From IMG/VR virus record IMGVR_UViG_3300010223_000002: 55,404 nt of DNA. One strand, 5' to 3'. The position numbers and the translations under genes were made by a program. This DNA comes from an uncultured virus (IMG/VR IMGVR_UViG_3300010223_000002) (lineage: Duplodnaviria; Heunggongvirae; Uroviricota; Caudoviricetes). Shown here one piece after another: positions 1 through 55,404 of this stretch. Each line of letters opens with the position of its first letter. The first letter of the stretch is position 1. The notes below the pieces were generated by a model, which did not search any database, had not been told where the DNA came from, and saw nothing but the letters and a program-made list of their open reading frames with translations.

Positions 1-1358
1 TTGACAGTTTTACTAGAGATACCACAACGGGTAATGACAGTGGATCTTTAGGTGACGCAGGTTGGACTGTATCTGATAATATATACGATCTAATTAAATT
101 CACTTCTAGCGCAACAGTTAACGGATACTATACATGGACTATTGATGATTTAACTGGTGGTATAGCTAGAATATCTAGATGTTTAGCTCCCACTGGAGTC
201 GTTTCAGACGCTGGTGATCCAAGTCCAGGTGATACTTTTGATGTATTAACTCTTCCAACAATTTATGTTGATAGAGTATCATCTACCGGAACTATAGATT
301 TGGTTGAAATAGAAAATATATTTTCAGTTAATTTTGAATATCTACATATAATGCCAGCAGTAAGTAGTACAGCTATATATATGTCAGTATCCATGAAGAG
401 ATGTATACTTCATCAAGTTACAGTACGCTCTTCTGATGTTATTTTTAGTAATTGTATGGGTAAGGTAGATATTCAAAATTCTTCTGTGAATATAGCTGGA
501 GGAGCTTTAACTAGTGTATACGCAGCGAATTGTTGGATATCTTGTCAATTTGGTGACTTAGTAATATTTTTAGATAAAGAAATCGGAGGTAAACACGCAG
601 CAGATGTAATTTCATCTCAGTCTAATTTGCTTTTATATAATACGTTTTTTACATGTGCAACTATTACTTTTTATAATTTTACGAATGGGTCTGCTGTTGA
701 TCTTTATTCTTCTGATTTTATGGCCACTACATATGTATGTGGTATATTAGATGCGGCTGCTACTCGATTCATAACTATGAGAGGCAGTGCTAATCTTAGA
801 GTACATTCTACAAGAATAAATTTAGATGTACCAGTTGCTACAATAGGTGGAGCATTAGTAGATTTTTCTGTAAATGTTCCATATGTAGACTCTTCTACGG
901 GGCAAGTTATATCTGCTGTTAATTTAAATACCGGATCAACTCCAGTATTCAAATCGGCTACATCTGCACCTGTTTCATTTGTAAATGTAGGTGTGAAAGG
1001 TGCATTAAGCGCTGGTGCAACAGTATTTGCATTACAAGATCTTACTGAAAATGCTAATGAAGTACCTTTGATATGTAACTCTTATGGTGTCATACGGAAT
1101 TTACGTTGTTATTTAAGAGTAGCGCCAGCAATTGGTGAAAGTGTGCAGGTTAACGTATTTGTAGATGGGGTTCAAGCTGTAGATCCGATAACAACTAATC
1201 CTATTAGGGCAACTATATCAGGACTAGCTGTATCAGCTTCTGATCTAGTTAATAAACTTTCTGTATCGCCTGGTACGAGAGTTTCTATACAGATTGTAAA
1301 TAGTAACAATGCTGGATTTGCTGCTGAAGATCTTTCTGTTGTTGTAGAGATAGCATAA
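1..1358 (+). CDS. 5'-truncated virion/tail structural protein, beta-rich with Ig-like C-terminus
   Basis: Frame of ORF 300..1358 is open back to position 3; beta-strand-rich composition; lies near tail-spike-like genes. Confidence 0.5.
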   Translation, partial: DSFTRDTTTGNDSGSLGDAGWTVSDNIYDLIKFTSSATVNGYYTWTIDDLTGGIARISRCLAPTGVVSDAGDPSPGDTFDVLTLPTIYVDRVSSTGTIDLVEIENIFSVNFEYLHIMPAVSSTAIYMSVSMKRCILHQVTVRSSDVIFSNCMGKVDIQNSSVNIAGGALTSVYAANCWISCQFGDLVIFLDKEIGGKHAADVISSQSNLLLYNTFFTCATITFYNFTNGSAVDLYSSDFMATTYVCGILDAAATRFITMRGSANLRVHSTRINLDVPVATIGGALVDFSVNVPYVDSSTGQVISAVNLNTGSTPVFKSATSAPVSFVNVGVKGALSAGATVFALQDLTENANEVPLICNSYGVIRNLRCYLRVAPAIGESVQVNVFVDGVQAVDPITTNPIRATISGLAVSASDLVNKLSVSPGTRVSIQIVNSNNAGFAAEDLSVVVEIA

Positions 1359-1391
1359 TATTGGATAATATATGATATGATTGAAAAGTGT

Positions 1392-1419
1392 TTGACATTT
1401 TCTATTCGCTTGCTATTAC
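1392..1419 (+). promoter_or_regulatory. Putative sigma70 promoter
   Basis: TTGACA-16 nt-TATTAC with extended TG, upstream of a GGAG RBS and ATG 1453. Confidence 0.45.
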
Positions 1420-1452
1420 GGGTCCAACTTCAATAAAAAAGGAGTTGGTTCC

Positions 1453-2232
1453 ATGTCGATCGAAGTAGTTTCATCGTGGTTGCTCTCAATAATGTTATCT
1501 ATTGTTCCATGTGAAAAGAAATATTATGTTCCGCCGCATGCTAGGGAAAGTATTCAGCAATGTGAATCAAGGTATGAAGGTATAAGTCAATCGATTGCTG
1601 AAGTAGTTTATCATCCTAACTCCAAACCATTGTGGAATGGAAATCATGGTAGAGCAAGGACTGCACTAACTGTTTTAACTATAATGTATTTTGAAAGTGG
1701 TTTTAGAAGGGATATAGACTTAGGTATAGAAAGAGAAAGATTATCTATGTATGGCTGGAATGATTATGGACGCAGCTGGTGTATGATGCAGATTCATTTA
1801 GGTAAGAAAAATAGAGTTGAAAATGGTCAAGTTGTATTAGATAGCGCTGCAATGACGCCCCAAGGCTGGAATGGTAGACAACTTATAGAAGATAGAAGGA
1901 AATGTGTTGCAGCTGGATTAACTGTTATTCAAAGAAGTTTTAAGGCTTGTCATAGGTTGCCTTTTAATCAAAAGCTTAGAGTATATGCTAGTGGATCAGT
2001 AGATAAAGGAGGAGAAGCAAGTGCTTCTAGAATGAAAAAGATGGTTAAGCTATTTGCTGAGCATCTTCCGAATTTTAGTGATGGAAGTATAAATTACAAT
2101 CAATCTGGTTTGTCTTGTAGTGAAGGGCAGTGCGTAGCAGGACCTATTGAATCGACTTGGTTTGGGCCATTTGGAGATAATAAATATGTCTTACACTCGA
2201 GATCAAATACTGAGACACGTAAGTTATTATGA
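1453..2232 (+). CDS. Lysozyme-like / lytic transglycosylase-like protein with N-terminal hydrophobic segment
   Basis: IMYFESGF catalytic-Glu-like motif followed by GRSWCMMQIH (resembles the GLMQ motif). Confidence 0.5.
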   Translation: MSIEVVSSWLLSIMLSIVPCEKKYYVPPHARESIQQCESRYEGISQSIAEVVYHPNSKPLWNGNHGRARTALTVLTIMYFESGFRRDIDLGIERERLSMYGWNDYGRSWCMMQIHLGKKNRVENGQVVLDSAAMTPQGWNGRQLIEDRRKCVAAGLTVIQRSFKACHRLPFNQKLRVYASGSVDKGGEASASRMKKMVKLFAEHLPNFSDGSINYNQSGLSCSEGQCVAGPIESTWFGPFGDNKYVLHSRSNTETRKLL

Positions 2233-2638
2233 AGCTGTAAGTGGTACTGCTTCTAAAGAAGGTGCCGAAATTCTTGGAGATACATTTCCTTTAATGATAT
2301 CTCCACAAGCTGATAACGAAGAGTATGTTTCACTTTTCGTTCTTCAGCTAAATCCACCTCATAAATCGATAGATATATTAGTTACAACAAAATCTCCTAA
2401 AGATTTTGACGAATTAGTCGATGAGTTTTTAGAATTAGTCGATAAAAGAACTGTCGCGCTTATATATCAAGGACAAAATGATATTCCAAAAGACGTAAGA
2501 CGTTATTATTATGAGCATAGAGACCAAGGTAATTCTAAATCTAAATCATTTGCACTTGCTTGGTCTAGATATTGTAAATACAAGCATCCTGATAGTCCAC
2601 GATGTAAACAAAAAGAATACTTTAAAGGTCGCAAATAA
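2186..2638 (+). CDS. Hypothetical protein
   Basis: ORF; GGAG RBS before ATG 2186. Confidence 0.6.
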   Translation: MSYTRDQILRHVSYYEAVSGTASKEGAEILGDTFPLMISPQADNEEYVSLFVLQLNPPHKSIDILVTTKSPKDFDELVDEFLELVDKRTVALIYQGQNDIPKDVRRYYYEHRDQGNSKSKSFALAWSRYCKYKHPDSPRCKQKEYFKGRK

Positions 2639-2641
2639 GTG

Positions 2642-2679
2642 TTGTAAAAAGAATGCATTTGTGCTATAATTGCACAAAT
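2642..2679 (+). promoter_or_regulatory. Sigma70 promoter with palindrome around the -10 box
   Basis: TTGTAA-17 nt-TATAAT with extended TG; ATTTGTGC/GCACAAAT inverted repeat flanks the -10. Confidence 0.6.
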
Positions 2680-2706
2680 TGAGTTTGAACAGATTGGAGA
2701 TTGAAA

Positions 2707-4161
2707 ATGGGATGTTTACCTAAGACCACATTGGTTCATGAAGATCAAAGACTTACTCATTTTGCAAAAAGACTGCAAGATAGAATTAATAAAGCTCTTT
2801 GTGGGGGTGGAGATACATTAGACGTTCAATGGACTAAATTTCTATTTGTTGATCAAAATGATCCAGGCGTAGGTACTCCTCCGGGGGAACGTAATTATTG
2901 GACTAATAAATTTGAAACTATACAAGATGCTATCAATGCAGCAGTTGTTGGCGACGTAATTTATATTAGTCCTGGTACATACGTTGGTAATTTAGATTTA
3001 TCGGATGTTGCTCCTAATGTTACGCTGTTAGGTAGTGGACAAGATGCAACTATCATATTGAATGACGATGATATTAACCCCACAATTAGTTGTTCTCCAG
3101 ATACAATGCGTTATGGTATTAGATTTTTAGATTTGACAGTTATTAACAATGAAGGGAATCCTGCTATTCAAGTTAATTCTCAAGCTGCATTGGATAGTTT
3201 TTCTATTACTAATGGTCCATTAGTTTTTGATATGGTTAAATTAGTAGTTTCAAATATAGCTGAGGGAACTTTTGCATTGGAGGTTAGTTATGCCAATGCT
3301 TTATTAGTTGATCATTTGACAGTGTTAGCTGGAGGAATCAGTTTATATAATGTAGGAACTGGTAGAATAAATGATTCTGATATTAATGGTGTTAGTTTAA
3401 TTGATTTTGATTTAGCAGATCCAAATCAACCGTCGCAAGGTAGACAGAATATATCTTTGTACAATACAAATATGTCTGATAACTTAGAAATAGATAATCA
3501 AGTTAATATATACTTTAACAAAAGTTGCGATATCTCATCGATTAGTGGTGCTTTGCTTCAAATTGGGGCTGGTGAGGATAATACTCCTAGTATTGAATTT
3601 CATGGTAAACTTGGTAGTTTAGATATGACTTTTGGTTCGGACGCCGAATATTTAGATGATTTGCAAATAGCAAATTTTGATGAAGCTATTATTGAAGGTG
3701 CATTTACTTTGAATTCTACGGATACAAATATAAGTCCGTGGAGAGTGTCAGCTAGACAAGCGTTATTTAATGATGCAAATGCTGATTCTATTCAATGTTG
3801 TGCTAATATTGTAGCAGATGATGCTGGTAGGGCTAAATTTGATATGCTTGGTGCTGAGTTTACTCAATTAGCACTAAACACAAATAATTATCAAGTAGAC
3901 AGAACTTTTCATTATATTTCTGCTATAGATGCCGGAGTTTTGTTAGTTAATCCTACTGATAATGCTATATCTATTGTTCCTCCTTTTATAAATAGTGCAA
4001 CGCGTGTTTATACAGTACACCCTGATTTTCCGATTCAGGGGTCATTTGCTAGTATGGAAGTAGATGCAAAGACTAACGAAGGATTCAATTGTCGAGTAGA
4101 TGTGCAATGTAGTGCCAATTTTAAGTTGATATTGAATGCTATTGGAACTAATCCTAACTGA
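2707..4161 (+). CDS. Pectin-lyase-like beta-helix protein (putative tail spike), paralog 1
   Basis: TIQDAINAAVVGDVIYISPGTY beta-helix cap motif; N-terminus CLxKTTLVHEDQRLTHFA shared with the next gene. Confidence 0.65.
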   Translation: MGCLPKTTLVHEDQRLTHFAKRLQDRINKALCGGGDTLDVQWTKFLFVDQNDPGVGTPPGERNYWTNKFETIQDAINAAVVGDVIYISPGTYVGNLDLSDVAPNVTLLGSGQDATIILNDDDINPTISCSPDTMRYGIRFLDLTVINNEGNPAIQVNSQAALDSFSITNGPLVFDMVKLVVSNIAEGTFALEVSYANALLVDHLTVLAGGISLYNVGTGRINDSDINGVSLIDFDLADPNQPSQGRQNISLYNTNMSDNLEIDNQVNIYFNKSCDISSISGALLQIGAGEDNTPSIEFHGKLGSLDMTFGSDAEYLDDLQIANFDEAIIEGAFTLNSTDTNISPWRVSARQALFNDANADSIQCCANIVADDAGRAKFDMLGAEFTQLALNTNNYQVDRTFHYISAIDAGVLLVNPTDNAISIVPPFINSATRVYTVHPDFPIQGSFASMEVDAKTNEGFNCRVDVQCSANFKLILNAIGTNPN

Positions 4162-4185
4162 TTTTAGAATGAAGGAAATTTAGTC

Positions 4186-5598
4186 ATGTCATGTTTAAAG
4201 AAAACTACGTTGGTTCATGAAGATCAAAGATTGACTCATTTTGCAGCTGTACTTCAGAAACGTATTGCAGCTGCATTTTGTAGTGGAGCAGCTAGCGTTG
4301 TTCTTTGGAATAACATTTTATTTGTTGATCAAGACGATCCAGGTGATGCTCCCGCTATTGGATATCTAACTAATAAATATGAAAGTGTTCAAGATGCGGT
4401 AGATGCTGCACAAGAAGGCGATCTTATTTATATAAATCCAGGTACATACAGTGAAAACGTTGATTTGAGCAATATTGCAGATAATGTTGTTATACAGGGA
4501 AGTATTGCAACGACTATTAGTGCATTGAATACTGCAAATCCAACTGTTTCTTTCAATCCTGCGGCGACATCTGGTATAAGTTCGTTAATGATAAAAGATA
4601 TAAGTATTGTTAATTCAGGTGATCCTGAGATAGCTAATACTGCTGTATATTTTGACTTAACTAACGATCTTGGAGCTTTTGCCAATGGTTCACTTTCATT
4701 TAAGGATGTTGTAATTACTGGCAAAGCTGTAATGATAGCTGTAAATGAGTTAGTAGCAGACAATTTGTCTACTATTGGAGATACAGCGTCTTTAATAAAT
4801 GTATCTCATTGTAATATTAGTAATAGTAAATTCGATGCGTCATTAGAAATAGACTTCGATTTTACTGGTCCTCAGCCTACTGGTGGTAGAAATAAGCTCG
4901 AATTCTATAATTCAAAATCAAGTTATCTTGCATTAAGAAATACTCCTTGGATTTATATGGATTCGGAGTGTGTGGTTACTGGAACTAAGGTAGGTGGTGC
5001 TATTGAAGGTTTGTTAGAATACAACGAAGCTCAAGACACTCAGCCCATGATAGAATTTCATGGCAGGGTTGAAGAGTCAGTTCTTGTTCAATACTACGCT
5101 CAAGTTGAGGATTCTGCTACCATAGCTAATTTTGATCATGCAGAGATTGGCGCAGCTTTTATATGGACTAGCACGGCTGGACCTGGAGGAGAAAATATCG
5201 GGGAGTTTATTGTATTAGCTAGAAATGCTGTATTTGCAGTTAGTAGTCCAAATGCAATATCGGCAGACGGCACCATAGCTGGTGGTTTGGGCACATTAGG
5301 TGTGTTCGATATATCTAATTCTACTTTTTCACAAAATGCATTAGATACGACATCATTTGCTATTGATAGAACAATTCATATGGTTACTGCAAATCTTGAT
5401 CCAGAATATCCTAACGTGGTTACGGTCAATGTTCAGCCACCTTATTATACTAATGATTATCAAATTCATGCTGTTCCGCAAGCCGGAATAACTGGTACGT
5501 TATCTCAAGTTGAAGTTGCAAATAGACAACTTAATTCTTTTGATGCGGCGGCTTCAATTGCAACTAGTTGCACATTCACGTTGATTCAGCAATTGTAA
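4186..5598 (+). CDS. Pectin-lyase-like beta-helix protein (putative tail spike), paralog 2
   Basis: SVQDAVDAAQEGDLIYINPGTY; colinear motifs IEFHG, IANFD, ARxAxF, DRTxH shared with paralog 1. Confidence 0.65.
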   Translation: MSCLKKTTLVHEDQRLTHFAAVLQKRIAAAFCSGAASVVLWNNILFVDQDDPGDAPAIGYLTNKYESVQDAVDAAQEGDLIYINPGTYSENVDLSNIADNVVIQGSIATTISALNTANPTVSFNPAATSGISSLMIKDISIVNSGDPEIANTAVYFDLTNDLGAFANGSLSFKDVVITGKAVMIAVNELVADNLSTIGDTASLINVSHCNISNSKFDASLEIDFDFTGPQPTGGRNKLEFYNSKSSYLALRNTPWIYMDSECVVTGTKVGGAIEGLLEYNEAQDTQPMIEFHGRVEESVLVQYYAQVEDSATIANFDHAEIGAAFIWTSTAGPGGENIGEFIVLARNAVFAVSSPNAISADGTIAGGLGTLGVFDISNSTFSQNALDTTSFAIDRTIHMVTANLDPEYPNVVTVNVQPPYYTNDYQIHAVPQAGITGTLSQVEVANRQLNSFDAAASIATSCTFTLIQQL

Positions 5599-5780
5599 TA
5601 TAAAATAAGTTATCCTGTATGTGAAGTGAATTTCAAAGGTTGGTCGTAACCGTCCGAATATACGTCACTTTCTCGAAAACGACATTCCAGACTTACAAAA
5701 AAGTTGACAACCGTTCTTACGCTGTGCGACCGTTCGGGAGTAGCCTGACTGTCTTGGACGCACTAGGGGAACGGTGCACT

Positions 5781-6671
5781 ATGGGTAACTGGCTTCGCGA
5801 TCACTTTTATCGGTTTGTATATCCAGCGCTTTGTTGTGCAAAAGCTAATACATATTCTGCGAATGCTAATTCTATAAAAACATTCTTTCCTGTAGAAATT
5901 TCCGCTAAAGATTACAAATTTTGCGCCTGGTGGGATAAACTTCCGCCAGAATTGGCAAAATTGCGCGCGCTTTGCGATCAATTGCAAATCGGCTGGTCGT
6001 CTTGTAATTATTCGCAAGGTTGGCGAGCTAATTTGCATTTTGATGTTATGCGTGAAACGTTGATTAGTGCAGAGCGTAGACGCAAAACGCTTGGATGTGA
6101 TCGCTTGCTTTTGGCTGGAAGGGATGTTTGGGTTTTGGAAGTTATGGCAAAAAGACGTGGTATTGATACTTTGTTTTTGCCTGAAATTAGTCGTAATGTA
6201 GCTTCTTTCCCAAATCAATTGAAGGCTTTTTTGATTGAAAAAGGCTTTACTGGAAATGAGCTTTTGGTTGACACTGGTTTTGTCGGAAGTATCCCTAAAA
6301 AAATTGATGAAGCCATGGGAACTAATTTAAAATTTGTTCTTATGAGTCAAGAAAAGAAATTTAATTATCTCAATTGTTCTATTTCTATACAAGATCAGAA
6401 CTGTATTGATAGACCCAATCAGGTATTTCCTCAGCGCAGACTAGCTAGAAAAGAAGCTCTTGAAACCGAATATTTGCCTAAGTATTGGAAAACTGGAACG
6501 GTCAAATATCAAGATGGAGTTGTTCAAGTTGTTCAATTTTTATCAGAACCGCAAGAAATTGTTTTAGCGGCAATCCTGACTTCTGATATTTGGCGTGGTG
6601 TCAAATATGGAAGAGTAAAAGGACAAACTAAACATAAGAAAGGAGGTAATTATAATGATTACATGTTGTAG
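5781..6671 (+). CDS. Hypothetical protein with phosphoribosyltransferase/HAD-associated-like motifs
   Basis: LLLAGRD and LLVDTGFVGSI motifs; start chosen after AGGGG RBS (ORF open from 5640). Confidence 0.4.
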   Translation: MGNWLRDHFYRFVYPALCCAKANTYSANANSIKTFFPVEISAKDYKFCAWWDKLPPELAKLRALCDQLQIGWSSCNYSQGWRANLHFDVMRETLISAERRRKTLGCDRLLLAGRDVWVLEVMAKRRGIDTLFLPEISRNVASFPNQLKAFLIEKGFTGNELLVDTGFVGSIPKKIDEAMGTNLKFVLMSQEKKFNYLNCSISIQDQNCIDRPNQVFPQRRLARKEALETEYLPKYWKTGTVKYQDGVVQVVQFLSEPQEIVLAAILTSDIWRGVKYGRVKGQTKHKKGGNYNDYML

Positions 6672-6973
6672 AGATTCTCCCTAACTAGTTACGTTTTTGC
6701 TAATAATGATTGAAGTAAATAGTCGATGACAGTAGGTCAAAACAGATTAAAGATGATTGGACCGAAAGTCCGTAATCGACTAAAGGTTGCAAGCTTGAGT
6801 GAAAGCAACTGGTCAGTGGTGACTACCTCAAGATGGATACATAACTCTAATGTTGAAGGAGGGACAAAGTCATGCGACTATTCTAGTAGGTCAACAGTGT
6901 ACGGATTTAATTTAGATGTAAGTAAAAAACGTGTAAAACAGCTTTTGTTTAAGAAAAGCTGGACGTTTTTTAT

Positions 6974-7063
6974 AGATAAAATTTAGATGCACAGCAGATA
7001 AAATTTAGATGCACAGCTTCCGGTGAAGCTGGGGGAAGAAAATGCGTAGTTAAATGCGTAGTT
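6974..7063 (+). repeat. Two short tandem duplications (22 nt x2; 12 nt x2)
   Basis: AGATAAAATTTAGATGCACAGC at 6974-6995/6996-7017; AAATGCGTAGTT at 7040-7051/7052-7063. Confidence 0.9.
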
Positions 7064-7262
7064 AAAAACATCCTTCCCTGATAGTAAACGTTAACAANNN
7101 NNNNNNNTAACAATCAAATGTATGAAGTAAAAGGTGGTAGGTAAAAGGTTCATAACTAAGTAGCACTGAAAGGTGTGAACGCTGATTAGACACGAAGATT
7201 CTAGACCCTATCGTTGATTTAGTCAGTAGAACCTGGTCTTTACAGATTGAACGCATACCGCC

Positions 7263-7433
7263 TAGTGACGTAAGGTTCGTCGAGTCTAATAACTAATTGG
7301 AACGTTCCTGACAGTTAGTTGGACTAGAAAAAAAGGAACACCTAAAAATTGTACGGAAGTAAAATGTGCCAAATACCTGAGAGATGAAACTCGTGGAAGG
7401 TGGCGCTTAGTGACGTAAGGTTCGTCGAGTCTA
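7263..7433 (+). repeat. Perfect 26-nt direct repeat
   Basis: TAGTGACGTAAGGTTCGTCGAGTCTA at 7263-7288 and 7408-7433. Confidence 0.95.
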
Positions 7434-7482
7434 GTAGACTATAAAGCAAAAAAGGGGTCAGCACAGAAAAAAGACCCCTAAA

Positions 7483-7558
7483 GTCCCCATAGCTCAATGG
7501 ATAGAGCAACAGCCTTCTAAGCTGTGGGTTAAAGGTTCGAATCCTTTTGGGGATGCCA
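7483..7558 (+). tRNA. tRNA-Arg(TCT)
   Basis: Cloverleaf; anticodon loop CT-TCT-AA; GGTTCGAATCC T arm; encoded CCA. Confidence 0.95.
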
Positions 7559-7581
7559 ATTATAAACAGAAAGGGGAAACA

Positions 7582-7800
7582 ATGCGTTTTAAGTATACTC
7601 CGCTTGCAAAAGATCTGCCCATTGAAATCAGGGATAAGGTGCGCCGTCGTGCTATCCGGCATTTCGAAAGACAACAACCGGTCACCCATCGGGTCGTGGA
7701 AGCGACCGACGAAGTGATCACGTTCGAATTCAATAGGCGTGGTCATAAGTACCCGGAAATAGGGAGTCATTTCAAGGTTACGCTTAAGCGTCTTGGATGA
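7582..7800 (+). CDS. Small hypothetical protein (more GC-rich than surroundings)
   Basis: 72-aa ORF with AGGGG RBS. Confidence 0.55.
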   Translation: MRFKYTPLAKDLPIEIRDKVRRRAIRHFERQQPVTHRVVEATDEVITFEFNRRGHKYPEIGSHFKVTLKRLG

Positions 7801-7814
7801 TCTATGGTCTTACA

Positions 7815-7866
7815 AAACTGAGATCTTGAGATTTTTGACCATACATTGATCTCAAGATCTCAGTTT
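7815..7866. repeat. Perfect 18-bp inverted repeat with 16-nt spacer
   Basis: AAACTGAGATCTTGAGAT (7815-7832) / ATCTCAAGATCTCAGTTT (7849-7866). Confidence 0.9.
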
Positions 7867-8184
7867 CCAGCGGGGTGGTGTGTTATGAAAGAATGTCACA
7901 TTGTTGAATTTATCGGAAAGCCAAAAGAAGTTATATCCAAGATGGATGAAGCTTTTATTGGTTTAAGCGAGATTAGAGTTACTGTTAGGTATGAAGTAGT
8001 TGATAGTTCAGTTGCTTCTAAAGATAGTAAAGCTGCCAAACATATGTTGGAAATACGAAAGACTATAAAGGTCAATAAAAGATTGAAGAAAAACGATAGC
8101 GCTATTATTAGAAGCATAATTGAAAGATTTGGAATTGAGCCTCCCATTGCTGAATCGCTAGTTAAAGGTTATTCGGAATAGCCA

Positions 8185-8472
8185 ATGGGAATGTTAGAGA
8201 CCACTATTAGGATGGCTGATACCTACATTAATTTGTTGGCATCAGCTGGTATCAAATCGCAACAAATCGTAAGTCATCATCACGTCCCAGTCAAATATTA
8301 TAGGCTCAGACATATTATGTGGATGTGTGAGCAAGCTAAGGAATTTGCTAAGTCTGGCAATATTGCTAAGGCCCAAAGATGGCTTGGATTTGTACAAGGT
8401 GTGCTTTGGAGTCATGAAATTAGATCCATTGATGATTTGCGTTCTGATAATGCAGTTAGAAGTGGAGATTGA
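8185..8472 (+). CDS. Phage hypothetical protein
   Basis: ORF with KAQRWLGFVQGVLW motif. Confidence 0.65.
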   Translation: MGMLETTIRMADTYINLLASAGIKSQQIVSHHHVPVKYYRLRHIMWMCEQAKEFAKSGNIAKAQRWLGFVQGVLWSHEIRSIDDLRSDNAVRSGD

Positions 8473-8473
8473 T

Positions 8474-8926
8474 ATGGTAAACGTTAATCTGAAAATATAT
8501 TGTAAAGACGAACGTTGTATGCCTTCATATGGCACGCCTGGATCAAGTGGTTTTGATTTGAGAGCATATATTTATGATCCTTTTTATATTGCTCCTAACG
8601 CTAAAGCAGTAATTCCAACTGGAATTCATGTGAGTATTATATATGGATATGAAATTCAAATTAGACCACGTAGTGGACTAGCTGTTAATAAAGGTGTTAC
8701 AGTATTAAATTCGCCTGGCACTATTGATAGTGATTATCGAGGTGAAGTTAAGGTTTGCTTAATAAATCTAGGTGATAATGGTTACACTATTGATCCATTT
8801 GACAGGATAGCACAAGCTGTTGTATGTCCAGTTATTAGACCAAGAGTTATATCTGTTAATAAGTTGGAAGATTTGGAAGATACTTTTAGAGGTAGCGGTG
8901 GCTTTGGTTCTACGGGTGTAAAATGA
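8474..8926 (+). CDS. dut: Trimeric dUTPase
   Basis: SGFDL, IRPRSGLA, NSPGTIDSDYRGEV, RIAQAV, RGSGGFGSTG motifs; GGAG RBS before ATG 8474. Confidence 0.97.
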   Translation: MVNVNLKIYCKDERCMPSYGTPGSSGFDLRAYIYDPFYIAPNAKAVIPTGIHVSIIYGYEIQIRPRSGLAVNKGVTVLNSPGTIDSDYRGEVKVCLINLGDNGYTIDPFDRIAQAVVCPVIRPRVISVNKLEDLEDTFRGSGGFGSTGVK

Positions 8927-9228
8927 ATTATCTTTGGTTGCCATTAAACGAAGTGGAATATTGGGAGCCATTAGCTAATAAATTGGGAGTTAGCAAAGTT
9001 GCTCGTAGTAAAAATGGTTTTTTACCAAAATACAAGAGATATGGAAGTGATATTTCTGAAGAATGGAAAAGTAAAAGAAATGCTTTCATAAAACGTCATA
9101 TGGCTCAAGTTAAAAAGAGTAAGGAAAAGTTATTTAAAGATGGTGTTCCAACTAGAAGACATTTGGCTTTGATTATGTGGGCCTATAGTCCATATCAAAA
9201 AAAATTGATTGAGTCGGAGATTCCTTAA
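8923..9228 (+). CDS. Basic hypothetical protein
   Basis: ORF overlapping dut stop; PTRRHLALIMWAYSP motif. Confidence 0.6.
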   Translation: MNYLWLPLNEVEYWEPLANKLGVSKVARSKNGFLPKYKRYGSDISEEWKSKRNAFIKRHMAQVKKSKEKLFKDGVPTRRHLALIMWAYSPYQKKLIESEIP

Positions 9229-9835
9229 TGAGTAAGAAAAACGATAGAAAGAAAAGAAAGCGACGTGAAAGGCGTAATATTGATAAGATCAATCAACAAC
9301 AGGTTTTAGAAAAATGGACTGAGCCAGTATATAAAGCAATAAATGAACACAGATTTGATGATGCTGAACGTATTTTGAAGAGTTGTGAATTAGAGCATGG
9401 GTCAGAACCAGCTTTCTTTAAGTTATCAACATTTTTGTTTTTATGAGGGATTAGATGAAGATAGAAATAAAATTGGAATTGGATGACAATGCAACATTGG
9501 GAGAGTTTTATTACATATTTGACAGACTGAAATATCGTATTGTTAATGCAAGGATGCCTAGCAGAGATGATAATAAACTGAATCAAATATCAATACGTAG
9601 TGATAATGGCAATGATGTTCAAATAGGTACTTGGAAGATAACGAAATGAAAGTAATCAAAACTGATAATTTTGATAGAGATTGGGTAGATGACGTGTTGA
9701 TTGCTGGACCTGGTTTATGTAAAAAAGAAGCTGAGAAAATTGCAGATAAAAATAACGCAGAAACGACTGATCCAGAAGCTTGGTATATGGCAGTTGAAGA
9801 CGATTACATATTAAAAGAGTTTAAACCATAATAAA

Positions 9836-9909
9836 GCGCCTTTAGCTCAATAGGTCAGAGCCCCCGGCTCATAACCGGGCTGTTCTGGGTTCGAATCCCA
9901 GAGGGCGCA
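9836..9909 (+). tRNA. tRNA with CAT anticodon, probably Ile2 (lysidine-modified, reads ATA)
   Basis: Cloverleaf; loop CT-CAT-AA; paired G1-C72 (not initiator); C4 and C5 in acceptor stem as in TilS substrates; followed by CTA rather than CCA. Confidence 0.85.
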
Positions 9910-9923
9910 CTAAAGGGGTTGAC

Positions 9924-10217
9924 ATGTTTAATATAACCGGAATGGATAAAGCAAGAGTATTGGTAGCACTTTTCAATGGCGCATCTGGAATAATAGCTCC
10001 TATGGCTATAATGACAGGAATTTCTAATGGAGGTTTAACTGTAGATCAGGCTAGAGAAATTCTAGCTTTTTCTAAATATGTTGATTATCTAAAAGGCAGA
10101 CCAATTAAGGTTGATTTTAGTAAAAATTTTCTAGATCTACATCTGTATGATAGAGATCATGGACCGGGAGCAGGTGAAGCTGCTATATTAGAAGAATTCA
10201 CTAGACCAGATATTTAG
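9924..10217 (+). CDS. Phage hypothetical protein
   Basis: ORF with DYLKGRPIKVD...YDRDHG motif; AGGGG RBS. Confidence 0.65.
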   Translation: MFNITGMDKARVLVALFNGASGIIAPMAIMTGISNGGLTVDQAREILAFSKYVDYLKGRPIKVDFSKNFLDLHLYDRDHGPGAGEAAILEEFTRPDI

Positions 10218-10752
10218 GGTTGGAAGTGAGTAGATTAGTTGTTATTCAATATAAAAAAGTTGGTGATCACGATATATATGGCAAGAGGTTTAAGTGGGTA
10301 TCTGAGTCTATTAAGGCTAGTTTTTGCGCCTCATTTTGTAAAGAAGTAAATCTAACTGTAGATAAGTTTGAGATAGTAATTAGAATTGAATGGATTGATT
10401 TTATAGTTAGAAGTATGGAATACTTTCAATACAAACATATGGATTCGGATATTTTTGAATATATGTTAGCGTTTGAAGCAGATAAGTGTAGGTGGTACAA
10501 TGAGCAAGATAACACAAGCCTTGATTATTAAAGTAGTATCTGACAAAAATGGATGTAAGGCTATGGATTTGGCTGCAAATAGAGAAATAGCACTATCTGT
10601 AGATAAAGATGATTCTTTGATGTCTAATGTGGATATTTTAGTTACTGAAGGCAAATTGATAGAAATTGAATATGTTTTGCCCCAATCAGAACGAGTAAAA
10701 AGCTTTTTGCTTCCTGCAAATACAGACGTTAAGATTAGAAAAGGTAAATAAC

Positions 10753-11604
10753 ATGCGTTTCATCGTATTTGATATCGAAACTATTCCTCAGACTGAAACA
10801 GCGCATCTTTGGAAGCCTAAAGAGGAAAATGAATTTCCCCCGATTCATGTTCATAAGATTCAAACGATAGGATATGTTTTAATTGATTTTGAAATGCCTG
10901 AAATGGTTCAGATGCATGTCGCACAGCTTTATGATGGTGATAATGCAATGACTGATGAGCAGTCGGCCGCACTTAATAAAGCTAAGGATTATATTACGCT
11001 ATTCAGTGATGAGAAGGATATCTTAATTCATTTTGTTAGAGATCTTATTGCTCAAAGCAAGGAAGATAGGAATATTTGTCTCGTATCTCAACATGGAACG
11101 AAGTTTGATATCCCAGTGATATTGACTAGATGTTTTAGTTATTCAATCAGAACAGATTGGTATTACGGATATATTACTAATAAGTTTAAGAATCCAGAAT
11201 CTAAGATTAATAGACCTCTTCATGTTGATATTAAACATGAATTTGCTGACGGTATGTTTAAAGGACATAGTCTTGAGCATATGGGAGTTTTAGCTGGACT
11301 AACGGGTAAAGATGAAGTAGATGGTAGCAAAACTAATGATTTGTACAATAGTGGTCAGTTTTTCAAGATCGCTGAGTATTGTTTGACTGATGTAATTAAA
11401 ACTGCGTTCATTTTCTTGAAACATTGTTCGCTAGCTATGCCAGTTTCAAATAATATTGATGAAGCTAATGCCTCTTGGGTTGAAATAAATATGGCTATGG
11501 CAAAGCTTGAAGAGTTACTCAAGATTGCTTCATCAGTATTGCCAGCAATTAAAAACTTGAGAGATAATACTAATTGGAATAAATACAACCCTCATTGGAA
11601 ATGA
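10753..11604 (+). CDS. DnaQ/PolB-type 3'-5' exonuclease
   Basis: ExoI VFDIETIP, ExoII HGTKFDIP, ExoIII YCLTDV. Confidence 0.85.
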   Translation: MRFIVFDIETIPQTETAHLWKPKEENEFPPIHVHKIQTIGYVLIDFEMPEMVQMHVAQLYDGDNAMTDEQSAALNKAKDYITLFSDEKDILIHFVRDLIAQSKEDRNICLVSQHGTKFDIPVILTRCFSYSIRTDWYYGYITNKFKNPESKINRPLHVDIKHEFADGMFKGHSLEHMGVLAGLTGKDEVDGSKTNDLYNSGQFFKIAEYCLTDVIKTAFIFLKHCSLAMPVSNNIDEANASWVEINMAMAKLEELLKIASSVLPAIKNLRDNTNWNKYNPHWK

Positions 11605-11761
11605 ATAAAGGTAATATTACTACTCAGCACACTATATGGTGTGGCAGATGCAGCAAGTGGGATCAGGCGTCTGGAACATTGCGTTTACTTATCGCAGAAT
11701 GGAAATCAAATGTATGCGGATGGCTTTGTCCCGCATGCAGTAAAGAATATAAGGCGATAAC

Positions 11762-12547
11762 ATGATAAGTGCAATTGAGCATTCGTTTGATAAATCAAAA
11801 GTTTTTCTACCTGTTATTCATTATTACGATGATGAGCAGTTTTGGAAAAACATTGAAATAGCTTATAAATATACTGACGGTGTTTGGCTTATTACGCAAG
11901 GTAGAGGTATGTATAGTGATAAATTGTGTAGGTTCGCAGAGGAAATGAGAGGAAAGCTTCCTACAACATTTTTTATTGGAGTAAATTTTCTACGAGACAA
12001 TATACATGCTTTTGAATTAGTTGAAAAAATGGGATGTGTATTTGATGGTTTATGGACAGATAACGGTTACGTTTACGATGATAATAGATCGATTGTAGAA
12101 GCAGATAATTTTGCTAGATTAATAGAAGAAAGTGATTGGAATGGTTTATATTTTGGAGGAACTGCATTTAAGTATCAAAGGAAAGTATTCTTTTTAGAGT
12201 ATGTAACTAGGGTTGCTTGTGATTATATGCATGTAGTTACAACTAGCGGACCTGGAACGGGTCAATCTGCGAACATTGAAAAAATCAAATTAATGCGGAA
12301 AGTGATTGATGATCATAGCGGTTATTCAACACTTTCCATAAATGATAACACACCACAACAATACAGACCGGGATTTGCTTTAGCATCTGGAGTTACGGTT
12401 GAAAATATTGGAACGTATCTTCCGTATGTAGATGCATTTATGGTTGGAACAGGTATTGAGAAGGAATTTGGAATTTTGGATGAAGACAAAGTTAGGGAAA
12501 TGAGTAGGTTGATTTACGAATATAGGTGTAGTCGAATAGGAACATAA
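11762..12547 (+). CDS. BtpA/SgcQ-like TIM-barrel protein
   Basis: LPVIH, IGVNFL, AFKYQ, TTSGPGTG, ALASGVTVENI, DAFMVGT phosphate-binding barrel motifs. Confidence 0.7.
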   Translation: MISAIEHSFDKSKVFLPVIHYYDDEQFWKNIEIAYKYTDGVWLITQGRGMYSDKLCRFAEEMRGKLPTTFFIGVNFLRDNIHAFELVEKMGCVFDGLWTDNGYVYDDNRSIVEADNFARLIEESDWNGLYFGGTAFKYQRKVFFLEYVTRVACDYMHVVTTSGPGTGQSANIEKIKLMRKVIDDHSGYSTLSINDNTPQQYRPGFALASGVTVENIGTYLPYVDAFMVGTGIEKEFGILDEDKVREMSRLIYEYRCSRIGT

Positions 12548-12561
12548 TCATAAAGGTTAAA

Positions 12562-12625
12562 TGGCTAAAATCCTAGCCAGCCTTCCTACAGTTAGTTTCG
12601 TTCCCCTTTACTTTCTGTAGGAAGG
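12562..12625 (+). promoter_or_regulatory. Two intergenic hairpins
   Basis: TGGCTA/TAGCCA and 11-bp CCTTCCTACAG/CTGTAGGAAGG. Confidence 0.5.
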
Positions 12626-12839
12626 TCCAATTAGGTCTTAGTTAATAGGGGGTTTACTAAGATGGAAAAAGTATACATTCTTTCATGTCTAACTTTGGAT
12701 CAGATCAAATCTCAAATAGATAATTCTGGCACATGTTGTCTTAGAATATCTGTTGATAAGAAAGATGCAATAAAGAAAAGTCATATGGGAATGGGATGTA
12801 AAATATATGAGATGACAATTGAAAATTTAGAGGATAGAG

Positions 12840-13241
12840 ATGTTTCATAAAGGCGATATAAAACTTGCTAAAGAATTAATTGCTGAATTTATAGAAAAGC
12901 GTATTAATTTAGAAGAACAGTATGCCATGAACAAAGATGGTGTACCTGCTATGGAAGTTACACGTTTTAGTGCAAATGAAATGGCTGGTTGTTTTTTGGA
13001 TACTTATGGTTTTTATGCATACAGTGTATTTTTGCAATTCCCAGATAGCATGAAAGCTTCTTATGAAGCTAATCAACCTGGTACTCTAAAACTTTTAGAA
13101 CGAGCTTGTAAAAAGCTGGTTTTCAAAATTCCAGAACTTGGTACTAATAATCCAACTGTGAATCAGTACGCAATATGGCTTTCTAAGGTAAACGATTACA
13201 TTGGAAGTCATAACAAGGTAGATGACGGTAAAGCTAATTAG
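12840..13241 (+). CDS. Hypothetical protein
   Basis: ORF with GAGG RBS. Confidence 0.6.
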   Translation: MFHKGDIKLAKELIAEFIEKRINLEEQYAMNKDGVPAMEVTRFSANEMAGCFLDTYGFYAYSVFLQFPDSMKASYEANQPGTLKLLERACKKLVFKIPELGTNNPTVNQYAIWLSKVNDYIGSHNKVDDGKAN

Positions 13242-13252
13242 GAGAAAATGAA

Positions 13253-13531
13253 ATGAGTATGGGTATGCCGATGATGAGCCCTCCCGAACCGCCTAAGCCA
13301 CCTAAACCTGAAGACGGTAGTGTTATGGCTTATTGGGCTATCGCTCAAGCTGTATCACAAATTGCGCAAGGCACGCAACGTGTGATTGCGGAGGATAATA
13401 CTATTCAAGCCGATCCAGAGCTTAAGGCTATCGCTGATAAGCTTATGAAGGACTTGGAGAGTCTTTCCATTGCTTTGGTAACTCGCATTCCAGAAGCTAG
13501 AGCAAAGCAAGAAAAAGATAGCGAAGGATAG
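13253..13531 (+). CDS. Hypothetical protein, Pro-rich N-terminus
   Basis: ORF with GGAG RBS. Confidence 0.6.
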   Translation: MSMGMPMMSPPEPPKPPKPEDGSVMAYWAIAQAVSQIAQGTQRVIAEDNTIQADPELKAIADKLMKDLESLSIALVTRIPEARAKQEKDSEG

Positions 13532-13538
13532 CATAAAT

Positions 13539-13594
13539 CTTCCGATAGAAGTTAAGGCTTCAATAAAGGGTTCAATTCCCTTTTCGGAGGACCA
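13539..13594 (+). ncRNA. Anticodon-less tRNA-like mini-RNA (acceptor + D-like + T arm + ACCA)
   Basis: CTTCCGA/TCGGAGG 7-bp stem, TA, GAAG-TTAAGG-CTTC, AAAGGG-TTCAATT-CCCTTT, A-CCA. Confidence 0.65.
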
Positions 13595-13629
13595 AGAATG
13601 GGTGTGTTACTTACTACAAGGATTTCAAA

Positions 13630-14412
13630 ATGAATGAATATAAAAATCTAGGTATCGATGTCAGTCATCATCAAATTCCCACTAATTTTGATTGGGAGGC
13701 TTTTGAAGCAGAATATGATTTTCTGATTGCTAGATGTACGTATGGAGATAAAGAGGATGAGAGATTTGATGATTTTAGAAATAAGTGTTTAAGTCTTCAT
13801 AAGGTGTTTGGGGCTTATCACTTTTTCAGACAAACTCAAAGTATTGCGTCTCAAATAGGTGCTATTGACTCTGTATTAAACAAAGTTGCTTATGGTAGAT
13901 TAGATATGTATCCGGCACTTGATCTTGAATCTAATGAAAGATGGGATGGACCTGTTAATCCAAAGCTATATAGTGAAGGTGGAGAAAAGATAGCTGACTG
14001 GATGCGAAAAGAATTTGGTGGGTGTTTAATTTATATATCACCAGCTTTTTGGACAGCAATGGGTCGTCCATCATGGGTATTAGAGCATCACATTTGGACA
14101 GCACATTGGAATGTGAAAACTCCTAGTAGAGTTGATTCAAAGCAAGAAGATATATGGCAATACATTGTAAAGAAAACTTCTGTATATCCTGATGCTATCG
14201 ATTTGAATTATTGTCGTGATATATCTCTTGTTCAAATTGGGGAAATAGAACATGAGGAAGATAATACTAATAGGACTAATTTGACAGAAGAAGAACAAAG
14301 CGTTTTAAGTGATATGCTTAGCGAGGTTCATGTTCTTCATGCAGATCTTAAGCTAATGCTTCAAAGAGCAGAACTATTGATAGAAAAGATTGAGGGATTC
14401 ACTAAGAAGTAA
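13630..14412 (+). CDS. GH25 lysozyme (endolysin-like) with C-terminal helical tail
   Basis: GIDVSHHQ, GAYHFF, ALDLES (DxE), WTAHW, IWQY, IDLN. Confidence 0.9.
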   Translation: MNEYKNLGIDVSHHQIPTNFDWEAFEAEYDFLIARCTYGDKEDERFDDFRNKCLSLHKVFGAYHFFRQTQSIASQIGAIDSVLNKVAYGRLDMYPALDLESNERWDGPVNPKLYSEGGEKIADWMRKEFGGCLIYISPAFWTAMGRPSWVLEHHIWTAHWNVKTPSRVDSKQEDIWQYIVKKTSVYPDAIDLNYCRDISLVQIGEIEHEEDNTNRTNLTEEEQSVLSDMLSEVHVLHADLKLMLQRAELLIEKIEGFTKK

Positions 14413-14656
14413 TGTTTGTTGCTAAGTCAAATAGCATATCTAGTGATGTGTCGATCGTCGAGTCTACAGGGGGCGCATGGGCGTGCGTGTCCGTTCTCTG
14501 GTGGGATGTTGCCACGTGGTTGTGGTGGGCTTCTGGCGCCATCTGAGCGGCGCGCATGGATGGTTTTGGAGCTTTGCGACGGTCGTCGATTGCCTGTGCG
14601 AGTTATTAAAATGTCAAACGAACATGTAGTTGTAGAAAAAGTGCAATAAGATTAAA

Positions 14657-14950
14657 ATGAGTATTCCTATTCTAAAGCATTGGGCTGTAAGGTGGATTTC
14701 TGATGATCCATACATGGCACCAGAATGCAATAGTAAATGCGTTGCTGGTACTATTTTCGGTTCTGAAAAGTTTAAGGATGGAGACAAAATTAGAACCAGT
14801 ATAATTGCAAAAGTAGAAGGTAGATTAATTACGACTGAAAGTGGTTCTAAATACAGACTTTATGGTCGTCCACATAAAGAATACGTTAGGTGGATGAAAG
14901 AAAAAAATATAAAGTACGACGGTAAAAATCCTATTAAGTTTAAGGACTAA
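14657..14950 (+). CDS. Phage hypothetical protein
   Basis: ORF with PYMAPE...DGDKIRTS...TESGSKYRL motifs. Confidence 0.65.
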   Translation: MSIPILKHWAVRWISDDPYMAPECNSKCVAGTIFGSEKFKDGDKIRTSIIAKVEGRLITTESGSKYRLYGRPHKEYVRWMKEKNIKYDGKNPIKFKD

Positions 14951-14953
14951 ATC

Positions 14954-15631
14954 ATGAGTGCTAATATAGTTTATGCTGGTAAATACAACATTAATCCAGA
15001 TTGTAAGAGTATTTTCTTAGCTGGACCTACTCCTAGATCGTCTAAGGTTATGGATGGATGTGACAAAATAGTTCCATCTTGGCGTCCAAGAGCTATTGGT
15101 GATTTAGAATGGTTAGGTTTTACTGGTAACATATTTGTACCAGAGACTAAAAATGGAGCTTGGCCTAAATATGATGATCAACTTACATGGGAAGATAATT
15201 GTCTTACGTATGCTGATTGTATAATATTTTGGATTCCTAGAGATATGGAGACTTTGCCAGGTTTAACTACTAATGACGAATGGGGCTATTGGAAGAAAAG
15301 CGGTAAGTGTGTATTAGGTGCACCACCAGATGCACATAAAGTTAGATATCAAAAATGGTGGGCTGAAAAGTTAGGTGTACCCTTTGCTGATAGATTGGAT
15401 TTCGTATGTGATTATGCATTATATTTTGTAAATTATGGTGAGCATAGAAACACGTACCCATTTAATAATTATCCAGAGGATTACGAGCCTTGTGGAGAAT
15501 GTGGATATGATCATGAATATGAATATGAAGAAGCTTATAAATGGCATGTAGAACATGATTCAGATTATTGTGCAATATGTGGAAGTCGTCATAGTGAACA
15601 GTTAGCTTGTCAGATAGCGGTGGTTAAGTAA
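14954..15631 (+). CDS. Nucleoside 2-deoxyribosyltransferase-like protein with C-terminal Cys/His extension
   Basis: SIFLAGPTPR, WR, FVPE, IIFWIPRD...PGLTTNDEWG. Confidence 0.8.
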   Translation: MSANIVYAGKYNINPDCKSIFLAGPTPRSSKVMDGCDKIVPSWRPRAIGDLEWLGFTGNIFVPETKNGAWPKYDDQLTWEDNCLTYADCIIFWIPRDMETLPGLTTNDEWGYWKKSGKCVLGAPPDAHKVRYQKWWAEKLGVPFADRLDFVCDYALYFVNYGEHRNTYPFNNYPEDYEPCGECGYDHEYEYEEAYKWHVEHDSDYCAICGSRHSEQLACQIAVVK

Positions 15632-15632
15632 C

Positions 15633-15896
15633 ATGGCTACGAGTCCTAAAGCGGTAATACTTGAATCTATTTCAGAAACTAAGGCCGTTCTTAAATTAAG
15701 CACTAAAAATGTTGAATTGTTGGTTGAAGATTTGAAAGATTTAGGAATAGATGAAGATATTGTAAAAGATTACAGATTAGCAGTAGATAGACTTAATTAT
15801 GTTTGTGATATATTAAGTAGAATGCAACGTAACGTAAGAGGTACATTGGCTGAATATAGTCAAAGAATGCCTAAAGACAGAAGAAATACAAAGTGA
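15633..15896 (+). CDS. Helical hypothetical protein, paralog of 16709..17038
   Basis: IDEDIVKDYRLAVDRLNYV similar to IDEDIIQDFSLAKSRLDYV. Confidence 0.6.
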   Translation: MATSPKAVILESISETKAVLKLSTKNVELLVEDLKDLGIDEDIVKDYRLAVDRLNYVCDILSRMQRNVRGTLAEYSQRMPKDRRNTK

Positions 15897-16150
15897 AAGA
15901 TATATTTGGCAATGAGCTTAATGATGAAGATTCACTTCTATATTTTATTGAAGGAATGAGAATCAATTTTGGATTCAATGTTCAAAGAGCACTTAACAGA
16001 CATAAAAGAGATAGAAAATGGCTAGCTGAAAAATTGGATTTGACAGAGGAGCAACTTTCTAAGATGGTTTTTGAAGATGAAGCCAATCCAAATTTGGAGA
16101 TGATAGCAAAAATATGTCATCATTTGAACATAAAAAATGTTTTGGAATAA
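15893..16150 (+). CDS. XRE-family helix-turn-helix protein
   Basis: RKWLAEKLDLTEEQLSKM...NPNLEMIAKICHHLNI. Confidence 0.8.
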   Translation: MKDIFGNELNDEDSLLYFIEGMRINFGFNVQRALNRHKRDRKWLAEKLDLTEEQLSKMVFEDEANPNLEMIAKICHHLNIKNVLE

Positions 16151-16159
16151 AGTATCATA

Positions 16160-16368
16160 AAGGTTCATTCGAATTGTCAGGGCTGGTGAGAGTCTGGCAG
16201 TAAGATAACGGAGGTTACCCAAGAAAACTAATCCGGTGGAGTTACTGGTATTCATTTTTTTCACCCATGGTATCAGATTCGGTTTTACCGATTTACAACT
16301 TCACGTCAGTTTTTGGTTAAGCTGACAGAACCTTAGAGACTTTTAGGATTGATCACCCTTTTAGTCTC
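16160..16368 (+). ncRNA. Candidate multibranched structured RNA upstream of tRNA-Leu
   Basis: AAGGTTC/GAACCTT closing helix enclosing about five hairpins, followed by GAGACT/AGTCTC hairpin. Confidence 0.4.
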
Positions 16369-16372
16369 GATT

Positions 16373-16459
16373 GGCCTCGTGGCGGAATTGGCAGACGCGG
16401 TGGGCTTAAAACCCGCTGATCGCAAGATCGTATCGGTTCGAACCCGATCGGGGCTACCA
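16373..16459 (+). tRNA. tRNA-Leu(TAA), copy 1
   Basis: Type II cloverleaf with GATC-GCAA-GATC variable arm; loop CT-TAA-AA; CCA encoded. Confidence 0.95.
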
Positions 16460-16464
16460 AGATA

Positions 16465-16716
16465 ATGTATAATAATATAGAAGAAGCCACTAGAGAGTTT
16501 ATACGGTTAAATTATACTGGTGAAAGTCTTAGACTTAGTGCAGAAATGTTAGAAAGTATATATACACAATGGAAAGATATTCGACGCGAAAATCCAGGTC
16601 AAAAAGATATATTTGTTTATACAATGTCAAGAGGCGGAAATACTCTTGCTGCATTGTTTACTAAATTGAAAGACGGAACAGAAGTTGTTGATTTAGTTTA
16701 CAATCCTAATGATTAG
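16465..16716 (+). CDS. Hypothetical protein
   Basis: ORF between the two tRNA-Leu copies. Confidence 0.55.
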   Translation: MYNNIEEATREFIRLNYTGESLRLSAEMLESIYTQWKDIRRENPGQKDIFVYTMSRGGNTLAALFTKLKDGTEVVDLVYNPND

Positions 16717-17038
16717 GGCTACTATGACTGTAGAAAAAGATATTATTACTAAGTTTGTCAAAGAAATAAATAGGCAAGCAAAGAAAGATCCTAAAACAAT
16801 ATTATTAAGAGATAATCCTATGCCTATAGATCCAAAAGCAATAAAGGTCGAGAATGCTACTTATGTACATACTAAGTTGACGTTGTGTTCTGAAATTCTC
16901 TCAGATGTTCAACCATTACTCGATAAAAAACTAGACATAGATGAAGATATAATACAGGATTTTTCTCTTGCTAAGAGTCGTTTAGATTATGTAATAGATC
17001 ACATTCGTAGAGTACAACTGAGTCTTAGAAAACAATAG
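16709..17038 (+). CDS. Helical hypothetical protein, paralog of 15633..15896
   Basis: Shared C-terminal motif. Confidence 0.6.
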   Translation: MIRATMTVEKDIITKFVKEINRQAKKDPKTILLRDNPMPIDPKAIKVENATYVHTKLTLCSEILSDVQPLLDKKLDIDEDIIQDFSLAKSRLDYVIDHIRRVQLSLRKQ

Positions 17039-17045
17039 ATTGTTT

Positions 17046-17129
17046 GGCCTCGTGGCGGAATTGGCAGACGCGGTGGGCTTAAAACCCGCTGATCGCAAGA
17101 TCGTATCGGTTCGAATCCGATTGGGGCTA
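17046..17129 (+). tRNA. tRNA-Leu(TAA), copy 2
   Basis: Nearly identical to copy 1 (two C>T changes near the 3' end; CTA instead of CCA). Confidence 0.93.
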
Positions 17130-17268
17130 CTAATGAAAAGAAGAGTAATAAAGAAGCAATATAATAGAAAGATTAAATTGTATTCTGCTATGAATAAAAA
17201 GAGTAAAGGATATCATACTAGATATACAGATAAAGCTAGATTTGACAGAATTATAGAAGAAATGCTAA

Positions 17269-17778
17269 ATGAAGATGAGCAGAATAGCTGACATAGATAT
17301 AGAGACTGGGCATCCTATGACTGATTCAAAATCGCGAATTACATTATTGGATTTACCTGTTTTGCCTAAGGACAGGGATTTTGCAGCTGGTACATCTATC
17401 ATAATGGATGCATTCATTAGTGATAGAGATTCAGTGAAAAATCATTATCAATTGTGTCAATTTATTGAAAAGTGGAGGAATATTTGGCTTTTAAATAAGG
17501 AAGCAGTAGAGAAATATACGACGCAAGAAGAATTTGATATAGTTAGTTTGAATTTTGATATGGATGTAGTTTTTAATAGTTTTGTTAGAATGCTTATGAA
17601 AGATGATAATTTAGATTTTGAAGATAGAAATGTGATAATTGCAATGAATTTGTGTATTCCTAATGCATGCATACTTGTTTTTAAGTTATCAAATCATTAT
17701 GGAGTTGGAAATGATTTGGGGTTTGTTAGATTATTTCTAGATCCATATCCAGAGTTTGTAGATGAGTTGAGAATATGA
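17269..17778 (+). CDS. Hypothetical protein
   Basis: 169-aa ORF in operon-like run. Confidence 0.6.
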   Translation: MKMSRIADIDIETGHPMTDSKSRITLLDLPVLPKDRDFAAGTSIIMDAFISDRDSVKNHYQLCQFIEKWRNIWLLNKEAVEKYTTQEEFDIVSLNFDMDVVFNSFVRMLMKDDNLDFEDRNVIIAMNLCIPNACILVFKLSNHYGVGNDLGFVRLFLDPYPEFVDELRI

Positions 17779-18134
17779 TGCTTCCAATTGGAGATCTAGA
17801 CGATGTAAGAGTTGCTTTGAATCTTACTGAAATAGTGAAGAAAGATGGAGGTTCTAAAACTGGATTGGATTTAATTGAGATATTTTTTCTATATGCTTTA
17901 AGACCTTATTACGATTGTATATGGGATGGAATGACTAAAGAATCATGTGCTGTTTTGTATTCATTAGCTAAGTTAGTTCCAGAAGATATGGCTAAAAATT
18001 TACAAATATATCCTAAGGGAGAAAAAGAATGGATAATGCTTTCTGATTTTATTCAGGAAGTAGAAGAAGATAAAAGTATGGTTGTGCTAGAGGTACCAAA
18101 GGCATTACAAGAAAGATTTGAACGGTTTTTGTAA
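17775..18134 (+). CDS. Hypothetical protein
   Basis: ORF with ATGA overlap. Confidence 0.6.
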   Translation: MMLPIGDLDDVRVALNLTEIVKKDGGSKTGLDLIEIFFLYALRPYYDCIWDGMTKESCAVLYSLAKLVPEDMAKNLQIYPKGEKEWIMLSDFIQEVEEDKSMVVLEVPKALQERFERFL

Positions 18135-18637
18135 TGAATATATTTGTATTAGATAAAGATCCTAAGATTGCAGCTATGTGTTTATGTGATAAGCACGTGG
18201 TGAAGATGGTATTAGAGTCTGCTCAGATATTATGTTCTGTTTCATGGTTGAGAGGTATTGAAGCGCCATATATATTAACTCATAAGAATCATCCTATTAT
18301 TACTTGGACAAACTCATCACTTGGGAATTATAATTGGTTACTTGAGCATGCTTTTGGAATTTGTGATGAATATCATTTTAGGTATGAACGGGTTCATAAG
18401 AGTAAAGATGTAATTATATGGTGTCAGCAATGTGGAGCAAAGCCTAAGGTTGATGTTTTAACTAAGTTTATTCAGTGTATGCCTGATCAATACAAAAGTT
18501 CGAATGCAATTGAATCATACAGATTGTATTATAGAGAAGAAAAAAGTAATATAGCTACTTGGAAGCGTAGAAAGGCACCACTTTGGTGGGCAAATGAGCA
18601 AGCAAGCAAAGTATTGGGAGGAGATATCGAAAGATAG
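18134..18637 (+). CDS. Pyrimidine-dimer DNA glycosylase / endonuclease V-like protein
   Basis: MNIFVLD...CDKHVVKMVLESAQIL, THKNHP, EYHFRY...HKS, MPDQYK, YRLYY. Confidence 0.85.
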   Translation: MNIFVLDKDPKIAAMCLCDKHVVKMVLESAQILCSVSWLRGIEAPYILTHKNHPIITWTNSSLGNYNWLLEHAFGICDEYHFRYERVHKSKDVIIWCQQCGAKPKVDVLTKFIQCMPDQYKSSNAIESYRLYYREEKSNIATWKRRKAPLWWANEQASKVLGGDIER

Positions 18638-19055
18638 ATCGTTTTTCTATCGAGTTGCATACAGATTTACAGGCAATAGTGAGACTGCAAACGACTTACT
18701 TCAAGATACTTTATTGAAAGCATTTGAAAAGTCGTATCAGTTTAATGGTGGTAGTCTTAGAGCTTGGGTAAAAAGGATAATGTGGACAAGGCACTTGAGG
18801 CTTTGTCAAAACCGTGCTAGGGTTCAATTATGTGATATAGATGAAGCTTATGACATATCAGATGGTAAACAGTCAATAGATGTGGTCGTATTGGATGAGC
18901 AACTTAGTGCATTAGATAATATACAAAGAGAATTAGTATCATTGTATGTAAGAGGTTATGATTATGAAGAGATAAGTAAAATATTAGATATTCCGGTGAG
19001 CACCGCTAGGGTAAAGATTCACCGAGCTAAAGAGCGTATAAGGCAAAAGAAATGA
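18594..19055 (+). CDS. ECF-type RNA polymerase sigma factor
   Basis: Region 2 ANDLLQDTLLKA...LRAWV; region 4 GYDYEEISKILDIPVSTARVKIHRAK. Confidence 0.9.
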   Translation: MSKQAKYWEEISKDRSFFYRVAYRFTGNSETANDLLQDTLLKAFEKSYQFNGGSLRAWVKRIMWTRHLRLCQNRARVQLCDIDEAYDISDGKQSIDVVVLDEQLSALDNIQRELVSLYVRGYDYEEISKILDIPVSTARVKIHRAKERIRQKK

Positions 19056-19399
19056 CTAATATAGTGTCGAAACTTCGTGTCCAATTCTCCAAAATAAAGT
19101 GTCTTTTGTTCAAAAGGACCCATCGTTGCGTTTGCGGCATGCAAGCCTATGATGATGAGTTTGTTTTGTCATCAACTCAAAAGTGGGTTATTACCGAACT
19201 TTTGCAAAATATATCTATGGGTTCTGTAAAACAGAGAGCTTTTTATTTGATCTATAAATGTGAAAAGAATAGTCTTTCTCTAGCTGAATGTGTGTATCTC
19301 TTAGATACATTTGATTTTCATAAGATGGATGATTTTTTTGATATTGATTGCGGATGTAGTATTTGTGAAAGATTAACTAAATATAATCCAGTTCATTGA
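19052..19399 (+). CDS. Cys-containing hypothetical protein
   Basis: ORF with ATGA overlap. Confidence 0.55.
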   Translation: MTNIVSKLRVQFSKIKCLLFKRTHRCVCGMQAYDDEFVLSSTQKWVITELLQNISMGSVKQRAFYLIYKCEKNSLSLAECVYLLDTFDFHKMDDFFDIDCGCSICERLTKYNPVH

Positions 19400-19653
19400 G
19401 GATGTAATGATAGTGTATTTAGAATTAAGAAGAAAGATTATTGCTAGTAAAAATGCTTGTTTTATTAGAAATCCACGTGTAATAACATTCAGAAATAGAT
19501 CTATGCATGGTTCTGGACGAGATTATCCAAGTGGTAAGTTATTTATGATACAAAGAACGTATCTCAAGTTTGAAATGAAGAAAAGATTGAAAAAGTCTGC
19601 TTATAGTAGGCGTAACACAAATTTCTGGTGGTGGTTTAAGTAAAGGGTGCGTC

Positions 19654-19857
19654 ATGAGTACGTTTAATGCATATAAGTGTGACAGATGTGGTAAAATTAG
19701 TAATGCTGACAATGAAAGTGAAAAAGGTCATGAGCTAACGGTTCAGCGTCGGCCCGTTACACAAGATATACCAAAAAAGTTTGATTTATGTTTTGATTGT
19801 TCTAAATTGTTTAATGAATGGATGGATAATAAACCACCCACTACTTACAAAGGTTAG
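19654..19857 (+). CDS. Small Zn-ribbon phage protein
   Basis: CDRCG...DLCFDC. Confidence 0.65.
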   Translation: MSTFNAYKCDRCGKISNADNESEKGHELTVQRRPVTQDIPKKFDLCFDCSKLFNEWMDNKPPTTYKG

Positions 19858-20109
19858 TTATGGCTACTGATCAATATTTAGTAACGATTAGGATTGATAG
19901 AGAGGATGATAAGGAAAGACTATCTGCTGATGAAGTTAATTCCATTATGTCGAAAGGGATTACAATTCAAGTTGTAGAAGGGGTAGATGCAGAAGTAATA
20001 GAGACAGTTTACATTGGTAACAAGGATGGTGACGAATGGTCTGAGTATTATTCAAAGGGTATGGAACAAATTAGAAATCAAAGAGCAGATAAATTTAATC
20101 GAAATAAGT

Positions 20110-20211
20110 AATTAAGGTTTTTGTGATGGCGATCAAGTCTCGGACTGGGTACCAAGCTTGTGTGGAAATAAGTTGAAACCTGCATTGGTCGTCATCATAA
20201 AGACTTTAATT
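20110..20211 (+). ncRNA. Candidate ~100-nt rod-shaped RNA
   Basis: 27 contiguous pairs between the ends, five of them G-U, plus an apical helix. Confidence 0.55.
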
Positions 20212-20221
20212 GGAGAGTGAG

Positions 20222-20512
20222 ATGATAAGGATTCAGAGAATATATACAATGCCACCTAATGATGTGCAACAAGTTGTTCATCGTATGGCATTGAAAATGA
20301 AAGAGGAATATGGATTAGATGCTAAATGGAAAAGTGCTACTTTGCTTGAATTTATGGGCACTGGTGCTAGCACTGGAGTTAGTGGAGATATCAATATATA
20401 TACGAATCCTAAGATGGTATTAATTAAAGTTGATTTGCCTTTTTTGTTGATTGGTTTGCAAGATACAATTAGAAAAGAAATAACCAAAACATTGGATGAA
20501 GAAGTGAGTTAG
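20222..20512 (+). CDS. Polyhydroxyalkanoic acid system (PHA granule region) family-like protein
   Basis: EYGLDAKW...LEFMGTG..GVSGDI...VDLPFLLIGL..TIRKEI...LD pattern. Confidence 0.6.
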   Translation: MIRIQRIYTMPPNDVQQVVHRMALKMKEEYGLDAKWKSATLLEFMGTGASTGVSGDINIYTNPKMVLIKVDLPFLLIGLQDTIRKEITKTLDEEVS

Positions 20513-21104
20513 CTATTCGGATATATGTCATCGTTTTTATTAGGCTTTGCCATAGGTATATTGTTTATGTATATTTTTGGAGGGAAAAGGGGTTCGTATG
20601 ATTGATGGCAGTGGTATTGCAGAAACAGCCGATCGTCTTAGATCGTTGTCGTATAAATACAGTGTAACTCCAAAACATATGGCTATGTGTCTTTTAGCAA
20701 TGGCCGATCTTATGGAACAGTATGGTGTAATTATAAATCCACATGATGGTACTAACATTGTTCAAGTTTTTAGGTTGTTAGCCAGGGAGCTTATGAGATG
20801 AATGTAGATAGAAAAACAATTCAATTAGATAGAGGTACTTTAGTCATAATATGTAGAGAATCATTGGATATGGATGAATTAGCTTCATTCGATCCTAAAA
20901 AAACCAAAATGCCACAGAGTTACATTTTAATAGGAACAGATGAGCAACATTTGTCTAGAATAGACGGAATAGAACTGGAGTTGTTAAGTAGTATTATTCA
21001 AATAGTAAAAAACAGCGGTATGGGTAATATGCTTGGTAATCCGGCACCCTTGGGAATGAATAGAGTTTACTAAATCATAGATTGGTAAGTGAGGATAAAC
21101 TGCA

Positions 21105-21524
21105 ATGATGAAAACACACTATCTAAAAGTTTGGACCAAACAGTTTGACGCGGTTCGTCGTGGCGCAAAGACGCACGAAGTGCGTAAGGGTGATAAGGAT
21201 TATCGTGCTGGAGACATTATAATTCTTAGAGAATTCGATCCTAATGAAAGAGTGTATACAGGTAAATGTATTGAAGTACAAATTACGTTTACTACAAGAG
21301 GTGGAACGTTTGGAATTCCAGCGGACATATGTGTAATGAGCATTAGACGTATAAATCCTGCAATGGATTTTGACAAGTTAGTTAGTGATATGCCACAAGA
21401 GTCTAGACCATTTTTTATGAGGGAAGATGGAGGTCAAAATAACTATAATGATGATGAAGAAGAAGAAGATGATGTAGATATTGATGTAGAAGATGGGGAT
21501 GATGAAGGGGTTGGTAATAAGTAA
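21105..21524 (+). CDS. DUF3850/ASCH (PUA-like) domain protein with acidic tail
   Basis: HYLKVW..QFDAVRRGAKTHEVRKGDKDYRAGD..ILREF...YTG; D/E-rich C-terminus. Confidence 0.8.
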   Translation: MMKTHYLKVWTKQFDAVRRGAKTHEVRKGDKDYRAGDIIILREFDPNERVYTGKCIEVQITFTTRGGTFGIPADICVMSIRRINPAMDFDKLVSDMPQESRPFFMREDGGQNNYNDDEEEEDDVDIDVEDGDDEGVGNK

Positions 21525-22074
21525 TATACAAGATGGAGATTATATTTAAACAATATAAGCGTGTTGGAAATGGAAGAAGTTCCAAGATATATTTTGATAT
21601 AACAGTTGATGAATTGCCCCCGGATGATGAACTAATGGATGCCATATACAACGTTCAGATTGATATGGGTTATCATCCGGGTGGTTATGGCGGCCCTAAT
21701 GATGTAAAGTCAAATAATATAGAGATTGCAGAAGGTCTTGGACACGTACATAATATAACGTGGAATTGTTTTGGGAGTAGTGATTAATATGAGTGATAAA
21801 GTTGCAGATGCTATATATCTAGAGCAAAATTAACAGCTGAAGAAATAGAACCTAAAGAATGTCATATACATGGTAAGGAACCTGATCCTAATTGTGATGA
21901 GTGTATTAAGTTTATTGGAGAATGGTTAGCACATTCATATTTAGCTTTGAATATAGAACAGGTAGAAAGAGATAATGATCAATTGGATGCATTTGTAAAA
22001 TTGTGTAAAGAAGGCTGCAAACCACTTGATACATTAGAAGAATTCATTAATTTCGTTTCTAAGAAATGAACGTA

Positions 22075-22148
22075 GGGTCAATAACTCAACTAGGTAGAGT
22101 AACGGACTTTTAATCCGTAAGTTGCGGGTTCGATTCCCGCTTGACCCA
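22075..22148 (+). tRNA. tRNA-Lys(TTT)
   Basis: Cloverleaf GGGTCAA/TTGACCC; loop CT-TTT-AA; followed by CTA. Confidence 0.93.
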
Positions 22149-22157
22149 CTAAATGCT

Positions 22158-22712
22158 ATGAATAAAAGCTCCTCAATACACAGAGCATGTTTTCAAAAAC
22201 AGCAGTCTTTTCTTAATAAAAGAAAGCGTAAGTATGATTTAATTAGAAAAAAGAGTCGTAAACAACATTTGAAAGATGTATACGCATATTCTCCTCAAGT
22301 AAGTAAAGCTCTTAGGCCGTGGTTTTTGAGTATTGAAACAACTAATGATTATGATGTATTTGTAAAACTAGGTTGGTTTGGTTCTCAAATTAGAATAGAT
22401 ATTTATAAAATATTTAGAGAATATTACAAATTTGAACGTGGTGAAATCAGTGATACTTGTAATAATGAGAAAATAACAGTATATTTTGATGATGTTGTTA
22501 GTGAATTCAAATGTGAAGTACCAACTGAATTAGTAATTGAAGTCGTAAGATTTATGCGGCAGATGAATAGATTCAATGAAACTATTGCTGTTGAATACTT
22601 TAGATACTATACAAGAGAAGAAAAGAAGCGTTTCGTTAGATATAAATGGTGTAAAAGAAATATGTATAAGAGAAAACAGGGTAGTCATGATAGATGGATA
22701 TGTAGAAATTAA
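22158..22712 (+). CDS. Hypothetical protein
   Basis: ORF; start moved downstream of tRNA-Lys. Confidence 0.55.
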   Translation: MNKSSSIHRACFQKQQSFLNKRKRKYDLIRKKSRKQHLKDVYAYSPQVSKALRPWFLSIETTNDYDVFVKLGWFGSQIRIDIYKIFREYYKFERGEISDTCNNEKITVYFDDVVSEFKCEVPTELVIEVVRFMRQMNRFNETIAVEYFRYYTREEKKRFVRYKWCKRNMYKRKQGSHDRWICRN

Positions 22713-22958
22713 AAGAAAATAATTTAGATGGCATGATAGGTGGTCAAATGGGTGAATTAAAAGGTTTTGAAGTTAAAAATCCACTTGGTATAAAGCAAGC
22801 GTCATCACAACCTGCTAGCAATATATGTTCCAAGTGTGGAATTGCTTTAGGTGATAGCTTTAAGAAGCATCAGATAGTTAGACATACGTGTGGAGAATAT
22901 ATGCGTATTACCAATCTAATTTGGGCAGAACGTGTTAGTCCATTAGAAATTCAGTAGC

Positions 22959-23708
22959 ATGAATAACGAGTATATAGAGGAATGCATTAAGTTAGGTTTG
23001 CCCTTAGATGGGAATTTTGATTCTTTTCTTTTTTCAAATTTTGATAAATTTCGTGCTTTGTATGAAGGTAGAAGAAGGCTTTGTGCTAAGTATTCTTGGG
23101 CAATTCCTAATGATGAAGCTATAAGTGAATGTGTAGTGCGTTCACCTTTGGTTGAAATGGGGGCTGGAACGGGCTACTGGGCGAGACTTATTAAAGAAGC
23201 TGGCGGTGATATTGTAGCATATGATATGCAACCTGTAAGATATCTTAATTACTATCATAGAACAGTAGAATTTACCCCTACATTCTTTAATGTAAAAAAG
23301 GGATTACCGACACAACTTCGTAAATACAAGGGAAGAACATTATTGCTTTGTTGGCCGCCTTATAATGATTACATGGCATTTGAATCCATTTTACATTATA
23401 AAGGAGATACTTTAATATTCATTGGGGAAGAATATGGATGCACTGGTGATAGCCTTTTCTTTGATATATTGAGAAGAAATTGGAAATGTGTTAAGCATGT
23501 CAGAATTCCTACTTGGGAAGGAATACATGACATGTTATATGTATACAAACGAGTTATTAAAACTAACTACAGATTAGAGAAAAAGAAGATAAATAAGAAT
23601 AGAAAAGAGCTAATTAAAAAACATAAAAAACTTCTTGGCAGTCATATGCGATGGAGTGCGGTAGCTGTCAATAAGTGTTTTATGTCTTTATGGTGTAGTC
23701 ATGTATGA
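22959..23708 (+). CDS. Class I SAM-dependent methyltransferase-like protein
   Basis: WAIP, VEMGAGTGYWA (motif I), AYD, LLLCWPPY, IFIGE...TGD. Confidence 0.8.
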   Translation: MNNEYIEECIKLGLPLDGNFDSFLFSNFDKFRALYEGRRRLCAKYSWAIPNDEAISECVVRSPLVEMGAGTGYWARLIKEAGGDIVAYDMQPVRYLNYYHRTVEFTPTFFNVKKGLPTQLRKYKGRTLLLCWPPYNDYMAFESILHYKGDTLIFIGEEYGCTGDSLFFDILRRNWKCVKHVRIPTWEGIHDMLYVYKRVIKTNYRLEKKKINKNRKELIKKHKKLLGSHMRWSAVAVNKCFMSLWCSHV

Positions 23709-24498
23709 ACATACAACATTCGACAAGCAAGAAAAAGACCTTTGGATAACATTATATGTAAATATGCTTAGGCGTTGCATGCCTGAATTAACAGCAATGC
23801 AATTAGCGGATAAAGAATTACCTGATGAAACTAAATATATAGATTGGGCAGAAAAAGAAGCTACTGCATCTGTCCAAAGACTTAGATTAGCTGAAAAGAA
23901 ATTATGTGAATGTGATAAATGTAGGCATTATAGAATATAAAATGAGTAGTCATAATTGTAGATATTGTGGTAAAAAAGCTACTCGTTGGTCTGGAGTAGA
24001 TATATATGTTTTTGATTTCAAAACTGGTATATTAGTTTGTATTGGACCAGGTTATTGTTGTGATGATTGTGACAAGGATAATAATTGGATTCCTATTGGA
24101 GAAAAAAGATGTTGGTCTAAATATGAAAAACAAAAGCGTCAAAGAGTTAGATCGTCAGACATTCTGAAAAAGTTACAAGAATCCGGTGATGGGCAGGGAG
24201 AAGATGGGGAAGTTGCAACTTTGGACGAAGATGGAATATAAAACATATTAATTGATATTTGTTGATTATCAATCAGTGGTTAATAATTCATGATTGACAA
24301 GTTAGATAAAAAGGTGGAATCGGTTTTTACAGGCATGAGATATGCCGCTTGTCAAATAGGTAATAGGAATTTTTTAACACAAGAAGAATTTAGTTATTTT
24401 TTGATTATGGAATCAGATCTATATCGAATGCTATTAGGTGTAAGTGTAGTGGGACTTGGAGCCGTAGTTGCTCTTACAACAATGATGAGGAGTAAGAC

Positions 24499-25134
24499 AT
24501 GATTATTATCCAACAACAGGCGAATATCGAAAGAATGCATGAACCTGCTGTCATTATGGCAGACTTGGAAAAGTGGGCTAGACTAGCGTATAAATCAGAA
24601 GAAAAGATTGGCCCTGGTACTGCTGAGAAGATGATTCGTAATCTTCTTACTAAAAAGCCTATTCCTCATGAAAGTCCTATTGAACATCATGTAATGACGG
24701 CAAGGTTTATTACCTGTCGTGGTATGACACATGAGATGGTTCGCCATCGTTTAGCTAGTTATACACAAGAATCTACTCGTTATTGCAATTACAGTAAAGG
24801 TAAGTTTGGTTCTCAGATTACTGTAATTGAACCTCATGGAATTAAGAACCATCAATTTAGATATAATGAATGGAAAGAAGCAATGGCAGATGCCGAAAGG
24901 CATTATTTCAATCTTATTAATATGGGAGAAAAGCCACAAATTGCTCGTGGTGCTCTTACTATTGATTTGAAGACAGAAATCATTATGACATGTAATCTAC
25001 GTCAATGGATGCATGTTTTTAGACTAAGGACAGATAGCGCAGCCCATCCACAGATGCAAGAGCTTATGGGTATGCTTTATGATCAAGTAAGTGCAAAGCT
25101 ACCTGTTATCTTTCCACCTAAGTACATTGCATAA
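24499..25134 (+). CDS. thyX: Flavin-dependent thymidylate synthase
   Basis: HESPIEH, THEMVRHRLASYTQESTRY, NLRQWMHVFRLR, AHPQM. Confidence 0.96.
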   Translation: MIIIQQQANIERMHEPAVIMADLEKWARLAYKSEEKIGPGTAEKMIRNLLTKKPIPHESPIEHHVMTARFITCRGMTHEMVRHRLASYTQESTRYCNYSKGKFGSQITVIEPHGIKNHQFRYNEWKEAMADAERHYFNLINMGEKPQIARGALTIDLKTEIIMTCNLRQWMHVFRLRTDSAAHPQMQELMGMLYDQVSAKLPVIFPPKYIA

Positions 25135-25400
25135 GTTTTGGAAGGAAAGAGTTATGTCTAACCTAATTATAGAGTACGATGAAAAGGGCATTAGAGATGC
25201 AGTATTATCTGATGCTATAGATAAATTTAGTAAAAAGTTCAAGGGGAAGATTAAGGTAGACGAATCAAACTTAAACGTAAAAGTTCAAGTGGAAGAAGTT
25301 TCAGAAGGGTATGGTATGAATGAATATATAGTACATAAAGTTAAAGCTGTAGCTTCTTTGACAGATATAGATATAAGTGAAATGTGAATAGAGGTACGAT

Positions 25401-25928
25401 ATGAAGCACGCAAGACCTGATTATAATCGTATTCAAGATCCAGAAAACAAGATTCCTCAAGATGAGCCTGTTTTTGTTATAAGAGGACAGGACAAAGCGG
25501 GGGCAGCAGCTGTCAGAGCATGGGCCGCGATAAATAAAGCTGTAGGTGGTGATCCATATCTTTCTAAATTGGCTATTGAACATGCTGATTTGATGGATTC
25601 GTGGCACAAGAAAAAGACTTCTGATTACAAAAACAGAGACACTATTCCATGCGAGCCATTTTTCGATTGTAATGAAATGCTAGAAAAAATAGCAGATGAC
25701 GTTTGTGCTTTATTCCAAACTGAACCGCACAGTCATGGTGGCGTTTCCTTGTCGATAGGTCCGGTTTACATGAATTCACAATTTCAACCATCAGTTGTAG
25801 ACGGAATAAAAAGATATGTAAGAAACACAATTTTTGGTCGCACTACGCAAACATGCACAGATATCAAGTCTAAATCAGCTAGTTGCACTAGAATAACGAA
25901 AGCAGATTTGGAAGATATTTCAGTGTAA
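25401..25928 (+). CDS. Phage hypothetical protein
   Basis: IPQDEPVFVIRGQD motif. Confidence 0.6.
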   Translation: MKHARPDYNRIQDPENKIPQDEPVFVIRGQDKAGAAAVRAWAAINKAVGGDPYLSKLAIEHADLMDSWHKKKTSDYKNRDTIPCEPFFDCNEMLEKIADDVCALFQTEPHSHGGVSLSIGPVYMNSQFQPSVVDGIKRYVRNTIFGRTTQTCTDIKSKSASCTRITKADLEDISV

Positions 25929-26329
25929 AATAGAGGAATGATTAATGAATAGCAATAGGTATATTGATGGAAAATGTTGCTAAATTGAATATAAGATGGT
26001 TTAAAAGCAACAGTCATGTATATGGAACTTCTTATCATTTAGAAACGTATTCTACGAAAAATACTAGTGGTAGATATATTGCGCTTAATGGTTTGTCTAT
26101 CATTGGGTCAGTTAGGCGCTCTGAGAAAAAGCAAAGGAAATTAAAATGGAATTGGACTATTATAGTTGCTATTGACGATTATGATTACAGCCTTCATGTA
26201 AGTAAAAAGGCAGCAAAAGCAGAAATTGCAATGGATGAAGCTTATCAATGTTTGCTTGGACTATGTTTACTTGCAAAACTTGAGTTAGAATTCGAAATGG
26301 ATAATAAAGTTTACAATAAAAGGTGAATC

Positions 26330-26596
26330 ATGAAAGTAACATTAGTACATCCTAAAGCGCAAACTTTCATCGTGTCTGCGCAGGTAGAAGGTGGCGATAA
26401 CACCGAGATGCATGACAATTTCGCCAAATGCATCGCACTTTTTAGAGGATTAGACAATAAGATAGTTGTTGAAAATGTTGATTTAGTAAAACCAGAAGAT
26501 AGAATTGCTATCACATTTACATGTCCATATGATTACACAAAGGTGAAGGATAGACTAAATAAATACTTTACAGAACATGGATTTGGCGTAGAATGA
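26330..26596 (+). CDS. Hypothetical protein
   Basis: ORF with AGGTG RBS. Confidence 0.6.
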   Translation: MKVTLVHPKAQTFIVSAQVEGGDNTEMHDNFAKCIALFRGLDNKIVVENVDLVKPEDRIAITFTCPYDYTKVKDRLNKYFTEHGFGVE

Positions 26597-27349
26597 ATAA
26601 GAAAAAGTACACGGCTCCTAAACTTACTCCAATTCCAAAAGAGGACTTGAAGATAGAAGCAAATTACATATTAGTTGGTTCTATTAGAATTCAATTACAT
26701 ACACCAAACGGTATGCTTGAATCTACAATACCAAATCCATTGGCAAAACATGGTCAAAAAGAAAATAAATAAACCTAGCAAGGTTATAAATAAAAGGTAT
26801 AAAAGAAAGCCCAATTTACCTAAGAAAAATGTTAAAAAGAAAAGTGGAATTCAATTAGCAGTAGATGTTGGATTTGCCATCTTGGAGAGCCCCGAAGCCA
26901 GTCATTTTGTTGGATTATGTTTTAAAGTATTTGGTCAAGCCCTTTGTCAACATTCTGAGATTATAAAAGCAGAAGCAAAAGATCCATTGAAATTGTTAAA
27001 TATAGAACAAGGAGAAAAGAAAAATGTCTGATGCTGATAAAAGCTATAATGCAAAAGATTTTGAAGTTTGGTTCAAAAAGGAATTTAAATAATGTCTACC
27101 CGTATTAAGATGTTGGTTTTGTGGCTGCATCGAATATAATGTGTATTTGAAGGATGAAGATAGCAATTTTGTCACTATGATCAAATGTACAAAATGTAGT
27201 GAGCCTGTATATCTAAGCGCTAAGTTAGAAAAGAAACAAAAATGCGTTAATTGTGAGTTTTTTGATCAGATCAAACCTCGTCGAGCATATTGTGCAGCAT
27301 TAGATACGTTTCATAATGAAGATGATTACTGCACTCAATTTAGTGCAAA

Positions 27350-27385
27350 GTCGGATAAACCATCGGAGTCGGATAAACCATCGGA
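27350..27385 (+). repeat. 18-nt tandem duplication (SDKPSE x2 in ORF 27141..27461)
   Basis: GTCGGATAAACCATCGGA x2. Confidence 0.85.
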
Positions 27386-27402
27386 ACAAACGGAGAATGA
27401 AA

Positions 27403-28404
27403 ATGAGAACGATCGGTCAATACTCGGAAGCAGTTCAGATCCTGGTAAGCAGACTACGTAATGCTAAAGTAGAAACAAGAAAAAGACTTTCAACTGCACT
27501 TTTTCAAGGTCTGTTAGCTAAGGAGCATGGAGGCAAAGTTAAAAGAGATATCCATAGACTACTGCTTGATATATATCCAGAGATTCAAAACAATAGATAT
27601 AACATGTGTGGCAATTGCTTCACTATTGTAGATAACGTTCATAATCGTTGTGAAAAATGCGGTAGGGAAGGCATTGATTATTATGCTGTTTATTTTGGGA
27701 CAGAGGTAGCAATATCGTCCCCTACCTACCCACCCACTGAAATCGGCACGCGCCCGGACGCAATCACGCCTAAAACGCCGCGCCGCAAGGCCCATGGTCG
27801 CTTGCCCATGTCCAGTCCCGCGCCCCGTCAGCAGTCGATTTTTAATGATCCCGCGAAAGCAGTTTTAGATAAAAAATGGCAAGACGAAGTTTACATGAGC
27901 ATTGCTGAAGAAGCTTATCATTTGTGCCACAGTATACTTCAAGAATACATAAATATAGATTTTTGTCCTGGATTTTATCCTTTCCCTATTAATCCAGTAG
28001 TTAGGCTAGAACTTGATCCTCAGTTCAGAAAATATCAAGATAGCGATGTAAATATATTAGTATTAAGTAGTGCGACAGTTCTTATTAATGATAAACTGCA
28101 TTATATTCATCCAGAACTAAATGGAGATATTCTAAAAGCAGAACATCCTCTTATGATACATCTTCCTCAAGGAAGTCCAGTTGAAATATTTTCAGAATTG
28201 CCAGATGGTCAAAAGCGTTGCGTAAGAGCTACTAAATATAAAGATAGAAGTATTATTCGCTATTGGATTCATGAAGTGGGCGGAAGGGACGTGCAAGAGG
28301 GAGAAGTAATATATCAAGTACATGGGCAACGAATTGTACAGATTAATAAGAATGAATACTGGAGAGCACTTGTAAAAATGGGAAAACGACGTCCTAAATT
28401 TTAA
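27403..28404 (+). CDS. Hypothetical protein with Zn ribbon and Pro-rich linker
   Basis: CGNC...CEKC; GGAG RBS before ATG 27403. Confidence 0.6.
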   Translation: MRTIGQYSEAVQILVSRLRNAKVETRKRLSTALFQGLLAKEHGGKVKRDIHRLLLDIYPEIQNNRYNMCGNCFTIVDNVHNRCEKCGREGIDYYAVYFGTEVAISSPTYPPTEIGTRPDAITPKTPRRKAHGRLPMSSPAPRQQSIFNDPAKAVLDKKWQDEVYMSIAEEAYHLCHSILQEYINIDFCPGFYPFPINPVVRLELDPQFRKYQDSDVNILVLSSATVLINDKLHYIHPELNGDILKAEHPLMIHLPQGSPVEIFSELPDGQKRCVRATKYKDRSIIRYWIHEVGGRDVQEGEVIYQVHGQRIVQINKNEYWRALVKMGKRRPKF

Positions 28405-28456
28405 CTGAGATCTTGAGTCTCTCACCTTAGCCCTGCATATGGGGCAAGGTGGGAGA
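28403..28456 (+). promoter_or_regulatory. Third copy of AACTGAGATCTTGAG followed by a GC-rich hairpin
   Basis: 15-mer identical to the 7816-7830 arm; TCTCTCACCTT/AAGGTGGGAGA stem. Confidence 0.55.
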
Positions 28457-28479
28457 GCTAATCATTCAAAGGTGTTATT

Positions 28480-28830
28480 ATGGATATTATAGACGAAATA
28501 GTAGATTTGGCTAGATTGGCATATGAGTCCAATCCATTTGAAGCCGATGATTTAATAACCAAAATATCAAGTCGTGTATCTTCTGAGTATAAACTTGGAA
28601 GAGTTTTGTCTATGGAAATAGCTAGACTAAGATGTGATTACAAATCAAAAAAAGAGCATGACAATTCTATTATTGAGGATATGCAAGAAAAAATAAATGA
28701 ACTAACAGCAGAAAATGAACATTTACTGTCAGTAATAGACGAAGGTAAAGAAATCGGTAAAGAAGTGATAGGGCTAATTGATCCAGATTTATACAACGAA
28801 ATTATAGAATCAACAAAAGTCAGAGATTGA
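28480..28830 (+). CDS. Coiled-coil hypothetical protein
   Basis: ORF with AGGTG RBS. Confidence 0.6.
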   Translation: MDIIDEIVDLARLAYESNPFEADDLITKISSRVSSEYKLGRVLSMEIARLRCDYKSKKEHDNSIIEDMQEKINELTAENEHLLSVIDEGKEIGKEVIGLIDPDLYNEIIESTKVRD

Positions 28831-29070
28831 TATGACATATATAACAATAATTACATTACTCGGAATAACAACTATTCAATTCATTTTGTTACATAAGATA
28901 ATTACTATCATAAATTTGCAACATGAAAGGCTTAATACACAAAATGAAAGACTTGAATTACATTATGATAGACTTAACAATCATGAAAATATAATTACTC
29001 AATTAGCCAATTGTGAGATAGTTAAACAACACCAAAATACAAATACGCATCATTGAATATGGTAGGACTA

Positions 29071-29466
29071 ATGACTAAGTTTAAACTTCCAACTATGAAA
29101 TGTGATTCCGAGTGCGGCGCGTGCTGCGGCATCGTGCCCGTAACAGCGAAAGAATATGAACGAATACTGCAATTCGTTTGGAATAATAATGTCAAATTAA
29201 AAGAACAAGGTTCAACTTGTCCATTCTATAATGGTCAATGTACTATCTATTCGGTTAGACCACTTATATGTAGGATTTTTGGACATTCTCCTAGACTTTC
29301 TTGCAAAAAAGGATATAATGTAAACGTTCCAGATCGAAAACTAAGAAAATTAATAGCTAAAAATGGAGAAGCAATTAGGGTTCTACATGATATGATATCA
29401 GTCGTGAATGGAACTAAGCCAATGGATGTTAAATCACTGATTCAAACGGAATTGCAAAATGGATGA
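29071..29466 (+). CDS. YkgJ-family Cys-cluster (Zn/Fe-chelating) protein
   Basis: CxxxCGACC, CPFY..GQCTIYSVRPLICR. Confidence 0.85.
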   Translation: MTKFKLPTMKCDSECGACCGIVPVTAKEYERILQFVWNNNVKLKEQGSTCPFYNGQCTIYSVRPLICRIFGHSPRLSCKKGYNVNVPDRKLRKLIAKNGEAIRVLHDMISVVNGTKPMDVKSLIQTELQNG

Positions 29467-30013
29467 TTATTTACTAACATTAGACGATATTCAATCACAA
29501 GCAGATGTTTGGCTATTCCATAACTATCAAAGTTGTGGTCCTGCTCAGTATAATGATACATTAGCATCATTAGCTAGTATCGTTGAAGAAAGTGGAGAAC
29601 TAATAGAAGCTGTTACTGATAAAAACGATATGCGAGCGCTTAGAGAATCTCAAGATGCCATTGGCGACATAATGATAGGTTGTATTTGTTATGCTGTGAA
29701 TGAACAATGGAATTTTTCTGAAATCTTTGCTGAAAGAGGAAGTAAAAAGATAGAGTCTAGTCCTGAAAATTTACTTGTCATTTTAAGCAAACTATCCAGA
29801 GCAACTTTGAAGGGTAAAGTTCAATACCCTATGAGAAGAGAAGAATATGAAATAAAAGCTGTTAAAGCTATGAAACAACTATTTAGATGGCTAGAATTCA
29901 GCATTCCGGCTCGAGATATAGTAGCTTTTACATGGGAGTCTTGGAAGGAAGTTAGGACTAGAGTCTATGGTCCTAATCACGGAACCATAGAACCATATAA
30001 ATGGAGTGTATAG
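29459..30013 (+). CDS. MazG-like NTP pyrophosphohydrolase domain protein
   Basis: IVEESGELIEA...QDAIGDI acidic helical motif. Confidence 0.6.
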   Translation: MDDYLLTLDDIQSQADVWLFHNYQSCGPAQYNDTLASLASIVEESGELIEAVTDKNDMRALRESQDAIGDIMIGCICYAVNEQWNFSEIFAERGSKKIESSPENLLVILSKLSRATLKGKVQYPMRREEYEIKAVKAMKQLFRWLEFSIPARDIVAFTWESWKEVRTRVYGPNHGTIEPYKWSV

Positions 30014-30799
30014 AATGAATTGGAAATGTGAAGCATGCGGCGCATCCTTATTTGATGAAAAACCGCAACCACAATGGAATGCTATTCATGATTCAGTCTT
30101 CAGAGGTATATTTAAATGTGCTCCACACTCTATTGCAGATGAAAATAAAATGTATTTCAGAATATCAATTACTATGACAATTGTGCATATGTGTCAAAAG
30201 GAAACAGATATGGATGCAGTTAGTAATGATGAAATAATTCAAAAATGTAAAAATGAATACAAACGACTCATCAAAGAAGAATGGAATTTAGTATGTCATG
30301 ATAGATCTTAAACTTTTTCTTTGGATTATTGTTACCATTATAATCACAAATACGTTGTATCATTTTTGCAAAGATCTTATCAAACGAGCAAAATTAGGTA
30401 AAGATAACAAAAATGATATACAAAAATAAGAATGGTAATTACGTAATATCATCTAATCAAGTATAGCTACCAGGCGCCTATGAATCTAGATTGGTAGCAC
30501 AATTAGCATTTAAATTAGATTACAAAACACTTTCACTATTACAATTGAAAGTAACTCGTCTTGGTAATGGTATTATAACCTATGATCAAGTGTTAGAAAA
30601 AGTAAGAGAAAAGAGAGATAAAAATGGGAAGCAAAAAAGGTCTTGAAAAGCGACTAAATGATAGAGCACTATTCTTGCGTATTCGAAAAGGTTCGAATCC
30701 TATGAATAGTGATCAAATAAGAGAAGCTTTTGAACAAGCTCGCAAAAACCGCAAAAACAATATCGAAGAAGAACCTCCAATTCCAGAAAGCTGATTAAA

Positions 30800-31087
30800 A
30801 TGAAAAGATATATGATCGGAGAAATTCCCGTTACCAGTGGTCAAGTTATAGTTTTAGACCCATGCCATGCTCAAAAGTTTACAAGAGATGATTATGATAA
30901 CGCTAGTATAATAACAGCTAAAAAAGGTATTGCAGCTGGCGAAACATTCAATAAAGGGCTTGGCAGAACGCCGCTCGCCGTTGCCTGCGCTACCCCTTCC
31001 GACGGGAAATTCAAGATATACTTATTCACAGATGATGAAGATAATCCAATCTCACTTGCTATCGATTTAGCCAGAACAGAAGGTTGA
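30800..31087 (+). CDS. DUF4241-like hypothetical protein
   Basis: IGEIPVTSGQVIVLDPC...DGKFKIY. Confidence 0.45.
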   Translation: MKRYMIGEIPVTSGQVIVLDPCHAQKFTRDDYDNASIITAKKGIAAGETFNKGLGRTPLAVACATPSDGKFKIYLFTDDEDNPISLAIDLARTEG

Positions 31088-31762
31088 TAACGATTGAGGA
31101 TTAAATTATGGATAACGATTTATGGGAAGATGGTTCTGTTAAAACCGGTGATATGATAGTGATAAAAAATGACGCTTCTAAAAATGCAGATAAAATAGCA
31201 CAAGTAGTTAAGGTTCATTATGAACATGTATACAATCCTCAATTCGAACGAAAGATTTATGCTTTATCTGTACTAATTAATAACGAAGCTATTTCTTTTG
31301 TTCCTATAACCTCATTCATGAGAGTGCAAAAATGAATTGTAAATATTGCAAAAAACCTATGAAAAATAGCCAACTTGGAGTATATACAGATTTGCAAGAT
31401 AGATCTTCTATTATGGTATACTTTGAGTCAGAATCAGATATGACACTGAAAAACGGTTGGGCACATATGCAATGCGCCATTGATTCTGGTGAAGAATCAA
31501 TACGAATAGTAAAAGATAGATTAGTCTTCAAAATACAAATGGATCGAAAACCGCTACCACCTATTGAAATTGATTTAGATTTTGACAAAAATCTTGATTG
31601 GGGTGGAGCAAAACAATGGTGATAAAATGTACATGTATTTCATTTGGGATAATACACATGAATACGAATTAACTGAGCAATAGAGATTGCTAACAATATG
31701 GTTGTATATGCAGTTTCTTATCATTCTAGTAGAATCTCTTGAATCTTTACGGAAAGAGACAC

Positions 31763-32499
31763 ATGATAATCAAAGAATATAAAGATGGNNNNNNNNNNTC
31801 GAAGCAATAGCTAAATATGCAAGTGGTAAAATTAAACTAGTAGCCACTGATCCCCCATACGGTGGCATAATAAATGATAAATGGGACAAACAAATCAAAC
31901 ATGACAGTAATTTTGCAAACTTTTTAATAGATTGTATGCATGTATACAGACAACTTTGCTGTTGGCAAGCAGCTTGTTATATGTGGGGTGGAATAGGCAA
32001 ACCCGGAATGCGACCTTTATATAAGTTTTTAGCTCGCGTTGAAGAAGAAACTCCATGGACAATTTCTAATCATATTACATGGAAGAAAAAACGTGCTTAT
32101 GGTATTCAATGGAATTATCTATTTACTCGTGAAGAATTGATATATATGATCTTAGGAGATGAGAAAAAACCACTTCAATTCAATATTCCACTACTAGATG
32201 AAAAACGTGGCTATGCTGGATACAATGCTAAATATCCAGCTAAGAGCGAATACTTAAGAAGAACTAATGTTTGGACAGATATTACTGAGATCTTTAGAAA
32301 TAAAATAAGCAATGCACAAAAACCACTTAGGTTATACGAAATACCTATTGAAACGCACACCAATAAAGGTGATATCGTCCTTGACACCTTCGCAGGCAGC
32401 GGCACAGCGGCAGAAGCGGCACGAAAATTAGGACGCAGATTTATACTAGTTGAAAGAGATAGAATAGAATTCGATAAAATATGTAATAGATTATCATAA
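31763..32499 (+). CDS. Beta-class amino (N6A/N4C) DNA methyltransferase, spanning a scaffold gap
   Basis: In-frame TDPPY at ~31846-31860 upstream of the listed ORF; QKP and VLDTFAGSGT (motif I) at the C-terminus. Confidence 0.9.
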
Positions 32500-32572
32500 A
32501 GATAACGAATGTTTAAAATAACGTGTGATGCAGCCAATGAAGCATACGAGCAAGAAAAAAAAATAGTAATAA

Positions 32573-32809
32573 GTGGAGATAAAAATGATTAGAGCAAAAT
32601 TCGTCTGTAACAGTGCTGTAGAAGATGGTCTAGATAACGAAGTAGTTAGAATGTCTGCTGTTACAGCAGATACTGAAGAAAATAAAACATGGTGTAAATA
32701 TACTCCAGCTGGTTCTTTTGAAATATACATAAATAATCCAGACGCTAAGGGTAAGTTCGTTGAAGGGAAAGAATATTTTATAGACATTCATCCAGCTGAA
32801 AAAGAATGA
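32573..32809 (+). CDS. Phage hypothetical protein
   Basis: RAKFVC...EENKTWCKYTPAG...GKEYFIDI. Confidence 0.7.
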   Translation: MEIKMIRAKFVCNSAVEDGLDNEVVRMSAVTADTEENKTWCKYTPAGSFEIYINNPDAKGKFVEGKEYFIDIHPAEKE

Positions 32810-33051
32810 TTACGTTTATTGTAAACGGTGAAAACGTTGAAATTGAGTGTTCTGACCAAGATACACTTCAATTATTGGTCAAAATAGCTCTAACTGAAAC
32901 AAATAATTTACACAGACCAATAGAAAATTGGCAAGTTAGAGATCAAACCGGTGTGCTGCTTCCACAAGAAGCTACTATTGGTAAACTTAGAATAGATAAA
33001 ACCTCATTATTCTTAATGCCAAAATTAGGTGCTGGAGGAATAGTAAACTAA
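32806..33051 (+). CDS. DUF2604-like prokaryotic ubiquitin-like (beta-grasp) protein ending GAGG-IVN
   Basis: IVNG..V.IE, ALTETNN..RPIENWQVRD..G.LL, LFL..K.GAGG pattern typical of DUF2604 Ubls. Confidence 0.75.
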   Translation: MITFIVNGENVEIECSDQDTLQLLVKIALTETNNLHRPIENWQVRDQTGVLLPQEATIGKLRIDKTSLFLMPKLGAGGIVN

Positions 33052-34745
33052 TATCAATATTGTTCTACAACATTCTGCTGGCATGAATATTTCTGGAGGT
33101 TTTCGTACAAAAATTCATATATAGAATGAGAAAAATAATGAAGATTAAACCAATATTCGCCTGGTATGATTTGTGGATTGGAGCATATATCGATACTAAA
33201 AACAAACGTATATACATATTCCCTATCCCTTGTCTTGGGATAATGATACAGATAAAATGAATAAACTAGAAAAAGACAGAATGTTGCATGCTATCGATGA
33301 GTTAGCAGAGCAAATACCTAATGGTCATATTATCGCTGCCATAAGCATATCTGATTTACTATTAACCGCATCACATATAATCAAACGATTACGCAAGGAA
33401 AATAAAATGGGAGTTATGCCCTGCGAAAGAAAAGGTTGTGAAAATATATTATGTAACAGAATTATCAATGTACCAAAACAAACATACATATGTAATAGTT
33501 GTTTTTATGAATTAACAGAGGTCAGGCAAACATGGGATCCGAATCTTACGCTGGGAGAAGTAATAAAAAAAGTAGTTGAATTTATGAATACGCCACCGGG
33601 CAATAATGTAAAAAATACAGAAGCTAATTTCAACAAAATTATAAATGACGAGTAAAATAAGCAAAACCCCCATGTGTTGCGGCCCGGTGTGCGATGGTGA
33701 AGCCATGTATTTATGTATGTCACCAGCTAGCTATCAATGCTATTGTGGCAAATGTAGTAGATGGTACACATGTGAAATAGATAAAGAAAATATGAATGCG
33801 GCACACATTAAAGCATACGGATCTGCGGCCAAGTGGCGAACCTTCCTGATTGCTTCACAAGGATAAAATGAAACAATTCAGCGTGCAATACGAATTCGGC
33901 CCAAGCGTCCATTCTAAATTGAGCGGAATTATAGTTATGGAAGCGCCAGAAGATGCAACAGATGAACAAATAATCAATCTAGTAAAAAAGAAGTTCGTTA
34001 GAAGACATGGCGGATGTAAAACTGTCATGATAAATGCAGGTACATATAAGGTACTAAGATGACCAATCGAGAAGAATGCGTGAAAAGAATATTGATTGCC
34101 ATATCAAAAATGGATGAATATGAACTTAATTTCTCTGCTACCATAAAAAGATTTGGGATGATTCCTATAATGCAAAAAGAACTACTATCTCAAATATGCA
34201 ACAATTCAAAAATAGAAAAGAATACTTAATATGGTTACTTGGACCCGAAGGAGCAGCCGAAGTATTAGCCCTACCAAAAACAAAACTGAATATAAAACGT
34301 ACTAGAATTAAAACATGCAAGAAAAAGACATTTTATAAAAATGAGGCTGTTCCTAGATGGGCAAGATAGAAATAGTGAAATGGTTTGGTAGAAACTGGAA
34401 GGCTCCCATATGCAAACCAGAAAATAAAACTAAGATACCAATAAAAGAAATTTGTTTTTGCTGCGGAATGCAATTTAATAGATCAAGTCAAGGCGTAATG
34501 CTTCCCTTTGTAGATAAAGATGGACAAAAATTAGTTCCATATCATCTAGATTGTTTTCTTTACTCCGTCGGAATAATCGTTAAAGATAGTAGATACGATA
34601 TCAAAATTAAATAAAAAATGAGTAGAATAAAAAATATTTTATGTAGAAGTAGAAAGTATCTTAAAACAGCTACTATTCGACAAAAAGATTCCTGATTCCT
34701 GAAAAAGATTGCTAGAAGATGGAGAAGAAGAAGTGAGAAAAGATA

Positions 34746-35066
34746 ATGATATTCTTCGATCCACCTACACTATTTAGTAAAAAATTCGGTCCAAGTAGTC
34801 ATTTGGAATCAGATAAGATCGGTCCAGAGGGTAATAAAGAACTACTTAAATTCGGTAAACTAATAGGAATGAAAGAAAAATGGCTTCAAAAAAGAGGCAC
34901 ACCAGATGAGCATTTCGATATATTCGGTTACAAAATAGAATTAGCAAAAAAAGCTGGAGCTATTCAACTCACACGAAAAGAAGCTATAGCAAAATGGAAA
35001 GAAAAACGCAAACAACACAATGAAAAATATGGCAAGAATAATAAATACGATGGACTATTAATATGA
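34746..35066 (+). CDS. DUF4031-like protein
   Basis: SHLESD...ELLKFGKLIGMK..WLQ...HFDI...AKKAGA. Confidence 0.7.
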   Translation: MIFFDPPTLFSKKFGPSSHLESDKIGPEGNKELLKFGKLIGMKEKWLQKRGTPDEHFDIFGYKIELAKKAGAIQLTRKEAIAKWKEKRKQHNEKYGKNNKYDGLLI

Positions 35067-35440
35067 AACCTTGTAATACAGAAGAAACTCTCAAGCCATT
35101 CTTTATGAATCTATGGAGATGGAAGTGCGGCTTAATTGAACGTCCAGCCCTTAATTCAAAAGTAAGTTTAGGACAAGAATGGTCAAACAAATTTGAAAAG
35201 CTTATGCGTAATAGGTTACTTTTTGGAGCATATAGATATGGACCAATGGGTAGCAAAGATAAAAACAACTATGATAGAATGAAATATGCAATTGAAAAAA
35301 TTATGGAATACAAACGAACAGGTAATGCAGAATGCCTAGTAGATGCAGCTAATATGATGATGTTAGAATTTGAAGAAAGCAATCATCCAAAATTTCATTT
35401 CCAATCAGCAGATGATTCAAAACATACTGAGGTAATATAA
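35063..35440 (+). CDS. Phage hypothetical protein (all-alpha NTP pyrophosphatase-like)
   Basis: GAYRYG...TGNAECLVDAANMMMLEF. Confidence 0.5.
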   Translation: MKPCNTEETLKPFFMNLWRWKCGLIERPALNSKVSLGQEWSNKFEKLMRNRLLFGAYRYGPMGSKDKNNYDRMKYAIEKIMEYKRTGNAECLVDAANMMMLEFEESNHPKFHFQSADDSKHTEVI

Positions 35441-35955
35441 TGCCACTGAAGAAGCTCCCTGACGGCAGACTTATTGAAGAAAAAGAAATCGATCTAGATC
35501 CACCTCCAGTTGGAAATGTTCAATGGAAGGCTACTAAAATTGAACCAGTATTAGTAAAAACAGACAATGAAGAACAAGCAAAACAAAAAGGAGCATTAAA
35601 ACTTTCTTGTGAAACATATGACATATTCGACGTAAAACCATTCGGTGACTATTGGAAGGTATCTAAAACTGTAGATGATACAATAGTAATTGCTCACACT
35701 TTTTTTGGTGCACGTCAAAAAGCAATGAGAAAGCTCGGGTGCGAGCCGGAAAATGTTCGACTTGAGCAGCTTTCAAAATCGGCCAATGACGAAAATATAT
35801 TGGACGCAGAAGGCTCTAAAAAGTTCGACCCGTGGGAAGGCTCGCGCATGCGCCCTGCGCCCCGCAAGGTGGCAAAGAGACGAAGTAAAAAGTCCACCAA
35901 ATCTAGTTGCAGATGTGCTAGTCTAGTAAAAAATCTTATAGTTTTTTTTATCTAA
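35440..35955 (+). CDS. Hypothetical protein with basic tail
   Basis: Last gene of the + strand run. Confidence 0.55.
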   Translation: MPLKKLPDGRLIEEKEIDLDPPPVGNVQWKATKIEPVLVKTDNEEQAKQKGALKLSCETYDIFDVKPFGDYWKVSKTVDDTIVIAHTFFGARQKAMRKLGCEPENVRLEQLSKSANDENILDAEGSKKFDPWEGSRMRPAPRKVAKRRSKKSTKSSCRCASLVKNLIVFFI

Positions 35956-35972
35956 TGTCATTTTATCTACTC

Positions 35973-36719
35973 CTAATCTAAATCTATTCCATTGGGATAT
36001 CTTTCATTTAGATATCCTTTCACCCATTCTCTAATCTTACCATTAATCATCCATACTAGTAGATCTTTGCCAGGATCTATAATAGTACGATTACTCATAT
36101 TTACTCCAGCCGCTTTTGCTTCATTAATAGCTTGAAGTGGTCCTTGCGGCCAAATGCTAGGAATAGCACCTCTAACAATAGGCCCCCAATATACAACTAA
36201 ATCATCGAACATTGCAGCTACCGCAAAACCAGCATACCATTCTGCATAAGTTGTTTGTGTGTTATAGAATTTACCATCTTTAGACACTAGTCCAACCATT
36301 GCATTCCAAGGTGGATTAGGAAACATTCTAGCTGGTGCTGAAAATCGCTTTAATAAAAGACGTGGGGTTTGCGATATCTGTTGAAATGTTGTTGCCCCTA
36401 CGCCAATTTCAGATGGAGCCGCATAAGCTGGCATAGATGCTGAATTCATATCATCAATTTCATTTTGCTCTACAGTCTTTATAACCTTTTCAACCACTTC
36501 TTTTTCTTTTACACCAGATACGCCTATATCATCTTGTTTAGATGACGCTGGCTGCATGCTACCGCTTGCAATCTCGGAATTTGCCTCGCCAGGGGTGGGT
36601 GAAGAGGGTACTTGGGGCGATGTAGGAGCGTTTTTAGGTGCTCTATTTATGCCTCTAAGACCAACGTAATGAATTCCTCTATTCGAAGCTTGTTGTCTTT
36701 GTTTTCTACTAATTGTCAT
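35973..36719 (-). CDS. Hypothetical protein with low-complexity N-terminal half
   Basis: 248-aa ORF, AGGA RBS. Confidence 0.6.
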   Translation of the reverse strand: MTISRKQRQQASNRGIHYVGLRGINRAPKNAPTSPQVPSSPTPGEANSEIASGSMQPASSKQDDIGVSGVKEKEVVEKVIKTVEQNEIDDMNSASMPAYAAPSEIGVGATTFQQISQTPRLLLKRFSAPARMFPNPPWNAMVGLVSKDGKFYNTQTTYAEWYAGFAVAAMFDDLVVYWGPIVRGAIPSIWPQGPLQAINEAKAAGVNMSNRTIIDPGKDLLVWMINGKIREWVKGYLNERYPNGIDLD

Positions 36720-36756
36720 GTCTCTTTCCTTCTAGATTGCAGGTTTTATGAATCAA

Positions 36757-36906
36757 TCATAAATTATTAAACAATGGACCTGCCATTAGATTACGCGATA
36801 CTGGTGTATCACTGTATTCTTGAATGTAATTCCATGTTGCTTCATCAGCTTGAGATAATGGAGTCAAATATATACGATTTTCTGTAGGACTGTATATAGC
36901 GCCATT
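36757..36906 (-). pseudogene. C-terminal remnant of a beta-propeller gene
   Basis: Encodes NGAIYSPTENRIYLTP...PVSRNLMAGPLFNNL-stop with no in-frame start. Confidence 0.85.
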
Positions 36907-36930
36907 GTGATTACATCTTTTTATTCCAAA

Positions 36931-37006
36931 TCAGTATTTATTAAACAATGGTCCTGCCATCAAATTACGTGATACTGGTTGTACCAGTTAGCATTGGGCG
37001 TTCCAT
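36931..37006 (-). pseudogene. Internally deleted beta-propeller gene (N-terminus fused to C-terminus)
   Basis: RBS plus MERPMLTGTT joined out of frame to PVSRNLMAGPLFNKY-stop. Confidence 0.85.
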
Positions 37007-37032
37007 TTATTTACTCCAATCAGTAGTCCTTA

Positions 37033-37413
37033 TCACCAGCCATTAATGTATTTAACAGCATCCATTTCAAAATCAGCACTTTCATACTCATCATGAGTAA
37101 GTATAAAAGATGCAACTCTTAACTTCATAACCTCTTGTCCAACTGCTATCATAGCTTCCATTATGTTATCACATTTACATATAATTATCTGTTCGGGTGG
37201 ATTGGGAACATTGAAAGGTCCGTACCTGTACACTTCAAATGTATTATCACCATAATTAACAAGATGTATATCATCACCAGCTATTCCAATATCAAAAACT
37301 AGTGCATCTTCTATATCATCAACTAGCTCTCTTATCTCCTTAATATTATCTCTGACAGAAACATTCATTTCCATGCTTTTAGTGATTGATTTTACTTCTT
37401 TTAATAAATTCAT
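37033..37413 (-). CDS. Hypothetical protein
   Basis: 126-aa ORF, GAGG RBS. Confidence 0.6.
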   Translation of the reverse strand: MNLLKEVKSITKSMEMNVSVRDNIKEIRELVDDIEDALVFDIGIAGDDIHLVNYGDNTFEVYRYGPFNVPNPPEQIIICKCDNIMEAMIAVGQEVMKLRVASFILTHDEYESADFEMDAVKYINGW

Positions 37414-37534
37414 TTATCTACCTCTTCTTTCAGCCATCGATGTTTTATATTAGCTATATTAAGTATATCCTTAACTTCAGCTAAAAATTCTCTACGACGT
37501 CTTTTAATTGTCTAGAACTTGACATTTTAACCTC

Positions 37535-38422
37535 TTAATCACAAATATATGTATGGATTGGCATAACATCTACTGCGTGCCCTGGATCTGTAATAGCCGG
37601 CATAGGTTCGTTCGAGTTATCTTCTCTAATTACTTTACCAATGTTGTTTAAATGAACATCTGCTAACAATTTACCATAACACAAAAACCACGCTAAGGTT
37701 TGTCCTATATCTATTACTTCAGGTGATTGACTCATTACCTCAACCACTGTTTTACATCCTACTAAAGCAAATCCTGCTCTATCGGTGGATTTTATCCATT
37801 TTGGAATTGACCAATCATAGGTAACGCTTACATAATTGTATCTACGACTTCCTATACTAAATTCACTACTACTATGAAATGCTACTAATTCGTTCCATTT
37901 ATAAAAAGCTGCTTCTACTTTTTCATCAAAATAAGGCTTACTACCATGAGCCAAATACATATCTCTAGCCTGCGAAGCAAACCACAAAAACCCATTAATC
38001 TTCTTAGACTCACGTCTAACTAATTGATCATAAGTATCTATCATGTATCCTACCTCATATGCCTCTTCTCTAAGAATCGCATAAACCGATCTACCTCTGT
38101 GACTAGTTTTTAGGTCAAGTACCTTATAATACTTTACCAATCCTGAATATCTTTCTTGTTCATCTTTGTGTTTCAATAAAAACTTAACTAATTGAACCTC
38201 GCTAGGATCAGACGTAATTTTCAAAACTTTTTTATTTAATCCAGTTGAATAAACGCAACCGTAATGACCGCAACCTAATTCAGAATAAGCTTTACCTTCT
38301 ACTATTTCTGGCAAAGCTTTTTTACCAAAAGCGCGAGCAATACGTGCTTCATTTTGCCTCACTGCCTTGTCGGCCCAAGGTGGATTCGAATTACAGTATT
38401 TAGCTACTAATTGCTTATTCAT
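37535..38422 (-). CDS. Protein kinase-like protein
   Basis: LGCGHYGCVY Gly loop, VLKIT Lys, helix-C Glu, LADVHLNNI catalytic loop, ITDPG (DFG-like). Confidence 0.75.
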   Translation of the reverse strand: MNKQLVAKYCNSNPPWADKAVRQNEARIARAFGKKALPEIVEGKAYSELGCGHYGCVYSTGLNKKVLKITSDPSEVQLVKFLLKHKDEQERYSGLVKYYKVLDLKTSHRGRSVYAILREEAYEVGYMIDTYDQLVRRESKKINGFLWFASQARDMYLAHGSKPYFDEKVEAAFYKWNELVAFHSSSEFSIGSRRYNYVSVTYDWSIPKWIKSTDRAGFALVGCKTVVEVMSQSPEVIDIGQTLAWFLCYGKLLADVHLNNIGKVIREDNSNEPMPAITDPGHAVDVMPIHTYICD

Positions 38423-38435
38423 TTCAAACTCTAAA

Positions 38436-39695
38436 TTAGGATTTATTAAAAATTGGCCCTGCCATCAAATTGCGTGATACTCGTACATCACTGTAATTCT
38501 GTATGTAATGCCAATACGATCCAGAAACATATGGAGCAAAATATATTCTATTTTCTTTTGCAGAAAAAGAACCAGAAGAAAATGCATTCACTGCCGTAAT
38601 AATATTATGTTGATAAGAAACTACATCTCCATTATAGCAATCTACATAATGCCAATCAGTCTGAGTAGATTGAAAATTAGGAACAAAATAAATTCTATTT
38701 AAAACTGGATCATATACTCCACCTACATAAGTACCTGTAACCGTTATTATTTGGTTATTTAAATATGCTTTCAAATTTCCATCATTACAATCAATGTAAT
38801 GCCAATATTCTTGCGGACCTTGATTATATGGTACTAGATATATTCTGTTTTGCGTAGGACTGTAAACTCCCCCACTGTAAGGAACGCCTACCATAGATAA
38901 TCCTTGATAATCTAAATTAAATGTTCCGTCATTACAATCAATATAATACGTATAATCAGTAGATTGTGATACAGGATTGAAGTATATTCTATCATCTGTA
39001 GGACTATATGTTCCACCTGAAAATGAACCAGTAATTGACTGCCCATGAAGATAAGCTACAACATCACCACTATTACAATCAATGTAATGCCACTCAGAAT
39101 GAGTAGCTTGACCAAAACTTGGAATAAAATATATACGATTTTGTGTAGGACTATAAACTCCTCCAGCATATGCTCCTAAAAAAGCAGTAGCACCATGCGT
39201 ATAAGCTACAATTTCACCAGTATTACAATTCACATAGTGCCAATCGGATTCTTGTCCTTGATAAAATGGTGCAAAATAAATTCTATCTTGTGTTGGACTA
39301 TATGCTCCGCCATTATAAGCATATCTAACTACGCCGATAGCTCCATGTAAATATTCAACATAATTACTTATTTCACAGTCTATGTAATGCCAATTAACTC
39401 GATTTCCTTGACCGTTAGGCACAAAATACACACGATTTTGTGTAGGACTATAAACTGCTCCCTGATATGCTCCTGAATTATCTAAATCTACTGGACGTTC
39501 ATAACTACCAACACCAAAACTAACCTTTTTAGCTTGTTCTTGTAATGGATAAAGATAGTTGAGTAATTCCGTTTGATCAAAATCATCCAGCCGCAGGCTG
39601 GGAATATGCGTAACCTTCTTAATCAAATAATAAAGTCTACGTAGTTGATTTTGAATTTCAAACTGGGTTGTACCAGTTAGCATTGGACGTTTCAT
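38436..39695 (-). CDS. Seven-repeat beta-propeller protein (putative virion/receptor-binding)
   Basis: Seven ~50-aa repeats GGxYSPTQNRIYFVP...WHYIDC. Confidence 0.75.
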   Translation of the reverse strand: MKRPMLTGTTQFEIQNQLRRLYYLIKKVTHIPSLRLDDFDQTELLNYLYPLQEQAKKVSFGVGSYERPVDLDNSGAYQGAVYSPTQNRVYFVPNGQGNRVNWHYIDCEISNYVEYLHGAIGVVRYAYNGGAYSPTQDRIYFAPFYQGQESDWHYVNCNTGEIVAYTHGATAFLGAYAGGVYSPTQNRIYFIPSFGQATHSEWHYIDCNSGDVVAYLHGQSITGSFSGGTYSPTDDRIYFNPVSQSTDYTYYIDCNDGTFNLDYQGLSMVGVPYSGGVYSPTQNRIYLVPYNQGPQEYWHYIDCNDGNLKAYLNNQIITVTGTYVGGVYDPVLNRIYFVPNFQSTQTDWHYVDCYNGDVVSYQHNIITAVNAFSSGSFSAKENRIYFAPYVSGSYWHYIQNYSDVRVSRNLMAGPIFNKS

Positions 39696-39699
39696 TTAC

Positions 39700-39828
39700 T
39701 TACTCCATAGCTAGTTCAGATTCAAATTCTTCTTCTTTTTTGTCTTTTAGATTGTAATATAAAACAGATCCAGCTGCAACAATAAATGCTAAGCTTAACC
39801 AGAATATTCCTTTTTCTTCTCTAGTCAT
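39700..39828 (-). CDS. 42-aa single-TM protein (not in ORF track)
   Basis: MTREEKGIFWLSLAFIVAAGSVLYYNLKDKKEEEFESELAME; GAGG RBS. Confidence 0.6.
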   Translation of the reverse strand: MTREEKGIFWLSLAFIVAAGSVLYYNLKDKKEEEFESELAME

Positions 39829-39833
39829 TGTGA

Positions 39834-40955
39834 TTACCTCTTTTTATTCCAAAAATAATAACCAGTTCCACCAGCTGCTAGTATTGCAGCTGCTCCTAAT
39901 GTCCAAGACCAAAAATGACTCTTTTGAACAGTAGCATCCTTTTTACTGATAATATTAGCTGAACCAGAAACATAAAATTGTGATTTATTTATAGTTATAG
40001 CATCAAAACCATTATCATCAGATTTTGCTGCTTCAAGTTCTTCATTAGTTTCTATAACCATGCGCTCAGTAAATACATCAATCTCCTTCATAAACTGATT
40101 AAAACGCAATTTTTGAACATCTTTAGCAAACTTCAACCAATTATTAGGCTCTTTACAACTAAAACTTTGCCAATAGAAATAATACAACTGCTCCATAGTA
40201 ATTGGAGGATTATCTATATCTAATGGAGGAGATATTACTTTATCGTTGGTACCTGAAATCGTCCAAGTTCGCCCATTAGGCCCCCATGTATCTGTAGCTA
40301 ATACAAGTCTATGTGCTACGTTATTTAGTATAACTACATCCCAAGCTCTGTATTCATTAATTGGAGCAGTTCCATCTACTGGATCAGTAACATATTGCCA
40401 ACGGACTCTATCTGGATCATCTTTACTAGTAGGATACAAAAAACCATAATTATCTTCTTTTACAATCGGATACATTCCATCTAAATAATCAAATCCCAAC
40501 ACCTTCATACGCATAGCATCCCAGCTTTTAGCTAATGCATCTACTATATCTCTAGAAGCTTTTGAATACTCTGTAACTAATGCATCACCAGAAGTTTTAT
40601 AGGATTGTTTTACTTTATTACATTCGTCATCACCACCACCAAATAATCCTGATACAAAATTCCAAGCGCTTTCAATCCCTTGAATAGCGTAACCTATACC
40701 TTTACCTAATATTGGACCAACTATATCACCTAATGTTTCGCAACAAGGCACGCACGCCCCATCTGTGTAAACTGTACAAACTCCAGTAACAACAGCATTA
40801 ATTAGAGCATCTCTACATTCTGCACTACCTAAATCGTCACAACATACTTTAACTAATTCATCTATCTTATCTGAACTAGCTTCCGCACCATTATCTTCCA
40901 AATAATCTTTAATGTATTTTCTTACTTCATCGCAATTAGCCATTTTCTTCTCCAA
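39834..40955 (-). CDS. Cys-rich protein with C-terminal membrane anchor
   Basis: N-terminal Cys cluster; C-terminal WTLGAAAILAAGGTGYYFWNKKR. Confidence 0.6.
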   Translation of the reverse strand: MEKKMANCDEVRKYIKDYLEDNGAEASSDKIDELVKVCCDDLGSAECRDALINAVVTGVCTVYTDGACVPCCETLGDIVGPILGKGIGYAIQGIESAWNFVSGLFGGGDDECNKVKQSYKTSGDALVTEYSKASRDIVDALAKSWDAMRMKVLGFDYLDGMYPIVKEDNYGFLYPTSKDDPDRVRWQYVTDPVDGTAPINEYRAWDVVILNNVAHRLVLATDTWGPNGRTWTISGTNDKVISPPLDIDNPPITMEQLYYFYWQSFSCKEPNNWLKFAKDVQKLRFNQFMKEIDVFTERMVIETNEELEAAKSDDNGFDAITINKSQFYVSGSANIISKKDATVQKSHFWSWTLGAAAILAAGGTGYYFWNKKR

Positions 40956-41634
40956 TCAAACTTAGTCCAATTAAATTTTTAATCTGCTGTTTTTCATCTT
41001 CTGTCAATACACTTAAACTGTCATAATCAAAATCTATATTTTCACACGCTTTCATATACTTTTGCAATACATCCACAAAACCATTTCCGAAAGCGTCTCG
41101 AAGCGGCTCAGATGCCAGCCCAGCGCCCCGCAATGCCTCCCCTACGGCGTCCACGTCTGCCGTCTGGATAGCTGCCCAACTGTCAGACAAACATCGCGCT
41201 AGATGGCAAAAGTAATCAACGACACCTTCACAAATGTTTTGATATGCTCTAAATCGACTTAATTTATGATCTGGCAAAAACCATACAATCACATTATTTT
41301 TAGCGTCTTTGTATGATGTAATACTAACCTTACCTGGATTTTGTTTTTTAAAGCTTTCTGCCTCTGTTTCATTTAGAAACATACATGATGGTCTAAACAT
41401 GTAATCATAACCATCATTATCTTCACTTCTCAAATTGCCAACATTATAGTTATATACGTTACTTCCCCAATTAGTCTTAATAGCCCAGTATGATATCAAA
41501 ATCCAAATACTTTCTTTATTTGGCGGAACCGAATTGAAGTACACTTCCCATCCTTTATGGATATACTTAATCATATCTTGTACAGATACATCAGTTTGAT
41601 TAGCTTGTACTTCATTTGGCATAATAAACTCCAT
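40936..41634 (-). CDS. GH73/FlgJ glucosaminidase-like protein, catalytic Glu apparently replaced by Lys
   Basis: WAIKTNWG (cf. AxExGWG), NYNVGNL, FRAYQNICEGVVDY. Confidence 0.55.
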   Translation of the reverse strand: MEFIMPNEVQANQTDVSVQDMIKYIHKGWEVYFNSVPPNKESIWILISYWAIKTNWGSNVYNYNVGNLRSEDNDGYDYMFRPSCMFLNETEAESFKKQNPGKVSITSYKDAKNNVIVWFLPDHKLSRFRAYQNICEGVVDYFCHLARCLSDSWAAIQTADVDAVGEALRGAGLASEPLRDAFGNGFVDVLQKYMKACENIDFDYDSLSVLTEDEKQQIKNLIGLSLIGEENG

Positions 41635-41727
41635 TTATTCCTTACCAAATACTATTTTACCAACATCTCCTAAATATACATCCGTAAGATGCAAAAATTT
41701 GATTGTAGTCAAAAAGAGCAGTAGACA

Positions 41728-42732
41728 TTATCCATAAATCCAATCGTAATTCACATTGTAATTTTGATCATTAGCTTGTAGAGCAATCTCTACTTCAGCT
41801 AAACACTGCTCAGCTGCGCCACCACAAAGTTCAATTGGGCCAGAATTGTCTTTAGTCCAATTAGATAACCAATCCATCAAATCTGGTATATTGATTAAAT
41901 CTTCACTACGCTCTAATATCTCTCTTATGTATTCAACTGATTCATTCTTAAATATACTAACAAAGTCATCCCAATCTTTGCCTGCTAACTGTCTACTATC
42001 AATGATATTTCTTTCTTGCATAAATTTAATAAGTCTAACCAAATCTTCACTATCCGCACTTGAATCCATGCAATATCTAAAGAATCCATAACCCTTGTCG
42101 TAATAGTCCACTTCGTAAGCATATTTAAATCCATGTTCCATATACCAAAATTTTAATTCATCTTCGCTAACTTCTCCTACAGTCATATCTCCATTATACA
42201 ATATACCAATAGGACGCTTACCATAGTTTTCATTCAAGTAATCACAAAACTGGTACATATCAAAATAAATATTATCCATATATTCTGGTTGAATGTCTAC
42301 AACTACCAAACTTCCATCTATTTTTTTTGATTTAGTCTGTTTTGCTATTATTGTAGGAATAGTTTTCCAACCCATTCCTATACTAACCGAAACTCTTCCC
42401 CTACCATCACCTATAACTGTTCCTTCTTTGGAATTTACAACTATGATTGGAGAAGATAGTGGAATCTTTTTATTCTTAATCCACTTTGGCGCTTCATCTC
42501 TAAAAGTACCTATTTCTCTTCTAGCATCTGCATCATTAATAAGCTCGCCTGGCTGCCATTCAACCCATGCGTCTATATCATCGAACTGATACAATTTTTT
42601 AATAGGATATTTAGCATAATATTCATACTCAAAATCTAACGAATTCAACTCTTGTTCATTGTATGATTCAGCATGTTCAAATGCATCGGCTAAATCATTT
42701 GGATTTATATCAGATATTCTAATCTTTTTCAT
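41728..42732 (-). CDS. Two-domain protein: ParB/Srx-like plus isochorismatase-like
   Basis: PIIVV...VIGDGRGR; LVVVDIQPEY...LCGGAAEQCL. Confidence 0.55.
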   Translation of the reverse strand: MKKIRISDINPNDLADAFEHAESYNEQELNSLDFEYEYYAKYPIKKLYQFDDIDAWVEWQPGELINDADARREIGTFRDEAPKWIKNKKIPLSSPIIVVNSKEGTVIGDGRGRVSVSIGMGWKTIPTIIAKQTKSKKIDGSLVVVDIQPEYMDNIYFDMYQFCDYLNENYGKRPIGILYNGDMTVGEVSEDELKFWYMEHGFKYAYEVDYYDKGYGFFRYCMDSSADSEDLVRLIKFMQERNIIDSRQLAGKDWDDFVSIFKNESVEYIREILERSEDLINIPDLMDWLSNWTKDNSGPIELCGGAAEQCLAEVEIALQANDQNYNVNYDWIYG

Positions 42733-42998
42733 GGCTCATTTTCGCTGGCTTCACTTCTATCTGTCAACAAATACAGTATATATCCGCCTAATATCATTGG
42801 AACTGTTGATACTAAAATACCAGCAAATATATCAAACCACTTAGATTCTCCATTATCTTGTTTAACTAAATCTTCCGTTTCTTTTTCAACATCATTTTTA
42901 TCAGTAGAAGTATTAGTTGCGCTACTATCTGTAGAACGATGTTTAATAACACTTATTGGGAAAAGTTGAAATTTTTCAGGTGGCGTATACTCTGCCAT
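42729..42998 (-). CDS. Small membrane protein
   Basis: C-terminal TM segment IFAGILVSTVPMILGGYILYLL. Confidence 0.6.
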   Translation of the reverse strand: MAEYTPPEKFQLFPISVIKHRSTDSSATNTSTDKNDVEKETEDLVKQDNGESKWFDIFAGILVSTVPMILGGYILYLLTDRSEASENEP

Positions 42999-43473
42999 GA
43001 CTATCCCTCATTGAATGTTTTCTTAGTAATTTGACAAAATCAGTATTAGATAACGGTAAAATACCAACTCCAGCTTTCGCCAAATCTGATCCCCGAGTAG
43101 CACGTATTAAATCTATTATTTCATTGTAACTAAAGTGTGGATGCAAATTTAAAATGGTTAATGCCGCTATCAACGAACTTCTATTAACTCCCATTGCACA
43201 AGTGCTAAGTATAGTATTCCCTTCTAGCACTTTTTGAGAAACAAAATCTGCTGTTTCAATAGCCATTTTTATATCTGACTTTCTCATAGGTATACAATCA
43301 TCCATAGGAGCCCTAATAACTCCCACATTTTTCCAATAGGATTTAGATGGCTGATATTCTTCTGCGGCTAATACTACTGTATCACAAACCAATTCTATCG
43401 GATCGCCTTCTTTTGGAGCGCTACCAATATACATGTAGTTAGTTATCTTAGTTACATCTAATCTACGTGGCAT
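42976..43473 (-). CDS. Dual-specificity phosphatase (CX5R)
   Basis: MYIGS, PMDD, TCAMGVNRSS P-loop, IR..R, N..F. Confidence 0.8.
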   Translation of the reverse strand: MPRRLDVTKITNYMYIGSAPKEGDPIELVCDTVVLAAEEYQPSKSYWKNVGVIRAPMDDCIPMRKSDIKMAIETADFVSQKVLEGNTILSTCAMGVNRSSLIAALTILNLHPHFSYNEIIDLIRATRGSDLAKAGVGILPLSNTDFVKLLRKHSMRDSHGRVYAT

Positions 43474-43481
43474 TTTATTTC

Positions 43482-43805
43482 CTACTTAGGCAAGCGATAC
43501 ATTGAATGGGATATTTCGTAATCTTTATTACGACCTTTATTTTCTACAAAACCAAACTGCTTGTAAAACTTTTTAAGTCTAGTTACAGAACTGGCTCCAA
43601 AATCTTTAGAAGGACTAAGCTCTACCCGCTTTCCGACTGCATCTGCATAATCACATATATCTTGCATTACTTTACTACCTAAGCCTTTTCCTCGTTCAGA
43701 CTTAGATACAATTATCTTGTATATAACTATTGCATCTTCACTTTCGACTATGTGAACGTCTACATAGTCCGATTTCCATTTTTCATTCAATAATATCACT
43801 GGCAC
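43482..43805 (-). CDS. GNAT acetyltransferase
   Basis: VSKSERGKGLGSKVM, LKKFYKQFGF. Confidence 0.85.
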   Translation of the reverse strand: MPVILLNEKWKSDYVDVHIVESEDAIVIYKIIVSKSERGKGLGSKVMQDICDYADAVGKRVELSPSKDFGASSVTRLKKFYKQFGFVENKGRNKDYEISHSMYRLPK

Positions 43806-44104
43806 CCATTAGAACTAAATAGCTTAGCTTCCTGACAATTTTTAGCCTTTGGAATACACTGTGGATAAACCGTAGTCCAATCTTCAACTTCTATTTGTCT
43901 ACATAAATCTGCGCATTTTATACCATCAGCTGTTGGCTGCGCTTCCACTTTACATGCATCATCATATTTAGCAAAATGCTCCCAAGCTGCGCATGCTTGA
44001 TCGCAAATGTCACCAGAGGTAGGGGGAGGCGGCGAAGGATCGGGTTTGGGACCACAGGCGCATAGTGAAATTAGAAACGGAAGTGCTATGATTAACTTTT
44101 TCAT
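43796..44104 (-). CDS. Cys-rich lipoprotein
   Basis: Signal MKKLIIALPFLISLCAC, Pro-rich linker, paired Cys. Confidence 0.65.
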   Translation of the reverse strand: MKKLIIALPFLISLCACGPKPDPSPPPPTSGDICDQACAAWEHFAKYDDACKVEAQPTADGIKCADLCRQIEVEDWTTVYPQCIPKAKNCQEAKLFSSNGCQ

Positions 44105-44118
44105 TTTATTTGTCTTTC

Positions 44119-45394
44119 TTAGAACTTATTGAACAGCGCGCCAGCCATAAGATTTCTTGACACTGGTATATCACTGTATTCTTGTATGTAATGCCATGTA
44201 TCTTCATCAGATTGACCACTAGGAGATAGATATATTTTATTTTCACTAGGTGAATAATTGCCTCCGGCATAAGCCGCATTAGATACGTTTGCATTCACAT
44301 TATTTAAATATGAAATTACAGTTTCAGTATTGCAATCAAGATAGCACCATTCGTCTTGTGAGCCTTGAATAAAAGGTACAAAATAAATTTTATTATCTAC
44401 TGGACTATAAACAGCCCCGTTGTATGCATAATTTTCTGATGAAACTAATCCATGTTCATATGCAATTACTTCTCCAGTATCACAATCGATATAATGCCAA
44501 TCATCTTGTGGAGCTTGACCAGATGGACTAAAATAAATTCTGTTATTATTTGGTGAATATGCTCCTCCTACATATCCATATTGAATAACTAATACTCCAT
44601 GTTCATATGCAACCACATTACCAGTATCACAATCAATNNNNNNNNNNTTGATTAGCTTGACCAAAAGGTACAAAATAAATTCGGTTTTGAGTCGGACTAT
44701 AAACTCCAGCATTATATGCACTTGCGACTGTTGTTATTCCTTCATGTGTATATGCAACTACATTACCATTATCACAATCTACATAATGCCATTCAGATTG
44801 AGTACCCTGTTCACTAGGTACAAAATAAATACGATTTTGTGTTGGACTATAAACTCCGCATTGATACGCACTATCAATAGCTGTTGTGCCATGTGCATAA
44901 GCAACAACTTCTCCAGTATTACAATCAATGTAATGCCAATTAATTTCGTTAGCTTGTCCATAAGGAACAAAATAAATACGATTTTGTGTAGGACTATATG
45001 CGCCTCCAGCATATGATCCACTTATTGTAGCTCCAGCACCATGTGCATAAGCAACAACTTTTCCAATATTACAATCAATGTAATGCCAATTAGGTTGAAT
45101 TGCTTGTGCTGCTGGTACAAGATAAATTCGGTTTTGAGTCGGACTATAAACACCACCAACATATGCATTATTAACAGGAACAACCCCCGAATCATTCAAA
45201 TAACTTCCAACCCCAAAACTAACCTTTTCGGCTTGCTCTTGTAGAGGTTCAAGGTAATTAAGCAGTTCTGTTTGATTGAAGTCATCCAATCTCAAACTAG
45301 GAATGTGAGTAACTTTCCTAATTCGATTGTACAATTTAAGTAATTGAGACTGAATCTCAAATTGAGTCGTGCCAGTTAGCATTGGTTTATTCAT
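44119..45394 (-). CDS. Seven-repeat beta-propeller protein, paralog of 38436..39695, split only by a scaffold gap
   Basis: Same N-terminus (PMLTGTTQFEIQ) and C-terminus (VSRNLMAG); four repeats before and three after the N run. Confidence 0.75.
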
Positions 45395-45410
45395 TACAAT
45401 TACTCCTCAA

Positions 45411-46031
45411 TCAAAAACTAGGTTTAGCACATTCTGCTAAAAGCGAATGTCCCCAAGGATTTTCGCAACCAGTTATTGCTCTAACTAATCCATCTTTAAA
45501 AAGTCTTGCGTCTGGCGGCACTACAATAGTCTTACCAATTATTCCTACTCTAAATCTACACGGACATTCTTTAGTTGGAATTACATTAGGCTTGCCGCCG
45601 CAGGATTGTCCTGGCATAGTCGGAGAAATTTCACTCAATAATTGTTGTTTACCATCACAAGACTTTACCCAGTTATTATCTATTTTGACTTGCCAACAAC
45701 CAAAATTCCATGCAGCATGATAACTACTAGAAAAATCCTTAGATCTACAATACGAGGCTTTAAAAACTTCATCCGATATTGTGAAATCTGGGAAATTCTT
45801 AGCTAAACAATCTTTCACTTCATATGTCATATCATCTATATATGCTAAGTCATAGTTGATCCCACCAGTATCAACAGGAATTCCAGCGGGAGTTTTAGTA
45901 TTCACTTTTACGTCATAATCATCCAACGACATATTGGATATTCTATTCAATCCACAATCCTTCATGCTTGGTCCACTGCAACCTAAGCATGCAATAATTG
46001 GCAAAGCTAACAATAGCTTATTCATTATCAA
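45411..46031 (-). CDS. Cys-rich lipoprotein
   Basis: Signal MNKLLLALPIIACLGC. Confidence 0.65.
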   Translation of the reverse strand: MIMNKLLLALPIIACLGCSGPSMKDCGLNRISNMSLDDYDVKVNTKTPAGIPVDTGGINYDLAYIDDMTYEVKDCLAKNFPDFTISDEVFKASYCRSKDFSSSYHAAWNFGCWQVKIDNNWVKSCDGKQQLLSEISPTMPGQSCGGKPNVIPTKECPCRFRVGIIGKTIVVPPDARLFKDGLVRAITGCENPWGHSLLAECAKPSF

Positions 46032-46039
46032 ATCTCCAA

Positions 46040-46390
46040 TTAGTATTTATTAAACAACGCCCCTGCCATCAAATTACGTGATACTGGTATATCACTGTAT
46101 TCTTGAATGTAGTGCCAAACAGATTGAGGTGCTTGTTGAAATGGTACAAAATAAATACGATTTTCAGTGGAACTATATGTTCCTGAAGAGTATGCTTGAC
46201 TAACTGCTGTCACATTATTACTATATTCAACTACGTTTCCAGTATCGCAATCTATATAATGCCAATTGGTTTCGGACGACTGTAAAGCAGGTACAAAATA
46301 AATTCGATTTTGTGTTGGACTGTACACTCCACCATAATATGCAAAGTTAATTGCTGTAACTCCATGTTCGTAAGCTACAACTTCACCAGA
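46040..46390 (-). pseudogene. 5'-truncated beta-propeller gene (last ~2 blades)
   Basis: SGEVVAYEHG...YSPTQNRIYFVP...PVSRNLMAGALFNKY; upstream ATG is out of frame. Confidence 0.75.
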
Positions 46391-46409
46391 TTTTTAGTTT
46401 TAATCATTA

Positions 46410-46622
46410 CTACACTCCTCTAAAAATAGAGTAAGCTTCAGCGTTAAATGGTATGAAAGACTTACCGGTCTGCACTCTTACACCTTGAAGATGACCATAA
46501 TAGTATACAGGCATTATTTTGAAATCTTGAAAACCATAACTAATCAAAACCTGAAATAATTCTCCAACTGTTTCAGGCTTTTCTTCTACAATCGCATTAT
46601 GCATTTCTTGTGCATTAGTCAC
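46410..46622 (-). CDS. Hypothetical protein
   Basis: 70-aa ORF. Confidence 0.5.
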   Translation of the reverse strand: MTNAQEMHNAIVEEKPETVGELFQVLISYGFQDFKIMPVYYYGHLQGVRVQTGKSFIPFNAEAYSIFRGV

Positions 46623-46626
46623 TTAA

Positions 46627-47427
46627 TCATATCCTTAACTTAGGCATTGATTTAATAACTGTGAATTCAGTCAAATATTTCAATACTGTATCATAACCAA
46701 TTCTAAATACTCCATTGTAACCAAATCTTCTGCCGTGACTATTTATTACTTCCACATTTTTATTTATATCATCATATCCAACTATTGTCATTGCATGTCC
46801 ACCTAAACTGGGACCAACATAATCATACACATCATCTTCATTCTTATTTTCCCAATCAACAAACTTTTTATCTACATTCATGCCAAATTGAATAGGTCTC
46901 TGCTCTACACCTATTACTTGCTTAATTCTTTCCCACAAAATAACATCAAAATCATATATACGCTCAACTTGCAATGGCTTATTAGGTCTAGCTTTGGTAT
47001 ATGTAGCCCAATCTGGCTTAGTAAAAACATCCTTATTTTCAGGCCAACTACTTGCTAATGGTATACCAACATGATTCACTGCTTCGATAGCAGAAAATAT
47101 GTATGTACCAGTATTGCGCCATTCAGCACCATGAGTTTGCCTACTCCAATAATATATTGCATAAATAGACGCTTCTGTTACTGGCTCACTCGGAAATATA
47201 ATAGAGTGCAAAATTATTAAAGACATAACCAAACTATTGGCTACGCAACTAGGATCTTTTTGTTCAAAACGTATATCATGCGAGTGAGATAAAAGTGAGT
47301 GCTTTTGTGGATAAATACCACCCGCTGCCCCACATTGAATCATACTATCTTTATTTACTCGTTTAACTAACTTGCCGAGCTTAATATCGATAGACTTAGG
47401 TTGAAATTCTAATCCTAAATGTTTCAT
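46627..47427 (-). CDS. Papain-like (C1) cysteine peptidase
   Basis: QKDPSCVANS (Q, C), GGHAMTIVGYD (H), INSHG...GYNGVF (N). Confidence 0.85.
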   Translation of the reverse strand: MKHLGLEFQPKSIDIKLGKLVKRVNKDSMIQCGAAGGIYPQKHSLLSHSHDIRFEQKDPSCVANSLVMSLIILHSIIFPSEPVTEASIYAIYYWSRQTHGAEWRNTGTYIFSAIEAVNHVGIPLASSWPENKDVFTKPDWATYTKARPNKPLQVERIYDFDVILWERIKQVIGVEQRPIQFGMNVDKKFVDWENKNEDDVYDYVGPSLGGHAMTIVGYDDINKNVEVINSHGRRFGYNGVFRIGYDTVLKYLTEFTVIKSMPKLRI

Positions 47428-47471
47428 TGATATACTCCTTATTCAAATGTTTGAACCCCCCCACTATCATA

Positions 47472-47867
47472 TTACGAACGAATTATCTTTCTTTTTCTTC
47501 TAGGAGTTACTTCTATAACTACTTCATCATCATCATCATCATCATCTTTATCTACTTGATTCTCTTCATCATCATCTGCATTTAATAAAGCTTCTTCCCA
47601 TGCTTCTGGAGTTTCGCCTGGAGGAGCTATACCTAAGAAATTATCCCTTTCTTCAGCTATAATTAGTCCTTTAGTATCCTGAGACACCATAGAACCAACA
47701 AAATTAGCTACGCCTCTTTTACATAATGCAAAACAAGCAATAGGCTCGAACCATACACCGTTATCTTCTTCATCTAAAAATACTGCATTCCACCCTTTTT
47801 CTACATTTGTTATACCTATAATATTGGAAGGTTTGCGCTTTACAGAAGTTTCTTTCTTATCTACCAT
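47472..47867 (-). CDS. Hypothetical protein with acidic then basic tail
   Basis: Start MVDKKE after GGAG RBS. Confidence 0.6.
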   Translation of the reverse strand: MVDKKETSVKRKPSNIIGITNVEKGWNAVFLDEEDNGVWFEPIACFALCKRGVANFVGSMVSQDTKGLIIAEERDNFLGIAPPGETPEAWEEALLNADDDEENQVDKDDDDDDDEVVIEVTPRRKRKIIRS

Positions 47868-47975
47868 ATTCTTTCTCCAATCTCCGATGCATGTGCTACC
47901 CTGGAAGGGTAAAGGCTCTAGTGGTCCTAGTGTACCACGAAGTGGCCACATTTCGCTCACAGAAAGGCGAGAACC

Positions 47976-48284
47976 ATGGCATCCGTAGCTGATAGAACCC
48001 GTCGCATTGTAAAAACTAAATCTGGTAATGGTTACGTTATCAAGTTTAAGGGTATGGCAATTTATACCCCGAAAACTAATTTCAAAGTAACTAAGTCAGG
48101 TCCTAATGCGACAGTTACTTACCTCAGTGGTGGGGTAAACAAGCCAAAGGTAGAAGTTAAGGTTGGTAATAAAGTAGAAAAAGATTGGATCGTATACTTC
48201 ACGAAAGCATACAAAGATACACCCAAGCGCAAAGAAGAAGGTCTTGCAACTAAAGCTGGAAGACTAAATCAAATTAAGAAGTAG
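47976..48284 (+). CDS. Basic hypothetical protein
   Basis: Lys-rich ORF. Confidence 0.6.
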   Translation: MASVADRTRRIVKTKSGNGYVIKFKGMAIYTPKTNFKVTKSGPNATVTYLSGGVNKPKVEVKVGNKVEKDWIVYFTKAYKDTPKRKEEGLATKAGRLNQIKK

Positions 48285-48291
48285 GTGTGCT

Positions 48292-48636
48292 ATGGCTGCA
48301 CAAAAAGCACCTACTGTTAAACGTATAATAGAATGGTTTAATTTAAACCAATATTCAGCTAATCCTGAAAAAGATGCTGAACAAATAAGAAAATCAATCC
48401 AAGAAGATAATTCATATAAAGCGCTAGAAAAAGTCGACAAAATAATTAATGCTCATGGCATTGAAGCTATTAGAGGCGAATACGGTATAGTTGCTCATTA
48501 CGTTAATACCGGAGATACATATAACGCAACATTATTACATGATGTAAATAAAAATAAGCTATATCTAACTACTTGGGGTGATTGGGTTGAAAAAAACAAT
48601 CGTAAATATGGTATCGACAAAATAACTCAATACTAA
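48292..48636 (+). CDS. Phage hypothetical protein
   Basis: HGIEAI...YVNTGDTYNATLL...TWGDWVE. Confidence 0.65.
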   Translation: MAAQKAPTVKRIIEWFNLNQYSANPEKDAEQIRKSIQEDNSYKALEKVDKIINAHGIEAIRGEYGIVAHYVNTGDTYNATLLHDVNKNKLYLTTWGDWVEKNNRKYGIDKITQY

Positions 48637-48645
48637 GGAGATTTA

Positions 48646-49065
48646 ATGTACGGCAAACTGTTAGCATGTTTAGTAACATTAGCACCCATGCCAATGTTAG
48701 CTTCTAGCTGCACCTGCCACGATGCAATCCCACTTTTTGCAGAAAGTCAAAATCTTATTGATGAAGCTGCTCAAAGCTTAGCAAAAGCTGAGAGCATTAT
48801 AGATATGAGCGGAGACGTTCTTAGCACCGAACAAAAAATGAAAGTTCAAAGTGCTATCGTTCAAGCCCATTCAGCTTTACAAAAAGCAAATGTTGCTATA
48901 CGTAAGGCTAAAGAACAATGTGAAGTACCAAACTATCCTACTATATTCAAAGAGTTTAACGCTGCATGGACTATTATTCGAGAGATTTTGCCCTTCGTAT
49001 TAGCAAAAAGTAAAGAAATGGGATTTTCCTCCGTAGACGATCCAACCGTCTATTCTTTCCAATAA
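48646..49065 (+). CDS. Helical putative lipoprotein
   Basis: Signal ending LASSC; amphipathic helices. Confidence 0.55.
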   Translation: MYGKLLACLVTLAPMPMLASSCTCHDAIPLFAESQNLIDEAAQSLAKAESIIDMSGDVLSTEQKMKVQSAIVQAHSALQKANVAIRKAKEQCEVPNYPTIFKEFNAAWTIIREILPFVLAKSKEMGFSSVDDPTVYSFQ

Positions 49066-49094
49066 AATTTAATAATTCAATTCGAGGGATAGGT

Positions 49095-51710
49095 ATGTCT
49101 AAAAAAATTAATAAAATAGCAATTCCATCTGTCAAAGCTGGTTTTTTGAAAGATGTGTTTAATCCAACTGATCTATTGAAAAAACCTGGCATCTATACTA
49201 CATATTCTACAACAGATGCATATCCAGTTATTATGGCTATGATAAACGCTGGATTAATAGAACATGTACAAACCAATTATATAGATGAAACAACACAACA
49301 ACCTATAGTTAGAGTACATAAGAGAAAAATGAACGGTAAAATATTCGAACCTAATCCAGAAGATGGTAAAAAGATTTCTATTCCTTTTAAAGTATCTAGA
49401 CAGGTTATAAGCGGTGATCAAGCTTTAAGAACATATGCAGCTGGTTGGCAAAAAATATGGTGGAGAGAAGCTATCCAGAATGCAAAAGATGCAAAAGCGA
49501 ATATTATAGATTGTGGATCAGTAGAACAAGAAAACGGTAATTGGCTAATATGGTGTGAAGATAATGGCAGTGGTATGGATTTAGAAACGCTTACAGAAGC
49601 ATTTCTAGCACTAGGCGGAACTGGTGGTAAAACAGAAAGTGGTCAAAATGTAGGTGGATTCGGTAAAGCAAAAGAAATATTGCTACTTCCGTGGATATAC
49701 TTTAAAGTCCATACTAGAGATAATATAGCATACAGTGATAAAGCTACTAGAACAGGTGAAAAATTTGCAGATATAACTACCGGAAATAAACGTCTTCAAG
49801 GAACTAGACTTGAAGTATTAATGCCAGCTGCTGAACATACAGACATATCATATCTGCTTGCATTTTTGAAACTATGCAATACGCCTGGAGTTACATACAA
49901 AGTTACTGGTAAATTTGGAACAAATTCAGTAGAAACTAAAGTCATTAAAGCTAATTTAGGAACAGGCAGAGCTACTGAATTTTCTATCGGAGATGAAGAA
50001 CAACCAGCAGAATTTGATATGATGGGGAGTTATCAAACCTTCACAGTTATGCCTGATGGCAGCGTTAAAACCGAAAAAATATCAGATACTCTATTAGCTA
50101 AAGCATATGTAAGAAAACAACCAAAAAACCCAGTTTCTACTCAAGAAGTATTGATAAGAGACCGTGGCGTATTTATGTTCGGTCTACCGATTAATTATGA
50201 ATTCTCAAGAAAATATGTTGCTTTCGTAGAATTACAAGTACCATCCAAATTCGTTTTAACTGAAAATAGAGATGGATGGAGAAATGCGAATTTATCTAAT
50301 CAAGTATACAGCTTCATAAGTGATATTAACAGAAAACAAGATAGACTGTTCAAAGAACAGAAAAAACTATTCTTCAAAAAGTATTATGGTGAAGGTGGAT
50401 TCGCAGCTGAAGAACGTAAACGTAGAGAATCAGAGGTGCAGGCAGCAGAAATAGCTTTATCAACTGGAAACGTTAAAGTAATAACAGATCCTACCGGTAA
50501 AAAAGTAGTAACTATACCAGAAATGTCTATTACTGAAATAGGCAACTTTATAAAAGAATTCTCAAAAGGAGCTAGTAGAAACGTAGAAACAGAAATTTCA
50601 AATATAAGTTCTGAAACAGCTATTGCAATTATTAAAGGAACCAAATTCAGAGGACCAGATCAACTAAATAACGCTATCAAAAATATAGTTTGGAAACCTA
50701 ATTTTGCTGTTAAAAATGAAAAAGAAGGGCAACAACCGCCTAAGAAGTTTTATCCAGAAACTATGTCTCCAGGTGTACTTAGACTAGCTAAATATTGGAC
50801 AGAATTCGTTAGATGGACTCTGTCTCAATTAGACATATATAGAGAATTCAATGTTGGATTTGTATTCACAACAGACGCACAAGCTATGTATGTAAGAGAA
50901 AATGGTGAAGAATGGATTTTACTTAATCCGATTATATTGACGCCTGAATCTGCAAAACAAAAACGATGGATAGATTCAGGACAAATGATAAAAACTAATA
51001 ATGAAGAACATCTTAGACTACTATATGCAGCTGCTATTCACGAATGCACACATATGGCAACTGGTCTAAGTGACTTTGATATAGAATTCCCAGTAGCTCT
51101 TACTTACAACATAGCCAAATGTGCTGGATTCAAAGAAGTAAAAAAGATAGCTAAAACAATAGTATCTGAAAGCATCAAACAAGAACGTATAAATCGTCCT
51201 ATTGGAAGCACTATTAAACCAGCTACACAAGAAACTGGTCTATTTTATGTAGAAAGAGCCGGTAAGGGTAGACCAAAAGTTGTTAAAACATTTGGCGTTC
51301 CATCTGAAATTCAATTCAAATATATGTGGGAAAATAAACCTGAAGATGGATGGAAAGGTCTTGATGCTAGATTAGAAATAACAGTAGATAATAAAGTAGT
51401 CTTTTCTGACTACGCAAATATTGGTAAATTTTTAGAAGATTTGTTCGCTCAATGGTGGAAGATAAGATACGGAAGCACTAATACATTACAAGTGTTATCT
51501 GGACTGTATATAATGAGTAATGGTGAAACTATCACCTTCGAGTCAGATAGTATGGATGTAACTAGCCGAGTAGATATTCGCAGCTTTATACTAGTAATGA
51601 ATCAAATGATGCAAGAAATTATAACAAAACGCATAAACTTTATAGTTTCTAAAAGCGGTAACGCTAAAGCTAGAAATCTTAGAAACGAATGGAAGAAACT
51701 TAGATCTTAA
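49095..51710 (+). CDS. GHKL (HSP90/MORC-like) ATPase fused to an HExxH metallopeptidase-like region
   Basis: REAIQNAKDA, EDNGSGM, GGFGKAK, GTRLEV; later AAIHECTH. Confidence 0.75.
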   Translation: MSKKINKIAIPSVKAGFLKDVFNPTDLLKKPGIYTTYSTTDAYPVIMAMINAGLIEHVQTNYIDETTQQPIVRVHKRKMNGKIFEPNPEDGKKISIPFKVSRQVISGDQALRTYAAGWQKIWWREAIQNAKDAKANIIDCGSVEQENGNWLIWCEDNGSGMDLETLTEAFLALGGTGGKTESGQNVGGFGKAKEILLLPWIYFKVHTRDNIAYSDKATRTGEKFADITTGNKRLQGTRLEVLMPAAEHTDISYLLAFLKLCNTPGVTYKVTGKFGTNSVETKVIKANLGTGRATEFSIGDEEQPAEFDMMGSYQTFTVMPDGSVKTEKISDTLLAKAYVRKQPKNPVSTQEVLIRDRGVFMFGLPINYEFSRKYVAFVELQVPSKFVLTENRDGWRNANLSNQVYSFISDINRKQDRLFKEQKKLFFKKYYGEGGFAAEERKRRESEVQAAEIALSTGNVKVITDPTGKKVVTIPEMSITEIGNFIKEFSKGASRNVETEISNISSETAIAIIKGTKFRGPDQLNNAIKNIVWKPNFAVKNEKEGQQPPKKFYPETMSPGVLRLAKYWTEFVRWTLSQLDIYREFNVGFVFTTDAQAMYVRENGEEWILLNPIILTPESAKQKRWIDSGQMIKTNNEEHLRLLYAAAIHECTHMATGLSDFDIEFPVALTYNIAKCAGFKEVKKIAKTIVSESIKQERINRPIGSTIKPATQETGLFYVERAGKGRPKVVKTFGVPSEIQFKYMWENKPEDGWKGLDARLEITVDNKVVFSDYANIGKFLEDLFAQWWKIRYGSTNTLQVLSGLYIMSNGETITFESDSMDVTSRVDIRSFILVMNQMMQEIITKRINFIVSKSGNAKARNLRNEWKKLRS

Positions 51711-52830
51711 TCATGCACCAGACGGAGTAGGTATTTGTCCAGGCGTTCCTAGTTTATCCTTAATATGATGCACATCAAAACTATCTAAACCAACGTTAGC
51801 TGCTGCTGTTCCCCACGGCTTAGCAGTATCATATGTATCCAATACATTCGTAGCTTCTCTTTGAACAAATATCTTCAATATGGAAGACTCCCATGTGTCA
51901 GGTACCATTGGTGCCGTATTGAATAGAGGTATATATATATTGTCATATATATCTCCAGGGCTTACTGTGTACGTAAATGAAAATGTTCCCCAACTAACTA
52001 CTGATGGAGTTTTTCCACCTACAGGCGTCCAATAATATTGACCATTAAAATACATATCCTGATCTACTAATGGATCAGCACAAAGCACAACATGCAAATG
52101 CGGATAAACGACAGAGCTTCTACGCCACATATGTGACATCTGAAATCTCATAGACAAACTATCATCCTGATTATTTCTAAAGAAATATTGCTTAAATTTT
52201 GTATCCCAAAACTCTTCATATGTTAAAGCTGCCCCACCTAGCCCCTGGCTAATATCTCCGGGTAAATCATCCCATCTACCCTCTGTATAAGCTATCCAAT
52301 TGCCTGGACCAGTTGTAGGTTTAATTACGACCAAATCATTTGGAACGTATCCTACTGTAACTGTGTCTAATGTGTAAAAATCTCTGTATTCTGTCAAATA
52401 TATAACTTGTCCATTAGTGTAAGTGGTCGTATTTATCGCTTTCAGACTAGCAACGTCTGGTATAATATCAAAATTAGTTACATTTATAGCGCTTAACTTA
52501 ATTACATCAGCAGCAGACATAAATCCACTAGCAATAGCTGATGCTACCGTGTGTAGCGCCCCTCCTCCACGCGTTCCGTGTTGCAAATCGCTTATTACAC
52601 CAACTTGAATATCATTTGGATTTACAATTATAGAACCATCTGCATTAGCTACTGCATTGAATGTTCTATCTGCGCTTAAATCGCCTCCTCCAGTTAATCC
52701 ATTACCAGCTATCAATTGTCTAGTAGGCAAAACAGCAGTAGTTTGAACATATCGCTTCATTCTACGATATGCTTTTTGAAATGCTTGTTCAATACCTAAC
52801 GCAGTCTCACTACCAGCAAAAAAATTGCAT
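51711..52830 (-). CDS. Tail-fibre-like virion protein; probable true start at 52830 is out of frame by one T (listed ORF starts 52760)
   Basis: AGNGLTGGGDLSADRT and SGFMSAADVIKL fibre motifs; GGAG RBS at ATG 52830 followed by a T7 tract. Confidence 0.65.
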
Positions 52831-53092
52831 TTCTAATCTCCATTCATCAAAACACTAATCCTATTTTATTACATAGTAGTGTACCATACCTTTAGTCATG
52901 TATGCAAGCAATAAATAATGAACATTAGGTACAATCAACCCTTGTCCGCTCCGATCGAACGCACTCGCTCGCGCGAAAGCAAAAGACGTGCCAAGGCTTG
53001 AGACGAAGAAAAAATACACAGTGGGGTGGTTTTGTGTTACGGTCCTGGTGCGATTCGAGCTTGGTTTGTAGTTATTTATTGGAGCATTTGTT

Positions 53093-53269
53093 ATGGAAAA
53101 TAAATGTCCTTGTTGTGGTAAAAAAATAAAGAGTGATAGTAAGAAAGGACAACTAGTTAGGAAATCTCAACCAACCGCTAACGTAGGTGCTGTTGTATAC
53201 ATTCAAAACGTCAAATATTACATATGTGAATGTAAATTTGTATTAACCTACATCGATCTGGACGACTAA
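53093..53269 (+). CDS. Small Zn-ribbon protein (not in ORF track)
   Basis: MENKCPCCG...YICEC; GGAG RBS; stop overlaps recombinase ATG. Confidence 0.55.
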   Translation: MENKCPCCGKKIKSDSKKGQLVRKSQPTANVGAVVYIQNVKYYICECKFVLTYIDLDD

Positions 53270-53958
53270 TGAAATTGGTAGGCTACATAAGGGTATCCAC
53301 TGAAGAACAAGCAAAAGAAGGCTTGTCGTTAGATGCTCAAAAAATCAAGATACAAAAATATGCATCACTATGGAATTCTAATTTAGTTGAAATAGTAGCC
53401 GATCCTGGCATTAGCGCCGGTAAACCATTAGAAGAACGCAAAGGAGGAAAACGAGTTTTAGATCTAGTCGACGAAAAGAAAGTCGATGGAGTAATAGCAT
53501 TGAAATTAGATAGACTATTTAGAAATGCATCTGATTGCTTAAATGTAGTTGAAAAATGGGACAGGGATTCTATTTCGCTTCATTTAATTGAAATGGGACA
53601 ACAGGCAGTTAATACTGCTGGACCTATGGGAAAGTTTTTTATTACTATCATGGCTGGCGTTGCTGAATTGGAACGAAACCAGATAAGAGAACGCACAGCT
53701 ATGGTAATGCAACATATGAAAGAACAAGGCTTGTACACTGGTGGCAGACCACCATATGGTTATAAAGTAGAAGATGGTCGTATCGTTGTAAATAAAGAGG
53801 AAAAAGATATCATTGATTTGATCATAACTATGAAAAGCGATGGTCATTATCTAAAACAAATAGCAGCCTATCTAAAAGAACGCGGAATAGTATCTAGAAG
53901 CGGTAAACCACTAGGTATAACTCAAATACAACGTATACTAAAGAGAGAAGAAGTATGA
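53269..53958 (+). CDS. Serine recombinase (resolvase/invertase catalytic domain plus short recombinase domain)
   Basis: YIRVSTEEQ catalytic Ser, KLDRLFRN, AELERNQIRERT, GGRPPYGY. Confidence 0.93.
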   Translation: MKLVGYIRVSTEEQAKEGLSLDAQKIKIQKYASLWNSNLVEIVADPGISAGKPLEERKGGKRVLDLVDEKKVDGVIALKLDRLFRNASDCLNVVEKWDRDSISLHLIEMGQQAVNTAGPMGKFFITIMAGVAELERNQIRERTAMVMQHMKEQGLYTGGRPPYGYKVEDGRIVVNKEEKDIIDLIITMKSDGHYLKQIAAYLKERGIVSRSGKPLGITQIQRILKREEV

Positions 53959-54593
53959 GATACGAAACTAACGCCTCCAAAATAGATATTCTCAAATGCC
54001 TAAAAACTAACCTAACTAAGACTGGACGGTCTATGGTTATGGTTAAGGCTGATAATTCTCCTAAAAAATACGTGATATATGTCATGGATGGCTTTTTAAA
54101 GCCAGAAGATAAAGAACGTATCAAGGAAGATCTAAATTGCTTCGAAATACCATACAGAGAGCGTTGTATAGCTTCAATTAGAATGATTTTTGGCTCACCA
54201 TATGAAGTTGAATTCAATTGGGCATTAGATTTTAAGAAATGTCAATCTGCAATGGTTTGCATATCTGACGCAATGGTTCTAACAGAATACATGCCACGCA
54301 AAGAACCATTGGCCGAAGATGAATTCAGTAAGGGTGTGTTTAAGGTTCCATTGCAAGACGTAATGGAAATGGAACTATTTAAACCATTTGAAAAATATAC
54401 TGATGAGGAAAAAGCAGCTATTGTAGATATACAAAAACCTGAAAAACAAGTTAAGAAAGCTCCAACTAGAACAAAAGTAAATAAAAGTGGTACAACTGTA
54501 ATTAATCCTGGCAAAATATCTGTATTGCAATACCAATACAAAAGAAAGAACAAAAATGGCAGGAAAAAGTCAACTAGAGCTACTCATAGATAA
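53955..54593 (+). CDS. Hypothetical protein
   Basis: ORF with ATGA overlap. Confidence 0.6.
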   Translation: MRYETNASKIDILKCLKTNLTKTGRSMVMVKADNSPKKYVIYVMDGFLKPEDKERIKEDLNCFEIPYRERCIASIRMIFGSPYEVEFNWALDFKKCQSAMVCISDAMVLTEYMPRKEPLAEDEFSKGVFKVPLQDVMEMELFKPFEKYTDEEKAAIVDIQKPEKQVKKAPTRTKVNKSGTTVINPGKISVLQYQYKRKNKNGRKKSTRATHR

Positions 54594-55038
54594 GGGAAAG
54601 AAAAGAAAAGCCAAATTAAAAAAGAAAAAACCAAAACCAACTATTATTCCTAACTTCAAAATATTGAACGATGGAAACAAATTAATAGCGCTATTACAAA
54701 ATTATCAATTACCGTCAAGAGCAAATATTCAAGAACATTGGGCAGTCAAAGCAAAAAGGACCAAAGAACAAAGACAAGGTATCAAATTCATACTCAATAC
54801 ATGCGAATTCAAACCAAAATTACCTATTACAATCACATTATGTCGTATTGCGCCTAAGAAATTAGATGATGGAGATAATATTGGTATGGCATTCAAAGCT
54901 ATCAAAGATGGCATAACAGATTATCTTGGATTAACTAATGATGATGATATTAGACTCAAATGGAAATATGACCAACAATCTGGCGCCCCACGATATTACG
55001 CTATCCGCGTGACACTCGAACACCACCCAACGGACTAG
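54556..55038 (+). CDS. RusA-like Holliday junction resolvase
   Basis: PSRAN, LDDGDNIGMAFKAIKDGITDYLG..DDD. Confidence 0.7.
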   Translation: MAGKSQLELLIDKGKKRKAKLKKKKPKPTIIPNFKILNDGNKLIALLQNYQLPSRANIQEHWAVKAKRTKEQRQGIKFILNTCEFKPKLPITITLCRIAPKKLDDGDNIGMAFKAIKDGITDYLGLTNDDDIRLKWKYDQQSGAPRYYAIRVTLEHHPTD

Positions 55039-55146
55039 GGCCATGCTGCCACGCAAATGGGCCTAGCTGCTCGCGTCAGGTTGGGGCGCAGGGTGCGACA
55101 CGTAGGAATCGACCTAGGCGGCAACGATTCGCAGCAATGAGGTATT

Positions 55147-55371
55147 ATGGCAACTCCACAAACATGGCACTGGGCAGCACATATCTTATCCAAAGGAAAG
55201 AATAAGTTAATATGCGATAGATGCAAAGATATTGTTGAACTTCCTATCGAACCATCGAAAGATATTGATGAACTAACGACAGAAAAAGAAAAGAAAAATT
55301 ACAGAACTATGTGGTTGTGGAGAATACGCGCGATCGGTGATTTCGTAATAAAACACAGATACTGTCAATAA
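55147..55371 (+). CDS. Small Zn-binding hypothetical protein
   Basis: CDRC...HRYC; GAGG RBS. Confidence 0.55.
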   Translation: MATPQTWHWAAHILSKGKNKLICDRCKDIVELPIEPSKDIDELTTEKEKKNYRTMWLWRIRAIGDFVIKHRYCQ

Positions 55372-55404
55372 ACTGACTTTTTCTTATCCTCGATTTCTTT
55401 CTTT

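Follow-up and report, generated by a model that had tools for sequence, protein, structure and literature searches.

The element described here has its closest described counterparts in the RNAs GOLLD (RF02032) and ROOL (RF03087). With GOLLD it would share a length of about 800 nt, and it shares a phage genome as carrier, the position next to tRNA genes and the presence of variable parts, and GOLLD sometimes carries an embedded tRNA (accessible sections of PMC12286853 and PMC12990946). With ROOL it shares the large size, the A-richness, the many junctions and the vicinity of phage tRNAs (accessible sections of PMC5737381). The accessible sections of PMC12286853 raise the question of whether large natural RNAs form cages in general, and the candidate RNA may also bear on what giant tRNA-linked phage RNAs do. 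Phage T4 reportedly produces RNAC and RNAD, stable RNAs of 120-140 nt that are processed from a tRNA operon; the candidate would likewise be a structured RNA freed from a phage tRNA transcript, but it is far longer and has no Rfam match.

The locus and its relation to known RNA families

The window analysed here, a stretch of 55,404 nt, was taken from a contig of 117,404 bases with a phage-like genome and encodes an endolysin, a dUTPase, a thymidylate synthase, a sigma factor, a resolvase and five tRNAs. The candidate RNA stretch is flanked by a gene for a 296-aa protein (5781..6671, + strand, stop at 6671) and by tRNA-Arg(UCU) (7483..7558, + strand), the 5' end of which is likely the 3' boundary of the RNA. 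The upstream protein belongs to no named family, with zero matches in PHROG and Pfam and sub-threshold leads only in an atlas search, and served as synteny anchor. It has 28 homologues among 3005 candidates; the closest one known is 58% identical and encoded on a 135-kb contig. The sole sizeable forward ORF within the element (6726-6986, 86 aa) has no match among PHROG or Pfam families or among the proteins of the distant relative considered below.

A promoter-like sequence, TAAACA-16-TATAAT (6629..6656, + strand), agrees with the consensus at 10/12 positions and is a weak lead; the promoter scan found 5 such sites where 2.4 are expected; a counterpart at the matching place in the relative was not found. 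The sequence also reads as a Shine-Dalgarno-like AGGAGGT with a 9-codon ORF that overlaps the end of the upstream gene (6641..6684, + strand), and none was seen in the relative. About 28 kb of same-strand genes follow the element. Together with the promoter-like site upstream and a further module copy in the middle of the operon, this could indicate a cis-acting leader of the downstream + strand genes, for example an antitermination element of the put type. However, the element far exceeds such leaders in size, it is separated from the first gene by a tRNA, and the relative has not retained the promoter-like site, which renders a leader function improbable.

An affiliation with the catalogued giant RNAs had been proposed in the first-pass annotation, which suggested a divergent GOLLD or ROOL or a new class. 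The Rfam scan that it recommended retrieved no family at cut-off except tRNA; at E<=10, the element together with the tRNA gave the tRNA itself, a tRNA-shaped model on the reverse strand of the tRNA and a chance match of 12.6 bits. The ROOL model has no match at E<=10 in the window or in the relative, whereas it exceeds 200 bits in 3/3 control phages (213-265 bits). The GOLLD model, which covers the conserved 3' domain (416 positions), has no match at E<=10 in either genome, a result to be read with its silence in 3/3 would-be control phages; phage LBR48, a candidate GOLLD control, has an annotation that contains no large gap. Likewise, neither Rfam nor ARAGORN matched tmRNA, RNase P RNA, group I or II introns, T-box elements or known ribozymes in the element.

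The comparison of features leads to the same result. Different from GOLLD, the candidate RNA has no conserved 3' domain that could be found and consists of repeated modules that run into the 5' end of the tRNA. The ROOL consensus pairs its 5' and 3' ends in a long helix, which is not predicted in either element, and GAAGUA, the core of the word repeated here, is absent from both ROOL controls examined. A phage location near a tRNA, as in GOLLD and ROOL, is present in the window and in the relative. Since both model tests fail and the likeness is confined to setting and size, the candidate is not classed with either family.

Bacterial Y RNAs (YrlA) were considered for a GUCGA sequence beside a hairpin and because the relative's element contains a domain that resembles a tRNA. 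The Y RNA motif, GNCGAAN0-1G (accessible sections of PMC4201824), fits neither of the two window modules, which read GUCGAGUC, and one of the relative's three, and the assignment was rejected. A gene for the Y RNA partner Ro60, expected within 4 kb, was not found either: no TROVE domain was matched in the relative's assembly, where a control search matched in 2/14, or among the 22 window proteins scanned. The literature search, with supplementary motif lists (e.g. of PMC5737381) outside its scope, gave no account of the candidate RNA or of a GAAGUAA motif in phages. The candidate is an uncatalogued modular RNA, the conservation of which rests on two genomes.

Predicted architecture and folding

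The start of the element, annotated at 6720, was corrected to approximately 6688, about 30 nt earlier, because a 14-bp helix (6688-6702/7082-7095) encloses the whole 5' half. The element is an estimated ~780-800 nt long (~795 nt between the predicted ends, with the gap at its nominal size). The annotated helices that were looked up are present at their positions (8/8), but some are alternatives and not additive, because the ensemble substitutes longer-range pairings. In place of the helix 6720/6775, it favours pairing of 6718-6730 with 6869-6882 (p 0.98-0.99), which also breaks the annotated hairpin GGAC-CGAAA-GTCC.

On the + strand, the predicted 5' domain (6688..7095), closed by the 14-bp helix, has pair probabilities mostly between 0.5 and 0.99. 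It contains a multibranch subdomain (6712..6886) with the partial module W0, which comprises GAAGUAA, the favoured helix 6718-6730/6869-6882 and CUAG and is not matched by the full module descriptor. A long hairpin (6922..6973, p 0.95), in which AAAAAACGU/ACGUUUUUU pairs around CAGCUUUU/AAAAGCUG, precedes a region (6974..7063) with two perfect tandem duplications, one with a 22-nt unit (6974-7017) and one with a 12-nt unit (7040-7063), which reflect either recent slippage or an assembly artefact. The assembly gap (10 N, 7098..7107) has TAACAA on either flank, so that the true gap may be nil.

The 3' half contains two copies of the module on the + strand. W1 (7124..7325) consists of GAAGUAAA, helix P1 (7132-7139/7256-7263) with a branched insert of 116 nt, AGU, hairpin P2 (GACG-UAAGGUU-CGUC) and helix P3 (7283-7325). 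W2 (7356..7440) has GAAGUAAAAU, P1 (GUGCCA/UGGCGC) with an insert of 29 nt, UUAGU, a P2 identical to that of W1 and a short P3. A direct repeat of 33 nt at 7259/7404 had been overlooked in the first-pass annotation, as had the tandem duplications. CRISPR arrays and the repeats of type III antitoxins, judged by their general features, were ruled out by the spacing (145 nt, two copies). The element ends with a terminal hairpin AGGGGUC/GACCCCU (7453..7479, + strand, p 0.99), 3 nt upstream of the tRNA, which has no U tail and is not called by a terminator scan.

The predicted fold comprises 20 hairpin loops and A-rich linkers, and two loops (7200-7205 and 7299-7308) have self-complementary sequences that may be fortuitous. 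These properties would suit a single giant RNA, ornate and the first of its class, copies of which self-assemble into a GOLLD/ROOL-like cage via kissing loops and A-minor contacts. The size and the phage and tRNA setting, as in GOLLD and ROOL (accessible sections of PMC12286853 and PMC5737381), and the tRNA-like piece embedded in the relative's element, which recalls the tRNAs that GOLLD can embed (accessible sections of PMC12990946), point in the same direction. Yet no conserved global fold or pseudoknot is demonstrable and the two elements fail to align, while GOLLD and ROOL retain a model-detectable signal across phyla; a cage is therefore unlikely. A scan for loop partners found short and mostly occupied partners only. 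The first-pass picture, a single ornate molecule that keeps its overall fold, could not be demonstrated, and the part that both elements have in common is a short repeated module.

Folding of the whole element, including the N gap, exceeds that of shuffled sequences (z -4.45, equalled by 0/25 shuffles). On the + strand, the 5' and 3' halves reach z -3.5 and -2.6, respectively, and the 5' domain -4.3. Eight coding controls of equal length (8 shuffles each) range from z +1.3 to -4.3, one of them level with the element. At a window size of 250 nt, the element gives z -1.3, -5.0, -1.3 and -3.3, compared to a mean of -0.54 (sd 1.2, minimum -3.6) in 76 controls, and at 120 nt it is inconspicuous (z -0.7, -1.0, -1.7, +0.4 and -2.8; 457 windows overall, mean -0.36, sd 1.23). 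The folding signal is thus real but moderate, given the low value for the whole element on the one hand and the equal coding control and unremarkable 120-nt windows on the other, and it is not unique within the window. The lowest 120-nt values of the window (z -3.6 and -5.4) are found in a coding stretch just past the tRNA (7801-8040).

Chance hairpins in intergenic DNA that has decayed or was assembled wrongly would explain the N gap, the perfect tandem duplications and the coding control that folds equally well. The relative, however, has a folded gap at the same place, and the motif enrichment that is found in both directions between the elements makes this reading unlikely; we regard it as very improbable.

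The preference for the + strand, deduced in the first-pass annotation from G-U pairs, is retained for the 3' half (z -2.6 versus -0.3 on the minus strand) and lost for the 5' half, which gives z -4.4 and -5.9 on the minus strand versus -3.5 and -4.3 on the plus strand. Folding of the 5' half on either strand, the direct repeats, the A+T-rich middle and a palindrome copy by a G+C-rich patch (14450-14600) are compatible with a DNA element, such as an origin or an array of protein-binding sites, with palindromes that mimic RNA helices. Against this stand the kept G-U pairs, the GNRA loops and the tRNA-like insert, the unequal folding of the two strands that the 3' half and the relative display, and a sequence that lacks the conservation expected of binding sites, and we consider it quite improbable. 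Overall, a leader, a DNA element or an artefact is doubtful even if the three are taken jointly. The base composition of the element equals that of the genome. The G+C-rich patches (~0.6) of this low-G+C genome are located at 14450-14600, directly after a lone module copy, and at 54976-55150.

For the central claim of the first-pass annotation, that a large non-coding RNA with a defined structure adjoins a phage tRNA, support comes from the folding, from the lack of coding potential and from a distant relative with a strongly folded gap in the syntenic position. The structured RNA locus is very probably genuine.

A probable counterpart at the same place in a relative

Among 54 candidate stretches in species genomes, 2 loci were identified with a profile of the upstream protein, including the relative, L134. 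This locus belongs to G006:C1, a phage-like contig of 136 kb that was binned with a Saprospiraceae assembly, a label that need not identify the host. By blastp, 28 ORFs of the window match this contig at 27-57% identity, mostly in the same order. The homologue of the upstream gene is followed by a gap of 1001 nt, a tRNA-Arg with the same anticodon (UCU) and a gene similar by eye to the 72-aa gene of the window. The gap is strongly folded (z -8.7 over its first 829 nt, L134 11015-11843), with -288 kcal/mol on the plus versus -212 kcal/mol on the minus strand, and at E<=10 Rfam yields only tRNA-type matches in it and no other family. It contains its own internal repeat of 30 nt and a tRNA-like cloverleaf (L134 11844-11912; z -3.1), the reverse strand of which is matched by a tRNA-shaped Rfam model. 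The cloverleaf ends in CAA, and its anticodon arm consists of three pairs capped by a GNRA loop. The relative encodes a separate tmRNA (G006:C1 29018-29369) with the tag ANDNAFLAAANG; permuted tmRNA genes were seen in two unrelated viruses with a distant homologue of the upstream gene (L128 242-552 and L125 12205-12351).

The two elements are not aligned by BLAST or nhmmer (best nhmmer E 7.5, outside the element), and the 8-mers that they have in common (34) exceed the null mean (18) while staying below the null maximum (41; 267 windows). A first link is provided by a single word. GAAGTAA is the most enriched 7-mer in the relative's element, with 6 occurrences versus 0.27 expected, and it occurs three times in the window element, where 0.13 are expected. 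None of 1061 other windows holds three copies, and 3/2668 windows do so in the relative's genome. Conversely, the top 7-mer of the window element, AAGTAAA, represents this motif with an offset of one position and is also enriched in the relative. In the RNA, GAAGUAA is predicted to be mostly unpaired in 3/3 window copies but in only 5/9 copies of the relative.

The word is part of a module with the consensus GAARYAAA, helix P1 with a variable insert of 4 to >100 nt, an (U)AG linker, hairpin P2 and GRRU. A descriptor of this module, fitted after the fact to its five copies, matches five times in 191 kb on both strands: two matches are in the window element, three in that of the relative and none elsewhere. 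All five copies have a U-G pair in P1, which the descriptor does not require, and P1 of W2 differs from that of its counterpart L0 (L134:11056-11126) by three double changes, which fits an RNA of the + strand. In a five-row model alignment, itself fitted to the structure, 94% of the cells pair and 8/16 pairs change on both sides.

A model built from W2 only, the bounds of which were picked after the likeness to the relative had been noticed, has a single match in the relative's 136 kb, located inside the gap (18.2 bits, E 0.035). With filters off and 96 of the 136 kb searched, the second of 16 matches is another module. The reverse test failed, as a model of the relative's repeat ranks a window module 19th/32; this reverse model also produced a chance match at E 0.039, and E values near 0.04 are accordingly at the noise level here. 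The module model R1 detected a solitary partial copy (14417..14475, + strand; 16.6 bits, E 0.039) right after the endolysin stop, with a U-G pair in P2 and GAGUCUA, which alone does not fold above shuffles (z -0.6). Overall, a common origin of the two elements is likely.

A proposed modular scaffold and its alternatives

Our preferred reading, to which we assign a probability of about 40%, is a long, fast-evolving non-coding phage RNA that derives from a tRNA operon transcript and works as a multivalent modular scaffold. The sequence, its predicted folding, the synteny and the common motif and module are the observed part of this reading. We infer transcription, release by RNase P, a single molecule and the scaffold role. 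The element would be transcribed from the + strand together with tRNA-Arg(UCU). RNase P cuts the 5' ends of tRNAs, and its cut at this tRNA would produce the 3' end of the RNA; in the relative, the embedded tRNA-like element may provide a second such signal. The RNA would then consist of hairpin domains linked by A-rich stretches, with several copies of one module, each of which may act as a docking site for a protein or another RNA segment. A scaffold is suggested because the divergence has spared a repeated, mostly unpaired word next to a helix junction and not the global sequence. The same two flanking genes are also kept in the relative, although the common proteins are only 27-57% identical. 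Against it are the restriction to two genomes, the lack of alignable sequence, the failed reverse test, the equal folding of the 5' half on the minus strand and the prediction of a mostly unpaired word in only 5/9 copies of the relative.

The same modules could instead be small structured RNAs, each independent of the others, or mobile structured repeats that have accumulated as an array before the tRNA and are cut to pieces. The lone partial copy 7 kb away, the differences in module number and order between the genomes, the recent duplications in the window element and the internal repeat in the relative's, and a second folded spacer before tRNA-Leu (z -3.2) would all agree with such an array. 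It remains doubtful, because long-range helices are predicted to close 5' domains of 400-500 nt in both genomes and the tRNA and Rfam scans found no tRNA-like cut site within the window element. Rather doubtful is also a new class of large phage RNA, in which repeated modules would assemble into a higher-order particle, protein-free or multivalent; such a class might add to GOLLD and ROOL a third way of forming giant tRNA-linked phage RNAs.

For the preferred modular scaffold, the conserved unit is a repeat of 55-90 nt, and the module should therefore be easier to dissect than GOLLD or ROOL: by itself it could be probed, mutated and used as bait. Such RNAs can diverge past alignment while the phage proteins still align, and thus RNA catalogues probably undercount them.

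Further homologues were sought in several collections. In blastn searches of 50,697 phage records with both window halves and the relative's element, short chance matches only were obtained. Exact sequence patterns gave 0 matches in IMG/VR, and a 15-mer occurred in at least 120 metagenome stretches, the 120 among the matches listed all being chance by context. The neighbouring proteins had 0, 9, 1, 1 and 7 loci in IMG/VR; the loci compared share too few genes or have DNA without a match. The module model R3 matched 0/17 virus records and R1 0/13 records, including the whole assembly of the relative.

The window has further structured or repetitive stretches. A second folded, gene-free spacer (16151-16372) runs into tRNA-Leu(UAA), with z -3.2 and 1/200 shuffles equal; it has no Rfam match at cut-off and is closed by an AAGGUUC/GAACCUU helix similar to one at 7146/7229. 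Two tRNA-Leu genes (16373-16459 and 17046-17130) both have the UAA anticodon. An intergenic stretch with three hairpins (12548-12661, z -3.0) begins with TCATAAAGGTT, like the sequence at 16155, and this common start may be a signal for transcription initiation or processing that both use. On the minus strand, several paralogous proteins with repeated YSPTQNRIYFVP-like units are encoded at 38436-39695, 44119-45394 and 46040-46327, and one of them spans an assembly gap.
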